Source: Candidatus Gastranaerophilales bacterium (lineage in GTDB: Bacteria; Cyanobacteriota; Vampirovibrionia; Gastranaerophilales; Gastranaerophilaceae). From it: 64,000 nt of DNA. Within the stretch, counting starts at the first letter, position 1. The number at the start of each line of letters is the position of its first letter. The stretch spans positions 294 through 64,293 of the forward strand of contig CALVEO010000005.1 of the NCBI GenBank assembly GCA_944326615.1, given 5' to 3'. A program made the position numbers and the translations under genes. The notes under the pieces were generated by a model. That model was not told where the DNA came from and searched no databases. It saw nothing but the letters and a program-made list of their open reading frames with translations. This document shows, piece after piece, positions 1-64,000 of this stretch.

Positions 1-1
1 A

Positions 2-424
2 TATTTCAGACCATACATTTCGCCATTAAAAATTGCTAATGGAAAAGTAAGTGTATTAGTTTATTTTCAAGATGGAAGTCTGTTTTCATTTGGTCCAAGT
101 TCAATGATATTTTATCCTGACGCAAAAAATTACGAAAAAGAAGTAGATGAAGACGGAAATATAACGGAAAAATCAAAAAAAGACAGAGGTAAAACAAGCT
201 TTACATTCTATTTCAACCCGACAGATAATACAACTAACAACAAATATCATTACGGGAAAGGAATTGAACCTTATAAAGTACGATGGGACGGAACGGAAGA
301 AACGCTTAGAAATGATAACAGTCTTGGATGTAAAGAAAATGTCAGCAACGAAAGGGCCTACTGTACCGCGCTAATTCAAATGAACGGATGGAAAATTCCA
401 AAAGATTATCCGATTAGATTTTAA
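2..424 (+). CDS. C-terminal part of a probable type IV pilin-like protein (5' end outside window)
   Basis: Frame is open from base 2 (YFRPYISPLKIANGKVSVLVYFQDGSLF...) to the stop at 424. The ending CTALIQMNGWKIPKDYP resembles the C-termini of prepilin-type proteins of this lineage. The N-terminal methylation motif is not visible. Confidence 0.55.
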   Translation, partial: YFRPYISPLKIANGKVSVLVYFQDGSLFSFGPSSMIFYPDAKNYEKEVDEDGNITEKSKKDRGKTSFTFYFNPTDNTTNNKYHYGKGIEPYKVRWDGTEETLRNDNSLGCKENVSNERAYCTALIQMNGWKIPKDYPIRF

Positions 425-429
425 ACAAC

Positions 430-467
430 AAAAAAGCGGCTTTTGTTAACGAAAGCCGCTTTTTTTA
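430..467. terminator. Bidirectional intrinsic terminator
   Basis: AAAAAAGCGGCTTT-N8-AAAGCCGCTTTTTT with A/T tracts on both sides, between convergent genes. Confidence 0.85.
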
Positions 468-481
468 TTTTAAGTTAAATA

Positions 482-1048
482 TTAATTACAAGCACAAACC
501 ATTTCCATATCGCTTGCTACAGAAACTACATTTGAAAAATTATAGTTTTCTACAAGATCACTTTGTTCAAAATAAACACAGTTATCAATAACAAGTTCAT
601 CACATTGTTTTAATGTCAATAATGAAAGATTTTTAGCTGTTTTTGAATCTGTTATAAGTCTGTGAACTTTCATATTTTTAGGGAATGATGTAATTTTTGT
701 ACTTTTTACATTAAATACATTTGCTCTGATATCTGTATTTAATTTTTCAATATTGCTTTTTTCGATGCTTAAAGAATCAGTCCAGATATGTTCCGGCAAT
801 TTACCGATTTTTGCACCAGTCATGTTTACGGAATTTGCATCAATAGCTGATTCAATCTTTTTAATTTCAGCGCCTGACATATCGAGAGTATTTGACACCC
901 AGCCGATAGACAATTTGCCGATAACACATTTTGACAAATTCAAGCTGCCTTCGATGTGGCCTAATTCGAGACTTTTAATTTCGCAGCCTGATAAATCTAA
1001 GTCTCCGCCCTGATAATTGTTAATTAATTCCTGATAATCTCTTTTCAT
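482..1048 (-). CDS. Leucine-rich-repeat-like beta-solenoid hypothetical protein
   Basis: ~20-aa repeats LDLSGCEIKSL / LNLSKCVIGKL / LDMSGAEIKKI / VNMTGAKIGKL. Start moved to ATG 1048, which has a GGAGG RBS upstream. Confidence 0.6.
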   Translation of the reverse strand: MKRDYQELINNYQGGDLDLSGCEIKSLELGHIEGSLNLSKCVIGKLSIGWVSNTLDMSGAEIKKIESAIDANSVNMTGAKIGKLPEHIWTDSLSIEKSNIEKLNTDIRANVFNVKSTKITSFPKNMKVHRLITDSKTAKNLSLLTLKQCDELVIDNCVYFEQSDLVENYNFSNVVSVASDMEMVCACN

Positions 1049-1128
1049 AATAAAAACCTCCAAATTTTTATATCTATATAATATACATATAATTTTTTAA
1101 AATTTAATCCTCCGGTTATATGTTTTTT

Positions 1129-1491
1129 TTAAAAATTCAAATACTTTTCAAGATAATTACATGCATAATCAAGCCGTTGTTTGTCATGCAAAAACCACAA
1201 GCCAATAAGACATTCAAAAGCTGTTGCAAGACGATATTCTGCCTGTATCTGACGCCTGCCGACAGGTATCGGGAGATTTCTTGCGCGGCGGACAATGTCT
1301 TTTTCTTCATCAGTCAAAATATTTTCAAGATAATGAAGAAGTTCTGCCTGAAAAGATGCTTTTACATTTGTGGTTGTAATTTTGTGCAGTTTTGTGGAAT
1401 TATTTGTCAGCCGGACGGTTTTTTCACGTATAAAAATTTCCCATACAGCATCACCAATATAGGCATAATTCCTTAAATTCATTTCTTCCAT
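1129..1491 (-). CDS. mrnC: Mini-ribonuclease III
   Basis: AYIGDAVWE signature, ~120 aa, no dsRBD, YRLATAFECLIG motif. Confidence 0.9.
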   Translation of the reverse strand: MEEMNLRNYAYIGDAVWEIFIREKTVRLTNNSTKLHKITTTNVKASFQAELLHYLENILTDEEKDIVRRARNLPIPVGRRQIQAEYRLATAFECLIGLWFLHDKQRLDYACNYLEKYLNF

Positions 1492-1564
1492 AAAAAGAGT
1501 TTACTACAAATATTGTATTTAATAAAAAATTATGAGATAATTTTTTTATAAAAAGAGAGGACTT

Positions 1565-2212
1565 ATGAAACAAAAAGTTTTAACATTAGGGATTTGCATA
1601 ATTTTAACAGGAATATGTGCAAACGCTTCTGATACCATTCCTGCAGAGACCAAAATTTTTGCGGAAAATCAAAATCAAACCTGTGAATGCAATAAGAGTA
1701 CAAAATGCTTAGATTTGATGACTTCTATGTATAACAGGCGGGCTGCATTATATAATGTTTTAAATCTCTCAAACGACCAGCAGAAATGTAAAGATGTTAT
1801 TGACAAAAAACGTTATGAAGAATTAGGCAGGATTTTTGCACAATATGAACAGGAAAAATTTGTCCTCTCAAACATGTGCAAACATAATGCAAGCAAACAG
1901 GCAATAAAAAAACAAGAGCGTGTTGTAAAAGATATTGCAAAATGCATGAAAAAAACAGGCGAAAAATATGATAAAGAATTCAAATCCGTTTTAAATTCCG
2001 AGCAGAGAGGTAAACTTAATACAATAAGAAAAATGGAACGGAAAGAAATCAAATACTGTCTTAAGAAAAAAGCTTTCTATGAACGCGACCCCAAACTCCG
2101 TCCTTTTGGAGAAAAAATGTATTACGGAGAACAGAATAACGTTCTTTGCCCGGTACACAAAAAATGGCATTTATTCGGCTACAAACACAAAATAAAAGAA
2201 ACTACAGAGTAA
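1565..2212 (+). CDS. Secreted helical protein, Spy/CpxP-like
   Basis: Signal peptide; LNLSNDQQ and VLNSEQRGKL resemble LTxxQ motifs; RBS GAGAGG. Confidence 0.5.
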   Translation: MKQKVLTLGICIILTGICANASDTIPAETKIFAENQNQTCECNKSTKCLDLMTSMYNRRAALYNVLNLSNDQQKCKDVIDKKRYEELGRIFAQYEQEKFVLSNMCKHNASKQAIKKQERVVKDIAKCMKKTGEKYDKEFKSVLNSEQRGKLNTIRKMERKEIKYCLKKKAFYERDPKLRPFGEKMYYGEQNNVLCPVHKKWHLFGYKHKIKETTE

Positions 2213-2262
2213 ATAAATTAAACAAATGATGATTTTTATTTAAAAATCATTACAATATTTAT

Positions 2263-2943
2263 ATGAAGAAATTACTTGTCTTAATCTTAATTTCAATTTT
2301 AACAGCACAGAATTGTTATGCCTGGGGCTGGTTCGGGAAAAAAGATTCCGACAAAAAAGAAGTTTCGACAGAAAATATTGAAATCGAAAATCAAGGTAAA
2401 GGTTATGCCGGCACACTGCCGGATGTTACAAAAAATTTCAGGACAAACGAATCAAAAGTAACAAAACCCGTATTTGAAGAATCAAAAAATTTTAATTCAT
2501 CGGATGAAATAAAACCCATCCCTACAGATAACCCTGCATTTGTAAACATAATGCTTAAGCATGATAAGAGATCACCATATTTAAACGATATATATGGTGA
2601 TATTCTCCCGCAGCTTGAAAATATACTTAAATGTATAGATGATAACAAAAACGTACAAATTTTTAATGCAAAAGTATTTTTCTTCAACAAAACAGTAGAA
2701 TATTTACAAACTAAATATGCAGGGAAACCTGAAAGCAATTACCTTTCATTTGCAAAGCTTCTGGAACTTAACACACACACAAAATCCGTTGCGACTTTGC
2801 GCCGCGAAGCTGAAAAATACAGGCCTTATCTTGCCTACACAGGTTCAGGGTATTTGTATAATGAAAATGTAATAAACCAGCAGCTTGAATATCTAAAAAC
2901 AGAAATTCAGGATACTATTGTAATATTAAGAGAAGAAAAGTAA
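2263..2943 (+). CDS. Secreted hypothetical protein
   Basis: 226-aa ORF with a Sec-type signal peptide (MKKLLVLILISILTAQNCYA). Confidence 0.7.
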   Translation: MKKLLVLILISILTAQNCYAWGWFGKKDSDKKEVSTENIEIENQGKGYAGTLPDVTKNFRTNESKVTKPVFEESKNFNSSDEIKPIPTDNPAFVNIMLKHDKRSPYLNDIYGDILPQLENILKCIDDNKNVQIFNAKVFFFNKTVEYLQTKYAGKPESNYLSFAKLLELNTHTKSVATLRREAEKYRPYLAYTGSGYLYNENVINQQLEYLKTEIQDTIVILREEK

Positions 2944-2946
2944 TTA

Positions 2947-3726
2947 TTACTTAATCCCCCATTTTTCCTGCATCCTGTTAAGGCGTCCTTTAGCTTGCAA
3001 ACCTTCTATAACATAATTAACTCTGTTCATAAGTCTGATAGAATTCTCATCTTTTCGAAAAGCAGCAGCATAAGGCTCTTTTGAATATCTTTTTGGCAAA
3101 AGTTTTACTGATTTGTCATTAACCGCAAAACCCAGAAGTATAGTATCATCAGCAACAATTCCCTGCGCTTTACCTGCCTTCAAGGCTCTATAAGCCTGTG
3201 CATAAGTTTTATACCCTATAACTTTAACTTCCGGAACATTTCTTCTAAGATTTCTTTCACTTGTTGAGCCGAAAACAATAATAAGTCTTTCACCTTCAAA
3301 ATCGCTCAAAGATGTAGCCTTGCTGGAACTATTAACAAGAATAGCCTGTCCTGCCATATAATAAGGAGTTGAAAAATTTAAAATTTGTTGTCTTTGATTA
3401 GTAATAGACATAGCAGCAATAAGCATGTCTACATCACCGGAATTAAGTTTCATAATTCTATCAGAAGCTGATACAGGCACAAATTGCACTTTATTTTCAT
3501 TTCCGAGAATATTTCCTGCAATAATTTTTGCAAGATCAATATCATACCCTATAAGGCTGCCGTCTTTGTCTCTAAAGCCAAACGGCGGCGCATCATCACG
3601 CACACCTATAATAATTTTATCACGCTTCATAATCTTGCTTAAATCATCACCTACATCTTTTTTCTTACCGCAGCCGCAGCAAAAAAGACATAATAACAAT
3701 ACTGCTAAAATAACCTTTTTCATCAT
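2947..3726 (-). CDS. Polar amino-acid ABC transporter substrate-binding protein (family 3), probable lipoprotein
   Basis: IIIGVRDDAPPFGF, GYDIDLAKIIA, SITNQRQQILNFSTPYY motifs; N-terminal Cys-rich lipobox-like region. Start taken at MMKK. Confidence 0.9.
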   Translation of the reverse strand: MMKKVILAVLLLCLFCCGCGKKKDVGDDLSKIMKRDKIIIGVRDDAPPFGFRDKDGSLIGYDIDLAKIIAGNILGNENKVQFVPVSASDRIMKLNSGDVDMLIAAMSITNQRQQILNFSTPYYMAGQAILVNSSSKATSLSDFEGERLIIVFGSTSERNLRRNVPEVKVIGYKTYAQAYRALKAGKAQGIVADDTILLGFAVNDKSVKLLPKRYSKEPYAAAFRKDENSIRLMNRVNYVIEGLQAKGRLNRMQEKWGIK

Positions 3727-3767
3727 AAAAAAATAATACTTTAAACAAAAAGAAAAAACCACCATTA

Positions 3768-3966
3768 TTTAGAAGATAGGAAGGTAGGTTATTTGGCAGA
3801 TGGAGGACCGGAGGTCAAACGGATTTAGAGGGTAGGAAGATAAGAAGGTAGGAGGGTAGGCTGTTTTATGGGCAAAAGCTTATCTTCCTATCCTCTTAAC
3901 CTCTTAGCTTCTGAATTGTACCCCACCCCTTCCCCTGCCTAATCAGGGAGGGGGAGCGTGCCGCTC
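3768..3966 (+). repeat. Composite intergenic repeat, copy R1 (purine-rich 8/9-mer hairpin + CCCxCCC palindrome + mini-hairpin)
   Basis: GAAGATAG/GAAGGTAG units followed by the complementary AGCTTATCTTCCTATCCTC...CTCTTAGCTTCT arm; similar to 8793-8910(-), 24485-24700 and 45503-45642(-). Confidence 0.85.
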
Positions 3967-3996
3967 CACCCTCCAAATGGGTTTTGGCTTAGAGCA

Positions 3997-6147
3997 TTAC
4001 TTGATTTTTGCTTCTAATTTGTCAAGACGGGATTTTAGTTCTTGATTTTCTTTTTCTAACGCGGTTACGCGGGAATCAAGTTCTTTTATTGCATTTATCA
4101 CTGCATAGAACATGTCTTCCATACGAATGGTCAAGAAGCCGTCGACCCCTTTTTTAACCGCATCTGGAAAAACTTTTTGCAAGTCCTGTGCAATTACGCC
4201 GACATGAGGGGTTTTCTTTTCGTCTTTTTTGAAGGTATAATTAAATACTTTCAACTGACGAATCTTATCTAAACCGGATGTGTTTGCTGTGCCTACATAT
4301 TTTAAGCGGCGATCGGAAAACACTGAATCACTATGTGAAAATTCCCCGTCAGAATTATAATAATTATACATTTCAGAACTTTTAGACAAATTAGCAACCT
4401 TCAAATTCCCGTTTTCATCTGTTGCAAATGCTGATATATCGTCATTATTACCGGCAAAATTCTTTCCTCCAGATCCGCCGGCATATGCCATTTTTGCAAC
4501 TATAATACCTTTTACAATTAAATTTCCATTGATTACAACTCCTGTATCAGTTACTCCGAGATGACTATCAACCTTTAACTGATTCATAGAGTTATGTACC
4601 TCTAATACTGCAGAACCAGCGTTAAAATTTGAACGACTGCCTATAAAAACGCGTTCGTCATTGTCACTTTCCGCATCAGAACCAAAATTTGGACCGGAAT
4701 TTGCACCGATACATATTTTATTACTGCCGGTCACACGGGAACAGGCAAGGGAACCAATGGCTGTGTTATTACTACCGGCTAACAAGGATTTCAAAGAGTT
4801 TGGTCCAAGTGCAACATTTGATGAACCATTATCTAAATTTGTTAATGAATAATAACCAATACCTATATTGGGTGTATCAACTGAAGTAGTATTTATTTTA
4901 TAAAGTGCACGGGTACCTATAGCTATTGATTCATTTGTCGCATCGGCAGTACCCATTGCTTCTGTACCTATAGCAATATTATTGCCTTTAGAAGACAGAT
5001 AACGGTGAGTAACAGATTTTGCTCCGTTACCGATTGCTATTCCGTTTAACCCTTTGGATTGAGCCTCTCTACCTATAGCTATACTATTCTCTCCATACGC
5101 TTTTGCTAAATAAGGGCCGATTGCAAGAGAATAATCGCCGTATGTCTCGGCCTCATCACCTATAGCTATAGAATATTGATTTGAAGAAATTGTTTCGGTG
5201 CCTATAGATATTGAATTTACCGCTTTCGCGTTTGAATCCCGACCTATTGCTATACTTTTACCGCCATTTGATATTGAACTTGTACCGATTGCTATGGAAT
5301 CGCCTATGGTACCACCACTGCCAGCATCATAACCGGATTGGGAAGCGCTGCCTATAGCTATTGAGCGTAAACCTACTGTATAAGCCCCACTAAGTGCTGC
5401 ACCGCCATCCTGCTCGTCTGTTGTCATTGAACTTCCAATAGCGATTGAACCGTTACCATAGGCCGTCGATTGATAACCGATGGCTATAGATTTCGCAAGA
5501 TTAGCTGGGAAACCTGAAACAACATTATTTGAATTTGTGCCGATCGCTATATTATCTGTTCCGGCTGTATTACCCTGCAAGGAATTTGCGCCAATTGCGA
5601 CATTACCGCTGCCGGTATTAGAGTTCAATGCATTGGAACCTATTGCGGTATTTAAGCTGCCATCGGTATTAGTAGCTATTGCATTATGACCGATAGCTAC
5701 ATTATCGTCACCTGCTGTATTCGCTGATAACGCATTAATGCCTACGGTTGTATTACGTTCACTGTTCTCGTTCGGACGGGTATTGCTTAAATATAAATTA
5801 TTTCTTTGGTCAAGACTTAAACGGCCCAAAATTGATGCACCCTGTTTAAATAAAATATGACTGAAAGTGCTGTTGTCTGCTACATTGATGAGTAACTTGG
5901 TATCGGCATCATCGCCGGTTGTGTCGTGCTGCCCGATTAATGCCACCTGCTGTTCGCCAGCGCCAAAATACGCATCTGACCCGTTCGTTGAATAGCGCCA
6001 GGGTGATGAATAATCTGATTTGTTACGCGTTGTCATTACAGGCGCCATGGCCGCCAAAATGATACTCATGATTAACATCACGACCATCATTTCCGCTAAA
6101 GTAAACGCCCCGTAACAGCTTTTTTGCTGCTTCCAAAATTTCCTCAT
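3997..6147 (-). CDS. Prepilin-type N-terminal methylation domain + YadA-like head repeats + Peptidase S74 intramolecular chaperone (adhesin)
   Basis: GA|FTLAEMMVVMLIMSIILAAMAP; many S(I/L)AIG and NxAIG repeats; C-terminal FSDRRLK...HVGVIAQDLQKVFPDAV plus a terminal coiled coil. Confidence 0.85.
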   Translation of the reverse strand: MRKFWKQQKSCYGAFTLAEMMVVMLIMSIILAAMAPVMTTRNKSDYSSPWRYSTNGSDAYFGAGEQQVALIGQHDTTGDDADTKLLINVADNSTFSHILFKQGASILGRLSLDQRNNLYLSNTRPNENSERNTTVGINALSANTAGDDNVAIGHNAIATNTDGSLNTAIGSNALNSNTGSGNVAIGANSLQGNTAGTDNIAIGTNSNNVVSGFPANLAKSIAIGYQSTAYGNGSIAIGSSMTTDEQDGGAALSGAYTVGLRSIAIGSASQSGYDAGSGGTIGDSIAIGTSSISNGGKSIAIGRDSNAKAVNSISIGTETISSNQYSIAIGDEAETYGDYSLAIGPYLAKAYGENSIAIGREAQSKGLNGIAIGNGAKSVTHRYLSSKGNNIAIGTEAMGTADATNESIAIGTRALYKINTTSVDTPNIGIGYYSLTNLDNGSSNVALGPNSLKSLLAGSNNTAIGSLACSRVTGSNKICIGANSGPNFGSDAESDNDERVFIGSRSNFNAGSAVLEVHNSMNQLKVDSHLGVTDTGVVINGNLIVKGIIVAKMAYAGGSGGKNFAGNNDDISAFATDENGNLKVANLSKSSEMYNYYNSDGEFSHSDSVFSDRRLKYVGTANTSGLDKIRQLKVFNYTFKKDEKKTPHVGVIAQDLQKVFPDAVKKGVDGFLTIRMEDMFYAVINAIKELDSRVTALEKENQELKSRLDKLEAKIK

Positions 6148-6459
6148 AAATTACCCTTTCTCATACAGAAAACTAACTGTTATAAAAACAGTATATCTGC
6201 ATTTTTATATTATCTTTCATTCCTTATATTTCCATTATAACCATTTTTTAGAATTTTGCAACATTATTAACATAAGATGATTTTTTTTCTAAATATATAT
6301 TTACATTAAAAAAATGTTTGCTTGCAAATAGCCCGACAGAATAACCGCTTACGGTAATGTTTATATAGCAGAATAAAGTACATAATCTAGTATTAGTTTG
6401 TTTTTTAAAAATATTTTTGGGGTTTTTTCAAAAAAAGCCCATAACACAAGGAGGTAAAA

Positions 6460-8502
6460 ATGACTATTAAAAAACTGACTGTGGCAGCTGCAATTGCCGT
6501 TGGAATAGCAACGTGTTCCTTGAATCAGGCAATGGCGGCTTGTCCCTGCGAAGCTCCGGCCACTCCGGCGCCATGTGCAGAACCATTACCTGTAGTAACA
6601 GGTCCGGCTTGTCCATGTGAGACGGCAAAACCTAATACATGTACAAAATGCAATAAATCATTGCCTGACTGCGACTGCCAGAAACCGGATCCATGCGCAG
6701 ATCCTTGCGATCCATGTGAAACTGAAAAAAAATCAGACTGCGGATGCCCGGATGAAATAAGCTGCGATCAGCCGGCAGAACCTGCATGCGCTGTTTGCCC
6801 GCAAACAGGAAAACCTGACAGAAAAGACATGAAACAGGTTTATGGTTATCCTAACGCTATTTACGGAACCAATAACTACATAGGCCAGCCTGCAAATTCA
6901 ATCTTCTCGACAGATACACCGCTTGCAGGCACACCAAGAGTGCTTTCATCAAATATAAACGGTACAACTGTATCTTCTCAAGGTCAGGTTACAGGCGCTG
7001 CAACCCAAATGCCATGTCTGAACGAAGCTCCGACAAGACATAACGGTATTCCAATTGACAGAAATGACAGACTAATGGACGGCAACAATTGTCCGATTGA
7101 CTTCCAGTCAACTAACTCAATTGATGCTGTAAGAAAATCTTTCGTTCCATACGAAATCCCTAACCAGGTTATGCAGACAACAGGTGCTGCTGCAAACCTC
7201 GGCGGATGTCAGTTTCCGGATGTTCCAAACGGATTCTGGGCTGCATGCGACATTGATAAATTAGCTATAAACGATGTTGTAGTAGGTTATCCTGACGGAT
7301 ACTTCAAACCTAACAGAAATATTTCTCGTGCAGAATTTGCAACAATTCTTGTTAAAGGATTTAATCTTGATAAATGCGATATGCCAAGAGAAGGTCTGTT
7401 TAAAGATGTTCCAAAAAGCAACTGGGCTAATGCCGCAATTGCAAAAGCTGTTGATGAAGACCTGTTAAAGGGTTACCCCGATGGAAATTTCAAACCTAAC
7501 CACCCTGTAACAAGAGTCGAAGCTTTGACAACAATTGCTAAAGGTATGACCTGCGACATTGACCAGTGTAAAGCTGATGAAATCTTAAGCAAATACGCAG
7601 ATGGAAATTCTATTCCTAACTGGGCAAGAATTCCGGTTGCTAAATCACTTGAAAACGGTGCTTTAAAAGATTCACCAAATCCGAATATGATTATGCCTAA
7701 CAAAGAAGCCACACGTGCAGAAGTAGCTTCAATGATGCAGACAGTTCGTGTTGCATTAGGTTATGACACTAACCCGAAAACCGCAAACAACATCTGTCCT
7801 GCTTGCCCTGTAAACAAAAATGCTTTTGTTGAACAGGAAGAAATTGTTAAAATTCCTACATTAAAAGTTAAAATGATTGACCAGTTAACCGCAAAATCAT
7901 CTCACGTAGGACAATACTTCAGAGCAAACACTCTTGAAGATGTAACAATTAACGGTGTAACTTATCCTTGCGGTTCTACCGTAACAGGACAGGTTGTCGA
8001 AGTTATAAGACCTTCCGGATGCGATAAAGGTGCGTTAAAATTGTCTTTCACCGAAATTAAAAACGGCGACTGCAAAACAAAACTGCCTAAACAAATTTTG
8101 CAGGCACAGGTTAACAAATCAAAACAGGTTAACCCTGTTGCAAGATTGGTAGAAATGCCATTTACACTAGCAGGTTCATTAGTTGGTGTAGCAGGCAGAA
8201 CAGTCGGCGGTGTTGTCACAAACCTCGGTAACGCTGTTGAAAACGTTTCTAACGATGCAGGTTATATGTTAGGCCACGTATTCCAGGGACAATTCGGCGC
8301 TGCTGCACGTAACTTAGGCGATGGCTTATGGGAAACAGTTAAAGCTCCTGTTGATGTTACAAGAACGGCTCTATCAGGTACAATGGGCTTATTCCAGACT
8401 ACAGGCGACGAATTTGCTTACCTTGTTGACCCGCGCGGATACAAAATCTCCGCTGTAAATCCAAGAGAACACATTACTATTGCATTCGGCTGCTCTGAAT
8501 AA
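6460..8502 (+). CDS. Secreted S-layer homology (3x SLH) protein with a Cys/Pro-rich N-terminal region
   Basis: Signal peptide; FPDVPNGFWA...GYPDGYFKPNRNISRAEF, FKDVPKSNWA...GYPDGNFKPNHPVTRVE and a third degenerate SLH repeat; RBS GGAGG. Confidence 0.9.
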   Translation: MTIKKLTVAAAIAVGIATCSLNQAMAACPCEAPATPAPCAEPLPVVTGPACPCETAKPNTCTKCNKSLPDCDCQKPDPCADPCDPCETEKKSDCGCPDEISCDQPAEPACAVCPQTGKPDRKDMKQVYGYPNAIYGTNNYIGQPANSIFSTDTPLAGTPRVLSSNINGTTVSSQGQVTGAATQMPCLNEAPTRHNGIPIDRNDRLMDGNNCPIDFQSTNSIDAVRKSFVPYEIPNQVMQTTGAAANLGGCQFPDVPNGFWAACDIDKLAINDVVVGYPDGYFKPNRNISRAEFATILVKGFNLDKCDMPREGLFKDVPKSNWANAAIAKAVDEDLLKGYPDGNFKPNHPVTRVEALTTIAKGMTCDIDQCKADEILSKYADGNSIPNWARIPVAKSLENGALKDSPNPNMIMPNKEATRAEVASMMQTVRVALGYDTNPKTANNICPACPVNKNAFVEQEEIVKIPTLKVKMIDQLTAKSSHVGQYFRANTLEDVTINGVTYPCGSTVTGQVVEVIRPSGCDKGALKLSFTEIKNGDCKTKLPKQILQAQVNKSKQVNPVARLVEMPFTLAGSLVGVAGRTVGGVVTNLGNAVENVSNDAGYMLGHVFQGQFGAAARNLGDGLWETVKAPVDVTRTALSGTMGLFQTTGDEFAYLVDPRGYKISAVNPREHITIAFGCSE

Positions 8503-8544
8503 ATCTGCAGCACCAGCACAGTACAATTTGTTCGAAGCCTGGGG

Positions 8545-8576
8545 AAAACCGGTATCTTTTTAAGATACCGGTTTTT
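8545..8576 (+). terminator. Intrinsic terminator
   Basis: AAAACCGGTATCTT-ttt-AAGATACCGGTTTT after the SLH gene. Confidence 0.85.
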
Positions 8577-8580
8577 CTTA

Positions 8581-8760
8581 CAATGACAGAACAAGCTCAT
8601 GCAAAACTCAAATGACGTCTGGAACGGCTACACTGCCATACAATGACTTAAAAAATTTATGCAAAACCCAATATGATGGGTGTAGCGGCACGCTCACCCT
8701 CCCCGAATGGAAAGGGAGCGTAGCCGCTGCACACGATACCTAGGTCTTGCATGAACTTGT
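8581..8760. repeat. Three degenerate copies of a ~50-bp unit (two direct, one inverted)
   Basis: ACAAGCTCATGCAAAACTCAAATGACG..GGAACGGCTACACT (8590-8633); a related unit 60 bp downstream; inverted copy ACAAGTTCATGCAAGACC...GCAGCGGCTACGCT (8717-8760, minus). Confidence 0.7.
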
Positions 8761-8792
8761 TATATCACTACAAGAAGGTAAACTTCGACAAT

Positions 8793-8918
8793 TAGAAAAT
8801 AAGCTTTTTAATGTAAACGACCTACCTTCCTAACTTCTTACCTTCCTATCTTCTAAACCAGCTTGACATCCTGACATCCGATCTTTCGTCTGCCGCATAG
8901 CTTACCTTCTTACGCTCT
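8793..8918 (-). repeat. Composite intergenic repeat, copy R2 (inverted)
   Basis: Reverse complement reads ...GTCAGGATGTCAAGCTGGTTTAGAAGATAGGAAGGTAAGAAGTTAGGAAGGTAGG...TTTACATTAAAAAGCTTAT, which aligns with 24506-24585. Confidence 0.85.
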
Positions 8919-8937
8919 ATATATCCTAGCAAGCAGT

Positions 8938-9255
8938 TTATGTGTTAATAAAATATTTATAAAACCTGTATAACTGTTTAATCTCCTCGTCAGTCAGATT
9001 GTCCAAAGCTAATTCGGCTTTCATTTCTTCAATAGAGACAAAAGTGTCAAATCTAAAGAAATCCTGAACTTTAACATCAAGCACCTCTGCAAGTTTTGCA
9101 AGCGTCTGTGCTGTAACAAAGCTTTCGCCGCGTTCGATTTTACCCATATTTGTAACAGCAATATCTATTTTTTCGGCTAATTCTTCCTGGGATAGTTTTC
9201 GTTTTTGCCTTATAAGTTTAACGCGTTTGCCAAATCTTGCTTTTAAATCATCCAT
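8938..9255 (-). CDS. XRE-family helix-turn-helix regulator
   Basis: FGKRVKLIRQKRKLSQEELAEKIDI...MGKIERGE. Confidence 0.9.
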   Translation of the reverse strand: MDDLKARFGKRVKLIRQKRKLSQEELAEKIDIAVTNMGKIERGESFVTAQTLAKLAEVLDVKVQDFFRFDTFVSIEEMKAELALDNLTDEEIKQLYRFYKYFINT

Positions 9256-9445
9256 AAAATCTCCTTTACAAAGTTTAAATTGTATTGAAGAACTATTAAA
9301 CTATATAAAAGATAATATTTAGTATTGGCATATTATCTTTAACATGATAATTTATATATTAAAGAATGTTTTTGTTTTTAAAATCCTATTTTAAAAATCT
9401 TAAAACATTTTTGTAGGAGTAGCAAAAAAAAGAAGGAGAAAAATT

Positions 9446-9658
9446 ATGTCAACAACAAATGACAGAACAGCTCAACAGCAGAACCCAACAGATGATGATT
9501 TGAATCAGGATCAGGATCAACAGCAAACTGATGACGCAGGTAGTGGAGAACTTGGAACCGGTGGCGAAATGACTTTTACCCCTGCAAGCGGTTATATGAA
9601 GTTTAACCCGCGCAAATATGACAGAATACTTGGTGATATGCTCGATTTAACAAAGTAA
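9446..9658 (+). CDS. Small acidic Q/D-rich hypothetical protein
   Basis: 70-aa ORF with a strong AGGAG RBS, divergent from the XRE gene. Confidence 0.6.
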   Translation: MSTTNDRTAQQQNPTDDDLNQDQDQQQTDDAGSGELGTGGEMTFTPASGYMKFNPRKYDRILGDMLDLTK

Positions 9659-9668
9659 AAAAATTAAT

Positions 9669-10022
9669 TTATTTTTTATCCAGAACTTTAATCAAATGCC
9701 AGCCAAATTGTGTATAAACAGGTTTTGAAACTTCTCCGACAGGTGTTTCAAAGGCAGCTTTTTCAAATTCCCTCACCATTTGTCCGCGTCCGAAATATCC
9801 TAAGTCACCTCCGTTTTGGCCGGATGGACAAAGAGAATATGCTCTTGCATAATATTCAAAATCGCCGCCGTCATCAATTGCTTTTTTAATCTCCTGAGCC
9901 TGTGCAGCCGTTTTTACAAGGATGTGTTCCGCATGAACCTGAGTGTATTCTTCTGCCGAGACAACACCTGTTAACAAAAATACCATTACTAATAATTTAC
10001 AAATATTTTTTATCATATACAT
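9669..10022 (-). CDS. Parvulin-type peptidyl-prolyl isomerase (PpiC family), secreted
   Basis: HAEHILVKT, SLCPSGQNGGDLGYFGRGQMVREFEKAAF, TQFGWHLIKV. Confidence 0.92.
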   Translation of the reverse strand: MYMIKNICKLLVMVFLLTGVVSAEEYTQVHAEHILVKTAAQAQEIKKAIDDGGDFEYYARAYSLCPSGQNGGDLGYFGRGQMVREFEKAAFETPVGEVSKPVYTQFGWHLIKVLDKK

Positions 10023-10051
10023 ATCCTATCTTTAATTTTCATTTTTACATA

Positions 10052-10708
10052 TTACCCTGCAGGGCTAACCCTGTTACGCCCGTTTTTTTTCGCTTCATAC
10101 AAAGCTTTATCCGCATCATCAAACATTTCCCAGGGTGTTTCAAATCCCGTATTCGAGCTTACACCGATACTTACGGTAACTTTTAAATCTCCCCCGCGGA
10201 ATTTAAAATTGTAATTTTCAATAAGTTTTCTTAATCTTTCAAGTGGAACAACTGCCGTTTCAGCAGGAGTTTCCGTCAATATTACAGCAAATTCTTCACC
10301 GCCGTATCTGAAAACCATATCAGTCTGTCTGAAATTTTGAAGCATGTTATAGGCAAGCTCGCGAAGTACATAATCTCCGCAGGAATGCCCGTATGTATCG
10401 TTAAATTGTTTAAAAAAGTCAATATCTATAATAGCCAGACTCAGCGGGCTGTTGTAACGTTTTGCGCGCATGTATTCGCGTTCAAAATTACTCTCGAAAT
10501 GCCTGCGGTTATATAATTTTGTCAATGTATCAGTAACAGACATGTGTATTGTACTTGAGTACATAAAATTAATCTTTTTGATAACCTCGGTTTTGTTTGC
10601 ATCAGGAATATCAAAATTTCTGATAATATCTTCTATATTTTGCTGAATTTTATCCAATACATCAGATGGGATTTCAAAATTCGCAGGTTTTATATCTAAA
10701 TTTTCCAT
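10052..10708 (-). CDS. Diguanylate cyclase (GGEEF)
   Basis: DTLTKLYNRR, IDIDFFKQFNDTYGH, RxxD I-site (RQTD) before RYGGEEF. Confidence 0.93.
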   Translation of the reverse strand: MENLDIKPANFEIPSDVLDKIQQNIEDIIRNFDIPDANKTEVIKKINFMYSSTIHMSVTDTLTKLYNRRHFESNFEREYMRAKRYNSPLSLAIIDIDFFKQFNDTYGHSCGDYVLRELAYNMLQNFRQTDMVFRYGGEEFAVILTETPAETAVVPLERLRKLIENYNFKFRGGDLKVTVSIGVSSNTGFETPWEMFDDADKALYEAKKNGRNRVSPAG

Positions 10709-10760
10709 AACCTTTCACCTTATTACATAATAACAAAAATATTGAACGCAATCCATTTTT

Positions 10761-11363
10761 TTGTTAAAATTAATGAGAATTATGAAACTGACAGCGCAAG
10801 AGATGCTTAACAAATTTTCAAATAATTCTTCACATCCGATTGAAGTGCGAAGACTCGCTTTAATGATTTTTAACGAGGCTGACAAAAAAATTTTTGAAAT
10901 GGGGAAAAGAGAAAAAGAATACCTTGAAACTGCTGCATTACTGCATGACATAGGATATTTTAAAGAAGCAAAAGGACACAACAAACATTCAATGCACATG
11001 ATTATTGAAAACGGCCTTGAAGGTTTTACACAGCAGGAAACGAAAATTATAGGATGTATATGCAGATACCATAGAGGCGGTCTGCCAGATAAAATTGAAC
11101 ATGAAATATACAACACGCTTGAAAAACAAGAAAGAAAAATTGTCAAACGTCTCGGCGGAATTTTAAAACTTGCCGACGGACTCGATAAAGATCATATAAA
11201 ATTAATTGATGATATAAAAATAGATTATGATTTCAAAAATCAAATTGCAGAATTTATCATTTTTGCCCCGCGTCGAAAACCTGATATTAGAGCAGCAATA
11301 AGAAAAAGGGATTTGTTTGAAACAGGTTTTAAATGCCAGAGTGTAATAAAATTCAGCGATTAA
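10761..11363 (+). CDS. Stand-alone HD-domain protein similar to the Ppx/GppA C-terminal domain
   Basis: H..EVRRLALMIF, AALLHDIG, HNKHSMHMI, RYHRG, ILKLADGLD. Start uncertain (ATG at 10773 or 10782). Confidence 0.75.
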   Translation: MLKLMRIMKLTAQEMLNKFSNNSSHPIEVRRLALMIFNEADKKIFEMGKREKEYLETAALLHDIGYFKEAKGHNKHSMHMIIENGLEGFTQQETKIIGCICRYHRGGLPDKIEHEIYNTLEKQERKIVKRLGGILKLADGLDKDHIKLIDDIKIDYDFKNQIAEFIIFAPRRKPDIRAAIRKRDLFETGFKCQSVIKFSD

Positions 11364-11504
11364 CATATTGTAAATTTTTTGTTACATTTCTCTTATTTTT
11401 GTAACATTTCTTCATGAAAAATACTTTATATATATAGGGAAAAAAATGAAAGGCTTGCTACAATCCGGAATTATAAACGGAAAGTCGTAAGATATGGTAA
11501 AATC

Positions 11505-11786
11505 ATGAGTTTCGATGTTAATGTTTTGAGCACAAAACCGGTAATCAAAGCAGCGGCATCCATGCAAAATGACGGCGGTGCCGGAAATCTCGGTTACATG
11601 GCTCAAGGGGAAAAAGAAGAAAAAAAGGAAAGAAAATATTTAGATGAAAGCATCTTTATGAAAAAAGATGAAGGCGATATTTTCTCTTTCGACAAAGAGC
11701 CTGAAATGCCTGAAGAAAAATCACCGCTTTCAAAATTTATTGAACAAATTGTTTCTGTATTCAAAACTTTGTTAGGAAAAAAGTAA
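11505..11786 (+). CDS. Hypothetical protein
   Basis: 93-aa ORF with plausible composition and no recognisable family. Confidence 0.55.
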   Translation: MSFDVNVLSTKPVIKAAASMQNDGGAGNLGYMAQGEKEEKKERKYLDESIFMKKDEGDIFSFDKEPEMPEEKSPLSKFIEQIVSVFKTLLGKK

Positions 11787-11799
11787 AAATTAAAAATGC

Positions 11800-12111
11800 T
11801 TATATCAAATCTTTTGTAACTTTATAGAGCATTTGCAGATGTTTAGTGTCTAATAATTTGATTATTGTAATTAACCTTTCTTCCTGTTGTTCTCTTGTCA
11901 TGTCATAATCAAAATCAAACAACTCGGAATAACCTACATTTAATGCGGCTGCTAATTTTTCTATAACATCACAGGAAGGAAAACTCTTTGCAGTCTCAAG
12001 AATTGAAATATAGCGGAAATCGACTCCGACCATTTCAGCTAATTGCTCTTGCGTCAATTTTCTTGATTTTCTTAAATATTTCAAATTACTTGCAAATTTT
12101 TCTTTAAACAT
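11800..12111 (-). CDS. XRE-family helix-turn-helix regulator
   Basis: LKYLRKSRKLTQEQLAEMVGVDFRYISILE; RBS AGAGGA. Confidence 0.9.
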   Translation of the reverse strand: MFKEKFASNLKYLRKSRKLTQEQLAEMVGVDFRYISILETAKSFPSCDVIEKLAAALNVGYSELFDFDYDMTREQQEERLITIIKLLDTKHLQMLYKVTKDLI

Positions 12112-12259
12112 AAATCCTCTTATATAGTGTATAAATTAATTTATAATTTTATTACTAAATAATTTAAAGAATTATATTGACATTTTTCTAATTAATATAT
12201 AGAATTTCATGTTGTAATTAAGAATTACATCATTGAATTTCAATATTTGACTTAGTAAA

Positions 12260-13096
12260 ATGACAAAAATTAGCGTAATTATACCTGTATATAACAGCGA
12301 AAAATTTCTTAAAAAATGTTTAGACAGCATAATTAATCAAACCTTAAATGATATAGAAATTATCTGTATAGATGACGGATCAACGGATAAAAGCCTTAGA
12401 ATTCTGAACAATTTTGCAGATAAAGACAATCGTATTACAATTATCAATCAGAAAAATTCAGGGCCTTCCGCTGCAAGAAATAAAGGGATTGAAAATGCAA
12501 AAGGTGAATATATTGGTTTTGTAGACTCAGATGACTGGATTGATTTGGATTTTTATGAAAAACTATATAACAGTGCAAAAAAACACGATGCTGATGTTGC
12601 CGTATGTGGAATAAAACGCCTGAGAAGCTGCAAATGGAAATATCATCTTAAAATAGAAAAAGAAGAATTTACAACCGATACAAACAAAAAATTGGTACTC
12701 TGTGATGTACCTGATAAATGTTATGTATGGAATAAAATTTATAAATTGCAAAAACTGATAGAGAAGAATATAAACTTTGAACAGGGAGTTTATTTTGAGG
12801 ACAGATGTTTTACTGCAGAGGTGCTTGTATATTTAAAATCTCTTGTTACTGTACCTGATGTATACTACAATTACTGGACAAACCATAATTCTATTGTGAA
12901 GACAAAATCTGATAAAAAAATACAGGATTCCAAATACACAAAAGAAAAAATGATGAAGTTTTTAAATGACCATGATATTCATATAATTCATAAAATTAAA
13001 AAGTTCAAACTTTTCGGGCTTACATATTTAAAGATAAAATATTACAGAGATAAAAAAGAAATAAAATTATTTAATATAATTAAAATAAACGTTTAA
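12260..13096 (+). CDS. Glycosyltransferase family 2
   Basis: ISVIIPVYNSEKFL, IDDGSTD, GPSAARNKGI, FVDSDD. Confidence 0.95.
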   Translation: MTKISVIIPVYNSEKFLKKCLDSIINQTLNDIEIICIDDGSTDKSLRILNNFADKDNRITIINQKNSGPSAARNKGIENAKGEYIGFVDSDDWIDLDFYEKLYNSAKKHDADVAVCGIKRLRSCKWKYHLKIEKEEFTTDTNKKLVLCDVPDKCYVWNKIYKLQKLIEKNINFEQGVYFEDRCFTAEVLVYLKSLVTVPDVYYNYWTNHNSIVKTKSDKKIQDSKYTKEKMMKFLNDHDIHIIHKIKKFKLFGLTYLKIKYYRDKKEIKLFNIIKINV

Positions 13097-13168
13097 TTAA
13101 ACTCTTTACAAATAAATTTCACGTATTAAAATAAGCGTGTTACCCCGATAGTATAAAAGGAGAGCTTT

Positions 13169-13543
13169 ATGAAAATAGGATTTAAACCCCAAAAACTGGT
13201 ACAAAATCTTGTGCTTGAAAAATTTGCCGATAACGGAAATACGTTAAAAAGAATTATTGAAATTCCCGGTAAAAAAGCAAAAACAGTAGAAATAACTTAC
13301 AATAAAACAAATTTTATACCAACACAATGGTATGTAGCAAATTATAATGTTATGAAAAGAGACAGTCATAGTACACTTGTAAAGTCAATGAGTTCAACAA
13401 AAAGTTTTCCTGATGATGTTCACACAACAATTCAAAGGTTCGGGAGAACAGGAAAACCGGAAGAGCTTACAATTGATATTTCTAATGGAGAAGTTAACAA
13501 AACCGTAAAACCGATTAAAAATATTGAAAGAGCCGGAATTTAA
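13169..13543 (+). CDS. Hypothetical protein
   Basis: 124-aa ORF with an AGGAG RBS. Confidence 0.6.
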   Translation: MKIGFKPQKLVQNLVLEKFADNGNTLKRIIEIPGKKAKTVEITYNKTNFIPTQWYVANYNVMKRDSHSTLVKSMSSTKSFPDDVHTTIQRFGRTGKPEELTIDISNGEVNKTVKPIKNIERAGI

Positions 13544-13556
13544 ATTCCGGTTTTTT
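13533..13556 (+). terminator. Intrinsic terminator overlapping the stop codon
   Basis: Perfect palindrome CCGGAATTTAAATTCCGG followed by T6. Confidence 0.7.
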
Positions 13557-13597
13557 AATATATATTAAAAAATCGATATTTATGTTATCATTTTTTT

Positions 13598-14866
13598 ATG
13601 AAAAATAAAATAAAAATCGGACTTATAGGACTCGGCACAGTCGGCTCAGGCGTATTTAAAACTCTAAAAAATTTTGATAATATAGAAATCGCAAAGATTG
13701 CGGTCAAAAATATTAACAAACCGCGTAATATTGAAGGGCTTGATAACTCTCTGCTAACTGATAACCCTTGTGAAATTGTTAAAAACCCTGATATTGATAT
13801 TGTTGTAGAACTTATAGGAGGGCTTGAGCCTGCGTTTGATTTGATTGCAGAAGCGCTGAAAAACGGCAAACATATTGTTACCGCAAACAAAGAACTTCTG
13901 GCCAAACGCGGTGAAGAAATTTTTGCGATAGCTGAAAAATATAATAAAGTAATTCTATATGAAGCCGCAATTGCAGGCGGTATTCCGATTATCATGCCGG
14001 TTAAAACAATTCTTGCAGGCAACAAGATTAACCATATTGAAGCTATCGTAAACGGAACAACAAATTATATTCTTACAAAAATGGATGTTGAAAGTGCGCA
14101 ATATGCAGATGTTTTGAAGGAAGCACAAAAACTCGGGTACGCAGAAGCTGATCCCACAGGTGATGTTGAAGGTTTTGATGCGGCATATAAAATCGCGACT
14201 CTTGCATCAATTACCTTTAACAAACGAATAAAAATTGAAAATGTTTATCGTGAAGGAATTACAAAAATCCGCGCAGAAGATATGAAATCAGCAAACGACT
14301 TAGGGTACAAAATTAAACTTATAGCTTCTGCACATCTCAACAATAATGGCGAAGCTGATGTAAGGGTTCATCCTATGCTTGTTTCAAAAAAATCAACCCT
14401 TGCACATATTGATTATGTAACAAATGCTGTTTCTTTAAGCGGACATCCTGTCGGAAGCATTACTCTTTCAGGCCCGGGCGCGGGAGAATTTCCGACGGCA
14501 AGCTCGGTTGTCGGTGATATTCTTGCAATAGCCGCGGAATTAAATACATCGGATTATATTCTGCCGATGATGAGATGCAGACATTCCGAAGATGCTGTAA
14601 TGGTTAATATAGAAGATACAATTAACAAATATTATATATCAATTAACGCGCATAATAACAAAGGTGTTATAGGAAAAATAGGAACAATTTGTGCAAATCA
14701 TGACATTAGTCTTGCAAGTATTGTTCAAAGATGCGTTTCTGACGACAATACAGCAGATATTACCGTAATCACCGAACTTGTAAAAGAAGAAAATATGCGA
14801 AATGCGATAAAATTGATTGAAGCTGACGGGAATAAGGTTAACAGCCTTATAAGAGTACAGGTCTAA
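13598..14866 (+). CDS. hom: Homoserine dehydrogenase with C-terminal ACT domain
   Basis: GLIGLGTVGSG, VTANKELLA, EAAIAGGIPII, NGTTNYIL, GYAEADP, GPGAGEFPTASSV. Confidence 0.97.
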   Translation: MKNKIKIGLIGLGTVGSGVFKTLKNFDNIEIAKIAVKNINKPRNIEGLDNSLLTDNPCEIVKNPDIDIVVELIGGLEPAFDLIAEALKNGKHIVTANKELLAKRGEEIFAIAEKYNKVILYEAAIAGGIPIIMPVKTILAGNKINHIEAIVNGTTNYILTKMDVESAQYADVLKEAQKLGYAEADPTGDVEGFDAAYKIATLASITFNKRIKIENVYREGITKIRAEDMKSANDLGYKIKLIASAHLNNNGEADVRVHPMLVSKKSTLAHIDYVTNAVSLSGHPVGSITLSGPGAGEFPTASSVVGDILAIAAELNTSDYILPMMRCRHSEDAVMVNIEDTINKYYISINAHNNKGVIGKIGTICANHDISLASIVQRCVSDDNTADITVITELVKEENMRNAIKLIEADGNKVNSLIRVQV

Positions 14867-14871
14867 TAAAA

Positions 14872-14948
14872 ACCCCTCACCCGAATTTCTAACTTTCGCC
14901 TCAGCTCAAGTTGAAATTCTGCCCTCTCACAGAGAGAGAGGGCGTGTT
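14872..14948 (+). repeat. Left inverted repeat of the DUF559 cassette (double-hairpin palindrome)
   Basis: CCCTCACCCGAATTTC-[23 nt]-GAAATTCTGCCCTCTCACAGAGAGAGAGGGC; inverted copy at 15327-15404. Confidence 0.9.
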
Positions 14949-15309
14949 ATTCAATATTGTTATATGTTTCAATTATTGAATTTAATACTTCTTCGATATT
15001 ATTAATAACATCATTATCAAAAAATCTAATAACTTTATAACCGTTTTGATTAAGAAATTCTGTTCTTGTTTTATCATATTCAACATATTTTTCATCAATA
15101 TGCTGTGAACCATCGAGTTCAATGACAAGTTTCTTACTTAAATTTAAGAAATCAACAATATATTTCCCTATTGGCACCTGGCGTCTGAATTTTATATTGT
15201 TTAATCTTTTTCCCCGCAAATACTGCCATAGAATATTCTCACAATCTGTTTGATTTATTCTAAGATCTTTTGCATAATTTAAAGATTTTTGGGTATAATG
15301 TCGTGTCAT
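14947..15309 (-). CDS. DUF559 / Vsr-like PD-(D/E)XK endonuclease
   Basis: AKDLRINQTDCENILWQYLR...KFRRQVPIGKYIVDF...LVIELDGSQH...GYKVIRF. Confidence 0.92.
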   Translation of the reverse strand: MTRHYTQKSLNYAKDLRINQTDCENILWQYLRGKRLNNIKFRRQVPIGKYIVDFLNLSKKLVIELDGSQHIDEKYVEYDKTRTEFLNQNGYKVIRFFDNDVINNIEEVLNSIIETYNNIE

Positions 15310-15326
15310 AATAATATAATATCACA

Positions 15327-15404
15327 AACATGCCCTCTCTCCCTGTGAGAGGGCAGAATTTCGCCTTTGTCTGAAGGAGAAAGGCTGAAATTCGGGTGAG
15401 GGTT
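15327..15404 (-). repeat. Right inverted repeat of the DUF559 cassette
   Basis: Reverse complement: CCCTCACCCGAATTTC-[24 nt]-GAAATTCTGCCCTCTCACAGGGAGAGAGGGC. It matches the left copy at 16/16 and 30/31 in the conserved blocks. Confidence 0.9.
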
Positions 15405-15464
15405 AAAATATAAATTGCCTTCTTTTATTTTTTATATTAAAATTAAAAAAAAAGAGGACAATAT

Positions 15465-16517
15465 ATGTATTACAAGGGTTTGATAAACACATTCAGAGAA
15501 TATTTGCCGGTAACAGATAAAACTCCTGTTATCACACTTAATGAAGGCAACACACCGCTGATTAAGGCTGATAATCTTGCAAAAAAAATAGGTTTAGAGG
15601 CTGAAATTTATTTAAAATTTGAAGGCTGCAACCCGACAGGGAGTTTTAAAGACCGCGGTATGACAATGGCAGTATCCAAGGCAAAAGAAGATGGTTCTGA
15701 TGCCATAATCTGTGCTTCAACAGGTAATACATCAGCCTCTGCCGCTGCATACGGCGCGAAAGCAGGAATGAGAACGTTTGTATTAATCCCCGACGGCTAC
15801 ATAGCACTGGGAAAACTCTCTCAGGCAATGATGTACGGAGCAGAAATTATTGCAATACAAGGGAATTTTGACGAAGCTCTTGAAATGGTTCGAAAAATTT
15901 CCGATAACTACCCGATTACCCTTGTAAATTCAGTAAACCCTTATAGAATTGAAGGCCAGAAAACCGGTGCTTTTGAAATTTGTAATGCACTGGGGCAGGC
16001 ACCCGACTATCACTTTATCCCTGTCGGAAATGCCGGTAACATTACTGCTTACTGGAAGGGCTACAAACAATGGCATGAAGCAGGAAAAATTTCTTCTTTA
16101 CCTAAAATGATGGGATTTGAAGCGGAAGGAGCCGCCGCAATTGTTAAAGGAGAAAGGATTATGCATCCTGAAACTCTTGCAACGGCAATCCGTATAGGAA
16201 ATCCTGCAAGCTGGAAATTTGCAGAAGCCGCAAGAGATGAAAGCAAGGGTATGATAAATTTTGTAACCGATGAAGAAATAGTAAAAGCTTACAAAATGAT
16301 AGCATCAACCGAAGGCATACTTGCAGAACCCGCGAGCGCAGCATCTGTAGCAGGCTTAATCAAAGTTAAAGATAAAATTAAAGAAGGAACAAAAATTGTC
16401 TGCATATTAACAGGCAACGGTTTAAAAGATCCTGATAATGCAATTAAATATTCAAATTCAGATGTTAAAAAGACACCTGTCGATATGACAGAAATTCTAA
16501 AGGCAATGAAAATATAA
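15465..16517 (+). CDS. thrC: Threonine synthase
   Basis: [50 protein letters not shown]. Confidence 0.97.
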
Positions 16518-16519
16518 CT

Positions 16520-17065
16520 TTATTTTCCTCTTAAATCTTCGGTAATAATTCCGCCTGAACCTCGGTCAATTTCACGTTTAATTGGTTTGTCGTTTTCGTC
16601 ATACCATGTTTTTACGGCACCGCGTTCAACAATTTTTTCAATCCTTTTTCCGCTTTCTTCATACTGCATATAAGTTGTAATATTTCCCGGAAAAGAAGTA
16701 ATTACTTCTGTTTTTTTTTGTCCGTTGTCATAGTAGTCGTAGTCATACTCGTCTTTTGTCGCAAGAACATTATGCTCATCATAAACAGAATCATTTTTAT
16801 AAATCATTTTACCGAATTCGTCATAATGATGGCAGATTTCAAAATTTCTATCCCGCGCATAATCCATGATAAGACGGTTTTGTTTGTTGTAGCTCCTGAA
16901 AATCAAAGCTCCGTCAGGACATTTTTCATAAACAGACAGCCCGAATTCCGTCTGCTGCTCAATAACCTGAGTTCCGTCGGGCTTTATATAAGAAGGCGCC
17001 ATCGGGTCTTTATTTTCTTTTTTTTCAAACGGGTTTACAAAAAAACTTTTAGCCATAATATTCAT
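16520..17065 (-). CDS. Hypothetical protein with YD-like beta-hairpin repeats
   Basis: HYDEFGKM, YDYYDNGQK, YEESGKR, WYDENDK repeats. Confidence 0.55.
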   Translation of the reverse strand: MNIMAKSFFVNPFEKKENKDPMAPSYIKPDGTQVIEQQTEFGLSVYEKCPDGALIFRSYNKQNRLIMDYARDRNFEICHHYDEFGKMIYKNDSVYDEHNVLATKDEYDYDYYDNGQKKTEVITSFPGNITTYMQYEESGKRIEKIVERGAVKTWYDENDKPIKREIDRGSGGIITEDLRGK

Positions 17066-17135
17066 TATAACGTAAAAAATTCCTATAACTTTAATTTAAT
17101 CCTCTATTTGAATTAAATTATGGTATAATTTTGTT

Positions 17136-18020
17136 ATGAAAAAGTTTGTCTTGTTGTGTTTAATATTACCAAGCATTGCGGTCAGCGCAAACGAAATAAC
17201 CGAAGATTATTTTGATATAGCTTCCAATTATGCTGCTTACGGTCAGTATAAAGAAGCAATGACTTATATTGATAAAATACTTGAGATTGAACCTTCAAAT
17301 AGCGAAGCACAAGATATTAAAGCTATTCTTACACGTATTACAAACCCTGTTAATAAATCATATCTTACAACAACTGATAAAACAATACGCGAAGCACAAA
17401 ACTTCAAAAAGCAGGGCGAAAAATCCAAACAAATTGAAACTCTTTCAAATACATCAAATGATTTTTGGGCAATGTATTCTCTTGCAGAATTGTATCGTGA
17501 TAACAATGAATTTCAAAATGCAGTAAGCTTTTACAAAAAAGCTTCTGCCCTAAAACCTGATTTTTCGCAGAGTTATCTGGGGCTTGCTATTGCTTATAAA
17601 AATATGAAAGATTACAATAATGCACTGAATGCATTAAATAAATATTTAACATACAACAGGGAATCAGATATTGCATACGCAATGCGGGCTGAAACTAATA
17701 TGCATTTGAATAATCTGCCGCAAGCTGAAAAAGATATTAAACAGGCTCTGGGAATAGAAGAAAATATTTCATATTTATTAACAGAAGCTAAAATTCTTTA
17801 TGCTAAAGGAGATTATGAAGAGGCAAAAAGAAAATTTGAACTCCTTTCAAAAAATATTCAAACCTCAGAGGTTTACAAATATTTGGGTTTATGCGATTAT
17901 TCATTGAACAATCTTGCAAGTGCTCTTCTTAATATTGATAAAGCAATCATTCTCTCAAATGATACCAAAGAACTTGATGACAAATATAACGAAATAAAAA
18001 CCATACTGGATAAACAATGA
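17136..18020 (+). CDS. Secreted tetratricopeptide-repeat protein
   Basis: Signal peptide; TPR-like helices (YKKASALKPDFSQSYLGLA). Confidence 0.85.
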   Translation: MKKFVLLCLILPSIAVSANEITEDYFDIASNYAAYGQYKEAMTYIDKILEIEPSNSEAQDIKAILTRITNPVNKSYLTTTDKTIREAQNFKKQGEKSKQIETLSNTSNDFWAMYSLAELYRDNNEFQNAVSFYKKASALKPDFSQSYLGLAIAYKNMKDYNNALNALNKYLTYNRESDIAYAMRAETNMHLNNLPQAEKDIKQALGIEENISYLLTEAKILYAKGDYEEAKRKFELLSKNIQTSEVYKYLGLCDYSLNNLASALLNIDKAIILSNDTKELDDKYNEIKTILDKQ

Positions 18021-19018
18021 CACGTAATTTAAAAAAACATCATAAACAAGCCAAACATTCTAAAAAGGAAACAGCTATGACAGGAATAAAAAACTGGACA
18101 ATATCCATACTTCTTGCAGGAGCAATGCTTTTCGGACTACAGTGTTACAGCAGCACATCAAGTCTGAAATTTGCTCAGGTCAGCGATGTCCATTACTATA
18201 CAGGACAAAATAACACAACTTATAAAATGATAGCAGAATCTCCTGAACTTCTTGATGACGCTATAGAACAGATAAACTCATCGCCAAATGTTTCTTTTGT
18301 TATGTTCACCGGGGATTTGATAGACAAACCTTTTGAAAAAGAATTAAGTGCATTTTTGCCGCATACGCAAAAATTAAACGTTCCTTGGTACTTTGCTTTT
18401 GGCAACCATGACACAATGGTGGGAGGGTACTTAACGCCTAAAGTTTATATGGAACTTGTAAACAAATATAATAAAAGTTATAAGTTTGAAAAATCATACT
18501 ATTCTTTTGTTCCGCAGAAAGGCTATAAAGTAATTGTTTTAGATTCGATAATAAGAGAAAAACTTACGGCAAACGGCAGAATAGGCGATGAGCAGCTTAA
18601 ATGGCTTGATAATGAACTTGCAACTTCTAAAAATGATACTGTTTTAATTTTTATGCATGTTCCTGTAATTGAACCTTACAACAGCCCTAATCACAGACTT
18701 CTTGATGCAGATAAAATGGAAGAAATATTAAATAAATACAAAAACCCGATAGGTGTGTTTCAAGGTCATTATCATGGTGCTAAAATTACACAAAAAGGAA
18801 ATATCCTATACGTAAGCTGTCCTGCTCTTGTATCTTACCCGAATGCCTTTAGAATTGTAACCGTTACAAATTACAGAAATAAAGTTATTTTTAATATTCA
18901 AAATAAAGAAACCAACCTTAAAAATATACAAAAACTTGCAAAATTACTTGTGTTCGGCACAAGCATTTATACAGGGAAACCGGAAGATCAGAACGGAACT
19001 TTTATAATAAAAAAATGA
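18017..19018 (+). CDS. Calcineurin-like metallophosphoesterase (CpdA/Icc-like)
   Basis: SDVH, TGDLID, GNHD, FMHVP, GHYH motifs; N-terminal hydrophobic segment. Confidence 0.88.
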   Translation: MTRNLKKHHKQAKHSKKETAMTGIKNWTISILLAGAMLFGLQCYSSTSSLKFAQVSDVHYYTGQNNTTYKMIAESPELLDDAIEQINSSPNVSFVMFTGDLIDKPFEKELSAFLPHTQKLNVPWYFAFGNHDTMVGGYLTPKVYMELVNKYNKSYKFEKSYYSFVPQKGYKVIVLDSIIREKLTANGRIGDEQLKWLDNELATSKNDTVLIFMHVPVIEPYNSPNHRLLDADKMEEILNKYKNPIGVFQGHYHGAKITQKGNILYVSCPALVSYPNAFRIVTVTNYRNKVIFNIQNKETNLKNIQKLAKLLVFGTSIYTGKPEDQNGTFIIKK

Positions 19019-19028
19019 GGATAAAAAA

Positions 19029-19955
19029 ATGGAAGAATTTAAAGTAAAATTCAGAGGTGTGCGAGGAAGTTACCCGATAGCAAATAAGGATTTTCTGGAA
19101 TACGGCGGCAATACTTCCTGCGTAGAAGTTAATGTCAACGGACATTTGATAATTCTTGATGCAGGTACAGGGCTTATAAATATAGGCAGCGAGCTTATGG
19201 AAAAATATATTGCCTCCGGAATTAACGCGTCAGAAAGAACGCCTGTTAATGCGACTGTTTTGATTTCGCATATTCATCAGGATCATATACAGGGTTTCAC
19301 ATTCTTCAGACCGCTTCATATTCCTTCCTCAATTATTAATGTATTTGGCAACGTAAATTATAATGAAAGTTTGTCTGATGAACTTGCAGAACTTTTATTC
19401 GGAAAATCTTTCCCGCTTGATTTAGGCGACATCGCAGGGAATTTGAATATAAAAGATTTGAACGAAACAGAAGGCATAATCCTCAGACATGGCGAACCTC
19501 CGATTATTAAGCGCATTGAAAATGAAAATGACGCACATGTTGATGGCGATGATGTTTTAATTACCTGCTACCGCTCATACGCTCACCCGCAGGAAGGGGT
19601 TATAATATACAAAATATCTTACAAAGATAAAGTTCTTGTCTACGCAACAGACAAAGAAAGCTACCCGGGCGGGGATAAAAAACTTGCGAATTTCGCGCGC
19701 GGATGCAATTTGCTAATCCATGACGCCCAGTATACAATGGAAGATTATATGGATGCGTATTCGCCTAAACAGGGATACGGGCATTCGACATTTGATATGG
19801 CGATTGAAGCAAAGTATCAGACACATGCAGAAAAAGTAGTATTTTTCCATTACGATCCTGCTTATGATGATAGTAAATTAAACGCAATTAAAGAACATTA
19901 TAAAAGTGATGATATCGTGTTTGCTTATGAAGGTCTTGAAATTGACCTGATGTAA
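19029..19955 (+). CDS. MBL-fold metallo-hydrolase (YGGNTSC subfamily)
   Basis: YGGNTSCVEV, LDAGTG, SHIHQDHIQG, YATD, IHDAQY, GYGHS, FHYDP. Confidence 0.9.
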   Translation: MEEFKVKFRGVRGSYPIANKDFLEYGGNTSCVEVNVNGHLIILDAGTGLINIGSELMEKYIASGINASERTPVNATVLISHIHQDHIQGFTFFRPLHIPSSIINVFGNVNYNESLSDELAELLFGKSFPLDLGDIAGNLNIKDLNETEGIILRHGEPPIIKRIENENDAHVDGDDVLITCYRSYAHPQEGVIIYKISYKDKVLVYATDKESYPGGDKKLANFARGCNLLIHDAQYTMEDYMDAYSPKQGYGHSTFDMAIEAKYQTHAEKVVFFHYDPAYDDSKLNAIKEHYKSDDIVFAYEGLEIDLM

Positions 19956-19976
19956 ATTTTAATTAAATTTATAAAT

Positions 19977-20537
19977 ATGAAAAAATATTTAATACTGTTT
20001 TTATTACTGTTAAGCATAACAGCATCAGCCTACAGAAAACCTGATGTTTATGAAATTGATGCGACAAAAAATGCGTATCTTCATAATAACATCGGGCTTC
20101 GCTATATGAATGAAAGGCTTTATTATGCCGCAATTCAGGAATTTAAAATAGCTATAAGCTTAAATCCTAATACCCAGGCAACATCTGTATATTATAACAA
20201 TATCGGAGATGCCTATATGGCAATCGGATACCCGAATATGGCACGCCAGCCTTATGAAGATGCTATTAAACAATACAGCCTGAATTTTCAATATTATCAG
20301 GATTTGGCAAAATGTTACAAGTCTCTTGGGCTTGTAAATGCAAAAATACAGGAATACAGCAAGGGAGAAAATGCCTTAAATAAAGTAATGCTCGGGCTTT
20401 TATATGTGGAAAACGGAAATAAAAAACGCGGAATAATTGTGCTTGATGAATTTGTTATGTCAGAACCGGATCTGATAATTACGACAGCTGTTAAAAAGTA
20501 TATAAAAGATACCGTCAAGCATGTTGATGAACTGTAA
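19977..20537 (+). CDS. Secreted TPR protein
   Basis: Signal peptide; HNNIGLRY...AIQEFKIAISLNP, YYNNIGDAY. Confidence 0.8.
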   Translation: MKKYLILFLLLLSITASAYRKPDVYEIDATKNAYLHNNIGLRYMNERLYYAAIQEFKIAISLNPNTQATSVYYNNIGDAYMAIGYPNMARQPYEDAIKQYSLNFQYYQDLAKCYKSLGLVNAKIQEYSKGENALNKVMLGLLYVENGNKKRGIIVLDEFVMSEPDLIITTAVKKYIKDTVKHVDEL

Positions 20538-20820
20538 TTTGATGCTTTAAAAACATTAACTTGTGTAAAAAAAATGTAAATAAAGGTAGAAAAAATTATT
20601 TTTAAGAGTTATACTACAAATGTAATAGGTTATGTAAGTATAATTATAAATTTAACTTGTATTGTTCTGTTTATTTAAACAGTATTCTATGCCGTCTAAA
20701 TGGCGTATTGTTTTTAAAATAAAGTATTATAAAATAGTTTAAGGAATGTAAAACTAGGCTTCATATCAGGCAAAAATAATTTGTCACCGGTTTTATAAAA
20801 AATGTGTGTAGGTGTAAGTA

Positions 20821-22806
20821 TTGAACGAAAATAAGGAAAAATTAACAAAAGATATAAAGGCAAAAATGCCTAAAAAAGCTGATAAAACTGTTTCAAACCC
20901 TCTGTCAAAACAGTTAAATGAGCTTAGAAAGCCTGCTTTAAAAACACCTGAATCTGTTAAAATAGATATAGAGCCAACAGTAAAAAAAGAAGATAAAAAA
21001 TCACAAAAAACAACAAATCCTATAACTGCTGAAACATCAAGCATAGTAGCAAGAATTAATAATTTTAATACAAACAAAACTGCAAACAGAATGTACGCAG
21101 GTTATATGAATATATCGCCTGCAAATTCACACAGAGTAATAGATTATGCAGAGCTTGTCCACAGCCTTAGCGATACCTGCTCAAATAAAACCGGAGTACA
21201 TGAGCTTTTTACGGCAGTACATGAGCTTTTTACCGAAAACTTAAACAGTGTATTTACTGCATTCGGGGTTTTTCATGAGAAATCAAAATGCATAAATATA
21301 AAACTGTTTACTCCTATGGGAAGCACTTATAGCTCAAAAATTCTTCTCTCTGATGAGACAAATCCTGTTGTAGAATGTTTTAAGGCTGCTTCACCTGTAA
21401 TAAAAGATGATAACAAATTTTTGAATATTCCGTATTTACAAAATTCCTCTGCATTGATGCTGCCGTTAAATTCTGTCAGCGGATGCAAAGGAGTTATGAT
21501 AATAGGAAAAGATGATATTGAAACTTATATTGATTTGTTTTCATTTATCGCAAATTATTGTGCATTATTTATGGATAATGTTGAACTTTTGGAACAGACC
21601 AATAAATATGCAAATACGGATACACTTACCGGGTTATACACACACAGAGGTTTTCAGGAAGTTTTGAAAGCCGAACTTAAAAAAGCAGAAGATAATGAAT
21701 CCAACCTTTCTATTGTAATGTTTGATGTTAATAACATTTCAAAAATCAATAGAGAACTAGGGCATGCAAAAGGTGATGAGGTTATAAAACTTCTTGCAGA
21801 AAAAGTTAAACAAAATATAAGAAGTACGGATAAAGCTGGTCGTTACGGCGGTGATGAAATTGCAATAATTCTTCCTGATACCAACACGCCTGATGCCAAG
21901 TATTTGGCTGAATATATTACTTATTGTCTTTCTTGCTGCTTTGTGGACGATGTAGGACCTGTGAAGGTATCTGTGGGAATTGCGACTTACCCTGAATGCA
22001 GCAGAGATCAGGAAAAACTTTTAATTCTTGCAGAACAGGCAATGTATATCTCGCAGGCAAAAGGTTATAAAGAAGGAATGTCTGCAATAATAAGCTCGTC
22101 TGATTTTAATTTTTGGGATAATGATGCACTTAATTCTTTTGCAGAGGTTGTGGCAAAACGCCATGCACAGCTGGGCATTGATTTTGAAGAAGAGCTGGTT
22201 CACAAATTTAACAACGAACAAATTATTTCACAAAATCATTTGATGGAACTTGCAAACTCTCTGGCCGGTGCAATAGATGCAAAAGATCCTTATACAAAAG
22301 GTCATTCGACATCAGTTTCCAGATACTCGGAAGCTCTTGCACGTGCAATTAATCTGCCGGAAGATGAAGTCCAGAGAATTAAACTCGGTGCGCTTTTGCA
22401 TGACGTCGGCAAAATCGGTATTCCTGAAAATGTTCTCAAAAAACCGGGCAAACTAGAAGGCGATGAATGGGAAATTATGAAGCAGCACCCTGTCATTGGC
22501 GCTGAAAAAGTTTTGAAACCCAATGAAGCTCTTCGCGATTTAATTCCGATTGTAAAATATCACCACGAACATTTAGACGGAAGCGGATATCCCGAGCATT
22601 TGAAAGGCGATGAAATTCCTTTGGCGGCAAGAATTGTTGCAGTGGCTGATACTTATCATGCGCTGATTTCTGACAGACCTTACCGCAAAGGTATGAGTGT
22701 CGAGAAAGCCTGTGAAATTTTAAAAGAAGGCGCCGGAAAGCTCTGGGATGCTGATCTTATCAGGCAATTTATAAGCATTGCCCCGTCATTGTCAACAAGT
22801 ATTTAG
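20821..22806 (+). CDS. GAF-like + GGDEF + HD-GYP c-di-GMP turnover protein
   Basis: DTLTGLY, RSTD I-site, RYGGDEI; AIDAKDPYTKGHS, LLHDVGKIG, HHEHLDGSGYP. TTG start. Confidence 0.92.
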   Translation: MNENKEKLTKDIKAKMPKKADKTVSNPLSKQLNELRKPALKTPESVKIDIEPTVKKEDKKSQKTTNPITAETSSIVARINNFNTNKTANRMYAGYMNISPANSHRVIDYAELVHSLSDTCSNKTGVHELFTAVHELFTENLNSVFTAFGVFHEKSKCINIKLFTPMGSTYSSKILLSDETNPVVECFKAASPVIKDDNKFLNIPYLQNSSALMLPLNSVSGCKGVMIIGKDDIETYIDLFSFIANYCALFMDNVELLEQTNKYANTDTLTGLYTHRGFQEVLKAELKKAEDNESNLSIVMFDVNNISKINRELGHAKGDEVIKLLAEKVKQNIRSTDKAGRYGGDEIAIILPDTNTPDAKYLAEYITYCLSCCFVDDVGPVKVSVGIATYPECSRDQEKLLILAEQAMYISQAKGYKEGMSAIISSSDFNFWDNDALNSFAEVVAKRHAQLGIDFEEELVHKFNNEQIISQNHLMELANSLAGAIDAKDPYTKGHSTSVSRYSEALARAINLPEDEVQRIKLGALLHDVGKIGIPENVLKKPGKLEGDEWEIMKQHPVIGAEKVLKPNEALRDLIPIVKYHHEHLDGSGYPEHLKGDEIPLAARIVAVADTYHALISDRPYRKGMSVEKACEILKEGAGKLWDADLIRQFISIAPSLSTSI

Positions 22807-22808
22807 TA

Positions 22809-23492
22809 TTATTTTTTTCTGAAAATAATTGATCCCGGAACGAGAAATGCCATATCTATAGATTTTTCGATTTGTTGAATATGGTCAGGCAGCTGTGAAA
22901 AAAACGGTCGGAAATTTACAGGATTTCGTTTTTCGGATACTCTTAAAATTCTCATTCTGTCTATTGCGTAATCCCAGAATACCTGTGCATCCAAAACCTT
23001 AGGAGGATAAGCCGGATATGCCCCCATCGTTCCGCATTCCAAATCTTCTATAATATAGTAACCGCCGGATTTAAGAAGCGGAAATAACATTTCAAAAGAG
23101 CGCCTTTGATCACCCCAGGCATGTGAACAGTCATCAATAATACATAAAATATCTTCATTATATGCACAGAGTTTTGCCCCCAAAGTTTCTGCAACAGCAT
23201 CCGAGCATATAAATGAAATTCTGTCTTCTTCAAGCGAGGATAATTTTTCATTTAAATCAACTCCTATAATATGTGCATCAGGGAAATATTCTTTCCACAT
23301 TTTTAACGATGCTCCTGTGTAACATCCGAGTTCTACAAGAGTAAATTTTTCATCTCTCAGAGTTGATAAGAAAATTTCATAATGCCTTAAATAATCGTGT
23401 CCTGCGACAATATCACCCCGTCTTTTATATTTAGAAGCTTTATCAGTATTATATTTAAGCCCAAGTTCATCCAAAATTCCAAATTCTCTCAT
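22809..23492 (-). CDS. Class I SAM-dependent methyltransferase
   Basis: VELGCYTGAS, IIGVD, IIDDCSH, LKSGGYYIIED. Confidence 0.85.
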   Translation of the reverse strand: MREFGILDELGLKYNTDKASKYKRRGDIVAGHDYLRHYEIFLSTLRDEKFTLVELGCYTGASLKMWKEYFPDAHIIGVDLNEKLSSLEEDRISFICSDAVAETLGAKLCAYNEDILCIIDDCSHAWGDQRRSFEMLFPLLKSGGYYIIEDLECGTMGAYPAYPPKVLDAQVFWDYAIDRMRILRVSEKRNPVNFRPFFSQLPDHIQQIEKSIDMAFLVPGSIIFRKK

Positions 23493-23673
23493 TAATAACT
23501 CCTTTTTTTATGATTATACAATTATATAAGGACTATTGCAAATACAAAATGCATACGTTTTGTAAAAAATCGGCGTATCTTGCATAATTTCAAAAATAGT
23601 GTATAATTATAAGAACTAAAGGAATTTTGCAAAAGGTTTCTTTAAAGTACCACTTTAAATCAGGAGAAGAAAA

Positions 23674-23967
23674 ATGTACCAAGATGAAAAACTTGTTTGT
23701 GAAGATTGCGGCGCAGAATTCGTCTTCACAGCAGGTGAACAGGAATTTTACGCAGAGAAAGGTTTGGTAAACAAGCCCAAAAGATGTCCGGAATGCAGAA
23801 AAGCACGCAGAAAAAACAACAGACGCCACAGAAAAATGTATGAAGCTGTCTGCTCAAAATGCGGTGCTCAGACTCAGGTTCCTTTCAAACCTATTCCGGG
23901 AAAAGAAGTCTATTGCAAAGATTGCTTTGTAAAAGAACAGGAAAATGCTGAACAAATTGCAGAATAG
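23674..23967 (+). CDS. Double zinc-ribbon protein (zf-trcl-like + CxxC-x17-CxxC)
   Basis: CEDC...EQEFYAEKG...PKRCPECR; CSKC-x17-CKDC; RBS AGGAG. Confidence 0.9.
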   Translation: MYQDEKLVCEDCGAEFVFTAGEQEFYAEKGLVNKPKRCPECRKARRKNNRRHRKMYEAVCSKCGAQTQVPFKPIPGKEVYCKDCFVKEQENAEQIAE

Positions 23968-24000
23968 AACAATTTAATAGAAAATTTTATTTATATTCGC

Positions 24001-24033
24001 AAACAGACCGGATAAATTACCGGTCTGTTTTTT
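24001..24033. terminator. Intrinsic terminator between convergent genes
   Basis: AAACAGACCGG-N8-CCGGTCTGTTT followed by T residues. Confidence 0.85.
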
Positions 24034-24036
24034 GTT

Positions 24037-24345
24037 TTATACGCCTATGCAGCTGTTTAAATATTCTATTGTGCTTATTTTTTCATCGTACAAATACTTG
24101 ATAAAATTTAAATATGCCGCGTTATATGAAGTTATTACCAAATTTATTTCAAATCCGTCGGTGCAGAAAGGTTCGTAATCATAAACAACATAGCTGTTAT
24201 ATTTGCTTTTCCACTCCTTTCTTTCGATACGGCTGTTATTTTCTTCTATAATATCTTCAAGCCACCCGAGAATGTCTTTATTCACATTTTTCATTTCCAA
24301 GCGATTGTACTTACTGCAATCATGGCAATCATTTCCCATTAACAT
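24037..24345 (-). CDS. Hypothetical protein
   Basis: 102-aa ORF filling the space between the terminator and the repeat; start uncertain. Confidence 0.55.
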   Translation of the reverse strand: MLMGNDCHDCSKYNRLEMKNVNKDILGWLEDIIEENNSRIERKEWKSKYNSYVVYDYEPFCTDGFEINLVITSYNAAYLNFIKYLYDEKISTIEYLNSCIGV

Positions 24346-24484
24346 GTTAAATTACTCCACAAATATGTTATAGTAAAATTTTAAAGCTTTTTTCTTTTGA
24401 AATAATCCCCTTTAGGTATAAGTATCAAATAGTAAAATATGGTGATTTTATTATTTTTTTCCATCTCCTGGATGAGGGTTTGAT

Positions 24485-24698
24485 TGGAGGGCCGGAAGCC
24501 CGGAGGTCAGGATGGCAAGCTGATTTAGAAGGTAAGGAAGGTAGGAAGATAGGAAGGTAGGCTATTTACAGTAAAAAGCTTATCTTCATACCCTCCTACC
24601 CTCTTAGCTTCTGCTAACCCTCTCCACAGCCCTCCCCCTAGGGAGGGAGTATGTGATGGGTGCAGCGGCTACGCTGCCCCTAACCTCAAGGGAAGGGA
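24485..24698 (+). repeat. Composite intergenic repeat, copy R3
   Basis: GGAGGTCAGGATGGCAAGCTGATTTAGAAGG..., purine-rich arm, complementary arm, then ACCCTCTCCACAGCCCTCCCCCTAGGGAGGGAGTATGTG and GCAGCGGCTACGCTGC. Confidence 0.88.
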
Positions 24699-24765
24699 TA
24701 AAGAATAGAAGTTTATAATAATTTGGCTGGCATTTGATTAAGGTTCTGGATAAAAATAACAGAAA

Positions 24766-26139
24766 TTATAGCTGGTTGTGTAATTTACATTTAACTTTGT
24801 AAATAATATGCTTCATACTTCCGAAATATCCGAAAAACATTATTGCCGAAGCGCTTATCCAGGCAATCGGACCTGCATAAAATATTCCGACATACCCGAA
24901 TTTTATGGCAAGATATACAGCCGCAAATACCCTCATAACAAGTTCCGCAATACAGGCTAAAAGCGGAAATAATGTTTCTCCCATACCCTGAAGTGCATTT
25001 CTGTAAATAAAAATCTGACCGAGAAAGAAATAAAATATTGTACTGATTAATAAATAATTATGTGCAATATCGATAATTTCTTTTGTTCCTGTTCCAATAA
25101 ATGCTCCGATAATATCAGTTCCCCAAATTCGCATTACAAATGCCATAACAATACTCAGTATTATATTTATTACAGAGGTTTGTATAACACCTAATCTGAT
25201 TCTTTTAAACTTTACAGCACCGAAGTTTTGCGCAACATACGCAGCCAGCGCAACCCCGAATGACATCATGGGAAGTGTCGCAATCTGTTCAATTCTTAAT
25301 GCTGCCGTAAAAGCAGCGATAACATTTGACCCGAAAGAATTGCATACACTTTGTATAATTAAAACGCTTATCCCGATTATTGAAAATTGAACTGCCATCG
25401 GAACTCCCACACGCAAGTGTTCATAGGCGGAGTTGAAAAAGTTTTTATCAAATTTTATAAGCCATTCTTCCCTGTGAATTCTTAAAATCGGCATTTTATA
25501 TTTTACAAACAGCAGGCATAATATAACAGAAATTCCCTGCGATAATAAAACTGCGATTGCAGAGCCGGGCACCCCCATGTGAAAAACTTTTATAAAAATT
25601 AAGGCCAAGAAAATATTTGCAAGTGATGCTATAATTAAAAAATATAAAGGTGTTTTGCTGTCTCCAAGTGCCCTGATTATACTTGAAATCATATTGTACA
25701 TAGTTGTAATAATTAATCCGAGAATAATAATTTCAGCATACCAGAAAGCATTATGGTAAATATTATCAGGGATGTTCATCCAGTGTAAAATAGGATTAAT
25801 GAATAAAGAACAGACAACCGAGAATGCAATAGTTACGACTGTACTTAAAATCGTTGAAACAATTACCGAATTTCTGACACCTTCAATATCTTTTGCACCA
25901 TACCTCTGCCCTGTTATGACTGCAAATCCGTTAGTTAAACCTACAATAATAAAAGTTATAAGAAAAAATACCGGTGCAACCGCACCTACCGAAGCAAAAG
26001 ATTCAACACCGAGAGTTCTGCCGACAATAACAAGATCCGCAATATTGTATAATTGCTGAAAAATATTGCCTATCAATAACGGAACGGAAAATAAAAGTAT
26101 ATGTTTTAAGGGGTCTCCCTTCGTCATGTCGGTAATCAT
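24766..26139 (-). CDS. MATE family efflux transporter
   Basis: DMTKGDPLKHILLFSVPLLIGNIFQQLYNIAD, QRYGAKD, RALGDSKTPLYFL; about 12 TM segments. Confidence 0.95.
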   Translation of the reverse strand: MITDMTKGDPLKHILLFSVPLLIGNIFQQLYNIADLVIVGRTLGVESFASVGAVAPVFFLITFIIVGLTNGFAVITGQRYGAKDIEGVRNSVIVSTILSTVVTIAFSVVCSLFINPILHWMNIPDNIYHNAFWYAEIIILGLIITTMYNMISSIIRALGDSKTPLYFLIIASLANIFLALIFIKVFHMGVPGSAIAVLLSQGISVILCLLFVKYKMPILRIHREEWLIKFDKNFFNSAYEHLRVGVPMAVQFSIIGISVLIIQSVCNSFGSNVIAAFTAALRIEQIATLPMMSFGVALAAYVAQNFGAVKFKRIRLGVIQTSVINIILSIVMAFVMRIWGTDIIGAFIGTGTKEIIDIAHNYLLISTIFYFFLGQIFIYRNALQGMGETLFPLLACIAELVMRVFAAVYLAIKFGYVGIFYAGPIAWISASAIMFFGYFGSMKHIIYKVKCKLHNQL

Positions 26140-26372
26140 AAGAAATTAACCTAAAGTTTCCTCTTCTTCTATGAATATTATAAACAAAAAAAATTTTTTT
26201 AATTAAAGTTTTTATATTTTATGCCGTAAATTATAAAAAATAGAAAGTTAGTTTAATGGATATAAATTCTTTATTAAAAATATTTAAGTCAGTTGACACT
26301 AATAATGATTTAATAATTTCTAACGAAGAACTGACAAAAAGTTCTTTAAATGGGTCTATCTGGGGATAAAAA

Positions 26373-27539
26373 TTGAAAGCAAATATGCATATAAGTGATT
26401 TTGTTATCCCAGGTTTGGCTGTTGAACAAAAAAATGCGGATGATAAAAATTTGAGCGGCTTTGATAAAATGAATGCCAAATTTGTGTCTGATGGTATAAA
26501 TCCTGTTTATTATGATGATAAAAGCGGTTATATATTTTATGATAATAATATAAGCTTATATACACGAGTTATAAATACTTATGATGATCTTCCCGATGCT
26601 TCTACACCTGGGGTAAAAAATGCGAAAGGGGCGGATATCTCTAATCTACATTTGACGGACGAAAAGCTATTGAATATGGTTATTGATGATTATACTACAA
26701 TGTCAAATGAACAAAAATCTGTTTTTAACAAATACAAACACAATATGGATAAAATGGGCTGCGGGATTGAAAGTTTACATAAAAAAGGTTATACCGGCTA
26801 TGGTACTGCTGCACTTTTAGATCAAAAATATTGTCCTCATGATATATATAAAGATAAAGTAAAATCAACAACAGATATTGGAACTAATACAGATTCCTAT
26901 CAAGAACCGTCATGGCATACAGCTGCAATGCTGTCAATAATGCATAAAACAGCACCTGATGTTGAGATTATTCATTATTGCTGTACAGATAATGACCCTA
27001 AAATACAAACAAACCAATTTGCACAAGCAATAAATGATATTATTAAAAAAAATAAAACTCTGCCGGATGACGAAAAAGTTCGAACTATTGTTATAGGTTA
27101 TGGTTTTTATCCGCAGGATCCTAATTATAAAGAAAATTTAGCTCTGTGTAAAAGAGCAATAGATGAAGGTATTTTTATTTGTTCAAATAATATTCCTGAA
27201 TTATATGGTATAGAGTGGTCTGGCGCAGATAGAGATCCGAAAGGTGATGTTAATTCTCCAGAAAGCTATCGTTTATTAGTATGGCAGAATGAAGATGCTT
27301 ATAAAAATATAAAGAAAGAAAATTTGGATACAAAATTTTTATACATTCCTCAACAACATTTGACTATTGCTCACCATGATGGCAAAAGTATTGAATATGA
27401 AGGTTTAGAAGGCGGTGTATGCTGGAGCAATTCTGTCGGAACATTGTATAATGATTTTTTGAGCATAAAACATGATTTAAAATTTCTTAATAATATTTGG
27501 TGGAAACATATATATAACTCCCAAAATAAAAAAGCTTGA
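26373..27539 (+). CDS. Subtilase (S8)-like protein with Cys at the inferred catalytic Ser position
   Basis: GCGIESLHKKGYTGYG, LLDQ, SWHTAAM, TAPDVEI, EGGVCWS; order and spacing match S8 proteins of the LHxxGxTGxG / GGxSWS type. Confidence 0.65.
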   Translation: MKANMHISDFVIPGLAVEQKNADDKNLSGFDKMNAKFVSDGINPVYYDDKSGYIFYDNNISLYTRVINTYDDLPDASTPGVKNAKGADISNLHLTDEKLLNMVIDDYTTMSNEQKSVFNKYKHNMDKMGCGIESLHKKGYTGYGTAALLDQKYCPHDIYKDKVKSTTDIGTNTDSYQEPSWHTAAMLSIMHKTAPDVEIIHYCCTDNDPKIQTNQFAQAINDIIKKNKTLPDDEKVRTIVIGYGFYPQDPNYKENLALCKRAIDEGIFICSNNIPELYGIEWSGADRDPKGDVNSPESYRLLVWQNEDAYKNIKKENLDTKFLYIPQQHLTIAHHDGKSIEYEGLEGGVCWSNSVGTLYNDFLSIKHDLKFLNNIWWKHIYNSQNKKA

Positions 27540-27586
27540 AATTTAATTTTTTTTATGAGATTATAAATTTTGTCAATAAAGTATAT

Positions 27587-27660
27587 GGCTGGGTAGCTCA
27601 GTTGGTGAGAGCGTTCGGCTCATACCCGAAAGGTCGACAGTTCGAATCTGTCCCCAGCTA
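27587..27660 (+). tRNA. tRNA-Met (CAT), elongator type; CCA not encoded
   Basis: Cloverleaf: acceptor GGCTGGG/CCCAGCT, D arm GCTC/GAGC, anticodon stem TTCGG/CCGAA with loop CTCATAC, T arm GACAG-TTCGAAT-CTGTC. Confidence 0.93.
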
Positions 27661-27661
27661 T

Positions 27662-27698
27662 AAAAAAGAGTTTCGATATTAACGAAACTCTTTTTTTT
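27662..27698 (+). terminator. Intrinsic terminator after the tRNA
   Basis: AAAAAAGAGTTTCG-N7-CGAAACTCTTTTTTTT. Confidence 0.85.
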
Positions 27699-27819
27699 AT
27701 TCATTGTTGGACAAGTATGCCATACAAATGTATTTTTTGAGTAGTCTGGTCGGAAGGGGTAAATGAATTGAGCAGGTAGATTTGCCTAACACCACTAAAT
27801 TTTAGGTGGCCGGTAGTTT

Positions 27820-27844
27820 GTAGGTTGGGGTTTCTACCCCAACA
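27820..27844 (+). repeat. Single GTAG-tagged REP-like palindrome
   Basis: GTAG + GTTGGGGT-TTCT-ACCCCAAC; only one copy noticed in the window. Confidence 0.55.
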
Positions 27845-27904
27845 TAACGTGTCTATGTGTTCTTTTACAACAAAATTTTTATATTAATATCAAATTATTA
27901 ATAA

Positions 27905-29056
27905 CTAATAAGTTGCTTGACGCGTGCGCATGGCCTTCTGTGCTTTTTTACCAAGTAAATTTTGTTTAATAAAGTAAATGATTACACCTATCATAGCAAT
28001 TAAGCATATTGATAATAAAGGTCTATATGCAAACCATGCTATAGCAATTGTCAGCAGTGATAAAATTAATGCAACAAACGCTAGTATAAACGAAGATATA
28101 AATTCTGCCGTTTCTGATAAAAACGGGATAATACTTGCAATAGTTATAATCGGACTTATTAAAAGTTTCAGCCCAAAGAACATAAAGAGAAAACCGACAA
28201 ATCTATACAGCAATGTTAATAACATATTTGTTTGTTTATATTTGTGAATCATTTCATCAAGAGTAAAAAGTCCATTGTATTGTAAATATACAGAACCACT
28301 TCTTGTCATCATTTCGCTGATTGTGTTGTCAAAATTCTGTTTCCCGATTATAGAAACAGCCGTACCTGAAGGTACATAGCTATATGAAATTCTGATATCT
28401 CCTATTTGCGGATTTGAGATGCTGTTTCCTTTATAATAATAATTATCAGATATTTTATAACCACTAAGCGGGGCTAATTTTGTAATATTCTTAAAACCGC
28501 TGATTTTGGATATCTGATTTTCATTTATTATGAATTCTCCCATTTTTCCGTTTGCTGCAGAGATATCTGTTGATTTAATGGGAAATGCAGGATTTTCATA
28601 GCCGGAATGTTTGAAATTATTGGAATTATGTTCCAAGTCATCCCATTTCTGTTCGTACGAATATGTGGTTGTTTTAGTTACACTTCCGCCGATATTTTTG
28701 TGTTTTTCAACCTTTTTTTGTTCAACCCACTGATACATTTCAACTTTTCTATTTAGCCGTAAAGCCTTTCCGACATTAATTAACGAGTCTGAAAGGGTTT
28801 CATCCGTATAAACCTTACCGTTAGTCGCAATTAGTTTGCTGTCATTAGCCCTGTTAACACTATTTGAACTTACCGCCACAGCATTTTTATTAATAAAATC
28901 CTCTTTTTGTATTAAACGTACGCTGTTACCTTCGTTCCACCATAATAAGATAAAAGAAGCGAGGAATAATATTATTCCAAATATTATATTGCCAAAAGCA
29001 TTTTTTACGTTATTTCCATACGAAATTGTTTCAGTTTCTGTAAATTGATTGTTCAT
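27905..29056 (-). CDS. TMEM43 (DUF1625) family membrane protein
   Basis: N-terminal TM then LWWNEG, LNRKVEMYQWVE, PQIGDIRISY, and C-terminal TM helices; RBS AGGAG. Confidence 0.85.
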   Translation of the reverse strand: MNNQFTETETISYGNNVKNAFGNIIFGIILFLASFILLWWNEGNSVRLIQKEDFINKNAVAVSSNSVNRANDSKLIATNGKVYTDETLSDSLINVGKALRLNRKVEMYQWVEQKKVEKHKNIGGSVTKTTTYSYEQKWDDLEHNSNNFKHSGYENPAFPIKSTDISAANGKMGEFIINENQISKISGFKNITKLAPLSGYKISDNYYYKGNSISNPQIGDIRISYSYVPSGTAVSIIGKQNFDNTISEMMTRSGSVYLQYNGLFTLDEMIHKYKQTNMLLTLLYRFVGFLFMFFGLKLLISPIITIASIIPFLSETAEFISSFILAFVALILSLLTIAIAWFAYRPLLSICLIAMIGVIIYFIKQNLLGKKAQKAMRTRQATY

Positions 29057-29250
29057 ATACTCTCCTTTGTTCTAAATTTTAATCTTAACAGGATTAAAAT
29101 TATTTAGAACATACGTATAGAGTATTTAAACACTTCTTTTTCAATGGTTATTGTCATCCAAAGCCGTCAGACGAAAGTTATCAGTTGGGCATACTTGGCT
29201 TACAAAATAAAATTTTATGTTATTATATTTTTATGTCAGGCGTTAAATAT

Positions 29251-29826
29251 ATGCAGGCAAAGTTTTTAATCAGCGCAGAAAAATTAAGCCAGTGTCCGGC
29301 TTATACTCTGCCTGAATTTCCGCTTCTCGGACGTTCAAATGTCGGAAAGTCATCCTTTATAAACGGGCTTGCAAACCACAAAAAACTTGCAAAAACTTCA
29401 AACACTCCCGGTAAAACCAGATTAATAAACTTTTTTCAGTTTTCCGATAAATTCATGATAGCTGATTTGCCCGGCTATGGTTACGCAAAAGTTTCCAAAG
29501 AAGCACAAAACAGGTGGCAGAAATATCTTGAAGAATATCTGCTTAAGCGTGAACAAATAAAATCTCTTGTCCAGCTTATTGACGGCAGGCATGATATTCA
29601 AAAAAATGATTTTCAGATGCGGGAATGGGTTGAAGCTTACAACCTGCCAATTTTTACTGTTGTTACAAAAATGGATTATGTGCCGAAATCAAAAACTCTC
29701 AACGTTATAAAAAATGTTGAAAAACAATTCGGCGGAGTTGTTCTGCCTTTCAGCGCCGTTGACAACAGATATAACGAAAAAATTTTTGAACACTTTTTGA
29801 ATTTTGATAATCCGCAAAATAAATGA
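29251..29826 (+). CDS. engB: Ribosome biogenesis GTPase YihA/YsxC
   Basis: GRSNVGKSS, KTSNTPGKTRLINFF, DLPGYGYAKV, TKMD. Start taken at MQAKF. Confidence 0.95.
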   Translation: MQAKFLISAEKLSQCPAYTLPEFPLLGRSNVGKSSFINGLANHKKLAKTSNTPGKTRLINFFQFSDKFMIADLPGYGYAKVSKEAQNRWQKYLEEYLLKREQIKSLVQLIDGRHDIQKNDFQMREWVEAYNLPIFTVVTKMDYVPKSKTLNVIKNVEKQFGGVVLPFSAVDNRYNEKIFEHFLNFDNPQNK

Positions 29827-29886
29827 CTCTTTATTTAAAGAGCCACTTCCTTTCCAATATGTATCGTTACTAAGTTTATGTATGAA

Positions 29887-30435
29887 TTAATCTTTATTTG
29901 ATTTATATTTATAACTCAATAAGCTGTAAGTATCAGATGAAGATGAACTATCTCCGTAAAATACTGACATATCGGTTGCGCGTCTGTTATTGAATTCATC
30001 TTCCACTTCCATTCTTGCACAATTAACATCATAAGCTGAAATTTCCGCACTAGTAATTCTTCCGTCATGATTTGTGTCCATTTCATCAAAGTGTTCAAGA
30101 ATTTTTGACATAGTGCTTTCTGAAATTCCGCTTGCACCGGAGGCATAAAGTTGTGTTAATTCAGCTTTTGTCAAACCTTGAGCCGATATTCTGTTTGAAA
30201 GATTATTCATCTCGTCTGCCGTAATAATACCGTCTCCGTCATTATCAATAGTGGCAAAATTATTTTGCAGATACGAAGCAAATGTCTGGTTCAATACACC
30301 CGAATTTGTTGTCTTTGTTCTTGCTTCCGTCAAATTTTCAAGCGTTAAACCGTTCGGATACTGTGACGCAAGATATGAATAAGTATTAGTTAAACCGGCA
30401 TAAACTCCGGCAAGTATTCCGTTATTATTAGCCAT
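29887..30435 (-). CDS. EF-hand calcium-binding protein
   Basis: Two canonical loops, DNDGDGIITADE and DTNHDGRITSAE. Confidence 0.8.
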   Translation of the reverse strand: MANNNGILAGVYAGLTNTYSYLASQYPNGLTLENLTEARTKTTNSGVLNQTFASYLQNNFATIDNDGDGIITADEMNNLSNRISAQGLTKAELTQLYASGASGISESTMSKILEHFDEMDTNHDGRITSAEISAYDVNCARMEVEDEFNNRRATDMSVFYGDSSSSSDTYSLLSYKYKSNKD

Positions 30436-30613
30436 ACTACAACCTCGAATTTCTACTTTCTCACAAATATGTTAATGATTTCCAAGTAAAAGTCAAACCT
30501 CCAAAAAGATGAGATTGTAAAAATATGTAACAAACATTCTTAAAATATTAAAGTTTATACACTAAATAACCGATATAAATTTTGTTGACAGATTTTATAA
30601 GGAGTGTGTACTC

Positions 30614-30838
30614 ATGGATGAACAAAAATTTACGGATATGGAAGATTTAATGCTTGATTACGGTGAAATGACAAGTTTTGACTTTAATTCACTGGATTAC
30701 AAACAGGTCAGAGAATTGCAGAATATTACCGACAGTGAATATGCAAAAAAACCTTATCCTTTTAAATACGGGTATTTTGATCTTGTGGATATGATTCATT
30801 CATTCATAACCGCTTATCAAAAAAAGGAAAATGCGTAG
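30614..30838 (+). CDS. Small hypothetical protein
   Basis: 74-aa ORF with an AAGGAG RBS. Confidence 0.55.
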   Translation: MDEQKFTDMEDLMLDYGEMTSFDFNSLDYKQVRELQNITDSEYAKKPYPFKYGYFDLVDMIHSFITAYQKKENA

Positions 30839-30883
30839 CTGTTGATTATAGGTGTATCTTAAAAAATTTAAGGGTGAAGTGTT

Positions 30884-31096
30884 ATGAACGATAAAGAACT
30901 TTTTGAAAATAATTGTTTTCCGCTATTTTGGCTGGAAGATGAAGAACGTTTCGCAAAGCAGGAACCGCAAAGAAAAGATTTGCAAACCCTGCTTGCGGAA
31001 CTTGAGGACATAAAAAATCGTATAGATGAAATCAGTGCAAGAGAATGGCATCTTGCAAAACTTGTGAAGTTTCACAAAGAGGGATTTGCCCCCTAA
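30884..31096 (+). CDS. Small hypothetical protein
   Basis: 70-aa ORF with a coiled-coil-like heptad pattern. Confidence 0.5.
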   Translation: MNDKELFENNCFPLFWLEDEERFAKQEPQRKDLQTLLAELEDIKNRIDEISAREWHLAKLVKFHKEGFAP

Positions 31097-31189
31097 CCCC
31101 GCAGTTAAGATCGGCTGCCGAGATTTGGGAATAGCTTTTAAAAATTTATAACAATACATATCGTTGAAATTTTTTCAACGATTTTTTTT

Positions 31190-31819
31190 TTATTGTACAC
31201 TTTTGACAAAATTTAAAACTTTAAACCCGCGTTTTTTCTTTTCAAGTTCAATATCGGGCAGTTCATAACATTTTATGCAGCGTGCTTCATAGGTTTCATC
31301 ACCGCCTATCATAATCAGCGGAGAATTTTTATCTGCCGGTTTTCCGTCAATAAGTCTTTGCGTACGCGTTGCATTTTCGCATCCGCATTTCATACAAACT
31401 GCATGGAGTTTGTCAACTTTTGTTGCAATACACATCAATTCCGGCATACTCCCAAACGGTTCTGCTTTAAAATCAAGCTCCAAGCCGGTACCGATAACTT
31501 TTTTGCCTTCATCCATAAGCTTTGCAATAACTTTAACTATATTTTTGTCAAAAAACTGAAGCTCATCTATAGCAATTACTTCATCTTCCGGCTTTACAAT
31601 ACTCATAATCTGTATGGAATGTTTAACTTTTATTGCATCAAGCCATAACCCGTTTCTTGATTCAATGTAATCACCTTTTGAACGTGTATCAATATCAGGG
31701 GAAATAACTTTTACTTTTCTTTTTGCAATAATTGAGCGCCTGACACGTCTTAAAAGTTCTTCTGTTTTGCCGCAGCTCATCGGCCCTGTGATTAATTCAA
31801 ACGAATATCCAAAATCCAT
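31190..31819 (-). CDS. tdk: Thymidine kinase (type II)
   Basis: TGPMSCGKTEEL, AIDELQFF, GLELDFKAEPFG, CMKC...ATRTQR, YEARC. Confidence 0.96.
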   Translation of the reverse strand: MDFGYSFELITGPMSCGKTEELLRRVRRSIIAKRKVKVISPDIDTRSKGDYIESRNGLWLDAIKVKHSIQIMSIVKPEDEVIAIDELQFFDKNIVKVIAKLMDEGKKVIGTGLELDFKAEPFGSMPELMCIATKVDKLHAVCMKCGCENATRTQRLIDGKPADKNSPLIMIGGDETYEARCIKCYELPDIELEKKKRGFKVLNFVKSVQ

Positions 31820-31893
31820 AATAATTTTCCCAAAACTATTGTTCTTATTTGATATATTTATTATACAACTTTGATAAAAATTTGAAAAGTAAA

Positions 31894-32691
31894 TTAATGT
31901 AAAATTTTGTCGCGCAATTTTTTCAACCCTGCGCCGTAAAAATATCTTAACTGTTCCGGGAAATTTTCCTGAATATCAATCATATACATATCATGAACAG
32001 TAAAAGCTTTTATAAGAAATACAACCTCCGGATTTTTGGTCCAAATCACTTCAGGGTTGTCATTTTTCAAAGGCTGGGTAATACCGAACAAGCCTTCCGA
32101 ATTATCTGCAGACAGAAACACAAATTTCCCGTTAAAGTAGTGTTCAAGCATACGTATGCCCGAATGCTGGAATGATTTGCCAAAATTACATACAAAATTG
32201 TCATATTTTACAATTTTTACATCCAATCCGCGGTTATAAGCGTCAAGAAGGTGAGTTTCAAGATATTTGTAATCCTGGGCAAAAAGAGCAATAAATATTG
32301 ATTTTTGTGCACTTTTTATTATCTCTTCAATTTTTGCAATAACTTTTGTTCTTCCGCTAATTGACAAAACAGGTTCAATGTAGTTTTCTTCTTTTATATC
32401 CGGAAGTTTTTTTTCAAGAAAATTAATTGTGGAATCGATTTTTCTTTTGTAGCGCTTTGTCAATTCTTTCGGTTTAATCGGGGTATACGTTACCGGTTTT
32501 GTATTTGTAGGTATTACAATATGCAGACTTTCAAGCATTTTTAAAGTGTCATAGGCTCGGGATTGTGGAATATTTGCAAGTTTTGCAATTTCATAGCCGG
32601 TTGCCGGGAACTTTTTCAAAAGAGCAACATAAACTTTTGACTGATATTCGTTAAGACCTATTTCTTTTAATTTTTCGATAACTTCATCCAT
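31894..32691 (-). CDS. TrmB-family transcriptional regulator
   Basis: LKEIGLNEYQSKVYVALL...ATGYEIAKLANIPQSRAYDTL. Confidence 0.9.
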   Translation of the reverse strand: MDEVIEKLKEIGLNEYQSKVYVALLKKFPATGYEIAKLANIPQSRAYDTLKMLESLHIVIPTNTKPVTYTPIKPKELTKRYKRKIDSTINFLEKKLPDIKEENYIEPVLSISGRTKVIAKIEEIIKSAQKSIFIALFAQDYKYLETHLLDAYNRGLDVKIVKYDNFVCNFGKSFQHSGIRMLEHYFNGKFVFLSADNSEGLFGITQPLKNDNPEVIWTKNPEVVFLIKAFTVHDMYMIDIQENFPEQLRYFYGAGLKKLRDKILH

Positions 32692-32805
32692 AAAATGAGT
32701 TTAGCGGAACTTTGAATTTTAGGCAAGCTGTATAAAAAACATTTAGATTAAAAATAGGGTTTAATTGTGGTTTGTCTGCTTTTTAGAGTAAGTGAAAATT
32801 TTAAT

Positions 32806-33720
32806 TTATGCTCTAGGGTGAGCCTCATTGTAAACTTCTTTTAAATGCCTTGATGAAACATGGGTGTAAATTTGAGTGTTAGAAATGCTCGCATGTCCCA
32901 AAAGTTCCTGTACAATCCTTAAATCCGCACCGTTTTCTATCAAATGCGTTGCAAAACTGTGCCGGAATACGTGAGGTGTTACGTGTTTTGGAAGGTTTAT
33001 TTTTTCAACAACATCATTTATTACATTTCTTATGGTTCTTGTCTGCAGTCTGTAACCTGTGTTATTTATAAAAACAGGAGACTCTTCACTTGTATCAGGA
33101 ACCGGAAAATCTTTCGGAATAAGTGAACGGGCGCTTTCAATATAACGTATAAGGAAATTTTTAGCCCTGTCTGTTACAAGAATAATTCTTTCCTTTGAGC
33201 CTTTGCCAAAAACTCTGATTTCGTTATGTTCAAGGTTTAAATCACCGAAGTTTAATCCTGATAATTCCGAAATTCTCATTCCAGTAGCCCACAAAAGCTC
33301 CAGAATTGTTCTGTTCCTGTAACCAGCCGGTGTTTCAATTTTTGTATTGTTTAAAATTTGTTCTACTTCGTCAGGCGTTAAAAATTTAGGCAGTGATTTA
33401 GGCCGCTTCGGTGCGTTAAGATTAATTGCCGGATTTGAATTGACTTTGCGTTCCCTGTATAAATATTTATAAAATGTTCTTAATGATGCAATTTTTCGCG
33501 CAATTGTTGTTTTTTTGTAATTAAACTTTTGTATAAAATGAAGGTATTCCCTGATTTTTTCAAAATTTACATTTTCACAGGATGTTTCATCTATCCATAA
33601 AAGAAAGCTTAAGATATCAGAACAATAAGCCTTTGCCGTATGTTTTGAGAAATTCTTTTCTGCAATTATATATGATTTGAAATCCTCTAAATCCTGTCTT
33701 GAGTCATTATTTATTGCCAT
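32806..33720 (-). CDS. xerC: Tyrosine recombinase XerC
   Basis: EKNFSKHTAKAYCSD, RNRTILELLWATGMRISEL, GKGSKER, TPHVFRHSFATHL...QELLGH...TQIYT. Confidence 0.85.
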   Translation of the reverse strand: MAINNDSRQDLEDFKSYIIAEKNFSKHTAKAYCSDILSFLLWIDETSCENVNFEKIREYLHFIQKFNYKKTTIARKIASLRTFYKYLYRERKVNSNPAINLNAPKRPKSLPKFLTPDEVEQILNNTKIETPAGYRNRTILELLWATGMRISELSGLNFGDLNLEHNEIRVFGKGSKERIILVTDRAKNFLIRYIESARSLIPKDFPVPDTSEESPVFINNTGYRLQTRTIRNVINDVVEKINLPKHVTPHVFRHSFATHLIENGADLRIVQELLGHASISNTQIYTHVSSRHLKEVYNEAHPRA

Positions 33721-33847
33721 ACAATTCTTATTACCTTTTTATATAAATTTTCTACTTCATTTATATTATTGCTTTTTTATAATGACTATTATACAATATT
33801 TTTGGAAGAATTAAAATAATTAATTATTAAATCCTGCAGGAGAAAAC

Positions 33848-35701
33848 ATGAATTATAAAAAGTTATTAATATCGTCTATCGTCGTTATGGCTGCTCTGTC
33901 AACCCAGGTGTATGCAAAAGAATTGCAGGCACAGGTTCAGAAAAGCACTGCAAACAAGGCTAAAGCCGTTAAATCTGCACCTGTTCAGTCTTCTACACAG
34001 GCTTACCCCGAAATTTCAAGACTTATTGAATACAATCATTGTGCTGAAGCTGATGAAAAAATAAAACAGCTTTTGAATTTAAAACCTAATGATGTCAACC
34101 TTCTGGCATTGAGAATGGTATCTCTTGCCAAACAGCATAAACTTGATCCTGCACAAAAAGAACTTGATAAACTGCTTAAGCAGTACCCCAAAAACCCGAC
34201 GCTTCATTATGCGCAGGGGCTTGTATATCTCCAGAGGACAACTTCTTCCGATGTTGCTTATATTAAAAATACAAGAGGTTTGATTAACAATTCGATCAGA
34301 GAATTTGTTAATGCTGTTAATTTGAATAGCAAATACTATGAAGCATATAACGCTATGGGCGTTGCTACTTTAAAACTCGGCAACAAAAATGATGCTGTTG
34401 ATTTATTTAACACAGCACTTAAAATTAACCCTTCATTTGCAACAGCATACGATAATATTGGCGTTGTCGAAATGATGAACGGCAATCTTGACTCTGCTGA
34501 AAACTATTTTATGAAAGCCATGAAGTATAATACACATAACCCTACTGCATGGTATCACATGGCTCAGGTTGAAACACGCAGAGGCAATTATTCAAAAGCT
34601 TTGACATGGGTAAACCATTCAGTGCACGTTAATCCGAATTCATCACCAGCTTTGACTTTGCAGGGTGAATTATATTTGAAACAGGGTAATCAGGCTGCCG
34701 CTATAAATTCTTTCAAAAAAGCACAGATTGTAAAACCTGAAAACTCAAGACCATATCTCAACCTTGCAACGATTTACGAAAACCGCGCTGATGAAGAATT
34801 TGCAATGGAACAATTGAAAACCGCAATAGCAATTAACCCTAACTACCAGGAAGGCAAGTTAAGAATTGCAAATATGGCTTTGCATATCAGAAAATATGAT
34901 CAGGCTCTTGATTATTATTCAAAACTTGTCGGTGATTCTGATTATAACGATGAAGCAATTGTCGGTCTTGCAAATACTTATTACGAAATGGCAAAAGACC
35001 GCGGTAATAATGAAGGTATAACTACTAATAAAGAAGTTTACCTTGCTTATGATTATATAAATCAGGCGATTGAAAAATGTCCTGAGGATTTAAAACTTCA
35101 CCTTGCAAAATTAAAACTTGCAAGACTTGTACATCAGGAGCCGCTTTCAAGAGACAGCTTGAATTATATTATTCAGGCTGCCGGCAACAATCTTATGGAC
35201 AGTGTAATTAAAGGTGAGGCTTACCTTGCTATGGGCAGAGAAAAGGATGCTGTTTATACGTTTGAAAATGCTATAAATTTCTCAAATTCTGTTGATGATG
35301 ACCTTTATCTTGCAGAAATTCTTGTCCATAATAAGCAGTTTAGAACAGCAAGACTCGCTTTGCAAAAAGCACTGACAAAAGATCCCGGCAATGTTATTGC
35401 TAAAAACGGAATTGCATATATTAATCTTTGCGAAACAAAATCAAATGAATTCTTTGATATCGCTCAAAGAGAATACCAGCAGAATAACTATGCATCAGCT
35501 ATTGAATACTGCAACCGCGCTATAGATTTCTACCACAACAGCGCGCAGATTGCCAAGCTGAAAGCTATGTCTTATGAAAAAGAATTAAACTACAGAGGGG
35601 CAATAAAATATTATCAACAGTATTTAGCAATGAACCCCAATGCCGGAGACAAAATTGAAATCAATAAAAAAATTGAAAAATTCAAAGTTAAAGCAAAATA
35701 A
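33848..35701 (+). CDS. Secreted multi-TPR protein
   Basis: Signal peptide; many TPR repeats (ALKINPSFATAYDNIG). Confidence 0.9.
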   Translation: MNYKKLLISSIVVMAALSTQVYAKELQAQVQKSTANKAKAVKSAPVQSSTQAYPEISRLIEYNHCAEADEKIKQLLNLKPNDVNLLALRMVSLAKQHKLDPAQKELDKLLKQYPKNPTLHYAQGLVYLQRTTSSDVAYIKNTRGLINNSIREFVNAVNLNSKYYEAYNAMGVATLKLGNKNDAVDLFNTALKINPSFATAYDNIGVVEMMNGNLDSAENYFMKAMKYNTHNPTAWYHMAQVETRRGNYSKALTWVNHSVHVNPNSSPALTLQGELYLKQGNQAAAINSFKKAQIVKPENSRPYLNLATIYENRADEEFAMEQLKTAIAINPNYQEGKLRIANMALHIRKYDQALDYYSKLVGDSDYNDEAIVGLANTYYEMAKDRGNNEGITTNKEVYLAYDYINQAIEKCPEDLKLHLAKLKLARLVHQEPLSRDSLNYIIQAAGNNLMDSVIKGEAYLAMGREKDAVYTFENAINFSNSVDDDLYLAEILVHNKQFRTARLALQKALTKDPGNVIAKNGIAYINLCETKSNEFFDIAQREYQQNNYASAIEYCNRAIDFYHNSAQIAKLKAMSYEKELNYRGAIKYYQQYLAMNPNAGDKIEINKKIEKFKVKAK

Positions 35702-35713
35702 TCAAAACCAGAC

Positions 35714-35974
35714 ATGAAAAAAAAATTCGATATTCGAAAAACATTTGAAATATTTTTGAGAGAGCCCGTCAGTGTACTTACTGAAGGGCTGTTTCAACTT
35801 GTCAATATAGAAAATAATATTTTCAGCCAAAAACCTTATGTCAATGTTGATTTTGTTAACAGAAAAACACAAATTACCGTAGTAAACAGTGAAAAAATGT
35901 ATAATCTTTTCCAAAAAGTTTTGTTTCAGCAGAAGTTAAAAGAACAAAAGCAGAAGGTTTTGAGCAAAAATTAA
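35714..35974 (+). CDS. Hypothetical protein
   Basis: 86-aa ORF co-directional with and tightly between the TPR gene and recJ. Confidence 0.5.
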   Translation: MKKKFDIRKTFEIFLREPVSVLTEGLFQLVNIENNIFSQKPYVNVDFVNRKTQITVVNSEKMYNLFQKVLFQQKLKEQKQKVLSKN

Positions 35975-36007
35975 AAATGTATATAAATTTTATGTTATGA
36001 TTTAATT

Positions 36008-38347
36008 ATGGCAATGAAAGAGTGGATATTTAATAAATACGACGGGCAGGAAAAATCACTTATAAAAAGACTTTTGCATTCAAGGGGAGTAAAAACGGAC
36101 GAAGAGATTTATGAGTTTTTACACCCGCTTGAGATGAAATTAACTCATCCGAAAGTTTTTACAGATATGGAAAAATGTGTTGAAAGGCTCTCTTATGCAA
36201 TAGATAACGGAGAAAAAATCGTTATCCATGGGGACTTTGATGCTGACGGTGTTACATCTACCTCTCTTTTATACAGAACTTTCAAATTCCTCGGAGCAGA
36301 TGTAAATTATTTTATACCTGACAGAGAAAAAGAAGGGCATGGATTTGATACAAAAGCACTTGTAAAAATTATGACACAGGTCAAGCCAAAAGTTATAATT
36401 TCCTGCGACTGCGGAATTTCTGATGTTGATGCAGTAAATTTTTTAAACAGCTTTAAAATAGATGTAATAATTACAGACCACCATGAAGCGCCTGAAATTT
36501 TACCTAAAGCCTACGGGATAATAAATCCGAAAGCTCCTGACGCTCTGGATGAAAAATTAAGTGCAAAACAGATAGAAAGTTTGACATCCCTTGCCGGCGT
36601 TGGTGTTGCTTTCAAAACAGCACAGGCGCTTTTAGAAAAATACAACAAACTTGAATTTATACCGGAAATTTTGCCTTATGTTGCAGTCGGCACTGTTGCC
36701 GATGTTGTTCCGCTCATCGGTGAAAACAGATACTTTGTAACAAAGGGGTTAGAATTAATCTCTAACGGGAAACATTACGGTCTTTCAAGACTTTTGGAAA
36801 GTGCAGGTTATAAAGGACAAATTACATCAGAACAAATTGCTTTCGGTATTGCCCCCAGAATTAACGCATCAGGAAGATTAGATACTGTCGAAGCAGCCTT
36901 AAAAGTGCTTATTTCAGATAACAGACAGGAAATTGAAATAGCTATTCAGTCGCTTAACGAATTTAACAGGGTGCGTCAGGAACTTTGCCAGAATATTTTT
37001 GCCGAAGCCGATGAAATGGTGAAAAAAGAAGGAAATAAAAATTCCGCAATCGTGCTGTTTAACAAAGAGTGGCACATAGGAATAATCGGAATTGTTGCAT
37101 CCATGCTTGTAGAAAAATATTACAAACCGACATTTTTGATGACTTATTCCGACGAGACAAAACAGTTCAGATGCTCTGCAAGAAGTATCGAAGGTATAAA
37201 TCTTTATGACGCAATTTCCGCTAATTCCGAACTTTTTGACGGCTTTGGCGGGCATGCAATGGCGGCAGGACTTGCATTCAGTGAAGAAAAATCTTCATTT
37301 GATACGGTTAAATCCGCACTTTGTAAAACAGTTAAAGAGATGTCGCAGGGCAAAGAGTTAAAACCGTTTATAAATATAGATCTGGAGCTTATGCCCGATG
37401 ATATTGACATTGAACTTGTCGAACAGCTATCACAGCTGGAACCTTTCGGGGCATCAAATCCAAGCCCTGTTTTTGCATTGAAAAATCTTACAATCAAAGA
37501 AAAACGCCTGATGGGTGAGAATAAAAATCACTTGCGTATAATCTGTCAGTCAGGGAATACAGATTTTACCTGTATCCGCTGGAAGGAAGGCGATATTTCG
37601 CTTGTAAAAGGTGATACTCTGGACATTGCTTTTCATCCGCAAATTAATGAATTCAACGGCATTACATCAGTCCAGCTTATAATCGACGATATTCATTCCG
37701 AACATCTGAAAGAAGAAGAAATTACAAATAAACAAAAAATATACGACCACCGTAAAAAAACTGATATTTTACCACAGGTTAATGATTACGTAAAAAATTC
37801 AAAACAGAATATTCTGATTTTTGCAGAAAGCAAACCCGTTTCAGATAAATTAAAACCATTTTCTGCGCTTTATGCAAGAATAATTAACCGCGATACTCTC
37901 CGTCCATGCGATTCTCTGATGCTTTTTGATTATCCGGCTGACAGAGAGACATTTGACAGAATTTTACATCAGACAAACCCTATTTCAATTCATTTTATGA
38001 ATTATGATATTAAATGCACCGATGAGGAAGAATTTTTAAAGACTGTCTGCGGTATGCTGAAATTTGCCTGCCATAATAACGGAGGAAAAGTTGAACTAAG
38101 GAGATGTGCAAGTTTTCTTGGCAAATCTTACAAAGTATTTGAACTTCTGTTTTCTATCTTTGAAGAAATCGGGTTAATCAAAATAAAAGAACATACAAAA
38201 GATTACTTTGTCATTGATTATAATTCAGGTGTTGATATTACAAAAGTTCTTCATTCCGCAAAGTATGCGCTTTTAACTGATTTAATCGGTGAATGCGAGG
38301 AATTTCAAAAAACATTGCTGGAAGATGATGTATATACACTTGTATAA
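36008..38347 (+). CDS. recJ: ssDNA-specific exonuclease RecJ
   Basis: HGDFDADGVTS, ITDHH, GTVADVVPL, APRINASGR, GGHAMAAG, LEPFGASNP. Confidence 0.97.
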   Translation: MAMKEWIFNKYDGQEKSLIKRLLHSRGVKTDEEIYEFLHPLEMKLTHPKVFTDMEKCVERLSYAIDNGEKIVIHGDFDADGVTSTSLLYRTFKFLGADVNYFIPDREKEGHGFDTKALVKIMTQVKPKVIISCDCGISDVDAVNFLNSFKIDVIITDHHEAPEILPKAYGIINPKAPDALDEKLSAKQIESLTSLAGVGVAFKTAQALLEKYNKLEFIPEILPYVAVGTVADVVPLIGENRYFVTKGLELISNGKHYGLSRLLESAGYKGQITSEQIAFGIAPRINASGRLDTVEAALKVLISDNRQEIEIAIQSLNEFNRVRQELCQNIFAEADEMVKKEGNKNSAIVLFNKEWHIGIIGIVASMLVEKYYKPTFLMTYSDETKQFRCSARSIEGINLYDAISANSELFDGFGGHAMAAGLAFSEEKSSFDTVKSALCKTVKEMSQGKELKPFINIDLELMPDDIDIELVEQLSQLEPFGASNPSPVFALKNLTIKEKRLMGENKNHLRIICQSGNTDFTCIRWKEGDISLVKGDTLDIAFHPQINEFNGITSVQLIIDDIHSEHLKEEEITNKQKIYDHRKKTDILPQVNDYVKNSKQNILIFAESKPVSDKLKPFSALYARIINRDTLRPCDSLMLFDYPADRETFDRILHQTNPISIHFMNYDIKCTDEEEFLKTVCGMLKFACHNNGGKVELRRCASFLGKSYKVFELLFSIFEEIGLIKIKEHTKDYFVIDYNSGVDITKVLHSAKYALLTDLIGECEEFQKTLLEDDVYTLV

Positions 38348-38362
38348 AAAATATTCCAATTT

Positions 38363-39049
38363 TTATTCCTGCAATTCTTTTTTCCAGCTTAAATAAAAAT
38401 AAACTGCAAGGATAAAATATACAGCCCACATTACTACTGTAGAATAAGCTTTTACTCCATGGATTATAAGATTCAACCACATGATAAGCGACAATCCGTT
38501 TACTGCAATCCATATCACCCATTGTTCAATTGCTCTTTTAACAGTCAAATACATTCCAAGTAAAGATAAAAATGTTGTAACACCGTCAATTACAGGACTT
38601 TTGTCCTTAAAAAAAACTAAAAGCATAATTGTAAATACACAGCCTGCTATTGCTAGAAAAATAAGTTTTAACCTGTCCCCTGCAGGTAATTTTATTTTTG
38701 TAATTTCTTTTGTATCTTGTTTCAGATGTTTTTTCCATTTAAAAATTCCGATTATCTGCATTGGTATGTAATATAAAAGATAAAGAGACATATTTCCCCA
38801 CAGAGCGTTTTTAAATGCGAGGTATATATAGCACATAGAACCAGCAAGACCGAAAAAATAGCATGATATTTTACCTTTTCCTGCAAAAAGTGTATATAAA
38901 ATTCCGCATACAGCATTTATAACCGCAGCCGGGCTGTCTTTTAAAAAAATTGCATTTGTAAAAATTATAATAAAAACCAGTACCAATCCTGATATTTCAA
39001 AATAATTCCATCCCTGCAGCTCTTTTTTTAAAAATTCTGTGATTTTCAT
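38363..39049 (-). CDS. pnuC: PnuC-family nicotinamide riboside/vitamin transporter
   Basis: GKGKISCYFFGL, YYIPMQIIGIFKW, DGVTTFLSLLGMYL, EQWVIWI. Confidence 0.88.
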   Translation of the reverse strand: MKITEFLKKELQGWNYFEISGLVLVFIIIFTNAIFLKDSPAAVINAVCGILYTLFAGKGKISCYFFGLAGSMCYIYLAFKNALWGNMSLYLLYYIPMQIIGIFKWKKHLKQDTKEITKIKLPAGDRLKLIFLAIAGCVFTIMLLVFFKDKSPVIDGVTTFLSLLGMYLTVKRAIEQWVIWIAVNGLSLIMWLNLIIHGVKAYSTVVMWAVYFILAVYFYLSWKKELQE

Positions 39050-39074
39050 TATGAGCATTGTATAATGAATAGCG

Positions 39075-40025
39075 ATGAAAGTACAGTCGATTTACAATAG
39101 CAGAATATTAAAAAAAGGATTGGAATTTGCAGCTGATAACAGCCTTTTGTTCGGTGCAACGGTTTCATTTGTGCTTTCTTCTGCAATACGTTCTCCGGCT
39201 ATTATGTTAACCCCTGATACGGATAAAGAAAATAAAAGATATGCATGTGCTAAATCTCTGGCATCAGGAGCAATAAATTATCTAACTGTACTTGCGTTTT
39301 CTCTTCCGTTTTCAAAAGCTGTAGATAAAATAAACAAACAGCCTTATAAATATTTAAAAAAAGAAACTATTGAAGCATTGAGAGCCGGCGAAAAAACTCT
39401 TGAAAAGTCAAGACGCTATAATTTTGCAGCCCAGCTTTTTAAACTGGGACTCGGCTTTGTACTTGCTGCTCCAAAATCTGTTTTTACCTGTGCTTTAATT
39501 CCCGGCATTATGGAAAAATTATTCCGCCGCAAAAAGGAAAACAAGCCTCAGGTAACATTTACCGGCTTATATAACGACGGGATTTCAAAACTTTCAAAAG
39601 GCATAGGAAAGTTAATGGATACAGAATTTGTACAGAAATTATCAGGCAAATTCTGCAATACAAATTTTGAACAGCATCTTATGTCTCTGACAGATATAGC
39701 TGCAACAGGAACCTTTATGCTTCAGACTTCAAAAAGCAAAAAGATTGAAGAAACAAGAAAAAATGCTTTAATATATAATGCCGGACTTTCTACAGGCATG
39801 TGCGTAGCAGGCGGGTATGGACTAAACCGTATGCTTGAAAAACCTGCAGATAAATTTGTAAAAAGATTTGCCGAAGCTAATAAAAATTCACCCAAATTGG
39901 AAAAATATTTGCAGGGGATAAAAGTTGCAAAGCCGGCCATGATTCTCGGCGGAATTTACTATATTGGAATCCCTTTAATATCAACATTTATGGCTGACAA
40001 ATTAGATAAAATAAAACAGAAATAA
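39075..40025 (+). CDS. Hypothetical membrane-associated protein with two similar halves
   Basis: 316 aa with several hydrophobic helices; internal PQVTFTG motif between the halves. Confidence 0.65.
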   Translation: MKVQSIYNSRILKKGLEFAADNSLLFGATVSFVLSSAIRSPAIMLTPDTDKENKRYACAKSLASGAINYLTVLAFSLPFSKAVDKINKQPYKYLKKETIEALRAGEKTLEKSRRYNFAAQLFKLGLGFVLAAPKSVFTCALIPGIMEKLFRRKKENKPQVTFTGLYNDGISKLSKGIGKLMDTEFVQKLSGKFCNTNFEQHLMSLTDIAATGTFMLQTSKSKKIEETRKNALIYNAGLSTGMCVAGGYGLNRMLEKPADKFVKRFAEANKNSPKLEKYLQGIKVAKPAMILGGIYYIGIPLISTFMADKLDKIKQK

Positions 40026-40033
40026 AGTTTAAT

Positions 40034-40094
40034 ACCCTCTCCCCAGCCCTCCCCCAAGGTAGGGAGTATGTGGTGGCAGGAACGGCTACGTTCC
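40034..40094 (+). repeat. Partial repeat, copy R4 (CCCTCTCCC palindrome + mini-hairpin)
   Basis: ACCCTCTCCCCAGCCCTCCCCCAAGGTAGGGAGTATGTGGTGGCAGGAACGGCTACGTTCC aligns closely with 24617-24678. Confidence 0.88.
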
Positions 40095-40097
40095 TTA

Positions 40098-40634
40098 TTA
40101 AAACCAGTCAATAAGAGGTCTTATTTCTCCGCATTCAAGTTCATATTTTTCAGCTTCAGGACTTCTTAAAATACTGTCAATTCGTAAACGCTCTCTTATT
40201 GGATTTTGCAGAAAAACTTCCCCTGTTTCCCGGTCAAAAACTTTAGCGTAATTTAATCCTACATTAACACAGTATGGAAGCCTTATTCTGTTTTCATCTT
40301 CATCATACCACGCAAGTCCATGTGTGCGGCAGACAATACCTCTGTATTTGTATACACAGCACATATTGTTAATAAGAAACGGACATTTGTATAATTTTGG
40401 TTTTTCACGTTTCAGGCGTTTGATTTCTTCTTTTATATTGTGCTTTATCCCGAAAGGAAGCTCAACAAACCCTGACATTAAATACTCAAGCTCAAGCCTT
40501 GAAAAAGGATATTCTCCAACTTCACAACAGGAAGAACAGCCCGGTTTACATTTGATAAACTCACACTGTTCTTCAAAATAGCTTTCAAGTCTTTTGTCTA
40601 ATTTTTCAAGAAATTTTTGATATCTTTTAAGCAT
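40098..40634 (-). CDS. YkgJ/UPF0153 cysteine-cluster protein
   Basis: CKPGCSSCC, CPFL, CCVYKYRGIVCR. Confidence 0.88.
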   Translation of the reverse strand: MLKRYQKFLEKLDKRLESYFEEQCEFIKCKPGCSSCCEVGEYPFSRLELEYLMSGFVELPFGIKHNIKEEIKRLKREKPKLYKCPFLINNMCCVYKYRGIVCRTHGLAWYDEDENRIRLPYCVNVGLNYAKVFDRETGEVFLQNPIRERLRIDSILRSPEAEKYELECGEIRPLIDWF

Positions 40635-42310
40635 TAATAAACCTTTACTAGTGAATATTTTCTTCCGTCCAATATAATATCAAAGTCAAGAGTTTCATCC
40701 ACTTGCGGCATCTGTTTTTCTCTCACGACAACCACAACATCTCTGTCATCTAAAATATGGCCGAGCTTTGCCATTTCCTTCTCATCGTCCTGCGAGATAA
40801 AGTAAACTTTGCTTTTGTTTGTTTTATCAACATAATCACCGTAATAATAAAGGACTGAATATTTTCTTTCGTTATTCAGAACAACAATTTTTTTGTTATT
40901 TTCTTTTGCATATTTTGCAAACTTCATCAAATCATTTTGCCCGAATTCGTAATCCATATTATAAAACAATTTTGTTCCGAAAGCTGATGTTATTATTATA
41001 AGCAGTGCATAACAGGCGAAAACTCCTTTGGGAGAGTTTTTTAGAGCACATATAATGCTTGAAATTCCGAAAATTCCTACCATAATTATGCAGAACCATT
41101 TTATTATCAGGAAATCTTCATACATCTGAGCAGGCAGAAAATATTTTGAAAAACAGGTTACAGCAGCAGCCAGTATACAAATCCCGCCTAATACATAAAC
41201 GGAAATGTCGACAGTTTTTTTATATTTTTCATTGAACATGTAATTTTCCCACAGCGATGCGATTATAAAAGATGTGAAAAAATATACAGGCAGAATATAT
41301 GTTATAAGTTTTGTTTTTGAAGCTGAAAAGAAAAGCATTGTGACAGCAAATCCTATAATATTGAATAACAAAAATTTTTGTCTGTCAGTCATATTTTTAA
41401 AATCAAAACTTTTAATTGATTTAAGTTTTGCAATCCCTGCCGAAATTGCAGAAAATACCCAGGGAATTAATCCCCACAAAATAGTTACAAAGTAGAACCA
41501 GAAAGGCTGTTCCCTGTCAATCTGGCTTGATGAGAAAAATCTGTTGATATGATGTTTCATAATATATTCATTAAAAAATAAAGGATCGTGGATTTTGAAC
41601 ATAATCAGATGCCATGGAAGCACTATTAAAAAGAATAATAAAAATCCCGGTAAAATATATTGAGGTCTGAATATCTGTTTAAAAGTTTTGTTAGCAATGG
41701 TTACAAAAAACATAACAGCAAACGGAACGACAAATCCCGGAATTCCCTTGGCCATAACAGCAAGCCCTGAAAAGATATAAAACATCCACCACATGTATTT
41801 TTTACTTTTGTCATTTACAAATTGTGTCAAAAGTCCGAACATTACGGAAAATCCGATACATGTCGTTACAACAATATCGAGAATTGCGAATTTTGCAAGC
41901 ATGACAAATTCCAGAGTGGTTGCAAGAATTATTGCCGATATTACTCCAAAACGCCTTGATACAATTCTTTTGCCTGTAAAATAAATAAGCAGAGCTGATA
42001 AAGTTCCATATAAAGCAACAGGAAAACGCGCTGTAAATTCGTTTACCTTTCCAAAAATCGCAAACGACAAACATTCTCCCCAAAAATAAAGCGGTGGTTT
42101 TTCAAAGAAATATTCACCGTTTAAATAAAGCGTTAAAAAATCTCTGCTGTGAAACATGTCTCTCGCCATAGAAACATATCGCGTTTCATCGACATCCATC
42201 AATGCATAATTTCCTATATTAAAGAAAAATACAAAGTAACATAAAACCAAAATCCCTAAAAAGGTAAATAAATCAATATGTTTTTTTATAAAATCAATAA
42301 TTTTTTCCAT
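40634..42310 (-). CDS. ArnT/PMT-like GT-C glycosyltransferase (family 39/83)
   Basis: DVDETRYVSMARDM, FFEKPPLYFW, ARFPVAL, MAKG, QPFWFYF. Confidence 0.9.
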   Translation of the reverse strand: MEKIIDFIKKHIDLFTFLGILVLCYFVFFFNIGNYALMDVDETRYVSMARDMFHSRDFLTLYLNGEYFFEKPPLYFWGECLSFAIFGKVNEFTARFPVALYGTLSALLIYFTGKRIVSRRFGVISAIILATTLEFVMLAKFAILDIVVTTCIGFSVMFGLLTQFVNDKSKKYMWWMFYIFSGLAVMAKGIPGFVVPFAVMFFVTIANKTFKQIFRPQYILPGFLLFFLIVLPWHLIMFKIHDPLFFNEYIMKHHINRFFSSSQIDREQPFWFYFVTILWGLIPWVFSAISAGIAKLKSIKSFDFKNMTDRQKFLLFNIIGFAVTMLFFSASKTKLITYILPVYFFTSFIIASLWENYMFNEKYKKTVDISVYVLGGICILAAAVTCFSKYFLPAQMYEDFLIIKWFCIIMVGIFGISSIICALKNSPKGVFACYALLIIITSAFGTKLFYNMDYEFGQNDLMKFAKYAKENNKKIVVLNNERKYSVLYYYGDYVDKTNKSKVYFISQDDEKEMAKLGHILDDRDVVVVVREKQMPQVDETLDFDIILDGRKYSLVKVY

Positions 42311-42418
42311 TACAATCTCTCTTATTTAAATCACGCAAAATAATTTTAGCATAAATAATAATTTGTGCGTTTATTTAATATATTGTAAGTTACATGTGTT
42401 TCTAATATAATAAAAATT

Positions 42419-44221
42419 ATGAAATATAGAGATAATGTCCGGAATTTTTGTATAATTGCCCACATTGACCACGGAAAATCAACACTTGCCGACAGACTGC
42501 TTGAAAAAACAGGCACTGTTGCTGAGCGTGATATGCAAAATCAGATTATGGATTCCATGGATATAGAACGCGAACGCGGAATTACGATTAAATTAAATTC
42601 TGCAAGAATGAATTATAAAGCAAAAAACGGCAGAGAATATATTTTAAATCTTATAGATACCCCGGGCCATGTTGATTTCTCATACGAAGTTTCCCGCTCT
42701 CTTGCAGCATGCGAAGGTGCGTTATTAATTGTTGATGCTACTCAGGGCGTTGAAGCGCAAACCTTAGCCAATGTTTATCTTGCAATTGAACAGAATTTAG
42801 AAATTATTCCCGTAATTAATAAAATTGATCTCCCCTCAGCCGATGTTGAACGCGTTAAAGAAGAAATTGAAGAAGTTCTCGGAATTGATGCATCTTTAGC
42901 AATTCCTGTAAGTGCAAAAGCTGGAATAGGCATTGATGAAGTTTTAGAGGCTGTTGTAGATTTAATTCCGCCACCTGCAGATAATTCAGAAAAGCCTTTG
43001 AGAGCACTTGTTTTTGACAGTGCGTATGATCAGTATTTAGGCACTCTTTGCTTTTTCAAAATTATGGACGGCAAAATTAAACTCGGCGAAAAAGTTAAAT
43101 TTATGGCATCAGGCAAAGAATATGATGTTGTGGAACTAGGATATCAAACACCTTCAAGAGTTCAGGTAAATGAACTCGTATGCGGTGATGTAGGATATTT
43201 TGCAGGCTCTATAAAAGAATTAACACGCTTTGTTGGTGATACCCTGACATCTGTTGAAAATCCTGCAGAAGAACCTTTACCCGGATACAAAGAAGCTCTG
43301 CCGATGGTATTTTCCGGACTTTATCCTGTTGATAACGATGATTACGGCGACTTGAAAGAGGCGCTTGAAAAATTAAAGCTAAACGACAGCAGCATAACTT
43401 TTGAACCCGAAACATCGACAGCACTCGGCTTTGGTTTTAGATGCGGATTTTTAGGGATGCTGCATATGGAAATTGCGCAGGAACGTCTTGAGCGTGAATA
43501 CGGGCTTTCTATTGTAACAACAGCACCATCAGTTGTTTATCATGTTTACAAAACCAACGGCGAAATGATAGAAATTGATAACCCTGCAAACCTTCCGCCG
43601 GCTCAAGTTCGAGATTATATTGAGGAGCCTTATGTAAAAGTTCAGATAATTGCCCCCAACGATTATGTGGGCACTTTAATGGATCTGGCGCAGACAAAAC
43701 GCGGAATTTTCAAAAATATGTCATATATTGATAAAGTGCGTGCCTCGCTTGAATACGAAATTCCTTTGAGCGAAGTTATTACGGACTTTTACGACCAGCT
43801 AAAATCACGTACAAAAGGTTACGCAAGCATGGATTACGAATTCAAAGACTACAAACGCTCAAAACTTGTGAAACTTGATATAATGCTCGCAGGAGAAGTT
43901 GTAGATGCACTTTCGGTTATCTGCCATGAAGATAGCGCTTTTTACATAGGCCAGAAATTAACCGCTAAACTTAAAGATATTATCCCCCGTCAGCTTTTTG
44001 AAGTTCCAATTCAGGCGGCAATTGGAGGACGTGTTATTGCAAGAACTAATATTAAAGCTCTGCGCAAAAATGTGCTGGATAAATGTTACGGCGGAGACAT
44101 TTCGCGTAAGAGAAAGCTTTTAGAAAAACAAAAGAAAGGTAAAAAACGTATGAAATCAGTCGGACGTGTAGAAGTGCCGCAGGAAGCGTTTATGGCTGTA
44201 CTAAGTCTTGATGAAGAATAA
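42419..44221 (+). CDS. lepA: Elongation factor 4
   Basis: [61 protein letters not shown]. Confidence 0.98.
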
Positions 44222-44416
44222 CTCATCTTTGGCTTTAATAGCTGCAGAGGTTCTGTTAGTAACCCCGAGTTTTTTATATATTTGGGTTAAATGAGCCTTT
44301 ACAGTGTGATTTGTAATAAATAATTTCTTACCGATTTCATTGTTACTGTAACCAAGAATAACTAATTTTAAAACTTCAATCTCTCTTTCAGTCAATTCTA
44401 ATGTCTTTTTCTTCAT
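44201..44416 (-). CDS. Stand-alone LuxR-type HTH regulator
   Basis: [43 protein letters not shown]. Start taken at MKKKT; overlaps the lepA stop. Confidence 0.88.
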
Positions 44417-44806
44417 ACTTCCTGAATTATTGTTTTTTAAAATTGCTCTCTCACCTATTATTATATAAACAAAATGATATTTTACCACTAGCCAAAAGTA
44501 TATATTTCAGCCATATTGAAGAAATCAGCCAAAAATTTTTATTTTTACCTTGTTAAGAATTGTAAAATAATATGTAAAAAATATATACAAATTAGGCAAT
44601 TTTTAAATACAAAAATACTTTATATAAATATGGAAATCAATTAAAAAGGAAAATTTAAGAGATAAGAGTATTGTTAAAATATGTTACAAATATCCGTAAA
44701 GTATGATTTTTAATTAAAGATTATTAAAAAACATGACGATATAGATATTGTGAGTAAATTATAACCAAAAGCATAAAGCTGGCGGTTAATAAAGGAGAAA
44801 ACGGAA

Positions 44807-45238
44807 ATGACAAAAGTTAACGGAAACGGCGGCAACAATCAGAATTTAGAAGCATTAAAAGCTTATTATGAAGCACTGCAAACAAGAAAAACAGGCAAAG
44901 AAGAAAAAACCGAAAATACTAAATCTGTTATTAGCTTTAAAGGAACCGAAAAAATTGAAGCAAGTGCTTTAGATGCTACGGCTGCTCAAATTTGGGGAGT
45001 ACAGTTATCTAAAGTAGATAAATCAGAAGCTGCGACACAAAGAAGAATTGAACAATATTTTAATACACCATTTATGGCATCACTAGATGAAATACAGGGA
45101 ATTGAACCTGATTTTGCTCAATATGCAATGTCAAATATTAAAGGGGTAGATCCGGACAAACTTGCAAAACATATGAATAAACCTTTAGGAGAAGAAACAG
45201 CCGCAGGCGTTACAGAATTTTTAGACGCATTAGTTTAA
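44807..45238 (+). CDS. Hypothetical protein
   Basis: 143 aa with an AAGGAG RBS; contains VISFKG. Confidence 0.7.
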   Translation: MTKVNGNGGNNQNLEALKAYYEALQTRKTGKEEKTENTKSVISFKGTEKIEASALDATAAQIWGVQLSKVDKSEAATQRRIEQYFNTPFMASLDEIQGIEPDFAQYAMSNIKGVDPDKLAKHMNKPLGEETAAGVTEFLDALV

Positions 45239-45272
45239 CTTATAAATATACAAATTTACTCACACGCATTTT

Positions 45273-45302
45273 AAAGACCGGTTTAAAAATCGGTCTTTTT
45301 TA
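45273..45302 (+). terminator. Intrinsic terminator
   Basis: AAAGACCGGTT-TAAA-AATCGGTCTTTTTT. Confidence 0.75.
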
Positions 45303-45502
45303 TGGAACGAAGCCGTTCCATCCATTACAGCTTACGACTATGCATAAGGCGCTTTAATGAATGTTCAAATATTGTAAATTTCTTTCGTAATATCGCTTTG
45401 TTCAGTCAACGCACTCGGGTATTCACGTAATTCGGGATAGATTTACTTAACTTCTTATCCCTCGCATCTGTTTTTCTTGAAATATTGACGTAATTGCCGA
45501 AG

Positions 45503-45642
45503 AAGCGTACCGCTCCCCCCATCCCTGATTAGGGAGGGCTGGGGAGAGGGTCATTAGAAGCTAAGAGGGTAGGAGGATAGGAAGATAAGCTTTTTTTTGT
45601 AAACAGCCTACCTTCTTAGCTTCCTATCTTCTTAACTTCTAA
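45503..45642 (-). repeat. Composite intergenic repeat, copy R5 (inverted)
   Basis: Reverse complement: TTTAGAAGTTAAGAAGATAGGAAGCTAAGAAGGTAGGCTGTTTAC...AAGCTTATCTTCCTATCCTCCTACCCTCTTAGCTTCT...ACCCTCTCCCCAGCCCTCCCTAATCAGGGA, shared with R1 and R3. Confidence 0.9.
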
Positions 45643-45645
45643 ATA

Positions 45646-45728
45646 AACCCTCACCCGCATCTCTAAAGACTCGCAAGCTCGTCTAGAGCTGCTCCCTCTC
45701 ACAAAGAGAGAGGGGGAGCGTGCCGCTC
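45646..45728 (+). repeat. Solo copy of the DUF559-flanking palindrome
   Basis: AACCCTCACCCG-[different hairpin]-CCCTCTCACAAAGAGAGAGGG followed by GAGCGTGCCGCTC. Confidence 0.85.
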
Positions 45729-45771
45729 AACTATAACTTATGGGAGCACATAAACCGATTTTTTATGATAG

Positions 45772-46248
45772 TTATTTTAAATTAAAATATAGATTTCCAA
45801 GACTCAAAAGAAAACAAAATGCTAAAAATAACATTATATTCCGGAAGGTTTTACCTGCTGACTTATCATAATACTCAAATTCATTTGTATCAGAATTCAC
45901 ATAACTGCTGAATTTTCTACCCATAGTTTTTGCATCATGCAATGTCGGAAAACTGAATTGTACAAATACATTATCATTATGTTGTTTGTCTAAATCAATC
46001 AGGTACATCATATCATCATTTCTAAATCTTGCATAATATGAAGAATACATAGGCTTAGATAAAGATGAAAGCTTTGCTGTTTTTATATAATTTTTGCCTG
46101 CAAAAGATACACGATTTAATGTACATAAATTTTGAAACTTGTTACAGTGAAAATATGCTTTATTTGGATAAAAAACAAGTATCAGAACAAACAAAACAAG
46201 TACCAGTATAATGTATAAATTATCGATAACAATTTTTTGTTTATACAT
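45772..46248 (-). CDS. Hypothetical membrane protein
   Basis: N- and C-terminal TM helices; 158 aa. Confidence 0.65.
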   Translation of the reverse strand: MYKQKIVIDNLYIILVLVLFVLILVFYPNKAYFHCNKFQNLCTLNRVSFAGKNYIKTAKLSSLSKPMYSSYYARFRNDDMMYLIDLDKQHNDNVFVQFSFPTLHDAKTMGRKFSSYVNSDTNEFEYYDKSAGKTFRNIMLFLAFCFLLSLGNLYFNLK

Positions 46249-46264
46249 AAATCAGCCTGTCTTC

Positions 46265-47020
46265 TTACTTTTTCCTATTCTCATTCACTCCATAGCCAAA
46301 CATAGCAAAGTCATATTTTATCGGATCTTCAGGATCGAATTTGCGCAGATTTTCAGTTATTTCAAGAACTGATTTAAAATCATTAGAATTACGTGTTAAA
46401 AGTCCCATTTCTCTTGAAAGTCTTGCAACATGGGTATCAAGAGGTATTAAAAGTTCAGAAGGTTTTATAAAATCCCAAAGCCCGAAATCCACAGGTCCCT
46501 TACGTACCATCCAGCGAAGATACATACACATACGTTTCATTGCACTGCCTTTGCGGGCATCAGGTATCATGAATTTGAACCCTTGAGAATTGTTATCTTT
46601 AGCATGTGAATAAAAGTAATCAGTTACAGGTATAAACATATTGCCCTCAACAGGGTTTTCGTAACCGTATTTGAAAAGTTCTTCTAATCCGCCACTTTTT
46701 GAATATAAATCGCGCATTATTATAAAAATTTGAGCAAAATCATCTGGTTTTCCAAATCGGTAATTAAAATCTCCGAGAATTTCAGGCTCAAAATTCAGAA
46801 TAAAATTTAACGGTTCATTCTGTGCTATTTCAAAAAGAGTATCTAATTTTTTCAAAAAAACTTCCCGTCTGCCATAAGCCACAAGAGAGGCAATAAATCC
46901 TGCAATTTCAATATCTTTTTTCTCCGTAAATCTATTTGGCACGCGAACGGGATCGTCTTTTATAAAATCAATATTTTCATAAGTTTCAGCCAGTTTATCA
47001 ATTTCAGATTTAGTTATCAT
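46265..47020 (-). CDS. TIGR02757/DUF2400 family protein (HhH-glycosylase-like)
   Basis: FIKDDPVRVP, EIAGFIASLVAYGR, SAMKRMCMYLRWMVR, IPLDTHV, DPEDPIKYDFAMFG. Confidence 0.9.
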   Translation of the reverse strand: MITKSEIDKLAETYENIDFIKDDPVRVPNRFTEKKDIEIAGFIASLVAYGRREVFLKKLDTLFEIAQNEPLNFILNFEPEILGDFNYRFGKPDDFAQIFIIMRDLYSKSGGLEELFKYGYENPVEGNMFIPVTDYFYSHAKDNNSQGFKFMIPDARKGSAMKRMCMYLRWMVRKGPVDFGLWDFIKPSELLIPLDTHVARLSREMGLLTRNSNDFKSVLEITENLRKFDPEDPIKYDFAMFGYGVNENRKK

Positions 47021-47435
47021 TTCTCAACTCCTTAAAATATTCCTTTAATATTTTATCACATTCTTCTTCCATAATACCGCCGTAAACTTTCATTTTTGAA
47101 TTAGCGAGTTTTCTTACATCTATAACAGAGCCTAAAGCGCCGTAGTTATGGTCGTAAGATCCAAAATAAACAGTTTTTATCCTTGCAGAAACTATTGCCC
47201 AGGCGCACATCGGGCATGGTTCTAAGGTAACATACATTTCGCAATCATCCAGCCGCCAGCGGCCTAATTTTTGTTCGGCTTCGCGTATTGCAAGTATTTC
47301 TGCATGCGCTGTTACATCATTGAGTGTTTCTTTCTGATTAAATGTTTCTGCTATAACTTTACCGTCTTTAATTATTAAAGCTCCGACAGGGATTTCTCCT
47401 TTTGCTTTTTTGGCAGATTTTATTGCGCGCTCCAT
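47010..47435 (-). CDS. tadA: tRNA adenosine(34) deaminase
   Basis: GEIPVGA, TAHAEILAI, YVTLEPCPMCA. Confidence 0.9.
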   Translation of the reverse strand: MERAIKSAKKAKGEIPVGALIIKDGKVIAETFNQKETLNDVTAHAEILAIREAEQKLGRWRLDDCEMYVTLEPCPMCAWAIVSARIKTVYFGSYDHNYGALGSVIDVRKLANSKMKVYGGIMEEECDKILKEYFKELRNDN

Positions 47436-49109
47436 TTATACATTCTCCGCAATTTTAGCAAGCCTGAACGTCAATTCAACACAGAAACCGCAATTTTCAT
47501 CGCTATGAAGTTTGATTTCGCCGTTCATTGCTTCCACAAGACCTTTTACAATAAATAAACCTAAGCCTGTACCTCGTGTTGTTCTTGTTGTGTTGTCGTC
47601 AAGCCGTATAAATTTTTCAAACAATTTATTTAATTTTTTAGATGGAATAATTTCACAGTCATTTTTTACAAAAATTTTAACAGTGTCATCAAAAATTGCA
47701 GTATCCACAACTATTTTCGAATCTTGCGATGCGTATTTTGCAGCGTTTTCAAGAAGGTTTACAAAAACCTGAAGAAGTCTGTCTTTGTCAGCTTGTATAA
47801 GCGGAAAATCTTCACCTATGTTAAAAACAATTTCTTTATTGTCTTTATTTTTTATCAGAATTCTTGATTCTTCGAGAATTTCAGGAATCCATACCTGTTC
47901 AGATTTTGTTCTCAAACGCATTCCCTCAATATCAGGGATAGTCAATAAATCTTCTATCAAACGTTTCAAACGTTCTGACTGCTCTTTTATTATTCTCAAA
48001 GATTTTTGTTTTGTTTCTTCATCAATTTTTATATCCTGCCGCATTAATCTTGTTGTGTAGCCTTGAATACTTGTTAAAGGTGTTCTAAGTTCATGGCTTA
48101 CTGTATCAATAAGGTTTGAGCGAAATTCATTCAATTGTTTGAGTTCAATATTATTTTTTTTCAACTGAATATAAGATTTATGAATTTCTGTTGCCATGCG
48201 GTTAAATTCAAAGGCAAGAAATATAATTTCATGCGGGGTGAACGCGGTTGTTAAAAGTCGTATCTGCCGTTCGTAATTACCTTTTGAAATTGCAATAATA
48301 CCTTTAAAAAGCTGTCTTATATTGATATAAAGGTAATAAGTATACAATCCTACAACAAAAATAATTGCAAATGTAGCAAATAAACAGGATAGAATAATTT
48401 TTAAACTGTTATTTGTAATGGCTTTTTTGGTAATTTTTTCTGTTGTATTTACAATAATCGTAATTTCAGGATCAACTTTTGAAACGTATACAAGAGGCTG
48501 ATTTTTTACATCACCGAAAATTACGGGTTTATCTTTTTTCAATTTGTCAGGAAGAAGCGAAATAGTTTTTTTATATGCATCTTCTGTATAATTGTGTTCT
48601 GCAATCAAATAGCCGTCTTTTGTAAGAACATAAATCTGTCTTTTCTCATCAGCAAGCGAGCGGAATAATTCATCTTTAACGGCATCGAGCTTATATGTTG
48701 CGACTAAATATTGATTATCAGATATTTTTAACGGAAAAGTCGCTTTTTTATTAAGTGTATTTTTTTTATCAATTTGCGCAAGCTGTTTTTCATCTGCCAA
48801 TTCCAGATCTTCACAGTCCGGCAGAGTTTTTGCTATAGAATCAAGATAAGCATTTTTAGCTTTTTTTGTTGGAAAATACTGTAGTGAAAATACAGCCTGT
48901 TCAAGATTGCTTGTTACAGTCTTATTAAAAAAGTCAATCTCATCAGATACCATATTTGCAATTAAAACAGCAGATTCTCTGAGCTGGTATCTCATAGACT
49001 GCTGGTTAATATTGTTTATAATAAAACCGCTTATCGTCATTGGAACAACAACCGCAAAAATGAATACAATTGCAATTTGTTCTACAATTTTCAGATGTTT
49101 TCCGAACAT
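47436..49109 (-). CDS. Membrane sensor histidine kinase (periplasmic Cache-like, HAMP, HisKA, HATPase)
   Basis: Two TM helices; VSHELRTPLT, VFVNLLENAAKY, GTGLGLFIV. Confidence 0.95.
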   Translation of the reverse strand: MFGKHLKIVEQIAIVFIFAVVVPMTISGFIINNINQQSMRYQLRESAVLIANMVSDEIDFFNKTVTSNLEQAVFSLQYFPTKKAKNAYLDSIAKTLPDCEDLELADEKQLAQIDKKNTLNKKATFPLKISDNQYLVATYKLDAVKDELFRSLADEKRQIYVLTKDGYLIAEHNYTEDAYKKTISLLPDKLKKDKPVIFGDVKNQPLVYVSKVDPEITIIVNTTEKITKKAITNNSLKIILSCLFATFAIIFVVGLYTYYLYINIRQLFKGIIAISKGNYERQIRLLTTAFTPHEIIFLAFEFNRMATEIHKSYIQLKKNNIELKQLNEFRSNLIDTVSHELRTPLTSIQGYTTRLMRQDIKIDEETKQKSLRIIKEQSERLKRLIEDLLTIPDIEGMRLRTKSEQVWIPEILEESRILIKNKDNKEIVFNIGEDFPLIQADKDRLLQVFVNLLENAAKYASQDSKIVVDTAIFDDTVKIFVKNDCEIIPSKKLNKLFEKFIRLDDNTTRTTRGTGLGLFIVKGLVEAMNGEIKLHSDENCGFCVELTFRLAKIAENV

Positions 49110-49114
49110 AAGAC

Positions 49115-49879
49115 TTAACCTTCACCAAACGGGGTTAATTTATACCCTACATTTGTAACTGTATGCAGATATTTCGGTTTTTTCGACCACTCTGACGAGC
49201 CTGTAGAAACTTTAGAATTATCTGTTGAGGTTCTTTTTGTATCAGGTTCGATTTTGTTGCGCAGACCGCCTACATGGACTCTTAGCATTCTCACATCTTC
49301 ATCACTGTCATAACCCCATACTTCATCAAGAAGTTTTGCAAGAGTAACCGCATTATTAAAATGCTGCATAAGACAGTATAAAATTTCAAATTCTGTTGGT
49401 GTGAGTTTAACTCGTTTATTTACAACAACAGCCTCAAGAGTTTCTGGGAAAATTTCTATATCACCTGCTTTTAAAACTTCATCAGAAAGAGCTGTTTTAT
49501 CTTCTACAATCTGGTTTCTTCTCAATAAAACTCTTATTCTTAACAGAACTTCCTGAATATCAAAAGGCTTTACTAAATAGTCATCTGCTCCGCAGTCAAA
49601 ACCTTCTGTCTTATCATCAATTGTTCCTTTAGCCGTAAGCATTAAAATAGGAATTGCAAGTTTGGCCTGACGAATATTTTTGCATACATCAAATCCGTTC
49701 ATTTTTGGCATCATAACGTCAAGCAAAATCAAATCATACGTATTATTCAATGCTTTGTTAAGTCCTTCCATACCGTCTTTGGCCGTATCTACAAAATATC
49801 CGCTTGCACTTACGTCAAACTCCAGAAGTTCTCTGATTTCATCATCATCATCAACAATTAAAATACGTTTTTCATTCAT
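49115..49879 (-). CDS. OmpR-family response regulator (RpaA-like) with an 18-aa insertion in the wHTH domain
   Basis: ILIVDDD, LLDVMMP, MLTAK, ADDYLVKPF, LTPTEFEIL, EVWGYD, RVHV...KIEPD. Start taken at MNEKR. Confidence 0.92.
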   Translation of the reverse strand: MNEKRILIVDDDDEIRELLEFDVSASGYFVDTAKDGMEGLNKALNNTYDLILLDVMMPKMNGFDVCKNIRQAKLAIPILMLTAKGTIDDKTEGFDCGADDYLVKPFDIQEVLLRIRVLLRRNQIVEDKTALSDEVLKAGDIEIFPETLEAVVVNKRVKLTPTEFEILYCLMQHFNNAVTLAKLLDEVWGYDSDEDVRMLRVHVGGLRNKIEPDTKRTSTDNSKVSTGSSEWSKKPKYLHTVTNVGYKLTPFGEG

Positions 49880-50037
49880 GTAAGAATCCTTTTTTAATGC
49901 CAAGACCCTTTTTAATAATTCAATAAAAATTCTTTTTTTTCAATTAATTATAAAGAAATAAAAACTATAAAATTTTTAAGATATCTATACTGCCATAGTA
50001 TCATTAAACCAGCTTTTTCAACAGACAAATATAAATT

Positions 50038-52269
50038 TTAAGACAAATTCATCCATAAAGTATTTAGAGCCTGCAGTTCATTTCTGGTTTTTATATCATT
50101 GATAAGCTGGTTGATTGCATCTTTATTAACATTGGTCAACATATACGAAAATTCAGCGCTTTCATCTCCGCCGGCTTTATGCGAAAGTTCATGCAGAGCT
50201 GTTTCCAAAGCATAGCTAAAGTTTGCTTGATTCAAATATGTTTTGTCAATCCAAAAACCTTTTGATACACCATTATCGACAATTGCTTCGGCGTTACAGG
50301 CTGAATACATTTTGCTGTCTTTTGCAGATGTTCTGTCAAACATATAAATATTTGTATTAAGTTCATCTGCCGTAAAATGTTTATCTTTTAATGATGGAGA
50401 TAATTTATTAATAGCTTCTTTAAGGATTAATATTTTCTTTTTCTCAACGTCATTTGGAATAACAGCTTTATGATCTCTTGCATCGCCAATCAGTTCTTTT
50501 ATAGTCTGCATACCAAGTACTGAAAAACGGTCTTTACAAACTTTATAACCATTTTGTCTTAAATTATAAACAACATCATCTGATGCTAGAGAATAAGCAA
50601 CATATTTTTCAGGAAATTTTATATGAAGCTCTTTGCTGCCAAATCTGTTAGTATATAATAAAAACCGATCAACAAAAGCATCTAACGGTGTTGTTTCACT
50701 GAAATTCTTTGCATCCCAGTAATCTTCAAGAGATTTTAACAATTTGACTTTATCGTCATTTGTCATACGGCTGTCAGTGGCTGCCCATTGAGCTATATTT
50801 TCAAGATCTGATGTATTCAGTGTTGTTCTGTCCCTCGAAGGGTCAAGAACTTCTTTAGGCAGTTTTTCTTTAATATTTATTACAATATCGTTCAAACCAT
50901 CATAATCATTATCAAATTCAAAGCGTTGGCCTGCAAGATAAATTCCGCCTTTTTCTCCTTTCGGTAAAAGCTTTATACTCATTAATTCATTTTCAAAATC
51001 CGGACATTTAAAGTGTTTGTTATTAGAATGATAGAAACGATTTATCGTCTTTTTCAATGTTTCAAGCAAATCCATATCGGATGTTTCAAATTCTATATAA
51101 TTTCCGTTGTACTTATCTGTCTTGTCCAGTGAATAAGATAAAACTCTTTTATCAGAAAGATTTCCGTCAGCAAGTCTATATGTCAAATTCCAGTTATCAG
51201 ATGCTATCTTTACATTATCTGCTCCGCCGTCACGCAGAAGCTTTAATACAGACATTTTCAGCCCTTCACCATAGTTGCCTGCAGCTTTTAAATTATCTCG
51301 TTTTGTGGATTCACCGATATAAACAGCTTTGTCAGGAGTATAAGTCGACTTGCCTTCAATTCTGACTTTAAATCTTCCGTTTCCTGCCGGCTCAAAGTGC
51401 AATTTTACACCATCAAGCGTCTGTCCATGCCCGTCAAAGAAGTTTTGCATTACATCTCTGGCAATTTTATTGTTATCCCATCTAACAGAATCTGCATAAC
51501 TTTCTGAAATATTTGTCATCTGATTTTGTACGGGCTTAAACTCAGCACTTGGCATGTGTGTAATTTTAACCTCATCAGACATCGGAAGTTGAAAATCAAA
51601 TCTTCCGTCAGATGAAATTTCCGGAATGTCAAGCCCTCTCATGCCGGCTCTGTTTGTTGTTCCTACATGAGAAGGCAAAGGCACAGCATCATCATAAACT
51701 TTTGTTCCGCCTTTTCCTGTTACAGGCGGGTTTGTAATATCGTATGTCAATTCACCATTATCAATTTTGGCTTTCAAATCATTTAAAATCTTATCACGCA
51801 CATCTTTAGGTGCGAGATCGCCTTCAAAAATATCATTGAATTTATCTTTTGTTTTCTCTATTTCAGCTTTTAAGTTTTTATTAATCCCCTGAAGCGTTTC
51901 GTTATCTGTTGTGAGGTCTTTAACCTTCTTCTCAACAGCCTCAAGTGAACTTTTTAAACCTTCATTCATTTTATTTAATGTTTCATATTTCTTGGAAGCT
52001 TCTGAAAGCTGAGACTCAAGACTATCAATTCTCCAGCCGTTGTGCTTGTACATAACTGCACCACCCAACACAGCCGCAGACAACGCTAAACCTGCAGCTA
52101 AACTTGAAGAAATCTTTTTTGACGAAGATTTATGAGGTTCTTTTCCTTCTTCAAACTCACTTGCTATTTGAGTATCATCAAATGTTTCATCTTTGCGGCA
52201 TTTACTGCCCTGAAAATTAACCGGATTGGTTCTGCAGTGAAATTTAGGGCTGACAGGAGTTGCATACAT
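50038..52269 (-). CDS. Membrane-anchored GHKL-type ATPase with C-terminal HExxH motif
   Basis: TM helix then coiled coil; RDVMQNFFDG, IGESTK, GNYGEGLK; ALHELSH. Start taken at MYATP, with RBS AAGGA. Confidence 0.7.
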   Translation of the reverse strand: MYATPVSPKFHCRTNPVNFQGSKCRKDETFDDTQIASEFEEGKEPHKSSSKKISSSLAAGLALSAAVLGGAVMYKHNGWRIDSLESQLSEASKKYETLNKMNEGLKSSLEAVEKKVKDLTTDNETLQGINKNLKAEIEKTKDKFNDIFEGDLAPKDVRDKILNDLKAKIDNGELTYDITNPPVTGKGGTKVYDDAVPLPSHVGTTNRAGMRGLDIPEISSDGRFDFQLPMSDEVKITHMPSAEFKPVQNQMTNISESYADSVRWDNNKIARDVMQNFFDGHGQTLDGVKLHFEPAGNGRFKVRIEGKSTYTPDKAVYIGESTKRDNLKAAGNYGEGLKMSVLKLLRDGGADNVKIASDNWNLTYRLADGNLSDKRVLSYSLDKTDKYNGNYIEFETSDMDLLETLKKTINRFYHSNNKHFKCPDFENELMSIKLLPKGEKGGIYLAGQRFEFDNDYDGLNDIVINIKEKLPKEVLDPSRDRTTLNTSDLENIAQWAATDSRMTNDDKVKLLKSLEDYWDAKNFSETTPLDAFVDRFLLYTNRFGSKELHIKFPEKYVAYSLASDDVVYNLRQNGYKVCKDRFSVLGMQTIKELIGDARDHKAVIPNDVEKKKILILKEAINKLSPSLKDKHFTADELNTNIYMFDRTSAKDSKMYSACNAEAIVDNGVSKGFWIDKTYLNQANFSYALETALHELSHKAGGDESAEFSYMLTNVNKDAINQLINDIKTRNELQALNTLWMNLS

Positions 52270-52348
52270 TTTTATTATTCCTTTCACACTATTCTTTTAT
52301 AAATTAAAGTAAAATACATTTTAATAATTGCTTTATTATTAAGTTATA

Positions 52349-53380
52349 TTAAGCGGCTTCGTTAAAATGATTCTTTTCAGCTTTTGAGCCGGACATCATT
52401 AAACCAAGTGCGCTTGCCAGAGCGACAACACCTGCTGCAATCCAGCCAGCCTTGCCTCCGCCATTGGATTTCATATTTTTTACAGCATCCTTTGCTGAAT
52501 TTACGGCTGTATTTGCTGCATTCGAAACTGATGATGAAGCTGAAGGTTTATTATGTGAATCCGCTTCCAAATTAGAGTAAAATTGTTTCATTGCTTTTAA
52601 CACAGAGTTTGGCTCGTCATTAATTCTAACATTAATACTGCCGTCAAGATGGTTTTTCACAGAGTTAAATACTCTTTTAGCTTTTTTGGTCATTATACCC
52701 TGCGATGTGCAATATTGAGAATTTGCGCGTGCTTTACGGATTTTTTTATCCTTGGAATTGTTTCTTAGCATTCTTTGTTTATGTTCAGTTTGTGATGCTG
52801 TTTCTGCTTCTTTTTTCATTTTTTTGCGTTTTGTAGAGCTTACGTAGGCATCCGAATTTTCACGCATTGCTTTTTTATTCTGATTATTTGAAGGTTTTGC
52901 AGGTGTGTGCATTTCTTCATACAATTCAGGATGATGTTCTTTTAAAAAGTCTATATATTCATCACCGCCAAATGCAGACTTTGCATCTGACATTGTTTTT
53001 TTATGAAGATTATGTCTTGCTTTTTTTGACATAGAGTTATAATTAAAATAATGATGATCTGTTTTTAAATGGTCATTATATTTAGGATAAACTGCTGCTG
53101 CATGTGCAGAATTAACGGAAGAAACAGCGTTCTTTGTTTGCGGGGTAACTTTCGCCTTTAAATTTGCCTTTAACTGTTCTGATGCTGCTTTGTAAATTTC
53201 TTCAATTTGAGCATTAGCTTGTGCTATTTCTCCTTTGCTGATTTTTACACCTTTTTTTCTTAATTCCTGAAGATGATTTCTAAGTTCAACCTGTAATTGT
53301 TCTGGTTTTGCTTTAGGATTTGTTTGTAAATAATTTACTGCAAAATTAATTGCCGGGGTATTTGTAACGATTGTAACCAT
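52349..53380 (-). CDS. Basic hypothetical protein with a C-terminal membrane anchor
   Basis: 343 aa, K/N/S-rich; ends GWIAAGVVALASALGLMM. Confidence 0.7.
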   Translation of the reverse strand: MVTIVTNTPAINFAVNYLQTNPKAKPEQLQVELRNHLQELRKKGVKISKGEIAQANAQIEEIYKAASEQLKANLKAKVTPQTKNAVSSVNSAHAAAVYPKYNDHLKTDHHYFNYNSMSKKARHNLHKKTMSDAKSAFGGDEYIDFLKEHHPELYEEMHTPAKPSNNQNKKAMRENSDAYVSSTKRKKMKKEAETASQTEHKQRMLRNNSKDKKIRKARANSQYCTSQGIMTKKAKRVFNSVKNHLDGSINVRINDEPNSVLKAMKQFYSNLEADSHNKPSASSSVSNAANTAVNSAKDAVKNMKSNGGGKAGWIAAGVVALASALGLMMSGSKAEKNHFNEAA

Positions 53381-53460
53381 TTCTGCTACCTTTCATTTTT
53401 ACACATCTTATATCCATGTAAAGGTAAAATGGTCAAAAAAGTTGCTATGCCGCGCACGCA

Positions 53461-53482
53461 TGCTATGCTATGCTATGCTATG
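53461..53482 (+). repeat. Pentanucleotide microsatellite (TGCTA)x4
   Basis: TGCTATGCTATGCTATGCTATG, with another TGCTATGC at 53443. Confidence 0.85.
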
Positions 53483-53584
53483 AGGCATTATACTTGAATT
53501 TCAGGCATATTGAAACCCATATTTACATTTCGTTACATGTAATGTAATAAGTCACCTTTTGTATTTATTGACAATATTTAATGC

Positions 53585-54706
53585 TTACCTGATTTGAACA
53601 GGCATAATCAGACAGACGTAATCTTCTTCATTATCAGGTCTGAACATTGTTGCTGATAAAGGAGTATTCAATCCTATTTTTACAATATCAGAATCTATAT
53701 TTTTCAACGCTTCAAGAACAAATTTATAGTTAAAAGCAATTGTCAGTTCTTCTCCTGTGTAATCAATGTCAAAACTTTCTTCTGACTTACCTGAATCAGG
53801 AGTGTCAGCTGTCAATTTCAATGTGTTATGGCTGAATTCCAGTTTTACAATGCTTGTTTTTTCGTTAACCATAATTGATACACGTTCTAATGCTGATGTC
53901 ATCTGTGAAACATTTACAAGAGCTTCTTTCGGACTTTCTTTCGGAATAAGCTGATTGTATTTAGGGAACTGGCCTTCAAGAAGTCTTGATATTGTTGTTG
54001 TTCTTTCTGATTTTATAATAATTTTTGATTTTTCAGTATAGATTTTTACTGAATCTTCATCTATAAAACTGCTCATTTTAATAAATTCGTTCAATGTTTT
54101 TGAAGGAATAATAAGCTGTTTTGCATGATTGTCTTTATTATCAATAGTTTCGCGGACTCTTGCAAGACGGTTTCCGTCAGTTGATGCTATTTCCATAATA
54201 TTTTCAGATATATCGCAGACAATACCTGATAAAAGGTTGCTTGTTTCATAGCTTGCGGCGGCAAAACCTGCCTGTTTTACAGCTTTTACAAACGGTCTTA
54301 TTTCTATTTCAAAACCTTCTTCTTCATTAACGTTAATTGATGAAAATTCCGGCGGAAATTCAGAGGCTGAAATACCGATTATATCAAATTTTGAATTCTG
54401 GCAGGTTATGTTAACACTTGTTTCACCATCTTTCATTTCAAATGTAATTAGTTTATCGCCGAGCTTGGAAACTATTTCATTGAGCGTTTTTGAAGGAAGT
54501 GTTATTTTGCCTTCTTCTTCAACCTGCGCGTCAACAAGTGCTATTACTGTTAAATCCAAATCTGTTGCAACAAGTTTTATAGTACCTTTGTCAATTGTTT
54601 CTATCAAAATATTCATTAATACAGGCTGTAAAGCTTTGACTGATGTAGCTCTTTCTACTATTTTAATCCCGTTATACAAATCTTCTTTTTTAACAACAAA
54701 TTTCAT
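53585..54706 (-). CDS. dnaN: DNA polymerase III beta sliding clamp
   Basis: LVATDLDL, STDGNRLA, RLLEGQFPKYNQLIP, IAFNYKFVLEAL, CLIMPVQI. Confidence 0.97.
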   Translation of the reverse strand: MKFVVKKEDLYNGIKIVERATSVKALQPVLMNILIETIDKGTIKLVATDLDLTVIALVDAQVEEEGKITLPSKTLNEIVSKLGDKLITFEMKDGETSVNITCQNSKFDIIGISASEFPPEFSSINVNEEEGFEIEIRPFVKAVKQAGFAAASYETSNLLSGIVCDISENIMEIASTDGNRLARVRETIDNKDNHAKQLIIPSKTLNEFIKMSSFIDEDSVKIYTEKSKIIIKSERTTTISRLLEGQFPKYNQLIPKESPKEALVNVSQMTSALERVSIMVNEKTSIVKLEFSHNTLKLTADTPDSGKSEESFDIDYTGEELTIAFNYKFVLEALKNIDSDIVKIGLNTPLSATMFRPDNEEDYVCLIMPVQIR

Positions 54707-54729
54707 ATTTTTTACTCCCCGTTAATTTT

Positions 54730-55064
54730 ATCGTATAATAACTTTATTATATTCGTTCAAAATTTAAATAAAAGAATATAATACAAAAACTTTACTTTTT
54801 AGAGTTTTAAACAAAAAACAAATTATTAATTATTATATTAATAAAATATATAAATTTAATAATAATAATAAGCTCTTATTATTTGTAGAAAAGTGGTTGA
54901 AAGTATTGTTATTATTAATTTTTTAGTTGTATAAAACTTGGTAGAAAACTATATAATAATAATAGTATTTTTGTAGAAAACATAAAAAACTAAAAAATCC
55001 TGTAGAAAACTCATGAATTTTCTACTATTTTCTCCTACTTTTTCTACTAAAAAACGTAAATTTT
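54730..55064. promoter_or_regulatory. Candidate replication origin (oriC) and dnaN promoter region
   Basis: TGTAGAAAA at 54884, 54972, 55001; TGTATAAAA at 54928; GGTAGAAAA at 54940; inverted TTTTCTACT at 55018 and 55040; almost pure A/T tract at 54810-54883. Confidence 0.65.
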
Positions 55065-55901
55065 TTACAATTGCCCGCAGATTACTCTCTCAATTCCTGC
55101 AAGATCTTTTATAATTTCAATATTCTTATAACCTTTTTCACACATTATGTTTTTTACATCTACAGCTTGCCCCATGCCGAGTTCAAATATTAAATATCCA
55201 GATTTATTCAATATATCAACAGAGTTTTCGGTTATTTTATTGTAGAATTCCAAACCTTTTTCATCCTTTGTAAACAGAGCAATCTGCGGATCATATTTTA
55301 CTTCCGGCTGTAAATTTTCTTTCATTAAATCGGGAATATAAGGCGGGTTTGAAATAATAATATCAAAGGTTTCACCGGGTTTTACATTAGAAAAAATGTC
55401 GGATTTTCTAAAAATTGCCTTATTGAAAAGGTTTAGCTTAGAAGCATTATCAAGAGCAGTATTCAAAGCGTCTGTTGAAATATCAAGCCCGATAATCCGG
55501 CAGTCTGTAAATTTTGCAATCATACAGGCAATACAACCAGAGCCTGTACCGACATCAAGAGCTGTTTTTAGGTTGTTATCGTTAATAATTTTTATAGCTT
55601 TTCTCACTAATATTTCTGTTTCATCGCGCGGAATTAAAACTGAAGGATTAACTATAAATTTTTCTCCCATAAAATCTGCATATCCAATAATATGTTGAAT
55701 TGGTCTGCGTGTTTTTGCGCGTATTTCTGCTTTTTCTTTTACTAAATCCAGTTTTTGAGGTGATAATTTATTTCCGAGTATAATATCTTTTGTCCCGTAG
55801 TCTGCAAAGCTTTCAAGAAGCAGTTTTACCTCAATATTTGCTTCATTTTGTTCTATGCCGCTGTCTGTTAATATTTTTAAAATATCTTGTATTGTTGTCA
55901 T
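55065..55901 (-). CDS. prmC: Release factor glutamine methyltransferase
   Basis: RPIQHIIG, VLIPRDETE, DVGTGSGCIA, ISNPPYI. Confidence 0.96.
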   Translation of the reverse strand: MTTIQDILKILTDSGIEQNEANIEVKLLLESFADYGTKDIILGNKLSPQKLDLVKEKAEIRAKTRRPIQHIIGYADFMGEKFIVNPSVLIPRDETEILVRKAIKIINDNNLKTALDVGTGSGCIACMIAKFTDCRIIGLDISTDALNTALDNASKLNLFNKAIFRKSDIFSNVKPGETFDIIISNPPYIPDLMKENLQPEVKYDPQIALFTKDEKGLEFYNKITENSVDILNKSGYLIFELGMGQAVDVKNIMCEKGYKNIEIIKDLAGIERVICGQL

Positions 55902-55922
55902 ATTATTTATTTCCCTGTCAGG

Positions 55923-56432
55923 TTAATCTGAATTTGAAAAAGGATCATTTGCTTTTGAGTAAGTTTTTAGAATTTTATCAATTTCATCACGCGCCTCTAA
56001 CTTTGATGACAATTCTTTTTTTTCTAAATTGTATTTTTTGCACAGGCGTTCGTAATAGTAAAGCTGTTTTTTTGTAGGCTGTTCTTTAGACATTTTAAGT
56101 TCTTTTAAAAATTCTCTTTTTTGTTTTTCGTAAGCCTTTTGAGCTTCAATTAAAGGTGCCTGTTTTTTCTTATAATCGTAATATTTTTTGCATTCATTCA
56201 GGAATAATATAGTTTCATTTCTGAATTGTTCATCATTAATGTAGTTTTCTAAAAATTCAAAATGCGGATTATTTATTTCAAAATAGTAATTTTCATCCTC
56301 AATAAATTTATCAAAAATATTGTTTACATCCATGTCAGGAGATTTTTTTACCAGAGAGCGCAAAAAATTACACAGGGCTGATTTCTGGTTTTTGGTCATG
56401 TTTTGATAAATTTGATTTTTAATCTGATACAT
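55923..56432 (-). CDS. Hypothetical protein
   Basis: 169-aa ORF co-directional with prmC; PTKKQLYY motif. Confidence 0.7.
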   Translation of the reverse strand: MYQIKNQIYQNMTKNQKSALCNFLRSLVKKSPDMDVNNIFDKFIEDENYYFEINNPHFEFLENYINDEQFRNETILFLNECKKYYDYKKKQAPLIEAQKAYEKQKREFLKELKMSKEQPTKKQLYYYERLCKKYNLEKKELSSKLEARDEIDKILKTYSKANDPFSNSD

Positions 56433-56478
56433 AAAATAATTTTATAAAAAAAATTATTATCAAACAAGTTAATTCAAA

Positions 56479-57177
56479 TTACATTTTAGTATCAAATTTT
56501 TTCATTTGAGAAGGCACCTGTTTTGCTTTGTCAACATATTTCTGGTTTCGTCTGACAACAGAAGGGTTATTAATATCTTTCGGGCGGCGTATAAGAGTGT
56601 AGACTTGTCCGCCGGTTAATTTTTTACCTGTAAGGCCTTTTTCTTCTATGCGGAATTTTAAATATGCTTCGGAATATTTTATTTGTTTTTCGCGCGGCAG
56701 TTTAGTGTATTGTTCATATGTGCATTTTTTATCAACATTAATACTGTCAAAACTCATTTTATCCATTTGGATTAAGCCTGTATATTTTCCGCTGCTGCTT
56801 TTTAACTGCGGATCAAAATGAGATTCCCTGTATATGATTGCCGCAAGATCATCAGGGCGGCAATTTATCCTTTTCGCTGTTTTTGTTATTTCATCAAAAA
56901 ATTTCAAAGATATATTCGGGTCAATTTTTATTTTATTCTGATCGACTTCTGCTTCTTTTTCCATTACAAGCTTCCAGTCTTTATGCAGTTTTTTAGCTTC
57001 AGTAGAAACATTTGCAGATGAAGAATTTGTTTTAACTTTTTTAGAATTATTCCAGACGCTGTTTTTCATCCATTCGGGGTTGTTAATCTGTTTCAAATTA
57101 TTCAGTAACATTTTGGAATAATCAGTTTGCGGGGCTTTCATCGGCGGCCGCCAGTTGATATTTTTTTCATCACTCAT
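56479..57177 (-). CDS. Lytic transglycosylase (SLT)-like domain protein without a signal peptide
   Basis: DLAAIIYRESHFDP...YTGLIQM, the lysozyme-fold E-S and GLxQ motifs. Confidence 0.65.
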   Translation of the reverse strand: MSDEKNINWRPPMKAPQTDYSKMLLNNLKQINNPEWMKNSVWNNSKKVKTNSSSANVSTEAKKLHKDWKLVMEKEAEVDQNKIKIDPNISLKFFDEITKTAKRINCRPDDLAAIIYRESHFDPQLKSSSGKYTGLIQMDKMSFDSINVDKKCTYEQYTKLPREKQIKYSEAYLKFRIEEKGLTGKKLTGGQVYTLIRRPKDINNPSVVRRNQKYVDKAKQVPSQMKKFDTKM

Positions 57178-57247
57178 ACAATTAACCTTTCATACGTATG
57201 ATATTACGGATAAAAAGCTGGAAATCTTCAGTAAATATTAAAATTTG

Positions 57248-58156
57248 TTACAATTTAATATTTTTCCCTAATTCAAGAACAGTATTAATATCTTGTTCCG
57301 GAGATTTTCCGGCAGTCGTGAGATAATTTCCTGTCATAATACCTTCAATACATGTTTTGAGAGCTTTTTTCTGGTTATCTTCCGATAATCGCATTCTTCC
57401 GCCGCAAAGCCGCAGGATTGAATTAGGATTTGCTATTTTGAAAATTGCAAGAGTTCTTAATATATTTTCTTCATCTATTTTGTCGTAATAATTTTCAAAA
57501 GGCGTTTCAACAATTGGCATCAAAATATTTATCGGGATTGAATCGGGCTGAATATCTCTGAGTTCAAGCGCCATTTCAATTCTCTGTTCAACTGTTTCGC
57601 CCATGCCAAGTATAACTCCGCAGCATAATTCCATTCCGTATTTTTTTACAAGCCTGCAGGTGTTAAATCTGTCGTTCCAGCTATGTGTTGTACAAATTTC
57701 AGGGTAATACGATTTTGATGTGTTAATATTGTGATGAAATCTTTTTAAGCCTCTTTCGGCAAGCTTTTTTGCCTGTTGTTCATTTAAAATACCGATTGAA
57801 GCGCAGCTTTTAAGTCCTTTTATTTTGTTTACTTCATCAATCATTTCAAGAATTTTATCGAAATCGCTTTCATCCGGAGTTTTGCCGGATGTTACTATTG
57901 CAAACCTTGACGCTTTATGTGATTTTGCTTCAAGTGCGGATGTTCTGACTTTTTCAATATCAACAAGCGGATATGATTCTATATGTGTTCTGTAATACGA
58001 ACTCTGGGCGCAATATTTACAGTTCTGCGAGCATTTTCCGCTGCGTGCGTTTATAAGAGAGCAAAATTCCACATCATTTTTTATGAATTCCGATGAAATT
58101 TTCAAAAGTTTATCAAGTTCCAGATTATATAATCTTAAAAGTCCGGCTTTATCCAT
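57248..58156 (-). CDS. bioB: Biotin synthase
   Basis: INARSGKCSQNCKYCAQS, HHNINTS, CCGVILGMGET, SIPINIL, GNYLTT. Confidence 0.95.
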   Translation of the reverse strand: MDKAGLLRLYNLELDKLLKISSEFIKNDVEFCSLINARSGKCSQNCKYCAQSSYYRTHIESYPLVDIEKVRTSALEAKSHKASRFAIVTSGKTPDESDFDKILEMIDEVNKIKGLKSCASIGILNEQQAKKLAERGLKRFHHNINTSKSYYPEICTTHSWNDRFNTCRLVKKYGMELCCGVILGMGETVEQRIEMALELRDIQPDSIPINILMPIVETPFENYYDKIDEENILRTLAIFKIANPNSILRLCGGRMRLSEDNQKKALKTCIEGIMTGNYLTTAGKSPEQDINTVLELGKNIKL

Positions 58157-58237
58157 AAATTCTCCAAAGTTAATAATATAACCTTAATTGACTAAAGTCA
58201 AATCCTATGTTAAAATTGGCTCACAAAGGAGTATGCG

Positions 58238-58858
58238 ATGTTTTGTCCGAATTGCGGAAAACAGGTTAAAAATAAAGATAATTTTTGCAGATACTGCGGA
58301 GCTGATTTGAGAGCAGAAGAAGGGAATAAACAACAAAAATTTTCTGATGAGGAATATGTTATACATAATTATAATGAGAATCAAAAGCAGTATAAACTTC
58401 CCCCGGAAAACAGCGAGGAACTTGTTTTGTACGATGTGAAAAAACACTGGATGTCTCTTTTTTGGCCTGTATTTTTGACTCCTGTATTTTTTATATACTT
58501 CTGGTTTATTTTTTTGAATACGCACAGTATTTTTAGCTGGATAATTGTGATGCTGATTTTAATTCCGATTATTTATCCTATTCTGCGTTATAATTCTGAC
58601 AAAATTATAATAACAACAAAATTTGTTCATATAAAAATAGGTGTATTAAATGCTGTAGAAATAGATGTTCCAATTTCAAAAGCCGATATGCTTGATTTAT
58701 CTCAATCAACAATGGGTAAAATATTGAATTACGGAACACTTACTTTTAACCAGAATTCTGAAAGATTTGATTACAGTTATATTAAAGATCCCCAAGATTT
58801 AGAATATATTATGGAAAATCCTGCAAGATTTGTTTGTGAATCGCTTGGAGAAGAATAG
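58238..58858 (+). CDS. Zinc-ribbon + TM + bacterial PH-domain membrane protein
   Basis: CPNCG...FCRYCG; two TM helices; QSTMGKILNYGTL; RBS AAGGAG. Confidence 0.8.
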   Translation: MFCPNCGKQVKNKDNFCRYCGADLRAEEGNKQQKFSDEEYVIHNYNENQKQYKLPPENSEELVLYDVKKHWMSLFWPVFLTPVFFIYFWFIFLNTHSIFSWIIVMLILIPIIYPILRYNSDKIIITTKFVHIKIGVLNAVEIDVPISKADMLDLSQSTMGKILNYGTLTFNQNSERFDYSYIKDPQDLEYIMENPARFVCESLGEE

Positions 58859-58898
58859 CAGGTTTATAGCATAATCATTTATATAATTTATTTGTGTT

Positions 58899-59759
58899 CT
58901 ATGTTTTATTTATAGAAAAATAGACTTCTTTAAGACGTTTTTTGCTTATGTGTGTGTAAAGCTGGGTTGTTGACACATTGCTGTGGCCCAAAAGTTCCTG
59001 TACAACTCTTAAATCGGCTCCGTTTTCAAGAAGGTGTGTGGCAAATGTATGTCTTAAAGTGTGCGGTGATATTGATTTATGAAGTTTTTTGCCCTGTTCG
59101 TGAATAAATGTATAGACTTCCTGACGGGTAACATGTTTGCCATGTTCGTTAATCAAAAGGAATTTTGATTGAATATTATATTTTTGCATATTGTAATCAC
59201 GCTCCGGCAGGAATTCTTTTATTGCTTTAATTGCTTTCTTCCCCATGGGAACAATTCTGTCTTTTGAACCTTTTCCCGTACATTCAAGAAATTTAGAGTT
59301 AAGGTCGTAATCATTTGTTTTCAGGTTTACAAGTTCTGATACACGCAAGCCGCATCCGTACAAAAGTTCAGCTATTACTCTTTGCAGATTAGTCAAATTT
59401 TGGTTTAAAAGAATGTTAACTTCTTCAATAGTCATAACTTTCGGGAGTTTTTGCGGGATTTTAGGCTGTTCAAGTGTAATAGCAGGATTGTCTTTGATTA
59501 TGCCGTTTGAGTTTGCCCATTTAAAGAAACCGCGCAGAGAGGCAGTTTTTCTCATAATGCTTGTTGGTGAATAGTGTTTTTCATGAAGATTTCTAATATA
59601 TGAATTTATTCCGGTTCTTTGTATTTTGTCAATATCTGTATCTGAACAAAAGTCGAAAAATGCATTCAAATCTGTTCTGTAGGCGTCCAGCGTATTTTCT
59701 GCAAGACCTTTTTCTATTTCCAGAAATTCCAGATATTCGGATAAAATTTGTGTATTCAT
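58899..59759 (-). CDS. xerD: Tyrosine recombinase XerD
   Basis: EKGLAENTLDAYRTDL, ELLYGCGLRVSEL, GKGSKDRIVP, SPHTLRHTFATHLLENGADLRVVQELLGH. Confidence 0.88.
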   Translation of the reverse strand: MNTQILSEYLEFLEIEKGLAENTLDAYRTDLNAFFDFCSDTDIDKIQRTGINSYIRNLHEKHYSPTSIMRKTASLRGFFKWANSNGIIKDNPAITLEQPKIPQKLPKVMTIEEVNILLNQNLTNLQRVIAELLYGCGLRVSELVNLKTNDYDLNSKFLECTGKGSKDRIVPMGKKAIKAIKEFLPERDYNMQKYNIQSKFLLINEHGKHVTRQEVYTFIHEQGKKLHKSISPHTLRHTFATHLLENGADLRVVQELLGHSNVSTTQLYTHISKKRLKEVYFSINKT

Positions 59760-59870
59760 ATCCTGATTTTACTACATATTTAGTTTAATGACATTCAGCG
59801 TTTATATGATATAATAAGAATGAACAAAAATTTAACTTTTGTCGTTGTATAAACGTAGAAGGAGAAAAAA

Positions 59871-60353
59871 ATGAAAAAAGTATTATCAATAATAGCAGTG
59901 TTTGTAATGTTTTTAGCTGCTGGTCTGCAGGCGTTTGCAGATGATTCCCAGGAGGCTTTAAAATTTTTCAACAGCTACGTAACTGCTGCAAACTCTTATA
60001 ACCCTGTAATTACCACTATGTATTCGCCTAATGCTAAAATAATAAGGCAGGTTGTAAAACCTGACGGCGGACTTGTTAATGTTGACACAAATACAGCAAC
60101 TTATATCAAGCAGATGAAAATTGGTCAGGCAGGCGCTAAAATGAGAGGGTATAAAAATACATATTCAAACATCTCTGTAGCATCGCTGGGCAACGGTGCA
60201 TATAAGGTAAGCTCTTTGAGACAGCCTAAGGGTGAAACTTATAAACTTAAAACTTATATGATAGTTAAAAAAATTAACGGAAAATGGCAGATAACAGAAG
60301 AATTAATGCAGACAAAGGAACAAATATTCCTTAAATATGCAAACAAAAAATAG
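59871..60353 (+). CDS. Secreted hypothetical protein (NTF2-like fold possible)
   Basis: Signal peptide; ends IVKKINGKWQITEE; RBS AGGAG. Confidence 0.7.
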   Translation: MKKVLSIIAVFVMFLAAGLQAFADDSQEALKFFNSYVTAANSYNPVITTMYSPNAKIIRQVVKPDGGLVNVDTNTATYIKQMKIGQAGAKMRGYKNTYSNISVASLGNGAYKVSSLRQPKGETYKLKTYMIVKKINGKWQITEELMQTKEQIFLKYANKK

Positions 60354-60357
60354 GATT

Positions 60358-61422
60358 ATGCTAGATAAATTCAGATTTTTAACTGCGGGAGAAAGCCATG
60401 GAAAATGCTTGACCGCAATAATAGAAGGAATTCCTGCGGGGTTTGAAATAAACCCCGATTTTATCAATAATGAACTAAAACGACGTCAGGGAGGCTACGG
60501 CCGCGGCGGGAGAATGAAAATTGAAACAGATACTGTTGAAATTACATCCGGCGTGCGTTTTGGAAAAACTCTGGGGTCTCCCGTTACTCTTGTAATTCAA
60601 AACAGAGATTTTGAAAACTGGCAGCAAATTATGAGTACAGCCCCTGAGGATTTTACTAATGAAAAGTCGTTCACAAAATACCGCCCCGGGCATGCAGATT
60701 TTGCCGGAAGTGTTAAATATAACCAGACAGATTTGAGAAATATTCTGGAACGCTCCAGTGCAAGAAAAACTGCAATAGAAGTCGCTGTCGGTGCTGTTGC
60801 AAAACAAATTCTTGCTCCGTTTGGCATAACCTGTTCATCAAGAATTATACAGATAGGACATGGAAGAACAGAAGATGAATTCCACTCAGAAATTGATAAG
60901 GCTAAGGAAGCAGGCGATACTTTGGGCGGAAAATTTGAAGTAATTTATCAAAATCTGCCGGTAGGGCTCGGCTCTTATGTTCACTGGGACAGAATGCTGG
61001 ATGGTAAAATTGCGCAGGCTGTAATGAGTATTCCTGCTGTCAAATCTGTTTCTATCGGAAATCACCACGCTTATAAGATGTTTGGCAGTGAGTTTCACGA
61101 TCAAATGTATCTTGAAAACGGTAAAATAATCAGAAAAACCAATAATGCAGGCGGGATAGAAGGCGGGATGACAAATGGTGAACCTGTTGTAGTTACTGCT
61201 GTTATGAAACCTATTCCGACGCTCAGAAAACCTTTAAATACCGTTGATATGCAGAATATTACAGAATGTGAGGCTCATTTTGAACGCTCTGATACATGTG
61301 CTGTTGAAGCTTGTTCCATTGTTGCAGAAAACAGAATAGCATGTGTTCTGGCTGATGAATTTTTGTTGAAATTCGGCGGAGACAATTTTCAGGAAATTGT
61401 CAGTTCAGTTAATTATAAATGA
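60358..61422 (+). CDS. aroC: Chorismate synthase
   Basis: FLTAGESHG, RPGHAD, ERSSARKTA, NNAGGIEGGMTNG, MKPIPT, ERSD. Start taken at MLDKF. Confidence 0.97.
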   Translation: MLDKFRFLTAGESHGKCLTAIIEGIPAGFEINPDFINNELKRRQGGYGRGGRMKIETDTVEITSGVRFGKTLGSPVTLVIQNRDFENWQQIMSTAPEDFTNEKSFTKYRPGHADFAGSVKYNQTDLRNILERSSARKTAIEVAVGAVAKQILAPFGITCSSRIIQIGHGRTEDEFHSEIDKAKEAGDTLGGKFEVIYQNLPVGLGSYVHWDRMLDGKIAQAVMSIPAVKSVSIGNHHAYKMFGSEFHDQMYLENGKIIRKTNNAGGIEGGMTNGEPVVVTAVMKPIPTLRKPLNTVDMQNITECEAHFERSDTCAVEACSIVAENRIACVLADEFLLKFGGDNFQEIVSSVNYK

Positions 61423-61516
61423 GCAGAAATTGCATTGTGAATGATAAATATTCTTTATAAAAAATTTTTATGCTAATATATTTATACTGTTTTGATAATT
61501 TGAGAGGGATAATTTA

Positions 61517-62893
61517 ATGTCAGTCATCATAATGATTTTACTTATAGGACTTTTAATCCTTGTCCATGAATTAGGGCATCTTGGCGCTGCATTACTTTTT
61601 AAAGTAAAAGTTGATAAATTCGGCATAGGTCTGCCTATAGGACCTACATTATGGGAAAAAAAGGTAGGCAATATAACGCTTATTGTTCATGCTTTTTTAT
61701 TCGGCGGTTATGTGTCATTTCCTGATGACGACAAAGAATCAGATATTCCGCAAAATTCTCCTGACAGATTAATGAACAAACCTGTATGGCAAAGAGCTGT
61801 AATTTTTTCGGCAGGTGTTATAGCAAATGTTATTTGTGCTTATGTTCTTGTTCTTTTGACTGCTGCAATGTGGCATAATATGCCTTCCGGAAAGTTTGAC
61901 AATTATGTAAATGATATTGTTGCCCCGAAAGAAGCCAGCGTATGGCTGTCCGGAATGAAAAAAGGCGATAAAATTATTGAAATTAACGGAACAAAGGTTA
62001 ATACAAAATACGGTATAAATCTTTATGCAATGTACAGTGCATCATTTGACGGCAAGACAAATGAAGAAATTGTTCAGAAAAATTATGAAAATTTGAAAGC
62101 AATTAATCCGGCATTTAAAGAAAATGAAGTTATACCGTCAGGTTTAGTGGTTAAAATTCCTGATAATCTCCAAAAAGAAGGGAAAATTATATTAAGCTCT
62201 AATGTTCTTAATGCAGTAGAATTATTCAAACCTGATGAAGTAAAGCTGTCAGACAGGCAGATAAAATTGAGAGATGAAGTTAAAGGCAAGAGTTTTGTAG
62301 AAAGTGACGGCACATATTCTTTAAAAGATATGGCATTTGCTCTTTCAGATACTCAAAGACCTCTTAATATAAAAGTTTTGAGAGACGGTAAGACAATTGA
62401 TTTAAAACCTGTATATTCTGACAAAGACGGGCTTATCGGAATTACTCTTGAAAGAAAAGAAATCCTTATACCTGTTACCGGTGTAAAATCCGCATTTGTA
62501 ACAAGTTATAACTATCTTTATAATGAAACAAAATCAATGTTGATTGTTTTGAAACAGTTATTTACGGGAAAAATTCCGCTCAAGAATATGCATGGCGTTG
62601 TACTCATTACAAAAATGGGCGGTGATATTATAAGCAGTGAAGGTATCTTTTATGGAATATTGCTTACAGCAGTTATATCAATGAATCTGGCTATTTTGAA
62701 TATATTGCCTATACCCGCATTGGACGGGGGGCATTTGCTTTTCCTTCTGATTGAAAAAATTCAGGGCAAACCTGTTGATGAAGAAATTGCAAACAAAATT
62801 ATGACAGTATTTTTCTCACTGTTAATACTGCTTTTAATATTTGTTTTATTAAATGATATTTACGTACTTGTAAAACCGTATTTTATTAAATAG
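61517..62893 (+). CDS. rseP: RseP/M50 intramembrane metalloprotease with PDZ domain
   Basis: HELGH, GGYVSF, AGVIAN, NILPIPALDGG. Confidence 0.93.
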   Translation: MSVIIMILLIGLLILVHELGHLGAALLFKVKVDKFGIGLPIGPTLWEKKVGNITLIVHAFLFGGYVSFPDDDKESDIPQNSPDRLMNKPVWQRAVIFSAGVIANVICAYVLVLLTAAMWHNMPSGKFDNYVNDIVAPKEASVWLSGMKKGDKIIEINGTKVNTKYGINLYAMYSASFDGKTNEEIVQKNYENLKAINPAFKENEVIPSGLVVKIPDNLQKEGKIILSSNVLNAVELFKPDEVKLSDRQIKLRDEVKGKSFVESDGTYSLKDMAFALSDTQRPLNIKVLRDGKTIDLKPVYSDKDGLIGITLERKEILIPVTGVKSAFVTSYNYLYNETKSMLIVLKQLFTGKIPLKNMHGVVLITKMGGDIISSEGIFYGILLTAVISMNLAILNILPIPALDGGHLLFLLIEKIQGKPVDEEIANKIMTVFFSLLILLLIFVLLNDIYVLVKPYFIK

Positions 62894-62920
62894 TTCTGAT
62901 GTAAGACACATCAGAACTAT
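62890..62920. terminator. Hairpin terminator between convergent rseP and metG
   Basis: Perfect 13-bp stem ATAGTTCTGATGT-AAGAC-ACATCAGAACTAT. Confidence 0.85.
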
Positions 62921-62952
62921 TTTATCTGGTTTAAGCTTAAAACAATATATTA

Positions 62953-63999
62953 TTAAGATTTTTTAGCTGATTTATCGGCAAATTCTGAATCAAGTCTTAA
63001 AAATACAGGTTTGATATCTTCTTTTGATATTAATTTTCCGCATTTAATATTGTCTGTTTTCAAGTCATCAAGTTTTGTATTCAAATCAAATGATAATTGT
63101 TTTGCCATATCAGAAGCAATATTCGGACAGTATGGATAAATCAAAGATGCGATAATGCACATTATATCAAGAACATTAACAAGCACCTGTCCGCATTCTG
63201 TCATTTTGCCTTCTTTTGCCAGCGACCAGGGGGCGGTGTCTTGGACATATTTATTTGCGGCATCAACAAGTGAAGTTATCTCAAGTCCTGCTTCTGCTAT
63301 TTCAAAGTTATCAAAATGATTTTTGACTATTTGAACAGTTCCAAGAGCTTTTTTTGCTAAAGGATTTTCGCTCTTAAATTCCTCTTTAACTTCGCCGTCA
63401 AAATATTTTACAAGCATTGAAAGAGTTCTGTTTAAAAGGTTTCCCATGCTGTTTGCAAGATGTGCGTTAACTTTTTCTTTAAAATCGTCGTCGGAATAAT
63501 TTCCGTCGCGTCCGCATGGTGCTGATGTTGCCATATAGTATCTGAAAGCATCAGGATGTTCAAGATTAAAGCTTTCAAGAACTGATGTCGGAGATATTAC
63601 GTTTCCGAGGGATTTTGACATTTTAGATTCATCAATTGTAATCCAGCCATGGGCAAAAATGTGTTTTGGCAGCGGCAGATCAAGCGCAAGCAAAAATGCA
63701 GGCCAGTATATGCTGTGGAATTTCAAAATATCTTTTCCGATAACATGAACATCTGCCGGCCAGTATTTTTTGAAGTTTTCCGAGGGATTTTCCGTATCGT
63801 ATCCGAGTGCTGTAATGTAGTTTGAAAGCGCATCAATCCAAACATAAATAGACTGCTCATCATCTGAGAGAACATCAATTCCCCATTTTACATTTGTTTT
63901 TGCGCGTGAAACAGAGATGTCCTGAATATCTTCAAGCTGATTTATGACTTCATTTGCTCTGAATTCGGGAACAATAAAATCAGGATGTTCTTTAATATG
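62953..63999 (-). CDS. metG: Methionyl-tRNA synthetase (5' part outside window; short form without C-terminal Trbp111 domain)
   Basis: Frame is open to the window edge: DISVSR...WGI, IYVWIDALSNY, HVIGKDILKFH, KMSKSLGN. Confidence 0.96.
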   Translation of the reverse strand, partial: HIKEHPDFIVPEFRANEVINQLEDIQDISVSRAKTNVKWGIDVLSDDEQSIYVWIDALSNYITALGYDTENPSENFKKYWPADVHVIGKDILKFHSIYWPAFLLALDLPLPKHIFAHGWITIDESKMSKSLGNVISPTSVLESFNLEHPDAFRYYMATSAPCGRDGNYSDDDFKEKVNAHLANSMGNLLNRTLSMLVKYFDGEVKEEFKSENPLAKKALGTVQIVKNHFDNFEIAEAGLEITSLVDAANKYVQDTAPWSLAKEGKMTECGQVLVNVLDIMCIIASLIYPYCPNIASDMAKQLSFDLNTKLDDLKTDNIKCGKLISKEDIKPVFLRLDSEFADKSAKKS

Positions 64000-64000
64000 T

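Follow-up and report, generated by a model that had tools for sequence, protein, structure and literature searches.

An intact gene of a Gastranaerophilales genome, a member of the gut Melainabacteria related to the cyanobacteria, which lies on the minus strand at positions 3997-6147 of the window (the whole stretch of 64,000 nucleotides that was analysed), encodes, with a probability that we put at about 55%, a homotrimeric surface fibre that is held by a type IV pilin alpha1N helix and serves in adhesion or receptor binding, with a specificity particular to each paralog. The open reading frame begins with an ATG at 6147, ends with a stop codon at 3997-3999 and specifies 716 amino acids; a plus-strand reading of the same interval was rejected, as it holds no open reading frame. 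A sequence-only reading, made without database searches, had proposed a three-part protein consisting of a prepilin, a YadA-like shaft and an S74 domain, and this architecture is real, with the N_methyl, YadA_head and Peptidase_S74 models all matching above their Pfam gathering thresholds. The prepilin, repeat and S74 features are far beyond what chance would produce. The gene and its upstream region comprise the following features, listed in the direction of transcription.

6234..6261, minus strand: promoter-like site TTGCAA-16 nt-TATAAT (consensus scan, 10/12 matches), about 90 nt upstream of the start codon; a candidate only, as promoter-like sites are no more numerous in the region than in shuffles
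6154..6160, minus strand: GAAAGGG, a Shine-Dalgarno-like motif lying 6 nt upstream of the ATG (direct reading of the sequence)
6106..6147, minus strand: class III (prepilin) leader, residues 1-14, MRKFWKQQKSCYGA, basic and with Ala at -1; N_methyl and TIGR02532 above cut-offs
6028..6105, minus strand: pilin-type alpha1N helix, residues 15-40, FTLAEMMVVMLIMSIILAAMAPVMTT, with Phe+1, Glu+5 and Pro+22
5758..6027, minus strand: conserved linker and fibre base, residues 41-130, with SSPW, SDAYFG, IGQ, KLLIN and HILFK motifs
4618..5757, minus strand: YadA-like left-handed beta-roll shaft, residues 131-510, with about 22 NxAIG/SIAIG-type repeats
4318..4617, minus strand: distal tip, residues 511-610, hypervariable, a small domain rich in beta structure ahead of the cleavage site (from conservation, paralog identity and model)
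4315-4317 (Ser codon) and 4300-4302 (Lys616 codon), minus strand: predicted scissile bond between F610 and S611
4000..4317, minus strand: Peptidase_S74 intramolecular chaperone auto-cleavage domain (Pfam PF13884) and C-terminal coiled coil, residues 611-716

The N-terminus carries the class III signal with Phe1 and Glu5 and the hydrophobic helix that the sequence-only reading had described, the N_methyl model scoring 24.8 bits over residues 13-34 (cut-off 21.2) and TIGR02532 (IV_pilin_GFxxxE) 16.6 (cut-off 16.3). Cleavage of the leader is predicted between MRKFWKQQKSCYGA and FTLAE, and the proline at mature position 22 (Pro36) is invariant. Among the 111 relatives with a called N-terminus, the residues F, T, L, A and E of positions 15-19 are invariant in all 111, while 94 of them have Ala at position -1 and the other 17 have Gly; across the family, the whole of residues 15-40 is invariant or nearly so. 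Searched against the PDB, an N-terminal profile matches Geobacter PilA-N (E=7e-7), PilE1, PilA, MshA and GspG, in each case over the leader and alpha1N only, and these matches end at about profile position 48, or about mature residue 35, the fibre-base motifs beginning about 30 residues past Pro22. The AlphaFold2 monomer has an N-terminal helix predicted at residues 17-31 only, with low confidence over residues 32-97, and neither this model nor the PDB profile search revealed a pilin globular head, that is, an alpha1C packed on a beta-sheet. The pilin part of the protein is thus confined to the leader and alpha1N; because the globular domain is absent, the protein does not qualify structurally as a minor pilin, and its packing into a filament is putative.

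Beyond the helix, residues 41-130 align with short forms from other families of the order, and the majority residue is found in 77-91% of family sequences over positions 41-120 and in 67% over positions 121-140. The shaft that follows is matched by YadA_head in five stretches (66.1 bits, cut-off 25), and by phmmer it matches the YadA head 1p9h with E=1e-7. A strict count gives 18 [NS]xAIG-type repeats, spaced mostly 14-17 residues apart, and about 22 when degenerate copies are included, so that the original estimate of about 20 was correct. The AlphaFold2 model is confident over much of this region, with pLDDT values of about 87-96 across most of residues 280-520, and the top 11 Foldseek matches in the PDB are all trimeric-autotransporter heads (BpaC, YadA, BoaA, AtaA, EibD and CbpF). 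The distal tip, with beta strands predicted by AlphaFold2 at 515-587, contains the least conserved stretch of the family; over residues 581-600 the majority residue occurs in 36% of sequences and gaps make up 39% of cells. Residues 511-610 are likely the ligand-binding end.

Trimeric autotransporter adhesins such as YadA, BpaC, BoaA, AtaA and CbpF share with this protein the left-handed parallel beta-roll head repeats, as seen by both Pfam and Foldseek, but they possess a YadA_anchor beta-barrel and a Sec-type signal and are oriented oppositely with respect to the cell. The YadA_anchor model (PF03895) has no match here even at E<=1, the C-terminus consisting instead of S74 and a coiled coil, as had been claimed from the sequence, and the NCBIfam models of trimeric autotransporters score 17.7-25.8 bits against cut-offs of 750-3000. 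Because it has no YadA_anchor, no Sec-type signal and the opposite orientation, the protein is not a trimeric autotransporter, and a type Vc identity was rejected.

At the C-terminus, Peptidase_S74 (PF13884) matches residues 611-665 with 60.5 bits against a cut-off of 22, covering the full model (1-58 of 58), and a genome search places the S74 match at 4153-4317 of the window. The motif reads S611-D-R-R-L-K616, in which S611, D612, L615 and K616 are invariant in 126/126 relatives, in agreement with SDxxxK as the definition of the S74 catalytic Ser-Lys motif (PMC10769870). The remaining elements that had been noticed are likewise present, with GVIAQ at 650-654 and a terminal helix predicted at 676-715; model confidence is low at 598-672. 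Searched against the PDB with phmmer, S74 matches a phage tail fibre (8jov) and the ICA domain of MYRF (7dc3). By analogy with the behaviour of the S74 family (PMC10769870, PMC8326128), the chaperone would be released by trimer-dependent self-cleavage.

Three complete paralogs, this copy included, are found in the genome, in addition to fragments that lie at contig ends (contigs C49, C65, C38, C15 and C67). The complete paralogs are 100% identical at residues 15-64, which correspond to mature residues 1-50, and 82-92% identical at residues 65-130; identity falls to 32-41% in the shaft and to 1-17% in the tip (511-610). The leaders and upstream DNA of the paralogs are unrelated, nucleotide homology beginning exactly at the codon for Phe15. 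An invertible-promoter switch finds no support here, since the upstream DNA contains only short AT-rich imperfect inverted repeats and the paralogs have no upstream 12-mers in common. To judge from these alignments, a constant mature N-terminus joined to divergent tips would fit an assembly interface combined with variable ligand-binding ends.

The family extends well beyond this genome. More than 3,000 database relatives have the same architecture, which also occurs in the complete genome MEL.A1 (CP017245.1), and of the 120 best matches, 117 join the N-terminal module to S74. All 24 other sampled genomes of the genus contain the family; a genome has 3-26 matches, at loci that are unlinked and not conserved. 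In about half of the relatives examined, a poly-G tract lies in the leader-coding region; it is not found in this copy. The family is large, multi-copy and specific to Gastranaerophilales.

A pathway for the assembly of such a fibre can be proposed. The precursor would be inserted in the inner membrane in the manner of a prepilin, with its basic leader inside and the remainder in the periplasm, and the single PilD-type peptidase/methyltransferase would cleave between Ala14 and Phe15. In the periplasm, the C-terminal S74 domain would trimerise and nucleate folding of the beta-roll from the C- toward the N-terminus, after which the Ser611-Lys616 dyad would remove the chaperone and bare the hypervariable tip (about 511-610). 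The mature fibre would then consist of residues 15-610 held by three identical alpha1N helices, and the secretin/PilB/PilC machine would lift it from the membrane and through the secretin. Its final place would be the tip of a pilus made of pilin-like proteins of this genome, or else it would remain a short stub, with the N-terminus anchored, the conserved end proximal, and the variable C-terminal tip distal and pointing outward. Phage tail fibres and the MAT fibres of Bdellovibrio have this polarity, and trimeric autotransporters the reverse.

The machinery that this pathway calls for is encoded in the genome, which has a PilD of the bifunctional type (C16:30793-31788; A24_N_bact, 123.8 bits, together with Peptidase_A24), a secretin, PilB/GspE and PilC/GspF in one operon (contig C1), and two PilT-like ATPases. 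PilM_2, T2SSK and T2SSG of Pfam were not detected in this genome, and a PilY1 search gave no match here but none in the control genomes either. No family gene of this genome lies inside the pilus operon, and display at the pilus tip is for that reason conjectural. Flank clustering of 79 related loci gave no conserved neighbour, and a dedicated operon partner was rejected, since besides the family itself no flank cluster occurs in more than 12 of the 79 loci; the clusters that do recur are antisense shadow open reading frames or orthologous neighbours, and leader-bearing neighbours are rare.

One alternative is that the class III signal admits proteins in general to a type II-secretion-like or bindosome-like route and that the fibre is simply one of its cargoes, displayed or released alone, with no shaft and no role as a tip or initiator. 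About 110 open reading frames with a prepilin leader are present in this 1.96-Mb genome against one PilD and one secretin-PilB-PilC operon, and with so many leader genes to one machine, the leader may here serve export or anchoring in general and not mark a protein for the tip. Among the leader proteins, moreover, are large Cys-rich 'YTLAE' proteins of 549-1059 amino acids, which are clearly not ordinary pilins. The short leader proteins, about 100 in number, however, model as lollipops with a 53-residue alpha1 (pLDDT 89.5), that is, as pilin-like subunits rather than cargo, and a pilus shaft is therefore available; the candidate pilins are the C11:7394-8152 protein and the type C paralogs, and the model of the short pilin-like form (type C) had no significant Foldseek match in the PDB. 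The hydrophobic alpha1N, in addition, stays on the protein after PilD cleavage, which makes soluble release improbable unless a filament or membrane holds it. On balance we regard the cargo alternative as unlikely.

A second alternative keeps the fibre in the envelope. Here the prepilin N-terminus would be a signal-anchor, cleaved or not, and the protein an inner-membrane-tethered trimer of the periplasm or cell wall that is never extruded. The missing pilin head and the lack of a pilus-operon context point in this direction, as does the pilus machine itself, which looks minimal because Pfam detected neither PilM nor minor pilins of the GspK type in this genome. A mere anchor, however, needs neither an invariant Phe+1, Glu+5 and Pro+22 nor 50 identical mature residues in paralogs whose identity elsewhere is 30-40%, and the occurrence of several paralogs, of hypervariable tips and, among relatives, of poly-G tracts is a hallmark of proteins exposed at the surface rather than of periplasmic ones. 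As the nearest fibre relatives are extracellular receptor binders as well, a fibre confined to the envelope is decidedly unlikely.

The resemblance to phage fibres raises a third alternative, in which the gene encodes the tail fibre of a prophage, tailocin or bacteriocin whose N-terminus has no more than a likeness to a pilin. In phages, an intramolecular chaperone forms the C-terminus of tail fibres and tailspikes such as K1F endosialidase and T5 pb1. YadA-like repeats and S74 occur together in fibres of Roseobacter phage CRP-7 and Pelagibacter phage HTVC112P and in IMG/VR contigs, and the two named phage fibres align to residues of about 107-712 (about 27% identity, 81-83% of the query), repeats and S74 included, which vindicates the earlier description of a phage-tail-fibre-like fibre with its chaperone. 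The polarity is also the same, with the N-terminus attached and the C-terminal tip distal, but the N-terminus of a tail fibre docks on the virion baseplate, whereas here it consists of a prepilin leader and alpha1N, and residues 1-100 are covered by no phage or IMG/VR match. The neighbours of the gene, moreover, are cellular (a solute-binding protein, an SLH protein, an HTH regulator, a PPIase and a GGDEF protein), and unlinked copies throughout the genus, together with the near-constant joining of N-terminal module and S74, likewise speak against a phage fibre. A prophage or tailocin fibre was rejected on the cellular neighbours and the want of a phage match with the N-terminus, and is very improbable. 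That the gene is an assembly chimera, as the sequence-only reading had itself considered, or a pseudogene is practically negligible, for the family does break assemblies, its fragments sitting at contig ends, but this copy is intact and internal to a 64.8-kb contig, two further complete copies exist, and the architecture recurs in a complete genome and in the thousands of relatives.

The preferred reading, a pilin-anchored homotrimeric surface fibre, can be set beside further known systems. We know of no protein of the N_methyl-YadA_head-S74 architecture that has been studied so far. The design itself is already on record, the exact domain string being present in the survey of Raynaud et al. 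(2021), whose Dataset S1 lists 7 proteins with IPR012902-IPR008640(x1-2)-IPR030392, and 29 with IPR012902-IPR030392 (PMC8179133). In InterPro terms the present string is IPR012902-IPR008640-IPR030392, which makes the protein a modular type IV pilin in the sense of that survey. Like the modular pilins PilB and PilC of S. sanguinis, it has an IPR012902 prepilin motif followed by a non-pilin functional module; PilB differs in possessing a real small pilin module onto which a vWA domain is grafted via a short loop, whereas here alpha1N stands alone. Raynaud et al. read S74 as 'peptidase activity' (PMC8179133), whereas the evidence, as far as motif and domain homology go, says that S74 would here be a self-removing trimerisation chaperone of the fibre, and the published 'peptidase pilin' reading of the N_methyl-S74 architecture would be corrected in that sense.

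The second comparison is with tip initiators. Known pilus tips had been described as heterocomplexes of monomeric minor pilins, which is incomplete, as CofB of ETEC (CFA/III) is a homotrimeric minor pilin that acts as tip and initiator (PMC6048534). CofB and TcpB of V. cholerae, both type IVb minor pilins, likewise have a pilin N-terminus followed by beta-rich domains, and theirs homotrimerise, sit at the tip, initiate assembly and adhere. The pilin domain of CofB, however, is a complete alpha/beta-roll, and its tip is an H-type lectin; CofB has neither S74 nor autocleavage, and it is the sole minor pilin of its pilus, encoded in its own pilus operon, whereas genes of the present family occur in several dispersed copies with no operon linkage. 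With no pilin domain, a location outside the pilus operon and trimerising domains that are predicted ones, the protein falls outside the CofB/TcpB type. A tentative extension of the fibre reading, and a rather unlikely one, is that the protein constitutes a one-gene tip-initiation complex, in which the three alpha1N helices of the S74-chaperoned trimer would seed a type IV filament of the approximately 100 pilin-like paralogs and so replace the canonical GspHIJK/PilVWX-PilY1 minor-pilin set, for which Pfam gives no match in this genome, self-cleavage would be a folding checkpoint that licenses extrusion through the secretin, and exchange among paralogs, a number of which poly-G could switch, would equip each pilus with its own phage-style receptor-binding tip.

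The MAT fibres of Bdellovibrio bacteriovorus offer a parallel in pattern. They comprise 21 cell-encoded paralogs, are trimeric, and have a conserved N-terminal base of about 130 amino acids after the signal peptide and diverse tips (Caulton et al. 2024, PMC10769870); 13 of the proteins end in S74 with SDxxxK, and autocleavage was shown by experiment (PMC10769870). The likeness between the two families is one of pattern, with multiple paralogs, a conserved base, a variable tip and an S74 cap. The MAT proteins differ at the N-terminus, described as 'the signal peptide' where the present protein has a prepilin leader, and in the shaft, a beta-helix in place of the YadA-type beta-roll. Modular pilins, tip initiators that are trimeric (CofB) and self-chaperoned fibres of the phage type (MAT) have been studied apart until now, and the present family brings the three together; if the fibre rides the type IV machine by alpha1N alone, then alpha1N would be a minimal cargo-loading element.

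Gastranaerophilales are common, uncultured members of the gut community of humans and animals, and to our knowledge nothing is known of how they attach. The family described here is their largest recognisable adhesin-like gene set; each genome has several copies and metagenomes have thousands, the tips vary, and poly-G tracts may act as switches. In a class-wide sample, S74 matches were found in 21/25 genomes of the taxonomic family, and the leader is present on every S74 open reading frame with a complete N-terminus among those fetched. Two other families of the order possess leader-plus-S74 proteins that have no YadA repeats and are arranged as tandem triplets, and the short forms of other families carry SDKRLK, SDRRLK, SDARMK and SDVRLK motifs. 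One relative appears in the database under the name 'hypothetical protein BHV42_08425'.

The fibre gene belongs to a very large family encoding YadA-like, probably trimeric fibres of gut Melainabacteria, which would be anchored by alpha1N, the hydrophobic N-terminal half of the pilin helix, and chaperoned by Peptidase_S74 (S74), an intramolecular chaperone auto-cleavage (ICA) domain. It consists of a single intact open reading frame, and the plus strand of the same interval contains no open reading frame.

Fibre gene and adjacent features
Window 3997-6147, minus strand: fibre gene, 716 aa, ATG at 6147, stop codon at 3997-3999
6 nt 5' of the fibre-gene ATG, minus strand: Shine-Dalgarno-like GAAAGGG, read from the sequence
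About 90 nt 5' of the fibre-gene ATG, minus strand: candidate promoter-like site TTGCAA-16-TATAAT
Window 6460-8502, plus strand: SLH protein, 680 aa, two S-layer-homology (SLH) domains, divergent from the fibre gene

Three domain families exceed their Pfam gathering scores in the fibre protein, so the HMMER search proposed in the sequence-only reading bears out N_methyl, YadA_head and Peptidase_S74 alike.

Pfam domains of the fibre protein
Residues 13-34: N_methyl, 24.8 bits against a cut-off of 21.2
Five stretches: YadA_head, 66.1 bits
Residues 611-665: Peptidase_S74, 60.5 bits, whole model covered

The prepilin leader is MRKFWKQQKSCYGA|FTLAE, and the NxAIG/SIAIG repeats number 18 by a strict pattern and about 22 when degenerate copies are included, with a spacing of mostly 14-17 residues. 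The original description of leader, domains and some 20 repeats was thus accurate in all particulars, having left only the strand unstated. Among NCBIfam models, TIGR02532 is barely over its cut-off, the ComGC and GspG/H models match weakly on the 25 residues that TIGR02532 covers, and the protein lies far under the cut-offs of the trimeric-autotransporter models.

In an AlphaFold2 monomer model of the fibre protein (54-sequence alignment, mean pLDDT 69.9), the N-terminal helix is confined to residues 17-31, and residues 32-97 are of low confidence. A regular beta-roll spans residues from about 130 to 520, and its pLDDT is about 87-96 for most positions in 280-520. A small, beta-rich domain occupies 515-587, and after the S74 region the chain ends in a long helix (676-715). 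The 11 best PDB matches found with Foldseek are all trimeric-autotransporter heads (BpaC 7o23, YadA 1p9h, BoaA 3s6l, AtaA, EibD and CbpF). At the sequence level the protein matches 8jov, the C-terminus of a phage tail fibre, 7dc3, the ICA domain of MYRF, and again the YadA head 1p9h. Identity as a trimeric autotransporter is rejected, because the anchor test fails: YadA_anchor gave no match at E<=1, in line with the earlier statement that the C-terminus has no such anchor.

A profile of the N-terminal approximately 140 residues matches Geobacter PilA-N, Streptococcus sanguinis PilE1, PilA, MshA, GspG and PilE. Because the matches to solved pilins are restricted to the leader and alpha1N, ending at about profile position 48, the fibre protein has a pilin alpha1N without a pilin head. 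Tail fibres of Roseobacter phage CRP-7 and Pelagibacter phage HTVC112P align over residues of about 107-712 at about 27% identity (81-83% of the query), and IMG/VR contigs match much as these phage proteins do. No viral match, whether among phage proteins or IMG/VR contigs, covers residues 1-100, and thus the shaft and chaperone together constitute a module of the tail-fibre type. In the fibre protein this module is attached to the alpha1N of a pilin and to a base specific to the lineage.

The possibility that the fusion is an assembly chimera is ruled out by two further complete paralogs on contigs C21 and C27 of the same draft genome (1.96 Mb, 34.6% G+C, 98% complete; the window is C5:294-64293) and by more than 3,289 relatives in a large protein database, and the fusion is therefore genuine. 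The genome also holds 4-5 fibre-family fragments at contig ends, which indicates that the family breaks assemblies. Each of the best 120 relatives is 636-781 aa long and has PF13884, in most cases together with PF07963 and/or PF05658; none of these 120 has a source name, and the copy in the complete genome MEL.A1 (CP017245.1) is annotated 'hypothetical protein'.

Invariant positions were read from an alignment of 126 full-length members, with leader positions taken from the 111 whose start is called upstream of Phe15. Phe15-Thr-Leu-Ala-Glu19 is unchanged in 111/111 members, 94 of the 111 have Ala and 17 have Gly at leader position -1, Pro36 (mature residue 22) is invariant, and Ser611, Asp612, Leu615 and Lys616 are unchanged in 126/126; members that seemingly lack N_methyl are gene calls begun at an internal Met in an MMVVML stretch. 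Along the family, conservation (the mean share of sequences with the commonest residue per column) is U-shaped, at 0.77-0.96 over residues 21-120 and 0.82-0.97 over 601-700 with a lower shaft between them, and reaches its minimum of 0.36, with 39% gaps, at residues 581-600. The three complete copies of the genome differ from one another in a segmental manner.

Identity between the three complete paralogs (precursor residue numbering)
15-64: alpha1N and linker, 100%
65-130: fibre base, 82-92%
131-510: shaft, 32-41%
511-610: tip, 1-17%
611-716: S74 and coiled coil, 47-78%

In DNA comparisons the paralogs are homologous from precisely the codon for Phe15 onward, and their leaders and the DNA upstream show no relationship. 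When residues 1-135 alone were used as query, 840 proteins were recovered and S74 was present in 117 of the 120 best, and thus the two ends of the protein are tightly coupled.

Fibre-family matches occur in 24/24 other sampled genomes of the genus and in four genomes from two other families of the order, with none in the remaining twelve. In those two families the relatives form tandem, tightly packed triplets of 365-503 aa each, with a prepilin leader and S74 and without YadA repeats, followed in one family by a 494-aa leader protein without S74.

Short-form leader and S74 triplets
L105: contig C10 of genome G031
L106: contig C22 of genome G037
L107: contig C4 of genome G032
L108: contig C3 of genome G038

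Long and short forms can be aligned over their N-terminal regions, where Glu5, Pro22 and Thr25 never vary. The 3 (+1) gene layout of the triplets recalls minor-pilin operons, and a heterotrimer is possible for them. Class-wide, S74 is found in 27/121 genomes, including 21/25 of the same family. Among twelve S74 reading frames from seven genomes of other genera of that family, one of them cut by a contig end, the leader is present in all nine with a complete N-terminus; readable S74 proteins from other families of the class sample are without it, one having a Sec-type signal instead.

The neighbours of the fibre gene are ordinary cellular genes, with a solute-binding protein downstream and, upstream, the divergent SLH gene followed by an HTH regulator, a PPIase and a GGDEF protein. 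No conserved neighbour was found across 79 related loci, where other leader-bearing genes seldom adjoin fibre genes. The SLH protein is consistent with the cyanobacterial arrangement in which the outer membrane is tethered to the wall; nothing was found that links this protein to the fibre. The genome encodes one prepilin peptidase (PilD), with the bacterial N-terminal domain and four cysteines as two CxxC pairs, two PilT-like ATPases, and an operon containing the secretin, PilB/GspE and PilC/GspF.

Pilus and secretion genes
C1:18856-24778: operon of a 239-aa protein, then secretin, PilB and PilC
C16:30793-31788: PilD, apart from the secretin-PilB-PilC operon

The 239-aa protein has an N-terminal hydrophobic stretch ending in Cys and is possibly a lipoprotein. 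PilM, GspK-type and GspG-type proteins have no Pfam match in the genome, the PilM and GspK models matching most control genomes, and the machine looks minimal from its gene content.

We infer that the precursor would insert as a prepilin and be cut by PilD between Ala14 and Phe15; no substitution other than Ala is known to be tolerated at leader position -1. The periplasmic part would trimerise from its C-terminus under the control of the S74 domain, a known behaviour of the S74 family. The chaperone would then sever itself at Ser611 and bare the variable tip; a Bdellovibrio fibre has been shown to cleave itself at the Ser of its SDxxxK motif (PMC10769870). By way of the three alpha1N helices, a machine of the pilus type could draw the fibre out and export it via the secretin, the end state being a pilus tip or a stub. 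An assembly interface, as opposed to a plain anchor, is best argued for the N-terminus from its family-wide invariance, together with its identity between otherwise divergent paralogs. The architecture and fibre homology put forward in the sequence-only reading hold, and its interpretation is partly supported: display as a pilus tip is a proposal, and what counts most against it is that a pilin head is missing and that no fibre gene is linked to a pilus operon. The premise in that reading of tips built as heterocomplexes from monomeric minor pilins leaves out CofB and TcpB, which are homotrimeric tip initiators (PMC6048534).

The closest functional analogue would be the Bdellovibrio MAT family, with 21 paralogs, a conserved N-terminal base of about 130 aa, variable tips and S74 on 13 members; its proteins are described with 'the signal peptide', whereas the fibre family has a prepilin leader (PMC10769870). 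In a survey of 'modular pilins', Raynaud et al. (2021) read the S74 module as 'peptidase activity', and their Dataset S1 lists 29 proteins with IPR012902-IPR030392, 4 with IPR012902-IPR008640-IPR030392 and 3 with two IPR008640 (PMC8179133). The combination of domains has thus been catalogued already, though not understood as that of a trimeric fibre with its own chaperone, and a literature search found no published study of any member; the family is uncharacterised, and the mechanism proposed for it is testable.

About 110 reading frames of the genome have a [GA]|FTLAE-type leader, comprising about 101 type C proteins, 5-6 fibres, three Cys-rich 'YTLAE' proteins and two singletons.

Other prepilin-leader genes
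C1:64799 region: a type C copy
Window 2-424: 3' part of a type C copy
C41:369-3674, C15:18616- and C40:2320-: large 'YTLAE' proteins, 549-1059 aa past the cleavage site

The type C paralogs (200-260 aa, about 5% of genes, N-terminus 'A|FTLAEVLITLGIIGVVAAMTMP...') are named 'type II secretion system protein' or 'prepilin-type ... protein' at source, carry PF20318 in a precomputed table, and have more than 7,800 database relatives. An AlphaFold2 model of one (pLDDT 89.5) predicts a pilin-like lollipop whose N-terminal helix, 53 residues long, joins a head rich in beta structure; Foldseek found nothing significantly similar to it in the PDB. 5' of many type C leaders, GC-rich intergenic repeat DNA makes up frames that run for 200-320 codons without a stop (C2:64704-, C45:3425-, C23:27645-), and 1-3 tandem units of about 60 nt just before the start re-encode a degenerate leader and cleavage site (AFTLAEGATHV..FD.IRR); GTG starts are probable for those genes. 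The large 'YTLAE' proteins share a distinct N-terminus, 'G/A|YTLAEIIIVMLVIA', and a conserved C-terminal region of about 200 aa; the largest has dozens of Cys-rich CxCP-type repeats, and 1.7 kb downstream of the C41 copy there is a gene for a PilT-like ATPase.

G/C homopolymers of at least 8 nt number 74 in the genome against 2.6 expected, most of them no more than 1 kb from the cleavage motif of a prepilin leader, generally on its upstream side and sometimes inside the leader-coding region (for example C15:35093-35102, C40:2492-2502 and C1:14109-14118). Exactly 10 nt is the length of 64 of the 74, and A/T runs also pile up at 10 in this assembly, which suggests an assembly cap or miscalled lengths, so that tract lengths and ON/OFF states may be unreliable. 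A G9-G13 tract was found in 17 of 35 fibre-family genes examined (loci L026-L094 and the copies of this genome), within or just 5' of the leader-coding region and 14-82 nt 5' of the cleavage-site codon; carriers include the C15 and C67 copies and one in MEL.A1, and a single MAG has three paralogs with tracts of 9, 10 and 13. Seven of the 17 have no in-frame start codon and a Shine-Dalgarno-preceded ATG 5' of the tract in another frame. In the C27 copy, where the tract is interrupted (GGGGAGGGGG), the ATG is again in the wrong frame. All remaining genes, without a tract, have the ATG in frame (Fisher test, entered as 7/17 against 0/15, p=0.008), and the fibre gene of the window is likewise without a G tract and in frame with a good start. 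The pattern looks like slipped-strand phase variation in the signal-peptide-coding region, a candidate switch of the same kind as that of Neisseria pilC.

An invertible promoter is not supported for the fibre gene: no convincing inverted repeats were found upstream of it, and no upstream 12-mers are common to the fibre paralogs of the genome. On the 3' side of the fibre gene lies a GC-rich hairpin followed by a long purine-rich/pyrimidine-rich composite element.

Window about 3770-3990: GC-rich hairpin GGAGGGTGGAGCG-GCAC-GCTCCCCCTCC and composite element, 3' of the fibre gene

Parts of this composite element match dozens of sites on about 50 contigs of the genome.

Follow-up and report, generated by a model that had tools for sequence, protein, structure and literature searches.

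A DUF559 nuclease gene bracketed by inverted TM-type repeats between hom and thrC in a Gastranaerophilales genome: a candidate enzyme–repeat partnership

BoxC, PIT and TM repeats, which hundreds of bacterial genomes contain and which are linked to genome instability, have remained orphans with respect to both function and partner. For the TMECO consensus, CCCTCNCCC-N3-6-GGGNGAGGG-N3-GGGNGAGGG, formation of a class II purine-motif intrastrand triplex was demonstrated in vitro, and no stable triplex was observed in E. coli in vivo (Holder et al. 2015, PMC4666352; Hoyne et al. 2000 cited there). The same study describes TM sites as recognised rearrangement hot spots and purine-motif triplexes as structures that stall polymerases in vitro; mobility functions were sought near the sites and none were found (PMC4666352). 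A second point of comparison is offered by the REP and REPIN sequences and their RAYT enzymes, HUH/Y1 transposases of the IS200/IS605-like type. Their genes are vertically inherited at low copy number and flanked by inverted structured repeats that occur in tens to hundreds, largely only in genomes bearing the gene (PMC3116915, PMC3733652), and these repeats carry a GTAG/CGTC tag (PMC3733652). Vsr-like homing endonucleases, such as I-Bth0305I and the 'fractured gene' endonucleases (Dassa et al. 2009, PMC2677866; 3R3P), are encoded by selfish genes within conserved genes of DNA metabolism, where they reside in introns or in split inteins or else disrupt the host gene, and they possess extra DNA-binding domains. 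The whalefall-1 motif (RF01762; Weinberg et al. 2010, PMC2864571), finally, was defined as a non-coding RNA found in a single metagenome, without a link to a nuclease gene. DUF559 is itself a very large orphan family. Palindromic inserts that lie in frame in protein-coding genes are reportedly known from Rickettsia, as the Rickettsia palindromic elements (RPEs) that Ogata and co-workers are said to have described in 2000. The repeat family, DUF559 and homing endonucleases of the Vsr-like kind are thus known already; for the link between DUF559 and the repeats and for the in-frame cassettes, our literature searches found no earlier description.

The locus studied here is part of a genome of 1.96 Mb with a G+C content of 34.6%, for which gut MAGs of Candidatus Gastranaerophilales (Melainabacteria) are the closest named relatives, and the window, i.e. 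the whole stretch of DNA that was analyzed, spans 64,000 nucleotides (G000:C5, 294-64293). As stated in an initial annotation made from the sequence alone, a DUF559 gene lies antisense between hom and a thrC-like gene (Table 1), orthologs of the latter being present in 40 of 41 genomes of the genus. DUF559 is the sole open reading frame within the cassette, and its product, P0001, matches the Pfam family with an E value of 8e-39 and 132.3 bits (cut-off 20.6). The TAA stop codon (14947-49) shares two nucleotides with the left terminal unit, in agreement with the overlap at the inner end of the left repeat that had been noted at the outset.

Table 1. Features of the hom-thrC cassette and related elements, with positions counted from the first nucleotide of the window.
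Feature	Position	Strand	Evidence or remark
DUF559 gene (P0001, 120 aa)	14947-15309	-	Pfam PF04480
hom (homoserine dehydrogenase), upstream neighbour	13598-14866	+	Pfam
thrC-like PLP enzyme (threonine-synthase-like PALP), downstream neighbour	15465-16517	+	Pfam PALP
Extended -10-like TGATATTAT, 6 nt 5' of ATG	15316-15324	-	sequence only
Left terminal unit	14874-14948	+	sequence, shuffles, fold z-score -5.3, mirror rule
Left unit, outer tail CCCTCACCC	14874-82	+	sequence
Left unit, middle hairpin GAATTTC-N23-GAAATTC	14883-14919	+	sequence
Left unit, inner hairpin GCCCTCTC-ACAGAGA-GAGAGGGC	14921-43	+	T before, GTGTT after
Right terminal unit, inverted	15327-15402	-	sequence, shuffles, fold z-score -5.5
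Right unit, inner hairpin	15332-54	-	sequence
Right unit, middle hairpin GAATTTC-N24-GAAATTC	15356-93	-	sequence
Right unit, tail GGGTGAGGG	15394-15402	-	sequence
Solo unit, same architecture, other middle	45648-45715	+	pattern search

Both ends of the cassette are 75-nt double hairpins that are inverted relative to each other, which confirms the original observation. They start with CCCTCACCC and finish with GGGCGTGTT or GGGCATGTT, and the right unit is the reverse complement of the left one except for a distinct 24-nt middle. The outer 16 nucleotides are identical at all 16 positions, as had been reported; the 30 matches out of 31 given earlier for the inner part referred to a shorter block, and the full 36-nt block reads 34/36. 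The core patterns of the units occur three times each in the window, where 0.00 and 0.28 occurrences are expected from window shuffles, and the two-hairpin fold, calculated with ViennaRNA for the hairpins alone, yielded strongly negative z-scores versus shuffles for both units (Table 1). A solo unit was found further along the window, in agreement with the first reading; the genome has 20 copies, and this one is embedded in a larger mosaic intergenic repeat. The differing middles had been interpreted as a sign of selection on structure. This interpretation was not supported, as L063, a related locus, has the same two middles with their sides swapped, and its opposite-side unit is 96% identical to the right unit over 75 nt. 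The middles are hence exchangeable modules and provide no evidence of compensatory change here.

The repeats had also been considered REP-like. By their sequence they are instead a variant of the BoxC/PIT/TMECO intrastrand-triplex motif, in which a hairpin replaces the 3-nt loop 2. An intrastrand triplex demands a third segment that mirrors the purine arm. On the G-rich strand of both hom-thrC units, the tail GGGTGAGGG mirrors the purine arm GAGAGGG, and this mirror rule, in which G pairs with G, and A with T or A, was examined for 103 distinct units whose arms are asymmetric. It held at 85% of positions, and a perfect mirror was seen in 59 of these units when the loop was exactly 3 nt long, versus at most three perfect units in any other register, with all other loop lengths and the direct-repeat registers tried. 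In the double-hairpin units (n=34 distinct), 94% of positions are mirrored, and 27 units are perfect across the inserted hairpin; their arm types GAGAGGG, GGGAGAG and GGGAGGA are each paired with co-varying tails.

In the genome as a whole, CCCTCACCC is present in 50 copies versus about two estimated from base composition, and CCCTC[AT]CCC occurs 195 times. Most of the genome copies are short units that consist of a hairpin, CCCTCTCCC-loop-GGGAGAGGG, and one tail three bases off. These short solo units satisfy the published TMECO consensus, and so do the ends of a second DUF559 cassette that resides in priA (G000:C9). The hom-thrC units fail the strict consensus, with a stem of 7-8 bp (CCCTCTC/GAGAGGG) and a hairpin of 37-38 nt where the N3 of loop 2 belongs. 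The repeats described here share with the TM sites the third segment that mirrors the purine arm, as well as an intergenic and dispersed distribution, frequent occurrence in Cyanobacteria and an association with variable loci. They differ in that two inverted copies enclose a nuclease gene and that they are also found in coding regions, and no mobility gene or partner protein was reported near TM sites (PMC4666352). An origin of the solo units as collapse scars was considered as well, and it fits the long palindromes at hom-thrC and in an M14-peptidase gene but fails for the short units: a single tail is present in 40 of 69 of these and two tails in none, so that they are not simple collapse scars.

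Apart from the gene for P0001, the genome has a single DUF559 gene (G000:C9), which is likewise bracketed by inverted units. A scan of the genome for inverted unit pairs 200-2500 nt apart found just these two DUF559 genes enclosed among about 1900 genes, and no other cargo gene between such pairs. Within the genus, approximately 21 of the 23 DUF559 loci examined, which are 35-100% identical, are bracketed. We extended the analysis to 73 loci from many phyla, covering Atribacterota, CPR, Proteobacteria, Chloroflexota, Spirochaetota and Omnitrophota among others, and used windows of equal geometry displaced by 1.4-2 kb as controls. As evidenced by the flank inverted-repeat score, with a median of 41 versus 19 in the controls, 66 loci (90%) exceed the 95th percentile of the shifted controls, and the flank sequence in common was always of the CCCTC(N)CCC triplex-motif type, the kind of inverted hairpin that the initial annotation had anticipated at DUF559 flanks. 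The bracketing of this conserved nuclease gene by inverted TM-type repeats is thus specific and nearly universal.

The presence of the gene also goes along with the number of repeats. Genomes of the genus with a full-length DUF559 gene contain 25-451 copies of CCCTCWCCC, versus 0-25 in those without. As this co-occurrence corresponds to only about two independent state changes on the thrC tree, the test was widened to the phylum with the pattern GGRGAGGG-N2-4-GGGKGRGG in 251 genomes, for which a reversed-pattern control gave counts near zero. Motif and DUF559 were associated with an odds ratio of 9.3 (p 5e-16), which became 5.4 when the window's own family was left out, and in 12 of the 15 genera that hold both states the motif count was higher with DUF559. 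Exceptions were six motif-rich genomes without a DUF559 hit and 30 DUF559 genomes without the motif as written. TM-type repeats are therefore abundant mainly where a DUF559 gene is present, in line with the early suggestion that solo copies should follow the gene, and the recurrence of this pairing across phyla suggests that the nuclease family may be the partner enzyme of the repeat.

The double-hairpin end type belongs to one DUF559 clade that is found at no fewer than seven genomic contexts, from which it follows that the gene and its ends move together. The genome's second cassette is inserted into the priA reading frame directly before the Walker A motif. Its end sequence, CCCTCTCCC-CCTGC-GGGAGAGGG-ATG-GGGTGAGGG, is part of the reading frame, and the two ends encode the linkers NPSPHPSPAGGEG and HPLPLRERDGVRGE. 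Cassettes are tolerated in frame because their ends lack stop codons and encode linkers rich in proline and glycine. For the insertion sites in priA and in the M14-peptidase gene, 71 of 76 loci could be placed at both flanks, and all inserts were multiples of three. At the priA site, for which 33 of 34 loci of the genus were placed and every insert was a multiple of three, the states comprise the empty site, the full cassette (in four loci), a remnant reduced to the hairpin, a footprint and unrelated palindromes rich in purines. At the M14-peptidase site (38 of 42 loci placed), the states again run from the empty site through a scar to the full cassette. In the window genome, the M14 gene carries a segment of 54 nt at this position, versus 18-27 nt at empty sites, and the segment is an in-frame palindrome that matches the outer parts of the G030 cassette.

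Further in-frame or fused hosts in the family are ispE, which has two insertion sites (L225 has a cassette in each), a radical-SAM enzyme, a PrmA-like gene and a methylase-like gene. The kinds of host gene that contain related cassettes in frame number at least six. Scars and footprints are present at the same sites (L163, L190, L204), and alleles with and without an insert exist at the same site in hom-thrC, priA and the M14 gene, where the direction may be gain or loss either way. The cassettes resemble RPEs in being palindromic inserts that lie in frame and are tolerated as added peptide segments. RPEs, however, have no gene and no known enzyme, whereas some of the copies described here hold a conserved nuclease.

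A different account would have the repeats spread or arise by other means, through replication slippage, recombination of non-B DNA or another enzyme, and would leave DUF559 as an ordinary Vsr-like repair or defense nuclease that sits between inward terminators or insulators. The inner hairpins of the hom-thrC units do score as terminator-like sites that face inward, and solo units far exceed the gene copies, with 195 motif hits versus two genes. Some motif-rich genomes are without DUF559, TM sites are known rearrangement hot spots (PMC4666352), and the Caulobacter DUF559 protein VsrA acts as a chromosomal Vsr-like nuclease that is functionally tied to a methyltransferase (PMC12907096). We nevertheless regard this account as unlikely, considering that unit pairs bracket only two DUF559 genes among about 1900 genes, that bracketing recurs in 90% of loci from many phyla, and that end type and DUF559 clade remain coupled over at least seven sites. 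In addition, no insulator role fits the in-frame cassettes in housekeeping genes. Vsr-type repair in conjunction with a C5-methyltransferase was also tried as an explanation and is weakened by the gene content of the genome, which has only a weak partial methylase match and no full-length C5-cytosine methyltransferase gene.

P0001 is predicted to be a Vsr-like PD-(D/E)XK nuclease of the EDxHD type. It matches PDB entry 3HRL with an E value of 1e-23 and, more weakly, the catalytic domain of I-Bth0305I (3R3P, E 2e-3), with which it shares the catalytic fold and motif. Residues E24, W28, Q44, D53, F54, E64, D66, H70, D79, R82 and R95 are 98-100% conserved in the family alignment. Among 135 sequences including P0001, a set that takes in copies read in frame inside host genes, no variation is seen at the predicted catalytic residues D53, E64, D66 and H70, and D79 is conserved to 99%. 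Of 13 orthologous pairs, 12 have a dN/dS ratio of 0.01-0.15, including pairs with dS > 1; the ratio is 0.06 for P0001 and its L063 ortholog and 0.08-0.12 for the in-frame DUF559 copies in priA. These values argue for a gene that is kept functional under strong purifying selection. P0001 is devoid of an extra DNA-binding domain. To our knowledge, a hydrolytic nuclease of 120 residues could not accomplish strand transfer alone.

Strong purifying selection that extends beyond a dS of 1 would also be expected of a nuclease that serves its host by clearing hairpins and triplexes of the repeat during replication and is retained beside the repeats for their maintenance, in a mutualistic relationship without mobility. 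Low copy number and vertical descent, as known for RAYTs, would suit such a role, as would the finding that purine-motif triplexes halt polymerases in vitro (PMC4666352). Yet the lodging of cassettes in frame and the presence of one clade at seven or more sites point to a selfish element, and both the gene and the repeats are dispensable to many close relatives, which lack them, so that we consider a purely host-serving function very improbable.

At hom-thrC itself, the spacer ranges from 15 bp to more than 1 kb in 30 relatives. The initial annotation had suggested looking for an empty site, and the closest relatives (L033, L035, L038) are indeed without the gene. They have one palindrome, CCCTCACCCGAATTTC-loop-GAAATTCGGGTGAGGG, at the same place, and its loop is the left middle of the cassette in the window, in inverted orientation in L035. 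Compared to this seemingly empty site, the extra DNA in the window is bounded by direct copies of GAAATTC (14913-19 and 15387-93) that are arms of the middle hairpins, and a deletion between the two copies would yield exactly the palindrome of the relatives. Beyond these hairpin arms, no classical target-site duplication was found at the cassette, in accordance with the first reading. In L063, a more distant species that is colinear over 2945 nt at 80% DNA identity, the cassette occupies this site as well, with its orientation unchanged and its end units swapped, and the G014-like genomes L057 and L069 have it in the opposite orientation. A single clade of all hom-thrC copies was not rejected (AU p 0.45). 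The simplest reading of these sequences would be an old insertion that has flipped by recombination between its ends and was lost several times, leaving palindromic scars; alternatively, the palindrome of the relatives may predate the insertion.

At this site the cassette thus appears to be vertically inherited. No genome of the genus contains a pair of DUF559 genes that are 85% or more identical, and high DUF559 identities are found between same-site orthologs of different species, so that no recent transposition is visible. Having neither a target-site duplication nor near-identical copies per genome, the cassette does not correspond to a TIR transposon or MITE. Recent horizontal transfer was considered for L062, in which the cassette is 98% identical and the adjoining thrC only 90%. 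Note that the L062 contig ends in a repeat and has two different thrC upstream regions on its two sides; as this pattern fits an assembly chimera through a common 46-nt repeat, L062 was rejected as evidence for transfer.

The recurrence of cassettes at the same sites also bears on the possibility that the enzyme is a site-specific homing endonuclease without splicing. It would then target host sequences, namely the P-loop region of priA, the active-site loop of the M14 peptidase and the hom-thrC spacer, and the repeats would be no more than tolerated, recombination-prone, stop-free ends, with the palindromes as scars. The same codon position is filled in priA and in the M14 gene in several genera, the M14 position is taken by two different cassette types, and scars and footprints are seen at the same sites (L163, L190, L204). 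Furthermore, 3R3P, to which P0001 is related in sequence, is a homing endonuclease of a group I intron, and Vsr-like homing endonucleases are known to split phage genes (PMC2677866). Homing of this kind would, however, leave the hundreds of dispersed solo units and their co-occurrence with the gene unexplained, and it would have to operate in a protein without an extra DNA-binding domain. The priA loop also accepts unrelated purine-rich palindromes, so that tolerance may explain the hot spot, and the same-site copies fit one old insertion followed by vertical descent, given the AU test above. In sum, we find homing to host sequences quite unlikely.

The explanation that we favor, and to which we assign roughly even chances, is an ancient and widespread DUF559 cassette with triplex-family ends whose nuclease acts on its own repeat and whose copying is left to host repair. 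The nuclease would recognize the repeat as a duplex, an extruded hairpin or a triplex and would nick or cut it. Host recombination or repair would then copy repeat units to new places and, occasionally, the whole gene-bearing cassette. A further-reaching proposal, which we put forward tentatively and consider possible rather than probable, is that the BoxC/PIT/TM repeats, orphans since the 1990s, have their missing partner enzymes in the DUF559 proteins, and that the two together constitute a class of bacterial mobile element. The sole protein of such an element would be a 120-aa Vsr-like nuclease acting on its own hairpin or triplex ends; the repeat units would spread genome-wide, and the gene-bearing form would lodge, unspliced and read through, in surface loops of housekeeping proteins, among them PriA, IspE and an M14 peptidase.

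In its proposed mechanism, the favored cassette model would be akin to a homing endonuclease, and in its population structure to REPIN-RAYT. With the Vsr-like homing endonucleases it shares the character of a selfish nuclease gene within conserved genes of DNA metabolism; it differs from them in that there is no intron or intein, the cassette being either read through in frame or intergenic, and in its inverted structured ends. The initial proposal of a REP/RAYT-like system stood in so far as inverted, dispersed repeats that are tied to the gene flank a low-copy, vertically inherited enzyme gene, and the repeats number in the tens to hundreds largely in gene-bearing genomes only. It did not stand with respect to the enzyme, a PD-(D/E)XK Vsr-like hydrolytic nuclease and not an HUH transposase, nor to the repeats, which are devoid of a GTAG/CGTC tag and follow a hairpin-plus-mirror-tail design; the lodging of cassettes within genes, in frame, is a further difference. 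The relationship to REP/RAYT is hence one of partly supported analogy and not of membership, because the enzyme is not an HUH transposase.

The physical and phyletic link merges two puzzles, posed by a repeat and a protein family that are both orphans, into one. If the proposal is correct, it would provide a second enzyme–repeat partnership, independent of REPIN-RAYT, with a nuclease that has a structured DNA target. The in-frame copies would then represent domain insertion into essential proteins without inteins or introns, with a bearing on annotation and on protein evolution.

Two minor aspects of the locus concern its similarity to an RNA motif and its promoter region. The terminal units resemble whalefall-1 in having a CUCUCC..GGAGAG hairpin, CAGA, a second hairpin and UCAGGGUGAGG. 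Membership in this Rfam family was rejected, with scores of 25.4 bits for the right and 23.1 bits for the left unit, below the gathering threshold of 37, and a search of 15 related loci gave no match at E 0.01 or better; the sub-threshold match results from the shared order of parts. Upstream of the DUF559 gene no Shine-Dalgarno sequence precedes the ATG; instead, the arrangement is TGATATTAT-N6-ATG, as first annotated, and the element may be the promoter of a leaderless DUF559 transcript. A consensus promoter scan called no promoter at this element. The TATAAT-N6-ATG geometry is missing in L063 and common to L005, L007 and L008.

Among 126 copies of DUF559, a Vsr-like PD-(D/E)XK nuclease family, a recent duplication was found only once, as a tandem pair in a gammaproteobacterial MAG (L138, CAWEEB010000047.1) whose members are 96% identical and lie about 530 nt apart. 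Two cassettes also occur together in another genome (L225, G100:C3:92000-97000), where they share one open frame of 577 aa with ispE, the one being N-terminal and the other internal. At a contig end in CALURE010000014.1 (L062), the cassette is 98% identical to that of the window, while the adjoining thrC is only 90% identical, and the two sides of this cassette carry different thrC upstream regions. The junction is probably an assembly chimera formed via a shared 46-nt repeat, a real rearrangement being the less likely explanation.

The genome of the window (G000) holds a second cassette in priA, directly 5' of the Walker A motif (LLLHGVTASGKT), where the linker peptides are coded by inverted ends of the TM (BoxC/PIT/TMECO intrastrand-triplex) repeat family. 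Within the genus, loci L176-L187 and L189 have in-frame inserts of 102-324 nt at the same loop of priA; these are composed of purine-rich palindromic modules (AGAAGATAGGAAGG...CCTTCCTGCC) and are found even where a genome lacks both DUF559 and the CCCTCWCCC repeats. The phenomenon is RPE-like and seems to be independent of DUF559. At a further site, in an M14-peptidase-like gene, G000 has an in-frame segment of 54 nt as opposed to 18-27 nt at empty sites. The segment makes up a palindrome, CCCCCTTCCTCGAAATCAAATATTTCGAGGAGGGGG, at the very codon that holds a full DUF559 cassette in relatives, and looks like a scar.

Coordinates of features in the window and elsewhere in G000 (C, contig)
Feature	Position	Strand	Remarks
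Second DUF559 cassette	G000:C9:6397-6832 (L001 about 1460-1900), outside window		in frame within priA
M14-peptidase-like gene	G000:C7:49110-49775 (L204), outside window		54-nt in-frame segment
Rfam whalefall-1 (RF01762) matches	window 14873-14945; 15330-15403	-; +	below threshold, same order of parts
Intrinsic-terminator-like inner hairpins	window 14920-14944; 15355-15331	+; -	by score
Repeat of >110 nt, examples	C1:62692; C4:27713; C10:30194; C15:6863
Single RNase III catalytic domain ORF, 120 aa	window 1129-1491	-	PF00636, E 3e-19; Mini-III type

Both end units of the window's cassette give sub-threshold matches to whalefall-1. This orphan 'RNA motif', which comes from the metagenome of a whale fall, may itself be a DNA repeat of their family. 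Their terminator-like inner hairpins point inward, into the cassette, on either side.

Solo double-hairpin units are modules within larger mosaic intergenic arrays (window 45500-45730 and 20 sites genome-wide), which also contain purine-rich hairpins and more CCCTCCCC..GGGGAGGG-TTA-GGGTGGGG units. Another G000 repeat, starting with ATATATAATAATCAGCCCTCACCCCAACCCTCTCCCACAGGAGAGGAAG, has some ten near-identical copies on about 10 contigs. Units related to it lie directly upstream of prepilin-type genes (KKQVAFTLAEVLI), and stop-free frames at these places reach far 5' of the likely start codons.

In the DUF559-less clade (L042-L047, L054), the hom-thrC spacer contains a small ORF that is conserved, about 150 aa long, and has a hydrophobic segment at its N-terminus (MPENKQKLTF...).

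Follow-up and report, generated by a model that had tools for sequence, protein, structure and literature searches.

The analysed window is a stretch of 64,000 nucleotides (contig C5, positions 294-64293) from a 1.96-Mb genome in 78 contigs with 34.6% GC, whose nearest LepA relatives are gut Gastranaerophilales/Melainabacteria MAGs. Two convergent ORFs, at 44807-45238 (+) and 45772-46248 (-), are separated by a 533-nt spacer that holds a long repeat unit of the major subtype at 45646-45714 on the plus strand (63.6 bits, E 5.6e-15 with covariance model R1). The unit begins with a tag, AACCCTCACCC(G), matched exactly at 45646-45657; this is followed by a covarying internal stem-loop at 45657-45692, a spacer T, and an invariant terminal hairpin, CCCTCTC-ACAAAGA-GAGAGGG, at 45694-45714, with 7-nt stems. 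A short GC hairpin module, GGAGCGTGCCGCTC, lies directly downstream on the same strand (45715-45728); it has 20 exact copies in the genome and sits 3' of most copies of the unit. On the other side are a purine/pyrimidine 8-mer hairpin module (45555-45641, ~90 copies), a short unit of the BoxC/PIT type on the minus strand, made of the tag and a CCCTCCC hairpin (45515-45552, 13.7 bits), and a 196-nt repeat module (45304-45500), of which some conspecific strains have two tandem copies. The short unit has its tag toward the purine hairpin and mirrors the long unit across it, and the segment 45504-45728 folds as a single long inverted repeat. The whole mosaic island spans 45304-45731. A terminator-like hairpin with a T-run, at 45275-45303, belongs to the upstream gene itself and is conserved in G012, a genome that lacks the island; as a terminator the island is not needed. 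The lepA loci of relatives contained no orthologous spacer, and synteny ended after a 143-aa ORF. An Rfam search of the window returned only tRNA at the gathering threshold, and between 45250 and 45780 only sub-threshold, generic long-hairpin miRNA matches were obtained, on the purine hairpin.

R1, trained on long copies only, was used to delimit the family in the window. Three long copies scored 64-66 bits and three short ones 13.7-16.4 bits (E 0.013-0.063), while the rest of the sequence remained at or below 11.5 bits, so that no other hairpin in the window came near the family scores. Besides the 45646 copy, the long units are the two arms of a cassette around a DUF559 gene: a left arm at 14872-14942 (+, 65.9 bits) and an inverted right arm at 15333-15404 (-, 64.1 bits), both of a minor subtype. 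Short versions had been noticed by eye at 24617, 40034 and 45512-45550 (minus), and the model recovered all three, at 24616-24647 (+, BoxC/PIT type, 16.4 bits, within a mosaic island at 24456-24681), 40033-40064 (+, 14.8 bits, followed by a GC hairpin) and 45515-45552 (-). A supposed degenerate copy near 3921 fared less well; a short unit with GC hairpin is recognizable at 3920-3969 (+) by eye and by BLAST, but it was missed by the covariance model (E > 10). The tag AACCCTCACCCG occurs exactly at 45646-45657 and 15393-15404 (-) and with one mismatch at 14872; at up to two mismatches the window contains six matches against 1.0 expected, a number reached in 0 of 100 shuffles. The pattern CCCTCTC-N-GAGAGGG was found only at 14922, 15333 and 45694 (3 against 0 expected in the window).

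On the plus strand, the tag of the 45646 copy stays unpaired and is followed by the internal stem-loop, the terminal hairpin and another small GC hairpin, and the internal stem (GCA.CTCTA..GAC/GTC.TAGAG.TGC) is part of the minimum-free-energy fold (z = -2.9). When 54 distinct units, taken from seven species, were placed in a structural alignment that was anchored and padded with N, eight of the nine stem pairs were changed on both sides (65 cells), a count biased toward structure because the anchor was picked to maximise pairing. The covariation score of the internal stem was 0.213, compared with 0.083 for shuffles (0 of 500 reached the observed value) and at most 0.082 when the partners were slid, and the compensatory changes that had been anticipated for this stem are thus present. 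The terminal hairpin and the tag were invariant in the same alignment. RNAalifold returned no structure from a plain MAFFT alignment, because the subtypes are one base out of register. The internal stem had initially been taken as unrelated to that of the DUF559-flanking units, which does not hold: the architecture is kept, the loop core TCGC..GCTC is retained in 57-58 of 61 units, and in the congener G014 the DUF559-flanking arms share the ACTCGCAAGCTCGT core with the 45646 copy. The two ends of a unit are unlike, with the tag at one and the hairpin at the other, and they bear no inverted-repeat relation to each other. In many single-sequence folds, the tag and the 5' arm of the hairpin compete for the G arm; the nearest-neighbour folding used here allows Watson-Crick and GU pairs only.

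This arrangement of tag and hairpin corresponds to a motif that has been described before, which makes the initial description incomplete. The published TM_ECO pattern is CCCTCNCCC-N3-6-GGGNGAGGG-N3-GGGNGAGGG (Holder et al. 2015, PMC4666352), and the tag and hairpin of the present family match its reverse complement in three blocks: CCCTCNCCC, N3, CCCTCNCCC, N3-6, GGGNGAGGG. Work on the BoxC/PIT/TM_ECO repeats goes back to the 1990s (Bergler 1992 and Bachellier 1999, cited in PMC4666352; Hoyne et al. 2000); they serve as markers of unstable loci and adopt triplexes in vitro, yet they lack an assigned function, origin or means of spreading (PMC4666352). Within this genome, the TM_ECO pattern was found 13 times in strict form, 48 times in a relaxed short form and at least 19 times in a long form. 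The short unit at 24618-24647 fits the relaxed form. The 45646 unit, read on the minus strand, gives the triplex pattern with a stem-loop in loop 2; it fits TM_ECO only when the 36-nt stem-loop is accepted in place of the N3 loop, and it is for this reason a variant. The family tag, (A)ACCCTC(A/T)CCC(G), also behaves as a third strand might be expected to. Across 61 units, its variable base is A in 32 and T in 29 and never G or C, and purine-motif triplets allow both; at every other position, C or T makes up at least 95%, in line with the requirement. The 45646 copy can be assigned with confidence to the BoxC/PIT type, as a unit into which a stem-loop has been inserted, and by its sequence pattern it appears to be a ~70-base variant of the BoxC/PIT/TM_ECO "intrastrand triplex" motif that carries an extra 36-nt stem-loop. 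The initial view that all copies belong to one family, sharing a CCCTC(A/T)CCC tag and a terminal hairpin and differing in whether they carry a variable stem, was borne out by both R1 and the structural alignment, as were the conserved ends and the internal stem of the 45646 copy. The three-block pattern (CCCTCNCCC, short loop, CCCTCNCCC, loop, GGGNGAGGG), the patchy occurrence among close relatives, the abundance in Cyanobacteria and the location at rearranged loci (PMC4666352) are shared with the published repeats. The present family differs in the 36-nt covarying stem-loop that takes the place of a 3-nt second loop, in its 7-nt stems, in the mosaic arrays that contain its units and in its tie to a DUF559 gene; a triplex is suggested here by sequence pattern only. 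Of the 108 G4 motifs in the genome, 58 fall inside family units; G-quadruplex formation was set aside as a general reading, the long units having only three G-tracts.

Scanning the whole genome with R1 gave 51 matches, and strict matching identified 69-95 tag-plus-hairpin units, which group by tag-to-hairpin distance at 12 nt (25 units), 14 nt (20) and 46 nt (16). There are at least 26 complete long units and three more cut by contig ends. The 45646 copy, first described as solo, is alone only within the window: its type is the major long subtype, with at least 22 copies that are 87-100% identical, while the DUF559-flanking type is a minor long subtype with 3-4 copies. The subtypes of other species are distinct from these, with identities of 75-83%. 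Near-identity of 22 copies within one genome, together with species-specific subtypes, points to recent expansion. Copies of the major subtype were never found alone. They occur in a fixed order within mosaic arrays, with the pyrimidine/purine module first, then the unit, then the GC hairpin, and the 5' neighbour is always the purine/pyrimidine hairpin module or a related CT-rich module in its stead. Self-BLAST delimited 390 such islands, totalling 86 kb, of which the family units are modules. Independent dispersal of the REP or MITE kind, as originally proposed, is not supported by this context, and no combination of terminal inverted repeats with a target-site duplication of the transposase type was found. 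Crude ORF calling placed 38 of 95 units inside ORFs; these were mostly artefacts in stop-free, GC-rich leaders upstream of pilin-like genes.

The gene between the cassette arms in the window (14947-15309, minus strand) encodes a 120-aa DUF559 protein (PF04480, E 8e-39), a Vsr-like PD-(D/E)XK nuclease, and is flanked by two inverted copies of the terminal hairpin. The closest solved structures are 3HRL (E 1e-23) and the catalytic domain of the homing endonuclease I-Bth0305I (3R3P, E 1.7e-3), and the protein consists of a catalytic domain of ~110 aa alone, without a separate DNA-binding domain. Among 32 homologues, none contained internal stops, and the motif DF...E.DG..H...D..R was conserved at 90% or more; a conserved motif without broken copies suggests that the nuclease is under constraint. 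Both DUF559 genes of this genome are bracketed by inverted tag-plus-hairpin units, as are at least 22 of 30 DUF559 loci sampled across Cyanobacteriota, photosynthetic lineages included. DUF559, which is no known transposase fold, was the only gene ever found between inverted units, and it reaches several copies per genome, up to seven. None of the DUF559 genes in this genome is flanked by the major subtype represented at 45646.

Comparison with other assemblies of the same species revealed a filled and an empty allele of one cassette. The DUF559 ORF between hom and thrC is present in the window and in nine other strains and is missing in one, L243, whose flanks are 99.6-99.9% identical. Its empty allele has the structure tag-stemL-CCCTCTCACAGAGAGAGAGGG-stemR'-tag', a palindrome of 134 nt with a single shared hairpin, and relative to it the filled allele has the ORF and a second, inverted hairpin copy inserted after GAGAGGGC. 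ORF gain or loss between strains thus occurs exactly at the hairpin. From the sequences, the difference would be explained either by a homing-type insertion into the hairpin or by deletion between the 8-nt direct repeats GAGAGGGC. The exact "empty palindrome" pattern was found 0 times in 41 genomes, and a looser search of the sequences compared here returned only L243 and one near-match in G021. The hom-thrC cassette is also absent from G001, G011 and G015, in which the two genes lie 3-20 nt apart. The picture is different at 45646, where the spacer measures 533 nt in five assemblies and the window and 729, 796 or 1026 nt in others; in the longer forms the 196-nt module is duplicated, or a further unit of ~263 nt that holds a second long repeat is present, or both, and a long copy beside the right flank of the spacer is present in all strains. 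The expected insertion polymorphism was therefore seen as the ORF-less L243 allele and, for the hom-thrC, cca and priA insertions, as empty sites in most congeners, but at the 45646 locus it takes the form of tandem module gain and loss rather than clean presence or absence. No length variation was detected at the short units: the 40033 spacer is 72-73 nt in 10 of 10 conspecific strains, as judged from lengths and not sequence, and the 24616 spacer is 420 nt in eight.

All family members of the window are intergenic, as had been stated, but this does not extend to the genome. One 72-nt unit lies in frame in cca as an insertion of 24-25 aa; it is missing from 11 congeners, and the cca product is 413 aa in four conspecific strains. 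A whole DUF559 cassette with strict TM arms is inserted in frame in priA, just before the P-loop, and priA and cassette are joined by 12-aa linkers into a single open frame of 881-898 aa, in which no Hint domain was found. G003 and G006 share the priA cassette, and further genera probably do as well; 10 congeners lack it, and some of these have purine-module inserts at the same spot. Neither the priA nor the cca insert varied in length among conspecific assemblies, PriA being 881 aa throughout.

Across 41 congeneric species, R1 gave an all-or-none distribution, with 7-113 matches in 23 and no match in 18. Strong DUF559 matches were present in 21 of the 23 R1-positive genomes and in 0 of the 18 R1-negative ones (Fisher p = 9e-10). 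The two exceptions are G009, which is 86% complete, and G055; no DUF559-positive genome without repeats was found among the 41. To place the R1-positive species, a two-gene tree of hom and thrC was used, which puts them in at least four separate positions, three of these with support 84-100, and indicates at least 3-4 independent transitions. G014 is sister to two negative species (support 100), G003 is sister to a negative one (84), G004, G006 and G009 form a clade (100), and G000 stands amid negatives. The highest counts were in G014 (113), G003 (89), G044 (62) and G004 (49), and the two sisters of G014 have none. The link to DUF559 drawn at the outset is strongly supported by this co-occurrence, and a functional tie between nuclease and repeats appears well supported by the distribution and by the nesting of the gene between inverted units.

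We propose, with a probability of about 0.5, that the unit belongs to a selfish nuclease-plus-hairpin system as its non-coding arm, the small DUF559 (Vsr-like) nuclease being the one gene of the system. The unit would consist of a C-rich tag, acting as third strand, and a hairpin with the tag repeated in its 5' arm; in the long variant, closure of the intervening stem-loop would hold the two side by side. A complete element would be a palindrome of tag, stem, hairpin, stem' and tag', and with the nuclease ORF inside the tip the hairpin would appear as two inverted copies. A palindromic double unit with a nuclease gene lodged in its hairpin tip seems to describe the relation better than the transposase with attendant MITEs that had been suggested. 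When single-stranded or negatively supercoiled, a unit could form a hairpin, cruciform or triplex, and the DUF559 nuclease may cut or nick the folded structure. Repair of the break from another copy would carry the ORF into empty palindromes in a homing-like manner, so that repair and not transposition would spread the repeats. Template switching at shared C-rich tags and hairpins would then copy, shuffle and tandemly amplify the arms along with neighbouring modules, with mosaic arrays like that around the 45646 copy and in-frame gene insertions of 69-72 nt as the predicted outcome.

The most serious competitor treats the repeats as structural DNA that belongs to the host or is neutral (elements of the BoxC/PIT triplex type or prone to G-quadruplexes, and leader modules of the pilin-like gene family) and that spreads without a dedicated enzyme, by gene-family duplication, slippage and homologous recombination. 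DUF559 would then be a separate selfish gene of the homing type, for which the repeat hairpin offers a safe place to land and which is for that reason confined to repeat-bearing genomes. The co-occurrence of DUF559 and repeats fits equally well with a nuclease that merely parasitises pre-existing repeats, and it is in keeping with this that two repeat-positive genomes have no strong DUF559 match and that the reverse case does not occur. Much of the genomic context points the same way. Of the 95 tag-plus-hairpin units, 34 lie within 600 nt upstream of ~109 pilin-like genes, 26 of them short and nearly all co-oriented with the gene; about one-third of the units thus sit in conserved leaders of pilin-like genes, and part of the copy number and dispersal is attributable to expansion of that gene family. 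Islands coincide with synteny breaks, and Holder et al. (2015) linked such motifs to rearrangement without invoking an enzyme, their text mentioning endonucleases 0 times (PMC4666352). The strain differences within 45239-45771 are tandem module gains that could be produced by ordinary recombination, the 40033 and 24616 spacers are constant in length across 10 and 8 strains, empty palindromes are rare, and more than half of the G4 motifs in the genome lie in units. Three observations weigh against this explanation, which we hold to be less likely than the nuclease-plus-hairpin reading. The all-or-none state of sister species, with 113 matches in G014 and none in its two sisters, together with near-identical copies, indicates invasion and burst; the in-frame units of cca and priA, far from pilin genes, need an insertion process; and the orientation of units relative to the upstream gene is random (32 versus 29), which argues against a cis role at the RNA level.

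The nuclease-plus-hairpin reading also fits better than a MITE, here taken as what deletion leaves of a classical IS with a transposase gene, mobilised in trans by cut-and-paste. Small size, structure and multiple copies, the folding of 45504-45728 as one long inverted repeat and the empty sites in relatives would all suit a MITE. Against this, the flanks of the cca, hom-thrC and priA insertions differ between species, so that a target-site duplication could be delimited at none of the three, the unit ends are not mutual inverted repeats, the sole gene between inverted units lacks a known transposase fold, and a non-exhaustive look at transposases revealed no IS with these ends. We consider this origin improbable.

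Still less probable is that the RAYT of this genome (contig C19:131-660) mobilises the units as a REP/REPIN system. The RAYT is genuine (NF047646, 132 bits against a cut-off of 80), the tag-and-hairpin layout resembles tagged REPs, and Y1_Tnp shows a weak positive association with the repeats, being present in 10 of 23 repeat-positive and 2 of 18 repeat-free genomes (p = 0.04). However, the RAYT is flanked by its own classical GTAG-REP (GTAG-GTTGGGGTTTCTACCCCAAC), of which the genome holds only four copies, and Y1_Tnp is missing from 13 of the 23 repeat-positive genomes, including the richest (G014, G003, G044 and G004), while two repeat-free genomes have one. Both the Y1_Tnp distribution and the separate GTAG-REP contradict the RAYT as mover of the repeats. 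Finally, chance GC-rich hairpins or ordinary intrinsic terminators are refuted as a sufficient explanation and hardly deserve credence: the units are GC-rich intergenic hairpins and, where flanked by genes, are enriched in convergent gaps (17 of 52 versus 17% of all gaps) and depleted in divergent ones (8 of 52 versus 25%), but motif counts far exceed those of shuffles, R1 separates members from all other window sequence, no U-tract follows the hairpins, a terminator scan found 0 sites in 45150-45850, the upstream gene keeps its own hairpin and T-run even in island-less G012, and orientation is random.

Several known systems resemble this one in part. REP/REPIN-RAYT elements also have a tagged hairpin and one small nuclease-type gene between two inverted units (PMC3116915; PMC3733652; PMC3479197), with many gene-less copies, inverted doublets and lineage-specific repertoires. 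Here, in contrast, the enzyme is PD-(D/E)XK and Vsr-like instead of an HUH Y1 transposase, the tag is CCCTCNCCC and not GTAG or CGTC, and the DUF559 gene is present or absent between strains and reaches up to seven copies per genome. Homing endonucleases of the Vsr-like/EDxHD type (I-Bth0305I, PDB 3R3P; PMC9403480) share a related nuclease domain, and the precise pair of filled and empty alleles within one species (L243) and the patchy occupation, across species and genera, of one site in a conserved gene (priA, before the P-loop) are likewise features of homing. The differences are that neither intron nor intein is involved, that the DUF559 flanks are hairpin repeats of 35-72 nt and that inside a gene DUF559 is apparently translated along with it as a domain between linkers. 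Rickettsia palindromic elements (RPEs) and the BIMEs of E. coli, on which reviews exist (PMC2229807; PMC10969869), are also comparable. RPEs are alike in that palindromic units of 69 or 72 nt, a multiple of three, lie in frame in housekeeping genes such as cca; this is a functional analogy only, with no sequence relation, and membership is not claimed. The BIMEs are similar as mosaic or tandem mixes of a palindromic unit with other short motifs, again with no sequence relation. No nuclease gene is known to be nested inside RPEs or BIMEs.

DUF559 has been listed among genes enriched at inverted repeats and predicted to be targets of "programmed inversion" (PMC9881135), and a DUF559/EDxHD gene is mentioned among inteins (PMC9403480). 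In the literature on DUF559 with inverted repeats or mobility, and on repeats of Melainabacteria, no description of the pairing was found. A wider proposal, which we advance tentatively and with less confidence than the reading of the unit as an arm of a nuclease-plus-hairpin system, is that stand-alone small DUF559 proteins are the missing partner enzymes of BoxC/PIT/TM triplex repeats. They would recognise folded DNA (triplex or cruciform) and not sequence, would spread the ORF, the gene-less arms and adjacent modules by break-induced copying, and could reach permissive loops of essential genes (priA, cca), where they would be translated as a linker-flanked insert. If this is true, the spread of DUF559 would be homing without intron or intein. 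The genus offers a natural experiment, with sister species that have zero or up to 113 copies and a state that tracks one small nuclease gene, and the existence of filled and empty cassette alleles in one species reduces the question of what moves the repeats to a 120-aa protein and a 134-nt substrate. The repeats also explain practical oddities of these genomes, namely the in-frame inserts gained by housekeeping proteins, the spurious long ORFs and odd "PSP..GEG" peptides reported by gene callers, and the poor assembly of the MAGs, 48 of 156 contig ends lying in repeat islands. Outside the Cyanobacteriota, the DUF559 gene ycjD of E. coli K-12 has a TM-type motif ~165-210 nt from its 3' end.

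In the Candidatus Gastranaerophilales genome under study (G000), a DUF559 domain lies within PriA (contig C9:4826–7471), directly ahead of the Walker A motif, and strict BoxC-type arms of this insert are translated as linkers (LNPSPHPSPAGGEG.. / ..HPLPLRERDGVRGE). Public gene calls give this PriA as a single 881-aa protein in five conspecific assemblies, and DUF559-holding open frames of similar size (889–914 aa) are present in other genera of the family. Three congeneric species, G012, G002 and G014 (sequences L124, L125 and L134), are without the DUF559 cassette, a small Vsr-like nuclease gene between inverted tag+hairpin units, and have other inserts at this site in priA, likewise in frame and composed of the purine-rich 8-mer module (GCAAGAGGACAGGAAGG...). 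Purine-module inserts at the position of the cassette make the priA linker a hot spot shared by several repeat modules. Repeat-derived, in-frame inserts with contents that differ between species were also found in the CCA-adding enzyme gene (cca, G000 contig C14:2962–4230; orthologues L130–L132) at at least two, and possibly three, positions; one carries the peptide signature ..CHSEALAEESH..ILRSAQDD.., the source of which is a different repeat family.

A close relative (L009, LepA 92% identity) has a different GC-rich repeat family at 5770–5960 (..GCCCTCGCCCCTTTGGGGAGAGGGTG..GGGAGAGGGGC..), located downstream of the same gene as in the window. Repeat repertoires are therefore distinct among related species. 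When the window was compared with three related sequences (L097, L098 and L280), synteny breaks coincided with repeat islands (45304–45731 and 24346–24765), and in G012 a distance of 120 kb separates the genes that flank the 45.3–45.7 kb island. In L280, an 89%-identical assembly, a purine-hairpin module links the gene at 24037–24345 (window numbering) to the response-regulator/kinase pair found at 47436–49903 in the window; the response regulator is called at 254 aa in the L280 orthologue compared with 262 aa in the window.

The classical GTAG-tagged REP (GTAG-GTTGGGGTTTCTACCCCAAC) has only four copies in G000, three of them at approximately 27820–27843 in the window (C5:28117), ~165 nt past the tRNA at 27587–27660, and at contig C19:80–103 and C19:388–410. 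The REP-associated tyrosine transposase gene (C19:131–660) has one copy upstream and another in frame inside the gene. Canonical G-quadruplex motifs in this AT-rich genome lie inside tag+hairpin units in 58 of 108 cases, and the G-rich strand of the short units reads GGG-A-GGG-CT-GGGG-AGA-GGG.

Approximately 109 type IV pilin-like genes with a near-identical N terminus (AFTLAEVLITLGIIGVVAAMTMP) were counted in G000, including one in the window (3997–6147, minus strand), with C5:25 situated just before the window. Conserved stop-free leaders of three kinds (..HVVHFDDIRRA-, ..HLFSYSPCKRC- and ..FTLHTSLKKQV-) lie upstream of ~60 of these genes. Genes with leaders have no in-frame ATG nearby, so the assignment of their start codons is ambiguous, and gene callers may join the leaders to the pilin-like genes.

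Follow-up and report, generated by a model that had tools for sequence, protein, structure and literature searches.

A variant DnaA-box array upstream of dnaN as the probable chromosomal origin of a gut Gastranaerophilales bacterium

The 358-bp gap between dnaN and prmC (54707–55064) is, with a probability that we put at roughly 85% on the strength of sequence comparisons, the chromosomal oriC of this bacterium, an origin of the standard DnaA type that uses a variant DnaA box. The evidence consists of the anatomy of a box array in this gap, its uniqueness in the genome, its conservation among relatives, its place on the replication axis as determined in a complete relative, and a covariation between one box base and one residue of DnaA. 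The new part is the T at position 6 of the box together with a matching change in the recognition helix of DnaA; the architecture itself is ordinary. To our knowledge, nearly all bacteria have a C at this position, which is among the most invariant bases of their origins. In the literature that we searched, we found no report of TTTTCTACA as a DnaA box and none of a melainabacterial origin.

The window (the whole stretch of DNA analysed, 64 kb) belongs to a metagenome-assembled genome (MAG) of an uncultured gut Gastranaerophilales (Melainabacteria/Vampirovibrionia, the non-photosynthetic sister class of cyanobacteria), which comprises 1.96 Mb in 78 contigs with 34.6% GC. An initial annotation, made from the sequence of the window, had guessed at a cyanobacterial affinity, and the relatives that we found through DnaN, Candidatus Gastranaerophilales and Melainabacteria from human and animal guts, agree with that guess. 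It had also proposed an origin in this gap, a proposal now supported by conservation of the array, by the GC skew of the complete genome MEL.A1 and by an altered DnaA domain IV. As it had remarked, no dnaA gene adjoins the array: dnaA is on another contig (C16, 33400–34616), unlinked from dnaN, and is truncated at the contig end in this genome (G000), so that the N terminus is missing and 354 aa (domains III–IV) are encoded, compared with ~467 aa in relatives. For comparisons at the scale of the chromosome we used two complete relatives, MEL.A1 (CP017245.1; 1.87 Mb, same genus, DnaN 90% identical) and OZ006972.1 (2.24 Mb, DnaN 76% identical).

The gap is 83% A+T and contains seven or eight boxes within 165–185 bp, five oriented one way and three the other (Table 1), all of which we located by reading the sequence directly. 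The word TTTTCTACA on the minus strand appears as TGTAGAAAA on the plus strand, the extended consensus of the box is GTTTTCTACA(A), and the three minus-strand copies, two one-mismatch variants and two plus-strand copies reported by the initial annotation are all in place. Every box of the array has T at position 6, and the array box differs at two positions from TTATCCACA and at one from the cyanobacterial TTTTCCACA. Neither of these two words occurs in the gap, which confirms the absence of the canonical box that had been claimed, and GATC is also missing. Several DnaA boxes of a variant sequence are clustered in non-coding DNA beside an indicator gene, dnaN, in a genome that has a dnaA gene on contig C16. 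By position (upstream of dnaN, with dnaA unlinked) this is an origin of the cyanobacterial type, and by box sequence, with no TTTTCCACA in the gap, it is not. The description of the boxes as phased stands in part: the two successive 44-bp steps (54884 to 54928 to 54972) are real and recur as 43–44 bp in relatives, but the word overstates the regularity, because 44 bp is one spacing among several, the others being 12, 22, 29 and 32 bp. In the genus consensus, the pair formed by boxes 5 and 6 is a perfect palindrome, CTGTAGAAAACTCATGAGTTTTCTACAG. A phased array of CATG was considered as well and rejected, the gap containing a single CATG. Between boxes 1 and 2 lies a block, TTGAAAGTAT, that matches no box and whose conservation across the genus equals that of the boxes; an accessory protein may bind there, or the block may act as a promoter element.

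Table 1. Features of the dnaN–prmC region, in coordinates of the window.
Feature	Position	Strand	Basis or remark
dnaN (DNA polymerase III beta clamp, 373 aa)	53585–54706	−	PF00712, PF02767, PF02768, E 1e-23 to 5e-31
dnaN leader and probable promoter region, A/T-rich	54707–54795	−	Assigned as intergenic DNA adjoining the dnaN start
Candidate DNA-unwinding element	54796–54871		Least stable 40-bp and 75-bp DNA of the 64-kb window
Conserved A/T block ATTATTAATTATTATATTAAT	~54822–54842		90–100% conserved in 21 genus-level origins
DnaA-trio-like run (TAA)5, 3′-AAT-5′ units	54857–54871	+	Direct reading; 90–100% conserved
12-bp spacer GCTCTTATTATT	54872–54883		From trios to box 1; trio-proximal GCTC conserved
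Box 1, TTTTCTACA	54884–54892	−	Proximal to unwinding element, R1-type position; invariant in 21 aligned origins
Conserved 10-bp block TTGAAAGTAT	54899–54908		Between boxes 1 and 2; footprint alignment
Box 2, TTTTATACA (plus strand TGTATAAAA), one mismatch	54928–54936	−	Genus consensus is a perfect box
Box 3, TTTTCTACC (plus strand GGTAGAAAA), one mismatch at position 9	54940–54948	−	3 bp from box 2
Box 4, TTTTCTACA	54972–54980	−	Sequence and footprint alignment
Box 5, TTTTCTACA	55001–55009	−	Left half of head-to-head pair around CATG (55012)
Box 6, TTTTCTACT, inverted orientation	55018–55026	+	Right half of head-to-head pair
Box 7, degenerate, TTTTCTCCTAC	55028–55038	+	Genus consensus here is an intact TTTTCTACA
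Box 8, TTTTCTACT	55040–55048	+	Sequence and footprint alignment
Possible additional copy, TTTTTTACA	55061–55069		
prmC (release-factor glutamine methyltransferase)	55065–55901	−	NCBIfam TIGR03534, 240 bits against a cut-off of 199

The side of the array nearer to dnaN has the layout of an unwinding module. Its plus strand reads, in order, the A/T block, (TAA)5, a 12-bp spacer that starts with GCTC, and TGTAGAAAA. The unstable A/T-rich element at 54796–54871 ranks as the fifth least stable 75-mer of the whole 1.96-Mb genome, and 54810–54883, earlier described as an almost pure A/T tract with (TAA)n triplets, is indeed 93% A+T; the suggestion that these triplets are DnaA-trios fits in both spacing and polarity. 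In the basal unwinding system (BUS), a box is separated by 0–16 bp (with a peak at 10–13 bp) from three or more trios whose central base is adenine (PMC8287927), and (TAA)5-N12-TGTAGAAAA follows this rule, with its box no more than 16 bp from at least three central-A trios in the fixed polarity. Across the genus, the consensus of the trio run is TAA TAG TAA TAA TAA. We derived the expected polarity from the arrangement of the unwinding element and box R1 (DUE-R1) in E. coli, which served as the polarity reference, and from the description of H. pylori, and then checked it in the relative G185. There the sequence reads TTATCTACA-N13-CTA CTA CTA, which places canonical 3′-GAT-5′ trios on the complementary strand; because our module has the same polarity as this arrangement, the polarity of its trios is confirmed within the class.

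We infer DnaA binding and unwinding at the trios. DnaA, encoded elsewhere, would bind the seven or eight variant boxes GTTTTCTACA through its C-terminal helix-turn-helix domain, with the T at box position 6 being read by a re-specified recognition helix. An oligomer of ATP-DnaA would then grow from the box at 54884 over the 12-bp spacer onto the (TAA)5 of the plus strand, after which the adjoining 93% A/T block would be melted and the helicase loaded there.

A cluster of three or more boxes occurs nowhere else in the genome. The word TTTTCTACW has eight sites in the window, five of them in the gap, and shuffled sequences gave 2.84 ± 1.65 sites, with none of 100 shuffles reaching eight. Genome-wide (1.96 Mb) there are 158 copies of the 8-mer core, and six core copies within 165 bp have a Poisson probability of ~6e-15, or ~1e-8 after multiplication by the genome length. 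Our search for a second cluster in the same genome found none, with at most two copies per 400 bp elsewhere. Pairs of boxes outside the gap numbered 3–4, compared with ~5 expected by chance, and at that level the motif is unlike the operator of a regulon. The chromosome of MEL.A1 likewise has a sole cluster, with eight boxes in 190 bp (1,198,542–1,198,727) and at most two per 400 bp elsewhere. In both complete relatives TTTTCTACW is scarcer than the same word reversed without complementing (136 versus 283 copies in MEL.A1 and 163 versus 245 in OZ006972.1), and this scarcity may be due to selection against stray sites of initiator binding or to composition alone.

The array has been kept with dnaN. 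In each of the 17 same-genus genomes whose upstream sequence is long enough, it stands at near-identical distances from dnaN: five boxes lie at about −184, −227, −239, −271 and −300, and the inverted ones, two or three in number, lie near −316, −338 and −360. At least three boxes lie upstream of dnaN in 49 of the 57 named relatives. Outside the family, five genomes whose DnaN is 46–49% identical to ours each have six copies in a different arrangement, family f9 has a degenerate TGTA[GCT]AAAA array upstream of dnaN, and the array is present in other orders of the class too, so the conservation that had been proposed as a check extends well beyond close relatives. What is constrained emerges from a footprint alignment of 21 origins whose DnaN identity is 75–100%: the boxes are invariant and the spacers between them variable, and the other invariant columns are the trio run with GCTC, the A/T block, TTGAAAGTAT and the palindrome CTGTAGAAAACTCATGAGTTTTCTACAG.

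The genes on either side differ in how far they belong with the array. Transcription of dnaN runs away from the boxes, and in its leader (54707–54795) promoter-like consensus matches are not above those in shuffled sequences. On the other side, prmC is a flanking gene outside the origin whose stop lies at the edge of the gap, and MEL.A1 differs on that flank. There, the gene at the edge of the array is an ORF of ~780 aa (1,198,761–1,201,101) whose counterpart in our genome is at 36008–38347 of the window on the plus strand (779–780 aa). This displacement places an inversion breakpoint precisely at the edge of the origin that faces prmC, and the box array has been kept with dnaN across it. The idea that prmC encodes a DNA methyltransferase acting at the origin was rejected, since the product is a release-factor methyltransferase and the flank differs in MEL.A1.

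Several relatives depart from this pattern. At L062 (MGBC145961) the whole array appears inverted relative to dnaN, with three boxes proximal to dnaN and five inverted ones distal, which would place the unwinding element on the far side. No box cluster was found upstream of dnaN at L284 (G054), L287 (G128), L088, L092 and L094–L098 (Gastranaerophilales); in these cluster-less Gastranaerophilales the origin has moved or another word is used. In G054, rpmA lies upstream of dnaN and DnaA reads Q-H-P at 433–435, and a scan of this genome (Gln433) for TTWTCWACA gave no cluster among the 100 of 356 matches listed. In assemblies of relatives, dnaN is 70–570 bp from a contig end in 8 of 29 cases (L005, L010, L013, L016, L017, L015, L019 and L024), and in five of these eight the break falls inside the A/T-rich part of the origin; the origin is a place where the assemblies of these MAGs break repeatedly.

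In all order-level relatives that we examined, dnaA and dnaN are unlinked. Elsewhere in the class the two genes are adjacent, with TTTTCTACA boxes in the spacer between them, in six genomes of family f40 (G204, G189, G208, G212, G184 and G194) and two of family f44 (G174 and G169), which indicates that dnaA and dnaN became unlinked within the class, after the change of box. Four further genomes, G159, G164 and G179 (genus g81, family f40) and G199 (89–91% complete), gave no match to the DnaA C-terminal or the DnaN N-terminal domain, and their sister genera do match; this absence in g81 and G199 could mean that the genes are truly lost, that they have diverged strongly or that our first-look filter failed.

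We next turn to the replication axis. Our assembly of 78 contigs gives local skew only, and the shift point of the GC skew therefore comes from MEL.A1. Cumulative skew over its whole chromosome forms a clean V that peaks at 289,418 and reaches its global minimum at 1,167,991; a second minimum, almost as deep, follows at ~1,205,000, 6 kb from the cluster. The cluster falls between both minima, 30 kb (1.6%) from the global one, in a skew valley that resolves the origin to ~40–90 kb. Thus, in the cumulative skew that had been suggested as a check, the minimum adjoins the homologous cluster of a complete genome of the same genus. Of the two candidate marker genes in MEL.A1, dnaN is at 1,198 kb and dnaA at 544 kb, in the middle of a replichore. 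Skew calculated from coding sequences is weak, with a coarse minimum at 1.26 Mb. In OZ006972.1, skew sampled over the first 1.08 Mb stays below zero between 1 and 860 kb and above zero between 894 and 1,082 kb, and its cluster is at ~947 kb.

Rearrangements point to the same place. When our genome was compared with MEL.A1, 48 of 115 midpoints of rearrangement junctions (modulo half the chromosome length, L/2) fell at 197–295 kb, where ~12 were expected, and the cluster maps to 264.9 kb on this scale, in the modal bin. Junction midpoints centred on the cluster imply inversions that are symmetric about an axis through the locus, as is the case for an origin–terminus axis. Within the window, skew is lowest at 54–58 kb, and skew at the kilobase scale tracks gene orientation. 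The genes at 55065–59759 (~5 kb) lie on the minus strand and would meet a rightward fork head-on, and the strand of the genes switches at 59.8 kb. We rejected an origin at this switch, where the gap is 110 bp, contains no box cluster and has a local skew that follows gene orientation.

The symmetry of the inversion breakpoints about the locus, and the lack of any other box cluster in our genome or MEL.A1, bear on the alternative that survives best, namely that the array is a regulatory or titration site for DnaA (an operator of dnaN or a datA-like sink) and that the real origin is elsewhere in the skew valley. DnaA is known to act as a transcription factor at sites of this kind, and the array is directly upstream of dnaN; the distance of the global skew minimum in MEL.A1 and the strand switch 5 kb to the right of the locus would also be in keeping with an origin elsewhere. 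However, an operator needs neither trios, nor spacer, nor A/T block, and here all three are conserved with the polarity of an unwinding site, such that we regard a purely regulatory role for the array as unlikely.

We aligned DnaA to the E. coli, B. subtilis, Aquifex and M. tuberculosis structures. The protein of our genome keeps R399, H434 and T435 and has E, K and Y at the positions of E. coli P423, D433 and H439, and domain IV is thus altered at base-contacting positions, as the initial annotation had anticipated. That annotation had combined a C-to-T box with altered DnaA specificity as a feature of one lineage; the change is real but is class-wide rather than confined to the lineage. Tyrosine at 439 also occurs in cyanobacteria and M. 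tuberculosis, whereas P423E is confined to our genus. We take the base contacts second-hand from published accounts, in which these six residues are base-specific (PMC7561715), D433 is highly conserved in all bacterial classes and contacts base pair 7 (PMC8235120), and the helix at 434–451 reads the TnCACA part of the box (PMC5742627). Because the published contact of D433 is with position 7, not 6, the assignment of this residue to the variant base is indirect.

Across the phylum, box base 6 and residue 433 vary together. In the other classes, Asp433 was present in all 30 DnaAs sampled, and the sequence upstream of dnaN has 3–16 CAC-type boxes (TTTTCCAC, TTATCCAC, TTGTCCAC) and essentially none of the TAC type. 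In the Gastranaerophilales, 29 of 30 DnaAs have Lys433 and the boxes upstream of dnaN are of the TAC type (TTTTCTACA). Lys433 is also found in Vampirovibrionia families f39, f40, f41 and f44, which have 2–8 TAC-type boxes and almost none of the CAC type; family f46, whose DnaA was outside the sample, has six TAC-type boxes and is likewise almost devoid of CAC-type ones. A third combination occurs in G171 (family f45), with Gln433 and five TTATCAACA boxes followed by trios. At this locus (L374), the TTATCAACA boxes and the ATG/ATT trios are 330–470 bp upstream of dnaN, and in another f45 genome, G210, TTATCAACC occurs three times. Some genomes have the residue and no cluster at dnaN (Lys433 in family f42 and in G128, Gln433 in G054). 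The covariation thus has three states, D/C, K/T and Q/A, as counted without correction for phylogeny and with the Q/A state represented by one or two genomes.

This three-state covariation is the strongest argument that it is DnaA that would read the boxes, and it weighs against the reading in which the 9-mers are bound by another protein, a lineage-specific initiator or a transcription factor, and resemble DnaA boxes by coincidence. Coincidence would also have to account for a box one base away from the cyanobacterial DnaA box at the same genomic position, and a transcription factor for the lack of regulon-like pairs above chance. Some cyanobacteria do replicate independently of DnaA (PMC7198777), but the V shape of the skew speaks for one fixed origin, a pattern tied in cyanobacteria to dependence on DnaA. 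A link to autoregulation of dnaA is missing: upstream of MEL.A1 dnaA, in a region that is coding, we found no perfect box and one-mismatch matches at the level of chance, an absence of boxes that would suit a protein other than DnaA. Taken together, we consider binding by such a protein quite improbable. The remaining alternative, that the repeats are a chance feature of low-complexity intergenic DNA without sequence-specific function, draws on the A/T-richness of both gap and motif and is effectively refuted by conservation, given the genome-wide Poisson probability, boxes that stay invariant while spacers vary, and an array that persists across orders and in genomes with as little as 46% DnaN identity.

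With DnaA as the probable reader of the boxes, lysine in place of Asp433 is the leading candidate for what would allow T at position 6 to be read, a causal role that we infer from the covariation. A stronger proposal is that residue 433 alone determines which base is accepted at position 6 of the box and has been re-specified at least twice in one phylum, from Asp/C (TTTTCCACA or TTATCCACA) to Lys/T (TTTTCTACA) at the base of the Vampirovibrionia and to Gln/A (TTATCAACA) in one family; we hold this proposal tentatively, at slightly worse than even odds. If true, it would mean that initiator and origin have evolved together by a simple and portable code of one residue for one base, and this code could serve to build orthogonal pairs of DnaA and oriC. 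In any case, the replacement of D433 turns the specificity of DnaA into a directly testable hypothesis about one residue, and the class-wide switch is a natural experiment in the co-evolution of initiator and origin in which viability was kept.

There are also practical consequences for annotation. Tools for origin prediction rely on TTATCCACA or on short lists of species-specific boxes; the example boxes of Ori-Finder 2022 are TTATCCACA, TTTTCCACA and the Thermotoga 12-mer only. For genomes and MAGs of Melainabacteria/Vampirovibrionia, TTTTCTACA would be the correct box for annotating origins, and the same box would serve estimates of growth rate (peak-to-trough) in gut metagenomes.

Among the closest known systems are the cyanobacterial origins, including that of Synechococcus elongatus PCC 7942, which was verified experimentally beside dnaN (PMC7198777). 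They are in the same phylum and share with our locus the position upstream of dnaN, the unlinked dnaA, a cluster of TTTT-type boxes (TTTTCCACA in cyanobacteria) and a V-shaped skew with its shift point at dnaN. They differ in that our box has T rather than C at position 6 and our DnaA Lys rather than Asp433, and our host, unlike S. elongatus, is non-photosynthetic and gut-associated, with 34.6% GC. The unwinding module resembles the BUS of Bacillus subtilis incC (DnaA-boxes 6/7, GC spacer, DnaA-trios, A/T block) in the order of its elements and their strand polarity, and in having a short spacer (12 bp in our case) with a GC-containing tetramer and at least three central-A trios. In contrast to that system, our trios are mostly 3′-AAT-5′ rather than 3′-GAT-5′, the GC tetramer is proximal to the trios, box 1 has no obvious second box fused to it, and the site is not between dnaA and dnaN. 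Thermotoga maritima (12-mer box AAACCTACCACC) offers a precedent for a lineage whose divergent box is accompanied by substitutions in domain IV of DnaA, but the change in our lineage is minimal, involving one base of a 9-mer and few residues, with the box unextended and most base-contact residues kept. Helicobacter pylori (box TCATTCACA) also has a lineage-specific 9-mer with a C-to-T change in the core and BUS-type trios by the proximal box; its change, however, is at the naturally variable position 5 with D433 retained, whereas ours affects the near-invariant position 6, and D433 has been replaced.
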